This document shows positions 1 through 25,025 of a stretch of 25,025 nucleotides of DNA, in pieces (the first letter of the stretch is position 1; each line of letters begins with the position of its first letter). The notes beneath the pieces were generated by a model that made no database searches, was not told the DNA's origin, and was given only the letters and a program-made list of their open reading frames with translations. This DNA comes from Myxococcota bacterium. Its GTDB lineage: Bacteria; Myxococcota; SpSt-1050. The DNA lies in contig JBMFOP010000049.1 of assembly GCA_049969675.1 (NCBI GenBank), positions 1 to 25,025 on the forward strand. The letters run 5' to 3'. The translations under genes were made by a program, and so were the position numbers.

Positions 1-342
1 CGTCAATTGGCAACCAGTGAGGCACTTCAGAAACTTTTAAACGAAATCCAAAAAAACGAAGAGCGAAAAAAAGAGCAGGAAAAACTAAAATTAGACAGTC
101 TAACCTTTTATTTGCACAAAGAATTGGAATCAGTCGGCGTTAAAAATTCTATTGAAATCGGAAAGGAAATAAAACATATCCTGGAAGAATATGCTGATTG
201 GTATATAAGCGAAAAAGCAATGCGCGAAGCAAGATACAAAGTGACAATACAAATATACAAATCAATTGACGATCCTGATAGAGTCACGGCTCTTGTAGAA
301 CACATTTTTTCAATATTATCTAAATCAAGGCGAATACAATGA
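1..342 (+). CDS. hsdR: C-terminal part (5'-truncated by the window edge) of a probable type I restriction endonuclease subunit R
   Basis: Frame open from base 1. Helical, charged tail with W-x2-SE-x3-R resembling HsdR C-termini. ATGA overlap with a YgjP/M48-like gene, the usual neighbour of hsdR. No catalytic motifs are visible in the window. Confidence 0.6.
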   Translation, partial: RQLATSEALQKLLNEIQKNEERKKEQEKLKLDSLTFYLHKELESVGVKNSIEIGKEIKHILEEYADWYISEKAMREARYKVTIQIYKSIDDPDRVTALVEHIFSILSKSRRIQ

Positions 343-656
343 TAGCCTGGAAAGATAAAACCGATTTTAAAAATGCTGTCTTAGCCTGGGCTTCTCGGCT
401 GGAAATCAAAGTTGTCTCAATTTATTTACGTCCTATGAAAAATAAATGGGCATCCTTTTCTACAAATGGACATTTGAACTTCAATGGTGAGATTTTAAAA
501 ATGGATAGAAAATTAGGGGAATATGTGATTGTTCATGAACTTTTACACTTTCGGGTAGCCAATCACGGCCCACTCTGGAAAAGTTATATGAATATATATT
601 TGCCAGATTGGGAAGAACTTGACAGAGAATTGAAAGCACTCACAAAAAAGGTATAA
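339..656 (+). CDS. short YgjP/DUF45 (M48/SprT-like) zinc metallopeptidase-family protein
   Basis: MKNKWAS and EYVIVHELLH..NHGPLW..YLPDW match the YgjP-like HExxH family commonly found after hsdR. Confidence 0.8.
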   Translation: MIAWKDKTDFKNAVLAWASRLEIKVVSIYLRPMKNKWASFSTNGHLNFNGEILKMDRKLGEYVIVHELLHFRVANHGPLWKSYMNIYLPDWEELDRELKALTKKV

Positions 657-988
657 GTTTTACGAAAAATTGACCTAACCTTCAATTTTGGTATTGAAAA
701 ATAAAAGTTGAAGAGGCAATCAACCCATAGTACAAAAGCGCCTATGTGGTTTAGACTTTATACAATCTTTATCAATTAAAATGCCATCCATCTTAAATAC
801 CCTTCAATCTTATTTGCTCTACATCAGACATAATAGGCAAGCCTTAGAGAGTTCATTTTACAATTTAAATAAGTTCCAGTATAGTAAACCCGATAAGAAA
901 GCCCGGATGATTCTTAAACACCATCCAAACTATCATAATTTAATACGCTCAAAGAGTGGAACTTCACTTCTAACGGGGTAAAGAGATT

Positions 989-1154
989 ACAACTCAACAT
1001 CGCTACAAATTGCCCCCAACAACTAAATCCCTTTACCCCTTGATCAGCTTTCGTCTCATATACTGGGCTTGTAAAAATCACTCATTGAAAATATCTGTAG
1101 AATTTGCTTGCGCCAATCTGAGATTTATCCAAAAATGCTGTTATACTTATTCAT
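989..1154 (-). pseudogene. degraded N-terminal fragment of an IS4-family (DUF4372-type) transposase
   Basis: Manual minus-strand translation from ATG 1154 (GAGG upstream): MNKYNSIFG|QILQIFSMSDFYKP|VYETKADQGVKGFSCWGQFVAMLSC. Interrupted by a 21-bp stop-containing segment (1107-1127) and a 1-nt frameshift near 1065-1067. KGFSCW-x-QFVAML is characteristic of DUF4372 N-termini. Confidence 0.75.
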
Positions 1155-1474
1155 AGGAAGCCTCATTTCAGGTTCTTTGTTTGACAAATTAAATATAAGC
1201 AAGAAGAGTGGGTAAAGGTTTTATAGACCTTAAAATATCTAAGCAAATGAGAAGATTGGTAGAAAAACTACAAAAGCCTATTACTTAAGAATTGGGAAGT
1301 TTGTGCTCAATATCTTTGAGTCTTCCATTAAAAATTATTTTAGAAAGATGTGAAGTTTGTATAGTGTTTAATGAAAAATAATTTTTATTGAATTTGATGG
1401 ATTATGTGGTATTAGAGGGGATTGTATGAATTTTATAGTCTGGTGAATTATTAAAAAGTGATTATAATATTGTT

Positions 1475-2017
1475 GTGAGGTTCTATTTATACATCTCTCT
1501 TTTCCTTTATGCCTCTCTCCTCGGAGATTGTGCGACCAATCCAAAGTCAACTGGCTCTGAGTCACCAATTGTAAATATCAAATATATAAAGGTGGAAGAT
1601 GTAAAGGTATATGATATGCCGGATATTCTAAAAGAGTTTATAAAAAGCACACCGGAATATGCCGGGGCAAAACTGCTTGCAAATGAGATACTTGGAGATG
1701 CAGAGGTCAGGAAGAGGTTTGAGAACTTTGGCTACGCCCCTTATGTATTTGGCGATTTAAATAATGACGGGAAAGACGAATATGCATTTGTTATTATCAA
1801 TCGTGGAAAATCTATATTGCTGATTATTAAGAAGACAGTGACCGATGAGTTAAAAGAGGAATTTTCAATGAATCTTGATGTGCTGGCACAGATAAAGCTC
1901 TCAGATCCCTCTGTCGGTATCTTTGGTACTCCCTGTGTAATCGTTACAAGTGTCAATATGAAGGCTGTTCATAATGTCTGCTGGGATGGGATGAAATATA
2001 TCTCTGTGGACTATTGA
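1475..2017 (+). CDS. exported/lipoprotein-like hypothetical protein with one FG-GAP-like Ca-binding loop
   Basis: 180-aa ORF with GTG start, hydrophobic N-terminus ending LLGDC (imperfect lipobox) and a GDLNNDGKDE motif. Confidence 0.65.
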   Translation: MRFYLYISLFLYASLLGDCATNPKSTGSESPIVNIKYIKVEDVKVYDMPDILKEFIKSTPEYAGAKLLANEILGDAEVRKRFENFGYAPYVFGDLNNDGKDEYAFVIINRGKSILLIIKKTVTDELKEEFSMNLDVLAQIKLSDPSVGIFGTPCVIVTSVNMKAVHNVCWDGMKYISVDY

Positions 2018-2019
2018 TT

Positions 2020-2826
2020 TTATCTAAAGAGTACGGCATTCATCAGATCAAGAGGGCATCTGTACAACTTAAACTCTTTTGTAAATATCAACTCCTCTTT
2101 ATTTGCATCGGGATATCTGATACATCCATCCTTCCCTCTGTATATTAAGAATGTATCAATGGCGGAGTTAAGCCAGTAATATATGTATGAATCTGTGCAA
2201 CTCTCTCCAATCTTACTATTATTTACAAAGATAATGTCATATTTATTTGCAAATTTAAAGTCGCTCCCGAATCCAAGCCTGGCGATTTCGCCTGTCTTTG
2301 TCCCAAAGAGATATCCGCCGGCTCTCTTACTGGCAAATAGTAATAATGAGTTGTCCGTGGAGAGGCTCTGTATCTCAATATCTCCGAGTATGGGGGCTAT
2401 CTCTCTCTCTTTGCCATCTATAGTGCAGAAGATCTTACCATTCCTGTTCTGGCAGGGCTCCTCCTTCTCTTTAATCTTTGCCATAGTAGAGGGTGAATAT
2501 ATGTCAATCTCAGATAGCATACCCCTATTGTAAAACAGTTCAAATTGCAGATTCTTTATTGAAGTCTGTTTTACACTCTCAGTTAGAACCCGAGAATAAT
2601 ATATCTGGACGAGTTTCTTGTTGTGAATATCATATCTGAATATCCCATTTCCACCCTCTCCAATGAGAAACAGATTGTTTGAAATAAAGCTGTCAAAGAA
2701 CGCTCGTTCAATTCTTATATTCTTTGGGAGTTTTATATCCCACTCTTTACATACAGGCTCTGCATATATCAGGCCTGATATGTAAAACATCACACACAAG
2801 ACGATTACACTGGCTCTCTCTCTCAT
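2020..2826 (-). CDS. exported hypothetical protein, possibly beta-propeller-like
   Basis: 268-aa ORF with a signal-peptide-like N-terminus (..LIYA|EP), beta-strand-rich, starting 3 bp after the glmS stop. The fold is a guess. Confidence 0.6.
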   Translation of the reverse strand: MRERASVIVLCVMFYISGLIYAEPVCKEWDIKLPKNIRIERAFFDSFISNNLFLIGEGGNGIFRYDIHNKKLVQIYYSRVLTESVKQTSIKNLQFELFYNRGMLSEIDIYSPSTMAKIKEKEEPCQNRNGKIFCTIDGKEREIAPILGDIEIQSLSTDNSLLLFASKRAGGYLFGTKTGEIARLGFGSDFKFANKYDIIFVNNSKIGESCTDSYIYYWLNSAIDTFLIYRGKDGCIRYPDANKEELIFTKEFKLYRCPLDLMNAVLFR

Positions 2827-2829
2827 TTC

Positions 2830-4653
2830 CTATTCTACTGTAACACTCTTGGCTAAATTTCGGGGCTGGTCCACATCGGTCCCTTTCATATCGGCTATAT
2901 GATATGCGAGGAGTTGCAATGGGAGACTATTGATAAATGGCTGGAAATACTCATCCACATCCTCAACCGCTATAGTAAAGTCCAGAAGTCTCTCTGTCTC
3001 CTCATCCCCCTTTGTGATGATGCCTATCAAAATCCCACCCCTTGATTTTGCCTCCAGTATGTTGGAGATAATCTTCTTGAGGTTACTCCCTTTGTTGGCA
3101 ATTACGAGGACAGGTACATCTTCATCTATAAGTGCAATCGGTCCGTGCTTCATCTCGCCAGCTGCATATCCCTCGGCGTGAATGTAGGAAATTTCTTTCA
3201 GTTTGAGTGCTCCTTCAAGCGCCACAGGGAAATTTATCCCTCTCCCGAGGTAGATAAAGTCCTTTGACCTGATGAACCTGGAGGAGATATCCTTAATCTG
3301 CGGCTCAATAGAGAGCGTCTCTTTGAGTAGCAGTGGCATTTTATAAAATGATTCTGCAAATCGCCTCCTCTCTTCTTCTGAGATTACCCCTCTCTCAACA
3401 CCAAATCTGATTGCAAGCATTAAAAGGAGCTCTGTCTGTGCAATAAATGCCTTTGTGGAAGCCACCCCAATCTCAATCCCCGCCCTTGTATAAATTACAC
3501 TATCCGAAAGTCGGGCAATTGATGAATTCATTACATTACATATAGCAAGGGTCTTTATTCCCTTCTCCTTTACATCTTTTAGTGCCCCCAGTGTATCTGC
3601 GGTCTCTCCTGATTGTGAGATAAATATTGCAAGTTCATCCCCTTTTAGTACTGGATTGCGGTATCTGAATTCGCTCGCAAATTCTGCCTCGGCTGGGATC
3701 CTGGATATCTGCTCAAAGAAGTATTTCCCAAGCAGCCCCGCGTGATATGATGTCCCGCAGGCGACTATGACTATTCTATTGAATTGAGATGTATCAGGTA
3801 TCACCTCCGAGCCCAGGAAGTTGTACTCCTCCCTTTTAATTCTACCAAGCATCGTATCGGTAAAGACCTTGGGAGATTCAAAGATCTCCTTATGCATAAA
3901 GTGTTTATGTCCCTCTTTCTCCGCGACTATGGGGCTCATATCAATAGTCTTGATCTCAGGGGTGATTCTTTTGCCATCGTTTATATCAAATATTTCAATT
4001 CGGTCCCTGTATACCTTTGCAATCTGATTCTCCAGGAGGGTGATTATCTTTCTGGTGTATGGGAGGATTGCAGGGATATCGGATGCCACAAAGTTTTCCT
4101 GCTCGCCAACCCCTATTATCAGTGGGGAGAAGTTCTTTGCAACCACAAGATAGTTGGGCTCTCTCTCACTTATTACGGCTATGGCATAAGCCCCTTCTAG
4201 CTGCTTTATTGCATCAAAAACAGAAGTAAAAAGGTCATTACCTCTCCTCTTTGCCTCGTCTATTAGATGAGATATCACCTCTGTATCAGTCTCGGAGGTG
4301 AATATGCTCCCCTGCTCAATCAATCTCTTCCTGAGTATTGCATAATTCTCTATGATTCCGTTGTGGACAACTGCAATACCATTTACCATATGTGGGTGTG
4401 CGTTATTCTCTGTTGGTTTGCCGTGAGTTGCCCATCTTGTATGTCCGATGCCCACATTCCCTGATATTTTCTCGTTCAGGACAATATTCTCAAGAGTGCT
4501 GATCTTCCCAACTGACCTGAATATCCTCAGCCCCTTCCCATCAAATATGGCAACTCCGGCGGAGTCATAACCCCTATATTCCAGACGTTTTAAGCCATCA
4601 ATGAGGATATTCTTTGCCTCTCTATCTCCAATATATCCCATTATCCCGCACAT
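2830..4653 (-). CDS. glmS: glutamine--fructose-6-phosphate aminotransferase
   Basis: MCGI N-terminal nucleophile, LEYRGYDSAG, GHTRWATHG, SQSGETADT, GEMKHGPIAL, C-terminal PRNLAKSVTVE. Confidence 0.99.
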   Translation of the reverse strand: MCGIMGYIGDREAKNILIDGLKRLEYRGYDSAGVAIFDGKGLRIFRSVGKISTLENIVLNEKISGNVGIGHTRWATHGKPTENNAHPHMVNGIAVVHNGIIENYAILRKRLIEQGSIFTSETDTEVISHLIDEAKRRGNDLFTSVFDAIKQLEGAYAIAVISEREPNYLVVAKNFSPLIIGVGEQENFVASDIPAILPYTRKIITLLENQIAKVYRDRIEIFDINDGKRITPEIKTIDMSPIVAEKEGHKHFMHKEIFESPKVFTDTMLGRIKREEYNFLGSEVIPDTSQFNRIVIVACGTSYHAGLLGKYFFEQISRIPAEAEFASEFRYRNPVLKGDELAIFISQSGETADTLGALKDVKEKGIKTLAICNVMNSSIARLSDSVIYTRAGIEIGVASTKAFIAQTELLLMLAIRFGVERGVISEEERRRFAESFYKMPLLLKETLSIEPQIKDISSRFIRSKDFIYLGRGINFPVALEGALKLKEISYIHAEGYAAGEMKHGPIALIDEDVPVLVIANKGSNLKKIISNILEAKSRGGILIGIITKGDEETERLLDFTIAVEDVDEYFQPFINSLPLQLLAYHIADMKGTDVDQPRNLAKSVTVE

Positions 4654-5462
4654 CTGTCCTTCTCCGATTTTTTAAATTTGATATCAAGATTTACATCTGT
4701 ATCCATAATGAGCCTTTTTAATCTCAAAACTTTATTTTCAACAAAATCCTCTGGCAGAGTTAACTCAAATAGCCTCCCTAAAATCTCTACATTGAGATGT
4801 CTGTCATCTGTGCCTGTGGGCAGTATGAGACCAAGTGTAATACCACTTCTGGAGATTGATAGATTCTCCTTTTTAGGCTTGATGTTGAGCAATATTCTCT
4901 TATGTAAAATACCTCTTCTGCCTCGCTGAACTGCCCTGACTCTTCCCTTTATAGAGGATAGTGATTGAATCCTTATTTGCTCTTTTCTATATATAATTAT
5001 CTTTCCACTCCCCATACATCTTTTGCAATTCTTATTGAAACCGAAACAATTTGGACAGTCTATAGTCTCCCTGATAACTATCTGTTTCTCTGTATCTCTT
5101 GGAATCTCCCCCTCTTCTATAGATACATCTACCGGGATGGTGTAAAGGTTTAATAATATCTCCTTTAGTTCTAAGGCTGCGTCTTTTAATTTGAGTTGCA
5201 AAAGAGACTTAATAATGGGAGAAAAGGTATTAATAAATCCATAGAGCCTCCTTGAAATGAAGGATCTGTCATATAAAAATCTCTTTCCGGGATCTGCGAG
5301 GACAGAGTAGGCGTATGTAATCTTCTTAAAGAACTCTTCTGCGTACTCTTCTTTATTTATATCGGGGTGATATGTCCTTGCGAGTCTCTTATATGCCTTC
5401 TTTATCTCCTCTGTGCTGCTATAAGGGGAGACGCCTAATATCTCATAGAGATTCTGGTTCAT
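4641..5462 (-). CDS. DnaJ-family co-chaperone (J domain plus reduced zinc finger)
   Basis: YEILGV..IKKAYKRLARTYHPD J domain. Only two CxxC motifs (CPNCFG, CKRCMGSG). Lies directly after dnaK. Confidence 0.85.
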   Translation of the reverse strand: MNQNLYEILGVSPYSSTEEIKKAYKRLARTYHPDINKEEYAEEFFKKITYAYSVLADPGKRFLYDRSFISRRLYGFINTFSPIIKSLLQLKLKDAALELKEILLNLYTIPVDVSIEEGEIPRDTEKQIVIRETIDCPNCFGFNKNCKRCMGSGKIIIYRKEQIRIQSLSSIKGRVRAVQRGRRGILHKRILLNIKPKKENLSISRSGITLGLILPTGTDDRHLNVEILGRLFELTLPEDFVENKVLRLKRLIMDTDVNLDIKFKKSEKDRCAG

Positions 5463-5470
5463 ATTAAAGA

Positions 5471-7288
5471 TTAACTCTTCTCTCTTGGCCCGGAGTATAT
5501 GGTCTCCGCAATCTTATATGCCGCCTTCTCAAATTCTGTATAGAGAGATTTTATCTTATCAAGGTCATTTGATTCCAGTAGAGATTCTATCTCTGTAATT
5601 TTGGCTAAAAGTTCATGACGAATCTCATCTGTAATCTTATCTGAAAACTCGTCAAGGGATTTTTTTACTGAGTAGATAAGCCCCTCGGCATTATTCTTTA
5701 TATCCACGAGCTCTTTGCGTTTTTTATCCTCTTCTCTATATTGCTCGGCTTCTGATATCATCCTCTGAATCTCCTCCTGAGTAAGACCGGTGGAGGGCAT
5801 AATTCGCATTGACTGGGCTTTATTGGTCCCTAAGTCCTTGGCGGTTACATTTACAATTCCGTTTGAATCTATATCAAAAGTAACCTCAATCTGGGGGACC
5901 CCTCTTGGGGCAGGCGGAATACCTATCAGTTGAAATCTCCCAAGGCTCTTATTGTCCTTTGCCAGCTCTCTCTCACCCTGAAGTATATGCACCTCTACAA
6001 AGTTCTGATTGTCCTGGGCGGTTGAGAATATCATTGATTTTTTTGCGGGGATGGTTGTATTTCGCTCTATAATCTTTGTAAAGACGCCGCCAGCTGTCTC
6101 CACTCCGAGGGAGAGGGGTGTTACATCCAGGAGGAGGACATCTTTAACCCCTCCCTGAAGGACAGCGCCCTGAATTGCCGCCCCTACTGCAACCACCTCG
6201 TCAGGGTTGATATCCTCTCTCGGGGTCTTACCGAAAATCTCCTGTACCTTTTGCTTTACTCGTGGCATACGGGTCATACCGCCCACCAGAATAATCTCAT
6301 CTATCTGTTCAAATGTAATTCCAGCATCGGAGACCGCCTTTTTACAGGGTTCTACTAACTTCTCTATGAGGTCAGAGACCATATTTTCAAACTGCTCCCT
6401 TGAGAGAGAGAGATTCAGGTGAAGTGGTCCGCTCTCTGATGAGCAAATAAATGGGAGTGTTATCTCTGTCTCCATAAGCGAGGAGAGTTCGTGTTTTGCC
6501 TTCTCTGCTGCCTCTTTGATTCTCTGCAGGGCAATCTTATCATCCGAGAGATCTATATTGTTCTCTTTCTTAAAAGATTCCAGAATATATTGCATTATCC
6601 TTCTATCAAAATCCTCTCCACCTAAAAATGTATTTCCATTTGTAGATTTTACTTCGTAGACACCATCTTCTATAGAGAGAATTGTGATATCAAAGGTACC
6701 ACCGCCGAGGTCAAATATGGCTATTGTACCCCTTCCCTGCTTCTCCACTCCGTAGGCAAGTGCAGCGGCTGTAGGTTCATTTATAACTCTTAGAACTTCC
6801 ATTCCAGATATCTGTCCTGCCACCTTTGTAGCCTGTCTCTGTGCATCATTAAAATAAGCGGGACAGGTAATTATTGCCTCTTTTATCTCCTCTCCTAAAT
6901 ATTCCTCCGCATACTGCTTCATCATTGAAAGAATCATCGCCGAAATCTCTGGCGGAGAGTACCTCTTCCCTCTTACTTCTACCCAGGCATCTCCATTATC
7001 AGATGGGACGATAGTGTACGGGACGAGCCTTCTGATCTCCTCCACCTCAGGGTCGTTAAACTTGCGTCCCATAAGCCGCTTGATGGCATAGATGGTGTTT
7101 TCTGGATTTGTAATAGCCTGTCTCTTGGCGATCTGACCAATTAGCCTATCTCCCATCTCACTGAAAGCCACAATAGATGGTGTGGTCCTTCCACCTTCGT
7201 TATTTGGGATGACCACAAATTCCTTCCCCTCTACAATGGCAACACAGGAGTTGGTGGTTCCTAAATCAATACCGATTATCTTACCCAT
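5471..7288 (-). CDS. dnaK: molecular chaperone DnaK (Hsp70)
   Basis: [64 protein letters not shown]. Confidence 0.99.
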
Positions 7289-7296
7289 ATAACCCC

Positions 7297-8040
7297 CTAT
7301 TTTTCCTCATTGTCTTCTTCTATCTTTGGTTCTGCAATGCATTTATGCTCTGGCGCTTCTTCCACCTTCTTCTGAGTCTCTACCACTGCTGGCTTTCCTT
7401 TTGAGACCACTACGAGCGCAGGTCTCAGGAGCCTGTCTCTTAGCATATATCCCTTCCTTTCAACCCTTATGATGTGTCCGGAAGGGACAGACTCACTCTC
7501 CTCAATCCCGATTGCCTCGTGAAAATTCGGGTCAAATGTGGTATTCTCCACATTCAGTTGTGTTACTCCAAAACGCTTGAGTGTCTCTATAAATCCTTTA
7601 ACGGTTATCTCAAACCCTTTTATAACATCTTCATTTTTAGATGCTGCCTGCTGGCTATGAAGTAGTGTCAGTTCCAGATTGTCTGCCGTATCCAGCAGCT
7701 CTTTTAATATCTGTTCATTGGAATACTTAATAAGCTCTTCCTTCTCTTTTGCTATACGCTTTTTATAGTTTTCAAAATCTGCTGCAACCCTATATAACAT
7801 CTCCTTTGTCTCTTTGAGTTCATTCTCCAGCCTCTGATATTCTTCAAGCGGAATAGATTTTGGGGTAATTTCGCCTTTTGAACCGTCTTCCTCCGTATTC
7901 CAGTCTTTTGATTCAAAGTGTTCAAATTTAATGGAATCCTTTAAAGGCTCTTCGGGGAGAGCCTCTTCCTCTCTTAATTTCTCCTCTAAGGAATCCTCTT
8001 CATTTTTAACCTTCTTGTTGTTTTCTTCGCTCATAACCAT
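7297..8040 (-). CDS. grpE: nucleotide exchange factor GrpE
   Basis: [34 protein letters not shown]; immediately upstream of dnaK. Confidence 0.97.
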
Positions 8041-8067
8041 CCTTATTGCATAATTAAACCAGCATAT

Positions 8068-8095
8068 AATTTAATTGTAAAAATAATAAAGTCAA
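8068..8095 (-). promoter_or_regulatory. candidate sigma-70-type promoter of the grpE-dnaK operon
   Basis: Minus strand TTGACT-N16-TAAATT about 30 bp upstream of the grpE start. The region is AT-rich, so a chance match is possible. Confidence 0.4.
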
Positions 8096-8226
8096 GAATT
8101 TTACGATAGGATGATACAATCCCTTTATAATACAAAATTTATATTGAATACATTTTTGCTTGAATAGTAGATTCTTTGTGATAGTAAAAATCTTCGCTGT
8201 GTTGGTCAATATTTATATCAATCTAA

Positions 8227-8286
8227 TGCCGTCTGTTCTGAGAGCAAGAATCAAAGCGGGGCAGAATATCTCTCAGACAGGCGGTA
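8227..8286 (+). promoter_or_regulatory. long stem-loop in the leader of the por operon
   Basis: TGCCGTCTGTTCTGAGAG (8227-8244) pairs with CTCTCAGACAGGCGGTA (8270-8286) with one bulge and two G-U pairs; 25-nt loop; ends 22 nt before the porC ATG. Confidence 0.55.
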
Positions 8287-8308
8287 ATGATCAAAAGAAG
8301 GTGAGAAT

Positions 8309-8866
8309 ATGGTAGAGATTAGATTTCATGGAAGAGGAGGTCAGGGAGCCGTAATAGCATCAAAGATACTTGCTATGGCATTCTTTGCTGAGGGGCATTA
8401 TGTTCAGTCATTCCCTCTTTTCGGAGTGGAGCGAAGAGGTGCACCGGTGGCGGCATTTACAAGAGTTGACACAAAGCCGGTGAGACTGAAGTGCAATATC
8501 TATACCCCGGACTGCATAATCGTTCTGGACCCCACACTTACAAAGACGGTAGATATTGCAGCCGGTCTAAAGGAGAACGGCACAATTCTGATAAACTCGG
8601 ATTCGTCACCAGAGGAGTATAAAGAGAAATATTCAAAATTTAAGATTGCCACCATAGATGCAGATGCTATTGCAAGGGAGTTCAGACTTGGGTCGGCAAC
8701 GAGCCCAATTATCAACACAGTTATTCTTGGAGCCTTTGCCGCTCAGACAAAGCTGGTCAAACTTGAGAGTATTCAGGATGGTATCAGGAAGGAGATACCT
8801 ATTAAGACAGAGGCAAATTGCGAGGCAGCAAAAAAGGCATATCAAAACATAAAAATTCTAAAGTGA
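8309..8866 (+). CDS. porC: pyruvate/2-oxoacid:ferredoxin oxidoreductase gamma subunit
   Basis: EIRFHGRGGQG, FGVERRGAPV.AFTR, NTVILGAF. Confidence 0.95.
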   Translation: MVEIRFHGRGGQGAVIASKILAMAFFAEGHYVQSFPLFGVERRGAPVAAFTRVDTKPVRLKCNIYTPDCIIVLDPTLTKTVDIAAGLKENGTILINSDSSPEEYKEKYSKFKIATIDADAIAREFRLGSATSPIINTVILGAFAAQTKLVKLESIQDGIRKEIPIKTEANCEAAKKAYQNIKILK

Positions 8867-8877
8867 GGAATTGGGAT

Positions 8878-10671
8878 ATGAAGAGAAATATTGAGGATAA
8901 GAAACCGGTCGTAATATCCAGTTATAGAGAGATGCCTCCGATGTCAGTATCTCTCGCCACAATGAGATGGAACCTTACAGGTTCCTGGAGATATCTAAAG
9001 CCATTTTATGTCCAGAAGGTCTCTCCCTGCCATGCCGGATGTCCGGGTGGACAGAATGTAGAGGGGTGGATAAGACTTATGGAGGAAGGACATTATGATG
9101 AGGCAATAAGACTCCTGCGGGAAGAGAATCCCTTTCCTGCAATTACTGGAAGGGTCTGCTTTCATCCCTGTGAGCTGAAATGTTCAAGGGCATATTTTGA
9201 TAAATCAGTCTCTATCAACAATCTGGAGAGATTTCTTGCAGATCATTCAAACCTGGAATATATGATTAAAAAAGATGAGATAGCAGAGTCCACCGGCAAG
9301 AAGGTTGCAATTGTCGGTAGCGGTCCTGCAGGGCTCTCCTGCGCGTATCACCTATTAAGGCTCGGATATGAAGTAGAGATATTTGAGGCAGAAAGAGAGC
9401 CCGGTGGTGTCTTAAGGATCGGTATTCCGGAATATAGACTCCCCAAAGACATCCTTGCAAGAGAGATAAAGATCCTGACCGGCTCCGGAGTGAAGATTCA
9501 TACAGGTAAGAGAGTAGGCAAAGATATAAGTTATGATTCTTTAAAAAATTACTTTGCGGTCTTTGTTGCAACAGGTGTTCATAAGAGTAAGAGCCTTGGA
9601 ATTGCTGGAGAAGATGCGGAAGGGGTTATGAGCGGGTTGTTATATCTTAAGAAGGTAAATCTCAAAGAGAAGGTCACAACCGGTAAGAAAGTTGTTGTAA
9701 TCGGTGGCGGAAATACTGCTATGGATTCGGCAAGGGTAGCAAAGCGAAATGGTGCGGATGTCACTATATTGTACAGAAGGACACGCGCAGAGATGCCTGC
9801 GTGGGAAGAAGAGATTGAAGAGGCATTAACAGAAGGGGTGGATCTTATGGAATTAAGCATCCCGAAGAAGGTTTTAATAAAGGATTCAAGGGTGGCTGGC
9901 ATACTTGTTCAGAAGGCAAGGCTCGGTGAGCCTGATGCCTCCGGGAGGAGGAGGCCCGAACCGATAGAGGGCTCTGAATATGAGATTGAGTGTGATATGA
10001 TTCTCTCTGCCATCGGTGAGGAGATAGATGAGTCTTCTCTCCCTGATATCAGGACATCAAAGGGGAATGTGGTAATCGGGAAGGACCTCTCCACTTCTAT
10101 AAAGAACTACTTTGCTGGGGGAGATATAATAGACCAGCCGCATACAGTAATTGACGCAATCGCAAGCGGAAAGAAGGCGGCGATAGCCATTGACTGTAGA
10201 TTCAGAAAACTTAATTTTGAGGATGTACTAAAGGAGATAGCTATAGGGGAGTGGGGCTCTATCTCTATGCAGATCTATAGAGAGAAGTTTGTATTCAATA
10301 CATATAGCACGCCTTCAGTCAGAGTCTCTACTGAGACCGTTGACCCTAAGAGCATAAATACCGCGTACTTTCAGCCATTTGATAGGTCAACGATGAACAA
10401 GATCCCGCTCTCAGAGAGGAAGGGCGGCTTTGCTGAGGTCAATACTGGACTTACACAACAACAGGCGATGCACGATATCTCTCGCTGTTTCCACTGCGGG
10501 AGATGCACTATGTGCGACAACTGTTACATATTCTGCCCGGATAATGCTATAAGCCACAACAGAAAAGGTTTTGGCTATATCATTGACTACGATTATTGTA
10601 AGGGTTGCGGGATATGTGTGACAGAGTGTCCGAGAAATGCAATGGGTATGGAGAAGGAGAGCAAGATATGA
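8878..10671 (+). CDS. GltD/SudA/NfnB-like FAD/NAD(P) Fe-S oxidoreductase fused within a PorD-type 2[4Fe-4S] delta subunit
   Basis: Likely ATG at 8878 (GAGGA upstream). PorD-like TGSWRYLKP at the N-terminus; PCxxxCP and GRVCFHPCE clusters; GSGPAG and GGGNTAMD dinucleotide motifs; C-terminal CTMCDNCYIFCP and DYDYCKGCGICVTECP. Confidence 0.9.
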   Translation: MKRNIEDKKPVVISSYREMPPMSVSLATMRWNLTGSWRYLKPFYVQKVSPCHAGCPGGQNVEGWIRLMEEGHYDEAIRLLREENPFPAITGRVCFHPCELKCSRAYFDKSVSINNLERFLADHSNLEYMIKKDEIAESTGKKVAIVGSGPAGLSCAYHLLRLGYEVEIFEAEREPGGVLRIGIPEYRLPKDILAREIKILTGSGVKIHTGKRVGKDISYDSLKNYFAVFVATGVHKSKSLGIAGEDAEGVMSGLLYLKKVNLKEKVTTGKKVVVIGGGNTAMDSARVAKRNGADVTILYRRTRAEMPAWEEEIEEALTEGVDLMELSIPKKVLIKDSRVAGILVQKARLGEPDASGRRRPEPIEGSEYEIECDMILSAIGEEIDESSLPDIRTSKGNVVIGKDLSTSIKNYFAGGDIIDQPHTVIDAIASGKKAAIAIDCRFRKLNFEDVLKEIAIGEWGSISMQIYREKFVFNTYSTPSVRVSTETVDPKSINTAYFQPFDRSTMNKIPLSERKGGFAEVNTGLTQQQAMHDISRCFHCGRCTMCDNCYIFCPDNAISHNRKGFGYIIDYDYCKGCGICVTECPRNAMGMEKESKI

Positions 10672-11822
10672 AGAAAGTTCTGATGGGAAATCACGCCGTA
10701 TCTTACGGAGTAATGTTATCAAGGGTAAAGGTAATTGCGGCGTATCCAATAACGCCACAGACACAGATAGTTGAAGAGCTGTCCGAACTCTGTGCGACAA
10801 AGAAGCTGGATGCCACATTTATAAAAGTTGAATCCGAACATTCAGCCCTTGCCTGTATCCTCGGCGCATCCCTTGCAGGGAGCAGGTCATTTACTGCTAC
10901 AAGCTCGCAGGGTCTTGCACTTATGCACGAACTCATTCACTGGGCGGGGCTCGGTAGATATCCCATAGTCCTTGCAAATGTCAACAGGGCGATGGGCCCG
11001 GGGTGGAATATCTGGTCCGACCAGAATGACTCCCTCTCTCAGAGAGATTGTGGATGGATTCAGCTCTACTGTGAGAACAATCAGGAAGTTCTGGACAATG
11101 TCATAATCGGTTACAGGATTTCAGAGAAGGTCCTGCTCCCCGTGATGCTGGTATATGATGCCTTCATACTCTCACATACATATGAAATAGTAGATATCCC
11201 TGAACAGGCACAGGTAGATAAGTTTCTGCCACCATTTAATAACAAATACAAACTTGATATAGAGAACCCTGCAAGCTTTGGGGGACTTACAAGTCCAGAG
11301 CATTATTATGAACTCAGATACAATATGCAGAAGGCTATGGAGGAGGCTGTATCAGTCTATAAAGAGGCACAGAAAGAGTTTAAGGAGATTTTCGGGCGGG
11401 ACTATCCAATGATTGAGGAATATCGCGCGGAGGATGCCCAATATCTATATATTACAAGCGGCTCACTCACATCTACAGCACGTATAGTCGTTGATGAGTT
11501 GAGGGATAGAGGATACAAAGTCGGGCTCTTAAAGATAAAGACCTTCAGACCTATGGATAAGACAGAGCTGATAAGATTACTTAAAGGCAGGGAGAAGGTC
11601 TTTATACTGGATAGAAATATATCGGTTGGTGTAGGTGGCATATTCGCACAGGAGATTAAGGCATATCTTTATGGTCAGAAATTTATGCCAGAGATATACC
11701 CATTTATCATAGGACTTGGTGGCAGAGATATCCCGCCCTCCTCAATTATGGAGGCATTCAACTATGCCGTGGTAGAGAATAAGGAGCCGGATGACATACT
11801 CTACATCGGTCTTAAGAAGTAG
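10668..11822 (+). CDS. porA: pyruvate/2-oxoacid:ferredoxin oxidoreductase alpha subunit
   Basis: ATG 10668 overlaps the upstream TGA (ATGA) with AAGGAG RBS. AAYPITPQT, VESEHSA, TATSSQGL, GLGGRDI. Confidence 0.95.
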   Translation: MKKVLMGNHAVSYGVMLSRVKVIAAYPITPQTQIVEELSELCATKKLDATFIKVESEHSALACILGASLAGSRSFTATSSQGLALMHELIHWAGLGRYPIVLANVNRAMGPGWNIWSDQNDSLSQRDCGWIQLYCENNQEVLDNVIIGYRISEKVLLPVMLVYDAFILSHTYEIVDIPEQAQVDKFLPPFNNKYKLDIENPASFGGLTSPEHYYELRYNMQKAMEEAVSVYKEAQKEFKEIFGRDYPMIEEYRAEDAQYLYITSGSLTSTARIVVDELRDRGYKVGLLKIKTFRPMDKTELIRLLKGREKVFILDRNISVGVGGIFAQEIKAYLYGQKFMPEIYPFIIGLGGRDIPPSSIMEAFNYAVVENKEPDDILYIGLKK

Positions 11823-11926
11823 GGCTTAAGGTCACTTCATTTAGTTTGCCCCTATATTTTGCCTACCATTTCTCGGTTCATAATTTCTTACCTGTAAGGT
11901 TGTATTAAATCGCTACTCTTAAAATC

Positions 11927-11942
11927 TGGCACAATATTTGCA
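11927..11942 (+). promoter_or_regulatory. sigma-54 (RpoN) -24/-12 promoter of the T3SS-like operon
   Basis: TGGCAC-AATAT-TTGCA matches the TGGCAC-N5-TTGCW consensus, with GG and GC correctly spaced; located just upstream of the AGGAGG RBS and ATG 11971. Confidence 0.85.
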
Positions 11943-11970
11943 ACAAAAGATGAGTGTTGAAGGAGGATAT

Positions 11971-12453
11971 ATGAGTGAAGTAACACCAACAGTTATGTCT
12001 GGAATTGATTCCAGAGAGAGCACCACAAGACAGGTGCCAAAACAGGATTTTTCTAAGGTCCTGAAGGAGAGTCTGGCCACCACGACAAGAGTTATTGTAA
12101 ATGGGGTCGCAGTAATCTCTCCGGAGCTGGATGTCTCAAAGACACTGGTCTCCACAATGAGCAGGTCACTTGCAGAGAAGTCCGCAGAGGTAGAGAATAA
12201 AGAGGCGATTATAAACGAGGGAGGTACTTCAATCAATAATAACTCATCTACATCCATTCCCTCACAGAACTCTTCGGCAAACGACCTCTTAAGTGCCACA
12301 AAGGCCCTTCAGGAGGCAAACTGGCAGTTCTCTCTTGAATATCTGAACTTGCAGGAGAAGGTCTCAAGTGAAAACCGTTACTTCTCAACAGTCTCCAACA
12401 TTATGAGGACGAGACATGACTCTGCAAAGAATGCTATAAACAACCTGAGGTAG
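11971..12453 (+). CDS. T3SS needle/filament (SctF-like) protein with N-terminal extension
   Basis: ATG 11971 preceded by AGGAGGA. C-terminal LQEKVSSENRYFSTVSNIMRTRHDSAKNAINNLR aligns without gaps to the needle C-terminal helix of PrgI as recalled. First gene before the sctI/sctJ-like genes. Confidence 0.6.
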   Translation: MSEVTPTVMSGIDSRESTTRQVPKQDFSKVLKESLATTTRVIVNGVAVISPELDVSKTLVSTMSRSLAEKSAEVENKEAIINEGGTSINNNSSTSIPSQNSSANDLLSATKALQEANWQFSLEYLNLQEKVSSENRYFSTVSNIMRTRHDSAKNAINNLR

Positions 12454-12456
12454 CAT

Positions 12457-12750
12457 ATGTCGGCGATAACTTCAGTAACGATGAGTTCGATTCAATCCGT
12501 ATCGGGGGCACAGACAAAACAGAATATGTTCAGCAATTCATTTAAGGATGCCCTCGCAAATATTGATAAAAATTATAGCAATATTGAACAACAGGTAAAT
12601 ATGGCAGCACGAAATGATAGACTTTCTCCAACACAATTACTGGCGATTCAGTCCGGGGTCTTGAGATCCTCACTTGAACTGGACATTACAAGCAAGGTGA
12701 TAGAAAAGGTCTCAAGCGGCGTCAGACAGACAATGAACAATCAGGTGTGA
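12457..12750 (+). CDS. sctI: T3SS inner rod protein (SctI/YscI/HrpB2-like)
   Basis: 97 aa with SPTQLLAIQ..ELDITSKVIEKVSSGVRQTMNNQ, the typical inner rod C-terminus; directly upstream of sctJ. Confidence 0.75.
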   Translation: MSAITSVTMSSIQSVSGAQTKQNMFSNSFKDALANIDKNYSNIEQQVNMAARNDRLSPTQLLAIQSGVLRSSLELDITSKVIEKVSSGVRQTMNNQV

Positions 12751-12752
12751 TT

Positions 12753-13514
12753 ATGAAAAGAAATATTTTGTTTATTCTTTTATTACTCCTCATAACCTCC
12801 TGCAAGAAAGAGATTCTCCATTCAATCTCAGAAGAACAGGCAAATGACATCATCTCTGTTTTATCGGAGTACGGGATAGATGCAAAGAAGGTCTCTGATG
12901 GGAAGGGAGAAGGCACAACTTTTAATATCGTGGTTGATGAGAATGACTATGGAAGAAGCTGGAGTATATTAAAGGAGAATGGACTTCCTCGTGAGAAGAC
13001 AAAGGGACTTTCAGATGTCTATCAGAGGCAGGGGTTGATCTCCTCCTCAACCGAAGAGAAGGCATTGCTTGTTCAGGCGATCAAGGGTGAGATAGAACGT
13101 ACTCTTGAGACCATTGATAGTGTTATAAGGGCAAGGGTAATAATCTCTGTCCCATTTCCTTCTCAAAACCCCTTTGATGAATCAAAGGACCTTCCAAAGG
13201 CATCGGTCCTGTTAAAGGTTAAGAAAAATTCATATATCAATAAAGAGATGATAAAGGGTATTTTAATTGGTGCAGTTTCATCGCTTGAGAAGGATAATAT
13301 AAATGTGGAGATTGTGGAATCCTATGGGAATAATATCTCTCAATCACCGGCAATGACATACATAGGGCCATTTCTGGTCTTAAAATCCTCCGCGAGAATC
13401 TTCTACACATTTATAATCTCAACACTCTCCATACTGGCAGTTGTAGTTGTGCTGATATTTTTATTCTACTATAGAAAACGGGTTCAGGCTCCGGCAGAGG
13501 TAGAAGAATGTTAG
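12753..13514 (+). CDS. sctJ: T3SS inner-membrane ring lipoprotein SctJ (YscJ/PrgK family)
   Basis: Lipobox LLITSC, SEEQANDIISVL, NGLP, EIERTLETIDSVIRARV, PKASVLL, C-terminal TM helix with RKR stop-transfer. Alternative GTG start at 12747. Confidence 0.92.
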   Translation: MKRNILFILLLLLITSCKKEILHSISEEQANDIISVLSEYGIDAKKVSDGKGEGTTFNIVVDENDYGRSWSILKENGLPREKTKGLSDVYQRQGLISSSTEEKALLVQAIKGEIERTLETIDSVIRARVIISVPFPSQNPFDESKDLPKASVLLKVKKNSYINKEMIKGILIGAVSSLEKDNINVEIVESYGNNISQSPAMTYIGPFLVLKSSARIFYTFIISTLSILAVVVVLIFLFYYRKRVQAPAEVEEC

Positions 13515-13720
13515 TCAATGAAAAAGTTGCAAAGGCGATCAGTCTTATGTATGCTGCTGGCATTTTTAAAGAGAAAAATATTAGATATATTTCCGGGGAT
13601 ATTAAAGAGAAGATTATTATTCTTAAGAGTTCATTTGAAAAGGCTAAGATGATGAAAGAGATAACAGATTCATTCGTGGAGATGTATATATGGAAGGACA
13701 GAAGATTTCTGAGGGATTAA
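13508..13720 (+). CDS. small hypothetical protein at the SctK position
   Basis: 70-aa ORF overlapping the sctJ stop and sctL start; supported by position only. Confidence 0.5.
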   Translation: MLVNEKVAKAISLMYAAGIFKEKNIRYISGDIKEKIIILKSSFEKAKMMKEITDSFVEMYIWKDRRFLRD

Positions 13721-14286
13721 TAAATACAGTATCCGGAATAAGGCGATATGCAAGAACTATGGAATATCTGCCTGAGGATATAAATATACGGATTAGGTCT
13801 ATTGAGGAGCTGTGTAATAGCGTGGAGGGTATCATTGAAGATATGATAAAGAAAAGAGAAGAGGAGCTCAAAAGTGGTTATAGAGATGGTTTTGAGGCGG
13901 GGAAGAGAGAGGCCTTAAATCAATTTCAGTCAGTTATTCTGGAACTCAACAAGAGAGTTCAGCAGATTAAAGAGATGGAGATTGAACAGATAAAGTCCTA
14001 TTTTAAGAAATTTGTATCGGCTCTTGTAAGGATTATTTCACAGGAGGATATCACCTTTTTGCAGAGATATCTTCAGGAACTGATAAGTAGAATAGATGGT
14101 GAGAAAATAAAGTTAATTGTTTCAGGCAGGATATATCCTGATCTGAACAAGGGGATCTTGTTGCCAGATAAGGTGGAGCTGGTATCAGATGAAAATCTGA
14201 GTCCTGAGCAGATATTCTTGGAGCGCGACGGCACACTGGTAGATATTACTCTTGATAGCTTCTTTGAGGAGATAAAAATTGATTGA
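13690..14286 (+). CDS. sctL: T3SS/flagellar ATPase stator (SctL/FliH family)
   Basis: GxxxG repeats (GYRDGFEAG), coiled-coil body, C-terminal LVSDENLSP..GTLVD; between sctJ and the ATPase; GGAG RBS. Confidence 0.75.
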   Translation: MEGQKISEGLINTVSGIRRYARTMEYLPEDINIRIRSIEELCNSVEGIIEDMIKKREEELKSGYRDGFEAGKREALNQFQSVILELNKRVQQIKEMEIEQIKSYFKKFVSALVRIISQEDITFLQRYLQELISRIDGEKIKLIVSGRIYPDLNKGILLPDKVELVSDENLSPEQIFLERDGTLVDITLDSFFEEIKID

Positions 14287-15550
14287 GAATATAGTGGAAC
14301 TTCAAAAGTGTGCTGGAAGAATTTTGAGTATAAAGGGATATACTATCCTCTCTGATGTCCAGAATGTGAGAATTGGAGATATGGTGGAGATACTGCATAA
14401 GGACGGATTGAGAACAGGTGAGGTAATAGGATTTGATGAGAACAAATCTATAATAATGATGCATCAGGAGACAACAGGCATTCAACAGGGGTCAATATTA
14501 AGAGTAAAGAGCAATTCGCAGAAAATATTGGTTGGTGATGGTATTGTGGGAAAGGTGCTGGATGGGACTGGCTCAGTCATAATGGGTGGGAGTTTTTGTG
14601 GAGAGCCGTTTGATATAATGAATCTACCGCCAGAACCATTGAAAAGGAAGAGGGTCGAGAAGATATTTGAGACCGGAATTAAGACGATAGATGGACTCCT
14701 TACTCTTGGGAAGGGACAGAGGGTGGGGCTCTTTGCTGGTTCTGGTGTGGGGAAGAGTACACTTATGGGAAATATTACACGCTTTTCCAGAGCAGATGTA
14801 ATTGTTGTAAATCTTATCGGCGAGCGCGGAAGAGAGGTGAGAGAATTTATTGAGGATGTGCTGGGCGATGAGGGTCTCAAGAGGGCGGTGCTTGTTGTAT
14901 CTACAGGTGACCAGTCTCCACTCCTGAGGGTCAGGTCTGCATATGTTGCGACTGCCATTGCAGAGTATTTTAGAGAGCAGGGAAAGGATGTATTGCTCCT
15001 GATGGATTCTCTCACAAGATTTGCTCGCGCACAGAGAGAGATTGGACTATCAAATGGCGAACTTCCGGTTAGAAATGGCTATCCACCATCTGTATTCCTA
15101 AGACTTGCACAGCTTCTGGAGAGGAGCGGTACATCTGAAAAGGGGAGCATCACGGCAATATATACCGTCCTTGTTCAGGGAGATGATATGCAGGAGATTA
15201 TTGCAGACGAGGTAAGAGGGATTCTGGATGGACATATCGTCCTGAGAAGGGAGATAGCGGCTTCTGGAATATATCCGGCAATTGATGTCTTACACTCAAT
15301 ATCAAGACTTATGAATAATATTGTCTCAAATGAGCAGAGGATTCTGGCACAGAGAGTAAAGGAGTTGATGGCTATTTATGAAAAGAATAAGGAGATAATC
15401 TCTCTTGGGATGTATGTAAAAGGGACAAATAAGAGGCTTGATGAGGCGGTTGACAGGATAGAGAAGATTTATTCATTTTTGAAACAGGGGAGGAATCCGT
15501 CTGGTTTTGAGGAGACACTTAATCAGATGAAGGAGATTGTTTCAGATTGA
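14279..15550 (+). CDS. sctN: type III secretion ATPase (SctN/FliI family)
   Basis: GQRVGLFAGSGVGKS (Walker A), LIGERGREV, LLMDSLTRFARAQREIGL, GYPPS, LDGHIVL, YPAIDVLHSISR. TTG start after GAGGAG. Confidence 0.95.
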   Translation: MIENIVELQKCAGRILSIKGYTILSDVQNVRIGDMVEILHKDGLRTGEVIGFDENKSIIMMHQETTGIQQGSILRVKSNSQKILVGDGIVGKVLDGTGSVIMGGSFCGEPFDIMNLPPEPLKRKRVEKIFETGIKTIDGLLTLGKGQRVGLFAGSGVGKSTLMGNITRFSRADVIVVNLIGERGREVREFIEDVLGDEGLKRAVLVVSTGDQSPLLRVRSAYVATAIAEYFREQGKDVLLLMDSLTRFARAQREIGLSNGELPVRNGYPPSVFLRLAQLLERSGTSEKGSITAIYTVLVQGDDMQEIIADEVRGILDGHIVLRREIAASGIYPAIDVLHSISRLMNNIVSNEQRILAQRVKELMAIYEKNKEIISLGMYVKGTNKRLDEAVDRIEKIYSFLKQGRNPSGFEETLNQMKEIVSD

Positions 15551-15691
15551 TTTTGTAGAAAATGAGAGTCTCCGGTTGCTGATATACTCTCAAATGCCTG
15601 TATGTTTCATTTTGCAATAACTCAACATTTAATAACCATCAATTTCTGGGGTACCGTAAGACCTTTATAACACAACTTTTATTTATCTAAA

Positions 15692-16069
15692 TTAAAGTTC
15701 TTCAACTTCCCAATTCTCATTTATGTAGACACCAATTATCTCAATTTCAGATAGATATCTTCTGGCGATTTCCATACTCTTTTTGATAAGTTCAATATGT
15801 TTATCCCTGCTCACCGGATTGCCGGCGCAATCGTGATGTCCGACGATAATGAGTCTATTTGAGCCGTGTTTTTCTGTGGAGATTTGAATCTTCTTTAAGG
15901 TGTAGTTGAGAAAATTCTTATCCTCTGTAAGCAGTACAAGGTCTGGACCGGGCTCATTTATCATATCTATAAAGTCTACACCGAATCTCTTCTTTGCCCA
16001 TCTGATTACTGGCTCCTGAGTGCGCCCATCCATACAGTTGATCGCGGTAACAAATTTGCCGTGACTCAT
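15692..16069 (-). CDS. small beta-class-like carbonic anhydrase
   Basis: INCMDGR (CxDxR) and GHHDCAGN (HxxC) zinc ligands; ATGA overlap with the upstream peptidase. Confidence 0.8.
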   Translation of the reverse strand: MSHGKFVTAINCMDGRTQEPVIRWAKKRFGVDFIDMINEPGPDLVLLTEDKNFLNYTLKKIQISTEKHGSNRLIIVGHHDCAGNPVSRDKHIELIKKSMEIARRYLSEIEIIGVYINENWEVEEL

Positions 16070-16557
16070 AACTGGCTCCTTTTTATGATGTTGATTAAGT
16101 CTTTATGTGTAATGTTGAGTCCAAAACGGGAGTTGAAATCTCTGGCTCTGTTTAAGATAAATCTGATAAGAGAGATAATAACTGGATGAAAGTTCGGGGC
16201 AGGAAATTCAAGATCTCCTCTAATTATTTTTTCTACCCTTCCGCCTATCTCCTCCTCCCATACCGGTGCATCGGAGTAATTTAGATTGTCTCCCTGAAAT
16301 ATAAAGAGTCTTCTACCCTTATCTGTCTTATATATTTTAATTATTCTGTGTACAATCATAATGTTCTTTCTGATATACATAGCAATATCACCAACACGAA
16401 GTCTGTTCGGGTTAACCTTCTCTATTATTGCCTCATCTCCGTCAAGGAGCAGGGGGAACATAGAGATACCTTTTACAATAAATCTAAATCTCCCATATTT
16501 TTTTATTGCTTCTCTGATACTCCTGATTGTTGCCCTGTTAATTTTATCAGTTTTCAT
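16066..16557 (-). CDS. S24/S26-family peptidase (Ser-His type, no N-terminal membrane anchor)
   Basis: GISMFPLL..GD, VGDI, IVHR, QGDN..D boxes. Likely start is ATG 16557, overlapping the radical SAM stop, not 16650. Confidence 0.8.
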   Translation of the reverse strand: MKTDKINRATIRSIREAIKKYGRFRFIVKGISMFPLLLDGDEAIIEKVNPNRLRVGDIAMYIRKNIMIVHRIIKIYKTDKGRRLFIFQGDNLNYSDAPVWEEEIGGRVEKIIRGDLEFPAPNFHPVIISLIRFILNRARDFNSRFGLNITHKDLINIIKRSQL

Positions 16558-17596
16558 AGTACATACGTGCGCGCTGACAGGCGAGTTCAGATGGCTTAAA
16601 TATATTGTCTGTGTCTCTGAGATTGAGACCCGGACAGATTGAACAGACACCGAGATATTTGCAGGAAAAACATTGCTTATAGTCAGTGATTCTTAGTGAT
16701 TTTATCCATCTGAGCTTCTCAGAATTTCTCCATATATCTATAAGACTCTCCCTTCTCAGGTCTCCCAGCAGTTCATTCCATTCTACGCAGGGGAAGAGTT
16801 TTCCATCGGGCGCTATATATAGCCCGGTAATTCCGGCATAACAGGTGACGGCATCCTTATTGATTGATGCCTGTCTTTCTGATTCCATCTCGTCTATCTT
16901 GACTTCCTTTATCTTCTCAATCCTGCCTATCTCCTTAAATAATCTCTTTTTCTCTTCAAATGGGATATTTAATTCTCTGACTCCCCCCCTTTTAGACATA
17001 GTTGGGGTAATCACCATATCGTATTGTGCTATAATCTTCCCATTAAACTTTTTAGTCCATTTCAAAATATCTATGTAGTTACTATAATTGCCCCGCATTA
17101 TAGAAGTCTTAATAATGATATTGATATTGTTTCTATACAACAATTCAATTGCGTTCATCGTCTTCTCAAATGAGCCTCTCACCTGAGTTATACTGTCATG
17201 AATAGATGGGTCAAGGGAGTAAAGGGAGACTCCAACATTCAGGACATCATTCTCCCTTAAAATCTCAACCTCTCTCTCTTTTATCAAATACCCTGATGTT
17301 ATTATCTTTATAGAGAATCCAAGCCTCTTTGTAATTCTCAGTATTTTCTCAAAGTCCTTTCTTAGGAAGACCTCTCCACCTGAATATGTAACAAACAGGA
17401 CATTCAGAGTTCTGGCATTGTGTAGAATCCTATCTATCTCATTCAGGCTCAACTCCTGCATTCTTCTATGGTCTATGTAACAGTGAATACATCTTAGCGG
17501 GCATCTATATGTTATATCAAAGTGGAGTGATAGAAGGGTATCTGTCTTCCTCGCCTTCTCCCTCAGATATTCAAAGGCTGATAACTGCCTCTTCAA
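16547..17596 (-). CDS. radical SAM/SPASM domain protein (PqqE-like peptide maturase family)
   Basis: CPLRCIHC (CX3CX2C), SGGE, VSLYS..HD. SPASM domain CYAG..PDGKLFPC..CFSCKYLGVCSICPG..C with 7 Cys. Confidence 0.92.
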   Translation of the reverse strand: MKRQLSAFEYLREKARKTDTLLSLHFDITYRCPLRCIHCYIDHRRMQELSLNEIDRILHNARTLNVLFVTYSGGEVFLRKDFEKILRITKRLGFSIKIITSGYLIKEREVEILRENDVLNVGVSLYSLDPSIHDSITQVRGSFEKTMNAIELLYRNNINIIIKTSIMRGNYSNYIDILKWTKKFNGKIIAQYDMVITPTMSKRGGVRELNIPFEEKKRLFKEIGRIEKIKEVKIDEMESERQASINKDAVTCYAGITGLYIAPDGKLFPCVEWNELLGDLRRESLIDIWRNSEKLRWIKSLRITDYKQCFSCKYLGVCSICPGLNLRDTDNIFKPSELACQRARMYYEN

Positions 17597-18388
17597 TCAG
17601 ATGACCTCCAGAAATTTAGGACTCTTTGTAAAATAGAGTATATTATTTTCTGTTCTGGGCAATATCTTCTGTATAGTTAGCAATAAGTTGTCAAAACTCT
17701 CAAGATCTACAGCGGCGTAGAGGACATTCTCCATCATATGTTTGACTGCATCATTAAATGTGAGCCCCCTCTTAAAATCCCGTCTGGACTGTTTAAGGAA
17801 GTATATCTTCTTAAGCGGCGCTTTTTTGTATCTCCCCTTAATCTTTGTATTTCCCCAGAAAGGCGTGGAGTATGCAAAGACCTTTCTTTGTTCTAAGGTT
17901 ATGTAAGAGATTTCGTCTGAGAGTATCTCAATGGAGCTATATGATTGAGATGCAATCCTCGCCATTGTGCTCTTTCCAGTCCCTGATTTTGCTGGAAAGA
18001 GGTATGCCTCACCATCTTTTATAAATGATGCGGCGTGAATAAATAGCCCATTTGAGAAGGTGGCTTTTAAGGCGTAAATTATTCTCAGGAGGGAAGAGAG
18101 GACATAGGTCCTGCTGTTTATTCTTGCCTTCACAACGCACTTCTTCAGGTCAAAAGTTCCATCAAAGTAATGCCACCTGATTTTATAGAGGTTGTTTGAA
18201 AACCTTATGGCTGGTGCAATCCCATCGTATCTAAAATTATTTAAGTCATCTATCAGATCAGCAAACAAAATTATGTCGGGACTATTCTCGGTTAGAAACC
18301 CACTGAAGACATCTCTAATCTCTTTCTCCCTATCTGTTGGACTAAGGAGTACCTCTGTAGTAAATGGTCCAATTGAAATTCTAAACAT
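17597..18388 (-). CDS. HPr-kinase-related P-loop protein
   Basis: FIHAA..AYLFPAKSGTGKST..LSDE..STPFWG, the HprK-related signature seen in radical SAM peptide-modification cassettes. Confidence 0.8.
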   Translation of the reverse strand: MFRISIGPFTTEVLLSPTDREKEIRDVFSGFLTENSPDIILFADLIDDLNNFRYDGIAPAIRFSNNLYKIRWHYFDGTFDLKKCVVKARINSRTYVLSSLLRIIYALKATFSNGLFIHAASFIKDGEAYLFPAKSGTGKSTMARIASQSYSSIEILSDEISYITLEQRKVFAYSTPFWGNTKIKGRYKKAPLKKIYFLKQSRRDFKRGLTFNDAVKHMMENVLYAAVDLESFDNLLLTIQKILPRTENNILYFTKSPKFLEVI

Positions 18389-18391
18389 AAT

Positions 18392-19330
18392 CTACTTCTG
18401 TCTATCAACTATCTCATTTATCAATGGGATAAATCTACCGAGATTGAAATTCTCAATAACCCCGAGGTGGGATTCTATCTCACGCTTCTTCTTGTTGATG
18501 ATATCGGATATGTTTTTTCTGAGTGACTCTCTTTTTATGAGAAGTGGTTCTGCCTTCTCTATCAACTCTCTCTTCTCACCCCTTGATTGAAAATACTCTA
18601 ATACAAGATTCTTAAATTCGTCGTCTGAATTCATCAATAATATTGTGGGGAGCGTGATATCCCCTTCGAGCAGGTCCTTGAATCTGCTCTTTCCAGTCTT
18701 GCTACCAATGAAGTCCAGAAGGTCATCGGTCAATTGAAATATCTCTCCGAAGAGCATCCCCGCCTCTCTCATATGTAATGTCTCTGAATCATCTAACCCG
18801 CTGATGATGGCAACGGCTTCAAATGATGCAGAGAACAGCGCACCGGTCTTCCCTCTGATTATATCAAAGTAGTCATCTCTGTTTAATGAGGTATTCCATC
18901 TGAATAATGCCTGTTTTAGTTCCATAAGGGTCATATATGATACCGCATAAGAGTATATCTTTGCCACATCTATTCCGTAATTTTCAAGGACAAGCCTTGA
19001 TGCGGAGGAGTAAAAGTAATCTCCAGCAAGGATGCTGATCAGATTACCGTATCTGGCGTTGAGTGTCGGCCTATCTCTCCTTATCTTTCCATTGTCTATT
19101 ACATCATCATGAAACAGGCTTGCGAGATGAACAAGTTCAGTTGTGGTGGCAAGGGGTATGAATCTGCTGATATCTGTTCCATCCAATGAAGAGGCGAGGG
19201 CATATATCGTCCTGGGACGGATCATCTTCCCGCCATATATCTCCTGCAATATATCCTCAAAGACATCTCTATTTCTTAAGAGTTTGACAGCTGTATCTGT
19301 TACATTCTGAAGAAATTCTGTCTCATTCAT
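18392..19330 (-). CDS. trans-polyprenyl diphosphate synthase (IspB/HepT-like)
   Basis: GGKMIRP, first Asp-rich motif HDDVID..RR, AGD, KTG, second motif FQLTDDLLD. Confidence 0.92.
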   Translation of the reverse strand: MNETEFLQNVTDTAVKLLRNRDVFEDILQEIYGGKMIRPRTIYALASSLDGTDISRFIPLATTTELVHLASLFHDDVIDNGKIRRDRPTLNARYGNLISILAGDYFYSSASRLVLENYGIDVAKIYSYAVSYMTLMELKQALFRWNTSLNRDDYFDIIRGKTGALFSASFEAVAIISGLDDSETLHMREAGMLFGEIFQLTDDLLDFIGSKTGKSRFKDLLEGDITLPTILLMNSDDEFKNLVLEYFQSRGEKRELIEKAEPLLIKRESLRKNISDIINKKKREIESHLGVIENFNLGRFIPLINEIVDRQK

Positions 19331-19336
19331 AAATAA

Positions 19337-20413
19337 TTATTTCTTCTTCTCCTTATCTATTCTCTGTTCTGATTTATCCTGTTTTTGCTCTGATGGCTTT
19401 GTGAGTCCATAGGACTCTCTAATCCTGTTCTCTATTTCCAAGAGCATATCCTTATGTTCTTTTAAGAGCAGACGCGCATTATCTCTCCCCTGCCCGAGCC
19501 TTTCGCCTTTATAGGAGTACCAGGTCCCGGTCTTTTCAATAATCCCAAGATTGGCAGCCGTATCCAGAATATCTCCCTCTCTTGACATACCTTCGTTAAA
19601 GAGTATATCAAACTCCACCTCTCTGTGTGGTGGTGCAAGTTTATTCTTGACTACCTTTACCCTTGTGCGCGCACCAACAATATCTTCTCCATTCTTAATT
19701 GAACCCACCTTTCTGATGTCCAGCCTGACGGATGCGTAGAATTTTAATGCCTTTCCACCAGTCGTTGTCTCTGGATTCCCGTACATAACCCCGAGCTGCA
19801 TACGAATCTGGTTGATGAAGACTACAAGTGTATTTGAACGGGATATTGCGGCGGTCAACTTCCTTAGCGCCTGAGACATAAGTCTTGCCTGAAGCCCCAT
19901 ATGGGAGTCCCCCATCTCTCCGTCTATCTCAGCCTTCGGAACCAGTGCTGCGACAGAGTCCACAACAATGAGGTCAACTGCGCCTGAGCGAACGAGTGTC
20001 TCAACGATCTCCAATGCCTCCTCTCCATAGTTAGGCTGTGAGAGGAGAAGGTCATCAATCTTAACCCCTAACTTTGATGCGTATTTCAGGTCAAGGGCAT
20101 GCTCTGCATCTATAAATACAGCTACTCCCTGATTCCTCTGACACTCCGCAATTATATGAAGAGCAAGAGTTGTCTTCCCTGATGACTCCGGTCCGTAGAT
20201 CTCCACTATCCTTCCTCTCGGTAGACCACCGGTTCCAAGTGCGATATCCAGTGATAAAAGACCTGTAGAGATGACGGGAATATTTCTATTGATCTCCTCC
20301 GAATCCTTGAGCCTCATTATTGAGCCTTTGCCAAATTGCTTCTCTATGGTACTGATAGCCAGATCAATTACCTTCTCTCTGTCACTCTTTTTGTTCTTCT
20401 CTTCTGCTGTCAT
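19337..20413 (-). CDS. recA: recombinase RecA
   Basis: [53 protein letters not shown]. Confidence 0.99.
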
Positions 20414-20653
20414 CCAGCCCTCCTTGATAAAGGAAATCTCATTTAATTTTATTATTTGAAAATAATCAATATAATTTTTTCAAAAATTTCAGGATATAAA
20501 AAAGAGAAAGGTATGCAAGAGCCTTTTCCTCTGCACTGAAATTTCTTCTATTATTCTTGAGACGGTTCCTTTGATTATATTCTATATCAGGCAGGCTCAT
20601 AGGTACTTCTTATCAGTCAAAAATATGAAGTCTAGATAGGGATTGTTCAGATA

Positions 20654-22075
20654 TCATTGATTCTGGAAGGCGAGGTTAAGAATCTCCTTTGCAAACTGAT
20701 TGTCTTCATTAAATATTTTTTGAGGTGAGATGTCTGGCATATTGATAATTTTATCTGCAAAGGATGAGTCAGCCCTGAAGAGGGCAGTCTGATAGATTGT
20801 CTCAAAGATATCCATCATTGAGAGAGAGAGATTGGGATACTTTGAGAGTTTTTTAGAGATAATAACCTGTTTCTGTTGTAAATTCTCTATCGTATCAGGG
20901 TTCTTGCCTGCAAGTGGAGTAGTAGGTGAAGGGACAAAGTTATTGATTGATACTCTGAGTTTTCCGACTTTTCCCTTCTTTCTTGAAGAGATAATAAGGA
21001 TCTCCCTGATATCCAGAATAAGATCTATCATAGCCTCTATATCTTCTACTGTCTCAGATGGAAGCCCTATCATCATATAGAGTTTGATATTCATTACGCC
21101 ACCATTAATCAGTTCTTTCAGCATCTCAATCAGTGTGGTGCGGTTGTAGAATTTGTTGGTAACTCTCATCAACTTTTCAGTTGCAACCTCTGGTGCAATT
21201 GTGAGAGTCTTAATATCAGATTTGAGAATGAGTGGAATCTTCTTCGGACTTAAGTCTGCAATCCTGATTGATGCAAACGATGGGCGCCTCCTCTTTTCAA
21301 GTATATACTCAATTATATCAGCGATTCTGGAATGAGAGAGGACTGCATCTCCAATCAATCCAACTATTTTAATATCTGGTGGGGCTTTATCTATTGCATT
21401 TACAATATGCTCAAATTTAAACTCTCTGTAATATCTGGTGATATGCCTTGACATACAGAAGTTGCAATTCCCCGTGCACCCTCTGCTGACCTCAATTAAA
21501 TGCATATTTGCAAATTCTGTATCCTTTGTATAGATTACCGAGGTTGGAGGGTCATATTCCAGTTCACGCCTATCTGGCAGTATCATCTCCACTTTTGATG
21601 CAGCAGGCTGTATCTCCTCTATTATCTCCTCTCTCTTTGCCCCTGATTTAATTAGATTGAGAATACTCTTTATATGTTCAGAGTGTGATTCAAGTTCGCC
21701 CGGAAATATTATGGCATTACATTTAGACAGGAGTTTCGGATTGGCGACAGCCGCCATACCACCTATGCAGACTGCCCTGGTGTAATCTTTATTGGCAAGA
21801 TTTTTATGGCACAACCTCAGCAATTCAGGGATATCAAGTATGAATGGGGCAGTAACGAATATGGCTCTGTAATCCATATATGTAAGGCCGTGCTCAATAC
21901 TTCTCTCAATCCCCTGCACAAATCTGTCACACAGGACCCCGTCCAGTCCATTTAGAAAAGAGTATATACTCTGATATGCAAGTGAGGACATCGCAAGATT
22001 ATATCTCCCGGGGAATAGTACAGCGGTATGAAGGTTTTTACCTCTCTGTTTTATAATAACTCCTCTCTCTCGCAT
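20654..22075 (-). CDS. radical SAM protein with degenerate B12-binding-like N-terminus
   Basis: YNLAMSSLAYQ, IEVSRGCTGNCNFC, TIAPE, IKLYMMIGLPSET, FVPSPTTP. Confidence 0.85.
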   Translation of the reverse strand: MRERGVIIKQRGKNLHTAVLFPGRYNLAMSSLAYQSIYSFLNGLDGVLCDRFVQGIERSIEHGLTYMDYRAIFVTAPFILDIPELLRLCHKNLANKDYTRAVCIGGMAAVANPKLLSKCNAIIFPGELESHSEHIKSILNLIKSGAKREEIIEEIQPAASKVEMILPDRRELEYDPPTSVIYTKDTEFANMHLIEVSRGCTGNCNFCMSRHITRYYREFKFEHIVNAIDKAPPDIKIVGLIGDAVLSHSRIADIIEYILEKRRRPSFASIRIADLSPKKIPLILKSDIKTLTIAPEVATEKLMRVTNKFYNRTTLIEMLKELINGGVMNIKLYMMIGLPSETVEDIEAMIDLILDIREILIISSRKKGKVGKLRVSINNFVPSPTTPLAGKNPDTIENLQQKQVIISKKLSKYPNLSLSMMDIFETIYQTALFRADSSFADKIINMPDISPQKIFNEDNQFAKEILNLAFQNQ

Positions 22076-22087
22076 TATCTTTGGAAC

Positions 22088-23980
22088 CTAATTTATAAGA
22101 TGGTTTAAAGAAGAATCACCCCAGAACTTCCCTATATTACAATCTACATCTATCTCTAACACCTTTAATATCTGCCTTGATGCATCTTTCATTAATTCTT
22201 TTGCAAGTAATGCAATCTCCGCGGCATCCGAATAATCAGCCTCAATCAATATCTCATCGTGCACGATATTTATTATAAATGCCTTTTCCCCCATCTCAAA
22301 CAATCTCTCATCTATATTTGTTATTGCCAGCTTCATAATATCTGCGGCGGTCCCCTGAATGGGCATATTCCTGATAAATCTGTATAATTCCTGAATCTTG
22401 TAATCAATATCTTTAGTAGCCCTTTTGAGGGCATCACCTTCTGTGATAACATTTTGAATCCTCTTTATATACATCTCTTCTGAGAAAGGGCCCTTCTTGA
22501 AATATTCGTCTTCAAGTGTTTTTAGAATCAAAGATGAAAAAAACTCCCCCCTCTTTACTCCAACCTTTGCGATAATTTCTTTGAGAGCCTTTTTCCTGAA
22601 ATCTGTCATAACTTCAAGAGGGTTCAAGAGGCATCTCCTCCCTGTAAGAGTCCTTAGCTCCTGTGACTTTATCGCCGTATTGATACTATCCTGAATATAT
22701 GAATAGAGTGAAGGGAATAACATATAATAATTTTTTATTAATCTTGTAGCCTCTCCCTTATCAATCCCGAGCCGCCTTGCAAGTCCCTGCGCAGTCATCC
22801 CGTATATTATTCCAAAGTTTATAGCCTTTGCACGACGCCTCAGTTCTGGATTTTCGGTCTTTGAGACCTTTTTTGAAAACATAAGTTCTGCCACATAGGA
22901 ATGTAGATCCAGCCTCTCTCTAAATGCCTTCAAAAAGTGCGGATCCTTAGAAAGGGCTGAGAGGACCCCGAGCTCAAATGTGGAATAGTCCAGTGTAATA
23001 ATTACACGCCCCTCAGGTGCAAGGAAATATTCTCTAAATAAGCGTGTCTTTGGAATTGCAAAGAGGTTTGGTCCCTGTGAAGAAGACCTCCCTGAGGCAG
23101 ATGCAATCTGAATAAATCTACTATGTATTCTGGATTCGGGCAATTTTGTTCTTTTAATTAATTCATTTGCGTTTTGACATAAGATATGTGCAAGGTCTTT
23201 ATAATTTTTTGCAAATTCCGAAAGCAGATTTTCAAGTCTGATATCCCCCTTTACACCGTAGTTGAATAATCTCTCTATCTCTTTCTCATCAAGAAGTGGG
23301 TTCTCTTCTATCAGACTCTGTCTCTTTATAGAGGAGAAGAGGTTTAAGAAACCCCTGACATCAAAGAAGATTCCTTTGTGAGAGATCCTTGCAAGACTCT
23401 TGATAAGGTTGCTCTCAAGTCGGGAGACACGTTCAAGCGAGAATGCCTTAATCTTCTTTACCTGTTCAAGGAATATCCTGTAAATCACAAGTAACTCTAT
23501 TCTGAGGAACTCCAGCAGCTGTTCATTTATCTCGCCTTCAATATTTTCAAGGAGCAGTCGCCTTCCTCTCTCCGGTCTGAATCCCAGATACTTCTCGGAT
23601 AGGTCATCTAACTCCTTTATTTCAGAGGGAAAGAAATAATTATTGGTAATCAATTGTTCAAGTATAAGGATATCGGCGATATTCGTAATTTGGAATTCTC
23701 TGAACTTATAAATATTTAAAACCTTCTCATAGGCAGAGGACATCACCTTTAAGGTATTTGACCTTAAAAACACCTCAAGTATCTCATATCCACAGCTTCT
23801 CAGGTCAAAGACGATATGTCTCTTTTCTGTGCCAGTGAGCATCAGGATTGGCTTTACTACCTCCTTCTCATTCACAAAGAATATGTCCAATGCCACAATA
23901 GGTAGAGATATTGCATCCTTGATTCTGCTTTCAGCATCGGATGGGTTTAATACAATTTTTAAGTCCGTATTTCTTAACAT
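22088..23980 (-). CDS. divergent family A DNA polymerase (no 5'-3' exonuclease, degenerate 3'-5' exonuclease-like domain)
   Basis: Motif A DYSTFEL, DLH, motif B RRRAKAINFGIIYG, NMPIQGTAAD, motif C IVHDEI; 630 aa. Confidence 0.88.
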   Translation of the reverse strand: MLRNTDLKIVLNPSDAESRIKDAISLPIVALDIFFVNEKEVVKPILMLTGTEKRHIVFDLRSCGYEILEVFLRSNTLKVMSSAYEKVLNIYKFREFQITNIADILILEQLITNNYFFPSEIKELDDLSEKYLGFRPERGRRLLLENIEGEINEQLLEFLRIELLVIYRIFLEQVKKIKAFSLERVSRLESNLIKSLARISHKGIFFDVRGFLNLFSSIKRQSLIEENPLLDEKEIERLFNYGVKGDIRLENLLSEFAKNYKDLAHILCQNANELIKRTKLPESRIHSRFIQIASASGRSSSQGPNLFAIPKTRLFREYFLAPEGRVIITLDYSTFELGVLSALSKDPHFLKAFRERLDLHSYVAELMFSKKVSKTENPELRRRAKAINFGIIYGMTAQGLARRLGIDKGEATRLIKNYYMLFPSLYSYIQDSINTAIKSQELRTLTGRRCLLNPLEVMTDFRKKALKEIIAKVGVKRGEFFSSLILKTLEDEYFKKGPFSEEMYIKRIQNVITEGDALKRATKDIDYKIQELYRFIRNMPIQGTAADIMKLAITNIDERLFEMGEKAFIINIVHDEILIEADYSDAAEIALLAKELMKDASRQILKVLEIDVDCNIGKFWGDSSLNHLIN

Positions 23981-24181
23981 ATCTTCTCTAAATTCTGTAA
24001 GGACATGATAATATCAAAAGGTACCTGAACACAACCCTTATTAATTCGCAAAAAAGGATTAAAATCAAGAATATAAGAACAATTTGTGCCACGACGGGGA
24101 TTTGTTATTTAAATGCAAATCTGCTCAATTGATAACTCTATTCAACCCACAAAAATCTCAACAACATAAGGTCCAAACAAG

Positions 24182-24613
24182 TTATCTCTGGTCATTTATT
24201 GCATTGATTAGTGGTAAGAAGGTCTGAATTAGTTCATTCTCTTCCGCCCGCTTCCTCTCAATGTGAAAGATAAATAGTCTCTGTCCGATATATCTTGGAA
24301 TAATATGGATATGCAGATGGAAGACCTCCTGACCTGCAGCCCTTTCATTACTCTGATGGATATTGATGCCATCGGGCTTTAAGACCTCCTTTATCTTCTT
24401 TGCCACCTTTGTAGTAGTCTTGAATATATGAGTCGCATATTCATCGTTAAGTTCGTATATATTTGTAAAATGTCTTTTGGGGATTATTAAAGTGTGTCCT
24501 TTCATCAACGGGTAGAGGTCTGCAAATGCCATTGTGTAATCATCCTCATATATAATCACAGCATTTCTCTCTTTCTTTGCTATCTGACAGAAGATACAAT
24601 CTTTATTTTCCAT
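24182..24613 (-). CDS. HIT family nucleotide hydrolase (Hint-like)
   Basis: DCIFC, GHTLIIPK.H, AGQEVFHLHIHIIPR histidine triad; AGGAGAG RBS. Confidence 0.95.
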   Translation of the reverse strand: MENKDCIFCQIAKKERNAVIIYEDDYTMAFADLYPLMKGHTLIIPKRHFTNIYELNDEYATHIFKTTTKVAKKIKEVLKPDGINIHQSNERAAGQEVFHLHIHIIPRYIGQRLFIFHIERKRAEENELIQTFLPLINAINDQR

Positions 24614-25025
24614 AAGACTCTCCTATCATAGTGATTAAAGAGGGATTGTCTTGAATATAATATACAATCTTTAATTTTTAGTCTACTGTTTTTATGGATA
24701 GTTCCTTCAGATTCTATAAGAATATTGTGCAATGACATATTTGTCCAAAATAATATTGATGGAATCCTAAAATAATATTAAATTATTCTAAATATATGGG
24801 GCAGTGGTTATAGACAAATACTACAAATATTTTCTAAGAATATTTTTTATCAGACGATGAGGGATAAGGAAGGAGGCAAATGATTTTTACTTTTCGGGTG
24901 CAAATAAGAAAAAATAAAGGGCCATTATACACAATCTAAATATCCGTCGTCGGCTTTGAAACATTTATTAGTATTGTAACGAACACTTTGCATTTATCCA
25001 TATGTGAAAAATAGTAATTTGAAGT

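Follow-up and report, generated by a model that had tools for sequence, protein, structure and literature searches.

The window (the whole stretch of 25,025 nucleotides that was analyzed) carries an operon of six genes, each abutting or overlapping the next, behind a sigma-54-like site; all the ORFs and the site lie where an earlier note on this DNA had placed them (Table 1). Also in agreement with that note, no export-gate, secretin, SctD, SctQ, SctO, or flagellar protein was found among the 26 window proteins scanned.

Table 1. Features in the T3SS (type III secretion system) operon (11971-15550)
Feature	Position	Strand	Basis
Sigma-54 (-24/-12) promoter-like site, predicted	11927..11942	+	Sequence
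orf1, likely needle (SctF)-related protein, 160 aa	11971..12453	+	Register test, hhalign, gene position
SctI inner rod (orf2), 97 aa	12457..12750	+	PF17001, TIGR02497, family profile
SctJ inner-membrane ring lipoprotein, 253 aa	12753..13514	+	PF01514, TIGR02544, Cys17
70-aa ORF in the SctK/FliG position	13508..13720	+	Position only
SctL stator, 198 aa	13690..14286	+	Weak FliH/SctL matches, profile match
SctN export ATPase, 423 aa	14279..15550	+	TIGR01026, P-loop, tree

SctJ matched PF01514 (E-value 7e-25) and scored 3e-41 with TIGR02544 versus 2.5e-13 with the FliF model TIGR00206. With these scores and a lipobox at Cys17, it is, as previously proposed, a short lipoprotein unlike FliF; its single hydrophobic membrane helix is C-terminal. 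The matches of SctI to PF17001 (1.4e-4, below the cut-off) and TIGR02497 (1.3e-3) were complemented by the profile of its family, which matched six annotated SctI at 95.8%. The profile match of SctL was 92.8%, and the gene in the same position in the related genome G016 matched PF02108 at 1.8e-13. SctN scored above the TIGR01026 cut-off and is the sole FliI/SctN-type ATPase of the genome. For the 70-aa ORF, family models gave no match, and profile comparison with FliG and further proteins of the K position was not significant; its counterparts are a 41% identical ORF in a relative from the genus and, in G016, an ORF of 73 aa occupying the corresponding place.

The strict -24/-12 consensus occurs at five sites in the 3.05 Mb genome, two of which precede T3SS operons. 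The motif count of 7 is barely higher than the 0-7 obtained in wrong-spacing controls, so that support for the site comes from where it lies and from relatives, in which similar boxes occupy the same place; rpoN is encoded in the genome. A scan for sigma-70 promoters and terminators performed no better than chance.

The missing parts of the apparatus were searched for in the whole genome, which is 99.9% complete by markers and consists of 188 contigs. The sctR, sctS, sctT, and sctU genes were located downstream of genes in the O, P, Q, and FliO positions on one other contig; a further contig holds sctV by itself. All three T3SS pieces have a -24/-12 box. The pieces lie on separate contigs in all five genomes of the class, and their flanking genes are unrelated (seen in G000 and G016). 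The SctT match was below the cut-off (E-value 1.5e-4) but in position. The O, P, Q, and K genes of this genome are position-based assignments to which profile tests gave no support; the P-position candidate is 94 aa long. The six genes thus make up one piece of a split T3SS of the "Myxo" type, a known kind, whose three pieces are dispersed over the genome, and the locus by itself is ordinary.

The earlier note had offered two interpretations, a split deep-branching injectisome and a repurposed minimal machine. The former stands as a split, deep-branching non-flagellar T3SS, while the latter fails, since sctR, sctS, sctT, sctU, and sctV are encoded at other loci and the operon is therefore not a stand-alone reduced machine. 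The absence of the gate from the window could by itself suggest such a machine. A flagellar relic could be read from the similar scores of FliI and SctN models on the ATPase, from the FliO-like gene, and from gene order, since the three pieces parallel the flagellar arrangement flgC-fliE-fliF-fliG-fliH-fliI-fliJ ... fliN-fliO-fliP-fliQ-fliR-flhB-flhA. Against both stand the intact gate genes, whose matches have no internal stops and which include SctU with an NPTH motif, and a SctJ shorter than FliF; moreover, flagellin was not found (PF00669, none in the one genome searched), nor was a rod gene (PF00460, none of the five class genomes). In the phylogenetic tree, the window ATPase joined myxobacterial SctN in a 12-row Myxococcota T3SS clade (support 92/98). 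This clade stands between FliI and canonical SctN; the window ATPase belongs neither to the FliI clade (14 rows, 97/94) nor to the canonical one (8 rows, 100/98). The suggested link to myxobacterial systems is supported, and the ATPase does not fall inside FliI, although the AU test fails to reject that grouping (p 0.078). The tree comprised myxobacterial, flagellar, and canonical rows, with no chlamydial ones. In a SctR plus SctU tree, the system formed its own branch (98/97), placed without resolution against short and long types. The flagellar relic was rejected on the absence of flagellin and rod genes and on the ATPase tree, and both readings are highly improbable, being largely refuted by the gate finding.

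The search for a T3SS secretin was negative: the contexts of the genome's three secretins are T2SS, type IV pilus-like, and Tad, and no SctC is linked to a T3SS locus. No full SctD was found either, since the TIGR02500 match spans the FHA part only and none of the five class genomes scored above the cut-off. The C17 pair of a TPR lipoprotein and an FHA protein, as well as other FHA proteins, were rejected as SctD because they lack the periplasmic ring part or lie in Tad clusters. These absences distinguish the system from a canonical injectisome and are shared with the Myxo short locus described by Abby and Rocha in 2012 (PMC3459982), as are the export gate, ATPase, SctJ, SctI, and a FliO-like gene between Q and R. 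Another common trait is that orf1 immediately precedes sctI, as it does in the G117 and G133 short loci. In contrast to the short locus, this system is split into three -24/-12 units, its K-L-N genes stay with F-I-J, whereas the G117 and G133 short loci have no adjacent sctN, and it contains an SctF-related gene, which was lost according to PMC3459982. Long-type loci, represented by the "needleless" T3SS* of M. xanthus (mxan_2434-2464; PMC10433427, PMC12075869), share the ATPase clade with this system. Like T3SS*, which works with the Kil Tad pilus, it has no secretin of its own, and a Kil-like Tad set is encoded in the genome. Unlike the long loci, this genome has no SctD, no genes in the E and G positions, and no FliA-like sigma gene.

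The "SctF-like" label given to the first gene in the earlier note proved to be its most interesting point, and it was upheld by a register test, hhalign, and gene position. The orf1 family is present in 325 of 401 genomes of the phylum, heading both short and long myxobacterial loci, including both loci of G117. SctI was found in 29 of 30 orf1-positive and 2 of 20 orf1-negative genomes. The protein consists of a conserved N-terminal helix, a variable low-complexity middle, and a strongly conserved C-terminal part of 60 aa, the identity of which in 10 close relatives is 87%-95%, compared with 75%-76% for SctN. No membrane segment is present.

The last 38 residues of orf1 match three SctF families in one gapless, end-flush register. 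With the C-termini flush (offset 0), the scores were +0.74 for SPI1-type and +0.78 for Desulfovibrio-type needles, and at all 16 other offsets they were ≤0.0. The values for MxiH (0.63), Desulfovibrio SctF (0.98), and AscF (0.62) exceeded those of all 2429 unrelated ORF C-termini of the genome (best 0.54), while four canonical SctI reached ≤0.24 and six flagellar axial proteins ≤0.30. With the SPI1 matrix, orf1 scored 0.92 versus 0.61 for true Desulfovibrio needles. The genome's own SctI reached 0.65 in this test and ranks above orf1 under needle HMMs. In hhalign, the orf1 family matched SPI1 SctF at 53.9%, Desulfovibrio SctF at 45.8%, and the merged profile at 75%, compared with 1.5% between two true needle families; another test with the Desulfovibrio profile gave 11.5% (score 19.8, null maximum 19.2). 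The merged profile score was 29.4, and one of 60 heptad shuffles reached 27.2. Comparisons with single AscF and with the Pantoea pilin-position protein were not significant, and canonical SctI was not matched (1.6%, versus 95.8% for the orf2 family).

No Pfam or NCBIfam needle model matched orf1 itself, and no member of its family scored above a curated needle cut-off: PF09392 matched 3 of 142 members (best 0.0063) and NF053530 HrpA 6 of 142, while unrelated coiled-coil families matched more. Still, the PF09392 hits in a 9-Mb genome were limited to two, each an orf1 homologue below the cut-off, and Atlas neighbours of orf1 carry this domain. In contrast to SctF needles and Hrp pilins, orf1 is about twice as long, lacks the loop proline, and was predicted by AlphaFold as a monomer with one 59-residue helix (pTM 0.31) and no needle hairpin. 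PDB sequence searches with both orf1 profiles and a PF17401 search returned nothing useful, Foldseek was uninformative, and VIA-align found generic helices (best Z 6.2) with no needle among the matches listed. Matches to Arg_decarb_HB and GldL were read as coiled-coil noise, and derivation from FlgB, FlgC, FlgE, FlgF, FlgG, or FliE was rejected since orf1 matched none of them (compared with one flagellar locus). On these sequence comparisons, the C-terminal helix of orf1 is very probably a remote homologue of the SctF needle.

Gene position points the same way. The order orf1-I-J-K-L parallels the positions in Shigella mxiHIJKN and Pantoea hrpA-B-J-D-E. In long-type loci, the orf1 homologue has a needle-like position, flanked by a small helical gene on one side and a TPR gene on the other, as in ascEFG and the Desulfovibrio locus. 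The long-locus TPR protein matched the Desulfovibrio G gene at 72% in profile comparison, though any TPR could match G, while neither AscE nor the E gene of Desulfovibrio was significantly matched by the small upstream family. This genome yielded neither an E homologue nor a close homologue of G. For the G117 TPR protein and the tail of its orf1 homologue, complex prediction gave a weak score of 0.38 (best control 0.02) with contact agreement of at least 89% and partner pLDDT of at least 73. Of 78 solved complexes, 51 pass the mark for complexes, as do 2 of 108 mismatches; passes with scores ≤0.60 include only 5 of the 78 solved complexes but all 4 passing mismatches of 180.

TPR chaperones bind translocators as well, and orf1 could be a coiled-coil protein that acts as a secreted substrate, as a gatekeeper, or like a translocator, its likeness to SctF reflecting convergent helix chemistry. 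The dominance of generic coiled-coil matches in library scans and the existence of orf1 paralogues with long low-complexity N-termini fit this explanation, which is nevertheless improbable: the match is register-specific and end-flush, extends to three independent needle families, and exceeds all decoys, the gene position is needle-like, and a membrane segment is lacking. Somewhat less doubtful, yet still unlikely, is that orf1 shares true SctF/SctI-superfamily ancestry in a split system but yields no more than a short adapter in the periplasm or a second layer of the rod; export would then lead to the periplasm and the machine would be functionally needleless. Such a role is consistent with the missing secretin, SctD, and needle chaperones, the short P-position candidate, the needle-like register score of the genome's own SctI, and the periplasmic structure suggested by Abby and Rocha (PMC3459982). 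It is opposed by the TPR neighbour and ruler retained in long-type loci, the lack of a match between orf1 and canonical SctI, and the long variable middle, which fits an exposed surface.

We therefore consider, with a probability of about 60%, that a split myxobacterial-type T3SS obtains its rod, ring, stator, and ATPase from the operon, together with a likely needle-related conduit subunit, orf1. By analogy with canonical T3SS assembly, SctR, SctS, SctT, SctU, and SctV would form the gate within the SctJ ring with the help of FliO, and SctN, SctL, SctO, and SctQ would drive the export of SctI first and of the orf1 protein next. The latter may polymerize on the rod into a narrow conduit, in which the conserved C-terminal helix would do the packing and the variable middle would face outward, an arrangement like that of Hrp-type pilins. 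Needles are hollow helices with about 5.5 subunits per turn. The weakest steps of this scheme are that the filament would cross the periplasm, gain the surface by way of a borrowed pore, for which the Tad/Kil secretin of this genome is the most plausible candidate, and deliver proteins into or onto other cells. A second -24/-12 operon (C1) begins with an orf1 paralogue, which is a candidate for a minor, tip, or late-substrate subunit; the predicted fold of the 313-aa protein of this operon had a pLDDT of 48. Use against other microbes, as proposed in the earlier note, is still conjectural because the gene content is of the short type and the second T3SS of M. xanthus is reported not to be involved in killing (PMC12403147).

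Papers of 2012 (PMC3459982), 2023, and 2025 describe myxobacterial T3SSs without a needle homologue, and in the literature searched, a scope excluding supplements and Thiery et al. 2022, an SctF homologue in these systems is unreported. The split system is of a known kind; the likely needle-related first gene is new. Since this locus and both G117 loci begin with a member of an SctF-related family, the published no-SctF criterion looks wrong. We slightly favour the view that "needleless" myxobacterial T3SSs, the earliest non-flagellar branch, kept a divergent, elongated SctF building a secretin-independent or secretin-borrowing filament. In long loci, it is accompanied by neighbours in chaperone positions and by a ruler for length; three related loci retain a ruler of the FliK/SctP type. 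How M. xanthus T3SS* transports lytic proteins without a needle or secretin is described as an open question (PMC10433427), and in the current model Tad pilus tips replace the needle (PMC12075869). A conserved needle-related gene heading the loci makes this question directly testable in M. xanthus, a harmless and tractable strain of the laboratory. Judging by the number of genes, the long-locus homologue of M. xanthus may be situated upstream of the deletion mxan_2438-2451. If the proposed reading is true, the loss of SctF in Myxo systems would drop out of the standard view of how injectisomes evolved (PMC3459982), the needle would supply the conduit that prey lysis by T3SS* has been missing, and these bacteria would serve as a living model for the step from flagellum to injectisome and change the view of protein delivery by predatory myxobacteria.

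All six ORFs and the -24/-12 site claimed by the earlier note are present in the window. Family scans identified SctJ and the ATPase firmly and SctI and SctL weakly, and gave nothing useful for the first gene (orf1) and the 70-aa ORF. Profile comparison confirmed the identity of SctI (95.8%) and SctL (92.8%). The FliI/SctN ATPase occurs in a single copy in the genome.

The rest of the machine was sought in the whole genome, which is 99.9% complete by markers and consists of 188 contigs. The only SctV is encoded on contig C48. An operon with its own consensus site on contig C69 encodes proteins of 139, 94, 282, and 108 aa followed by SctR, SctS, SctT, and SctU. The four leading genes had no Pfam match in this genome; the only profile match among them was a weak one (20.6%) for the gene in the FliO position. 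In G016, a relative from the same order, matches to FliJ/YscO-like, FliMN_C, and FliO were obtained for the O-, Q-, and FliO-position genes, respectively, and FliO is already reported from both M. xanthus systems (PMC12403147). In all five genomes of the class, orf1, sctR, and sctV are located on different contigs. The locus is a split T3SS locus of an already known kind, and therefore the absence of an export gate, presented earlier as a surprise, is no longer one: the gate genes are located elsewhere. Flagellin and full SctD were not found in the genome, and a rod gene was found in 0/5 genomes of the class. The three secretins are in T2SS, type IV pilus-like, and Tad contexts. This 3-Mb low-GC genome contains two clusters of Kil-like Tad genes as well as Flp-like pilins (see table).

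Homologues of the window's genes indicate Myxococcota. In a tree of 34 ATPases (a 48-row quick tree less its F1 outgroup and 13 redundant rows; chlamydial rows were not included), the window ATPase fell inside a clade of Myxococcota sequences (92/98), which lies between the clades of canonical SctN (100/98) and FliI (97/94). Grouping with FliI was not rejected by the AU test (p 0.078). In the SctR+SctU tree (12 rows), the class formed its own branch (98/97), with its position relative to the short and long types unresolved. The placement fits the "Myxo" T3SS described by Abby and Rocha (PMC3459982).

The strict sigma-54 consensus occurs five times in the genome, and a looser scan yielded 70 sites, 24 of them outside long ORFs, preceding genes of varied kinds. 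Since the strict core was not enriched over wrong spacings in the genome scan, the case for the promoter is based on position, conservation, and the presence of rpoN. Boxes resembling -24/-12 precede all three T3SS pieces in the window genome and relatives G006 and G016, with some -12 or -24 halves degenerate. The G006 record (L012 = L014) is titled Bdellovibrio sp. but is assigned to the genus of the window genome, and the title is probably a mislabel.

Relatives of orf1 were found in 325/401 sampled genomes, the family has 1652 representatives at 50% identity, and orf1 is a phylum-wide T3SS gene. The complete 9-Mb genome G117 has one copy at the head of each of its two T3SS loci, which appear to correspond to the short and long types of the literature. 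Of 30 orf1-positive genomes chosen by hand from different families, 29 had SctI, compared with 2 of 20 orf1-negative ones (those listed of 76, still negative with a deeper profile); kin are not independent, and this comparison is descriptive only. SctI is immediately downstream of orf1 in 3/26 best loci, and 23 TPR ORFs and 16 small helical upstream ORFs were gathered from 28 orf1 loci. In long-type loci, a gene for a FliA-like sigma factor separates the orf1-TPR block from sctI. Short loci of G117 (L044) and G133 (L048/L078) have no adjacent sctN; the sole SctN-type ATPase of G133 lies about 1.7 Mb from its short locus, and G117, with two loci, has a single SctN.

The "SctF-like" label for orf1 survived testing, and we estimate the probability of homology to SctF at about 0.85. 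With C-termini aligned flush and gapless, 60/133 orf1-family tails were compared with 36 SPI1-type and 13 Desulfovibrio-type needles. Offset 0 scored +0.74 and +0.78, respectively, and the other 16 offsets 0.0 or less. All 2429 C-termini of unrelated ORFs scored below each of three needles: MxiH, AscF (shorter by one residue), and that of Desulfovibrio. No canonical rod or flagellar axial protein achieved this. A point against orf1 as a needle is that the genome's own SctI also reached 0.65. The same register was obtained by hhalign with 46%–75% probability, higher than shuffled nulls and than two true needle families against each other. Alignment to AscF alone or the Pantoea pilin-position protein alone failed, the Desulfovibrio profile alone did not stand out from the null, and the merged-profile score was nearly reached by one shuffle. 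In profile comparison, the orf1 family did not match canonical SctI, which the orf2 family matches. PF09392 in 11%–27% of members of the nearest named Atlas clusters is a lead only. No orf1-family member passed a curated needle cut-off, and coiled-coil noise matches outnumber needle matches.

The needle loci of Shigella, Aeromonas, Pantoea, and Desulfovibrio have the same gene order as orf1 loci. Homologues of the flanking small helical (E-position) and TPR (G-position) genes were not found in the window's genome, and the small upstream family was unconfirmed by profile comparison. The predicted complex of the G117 TPR protein with its orf1-homologue tail had weak support (0.38 vs 0.02 for the best control), with contacts agreeing at least 89% and pLDDT of at least 73. 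The mark was attained by 51/78 solved and 2/108 mismatched pairs; at 0.60 or under, only 5/78 solved pairs pass, along with all 4 passing mismatches of 180. FliK/SctP-type rulers are retained in G117, G001, and G003. Against a needle, the orf1 monomer model is a single helix. That the protein is a working filament we consider somewhat better than an even chance.

With the parts, loci, boxes, and clade of the system established, known T3SS assembly suggests how it could operate. The three units would be coupled through sigma-54, the export gate would assemble within the SctJ ring, and SctN/L/O/Q would power the export of SctI and then of the orf1 protein. The conserved orf1 helix (87%–95% identical among 10 close relatives, vs 21%–41% for the middle) would line the conduit, and the structure would either pass the outer membrane via a borrowed secretin or end in the periplasm. 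The last gene of an orf1-paralogue operon was found in 5/5 genomes of the class, and the operon in 4 of these. Its products have no strong membrane segments and no usable predicted fold; as a guess, they are candidate tip, translocator, or late substrates.

Features of the window, its genome (G000), and related loci (L)
Location	Strand	Feature
C1:52267-52809		orf1 paralogue; heads three-gene operon with own -24/-12 box
G000:C1:50556-52809	-	Paralogue operon (L059/L099); 181, 254, 313 aa
C1:105091-110220		Kil-like Tad set: secretin, FHA-ATPase, FHA protein
C2:478-6393		Kil-like Tad set, second cluster: CpaB-like, TadB, TadC, FHA genes
C53:9241-9579; C121:4977-5171		Flp-like pilins
G000:C17:17638-19334; L006:3681-5332	+ (C17)	Strict sigma-54 site, then 322-aa TPR lipoprotein and 227-aa tail-anchored FHA protein
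Window 8309-11822		2-Oxoacid:ferredoxin oxidoreductase gamma, 617-aa GltD-like flavoprotein with C-terminal 4Fe-4S part, alpha; no beta gene downstream in window; T3SS promoter directly downstream
Window 16066-18388	-	Consecutive 263-aa unknown, radical SAM/SPASM protein, S24/S26-like peptidase; likeness to peptide-modification cluster
Window 19337-20413; G000:C67:7326-8327		Two recA-like genes (latter by sequence alone)
L045:19158-19991; L049:12252-13049		FliA-like sigma factor genes

A literature search, with Thiery 2022 and supplements outside its scope, returned no report against the view that myxobacterial T3SSs have no needle. The gene labeled "SctF-like" in one operon points to a needle-related gene that has been overlooked throughout Myxococcota.
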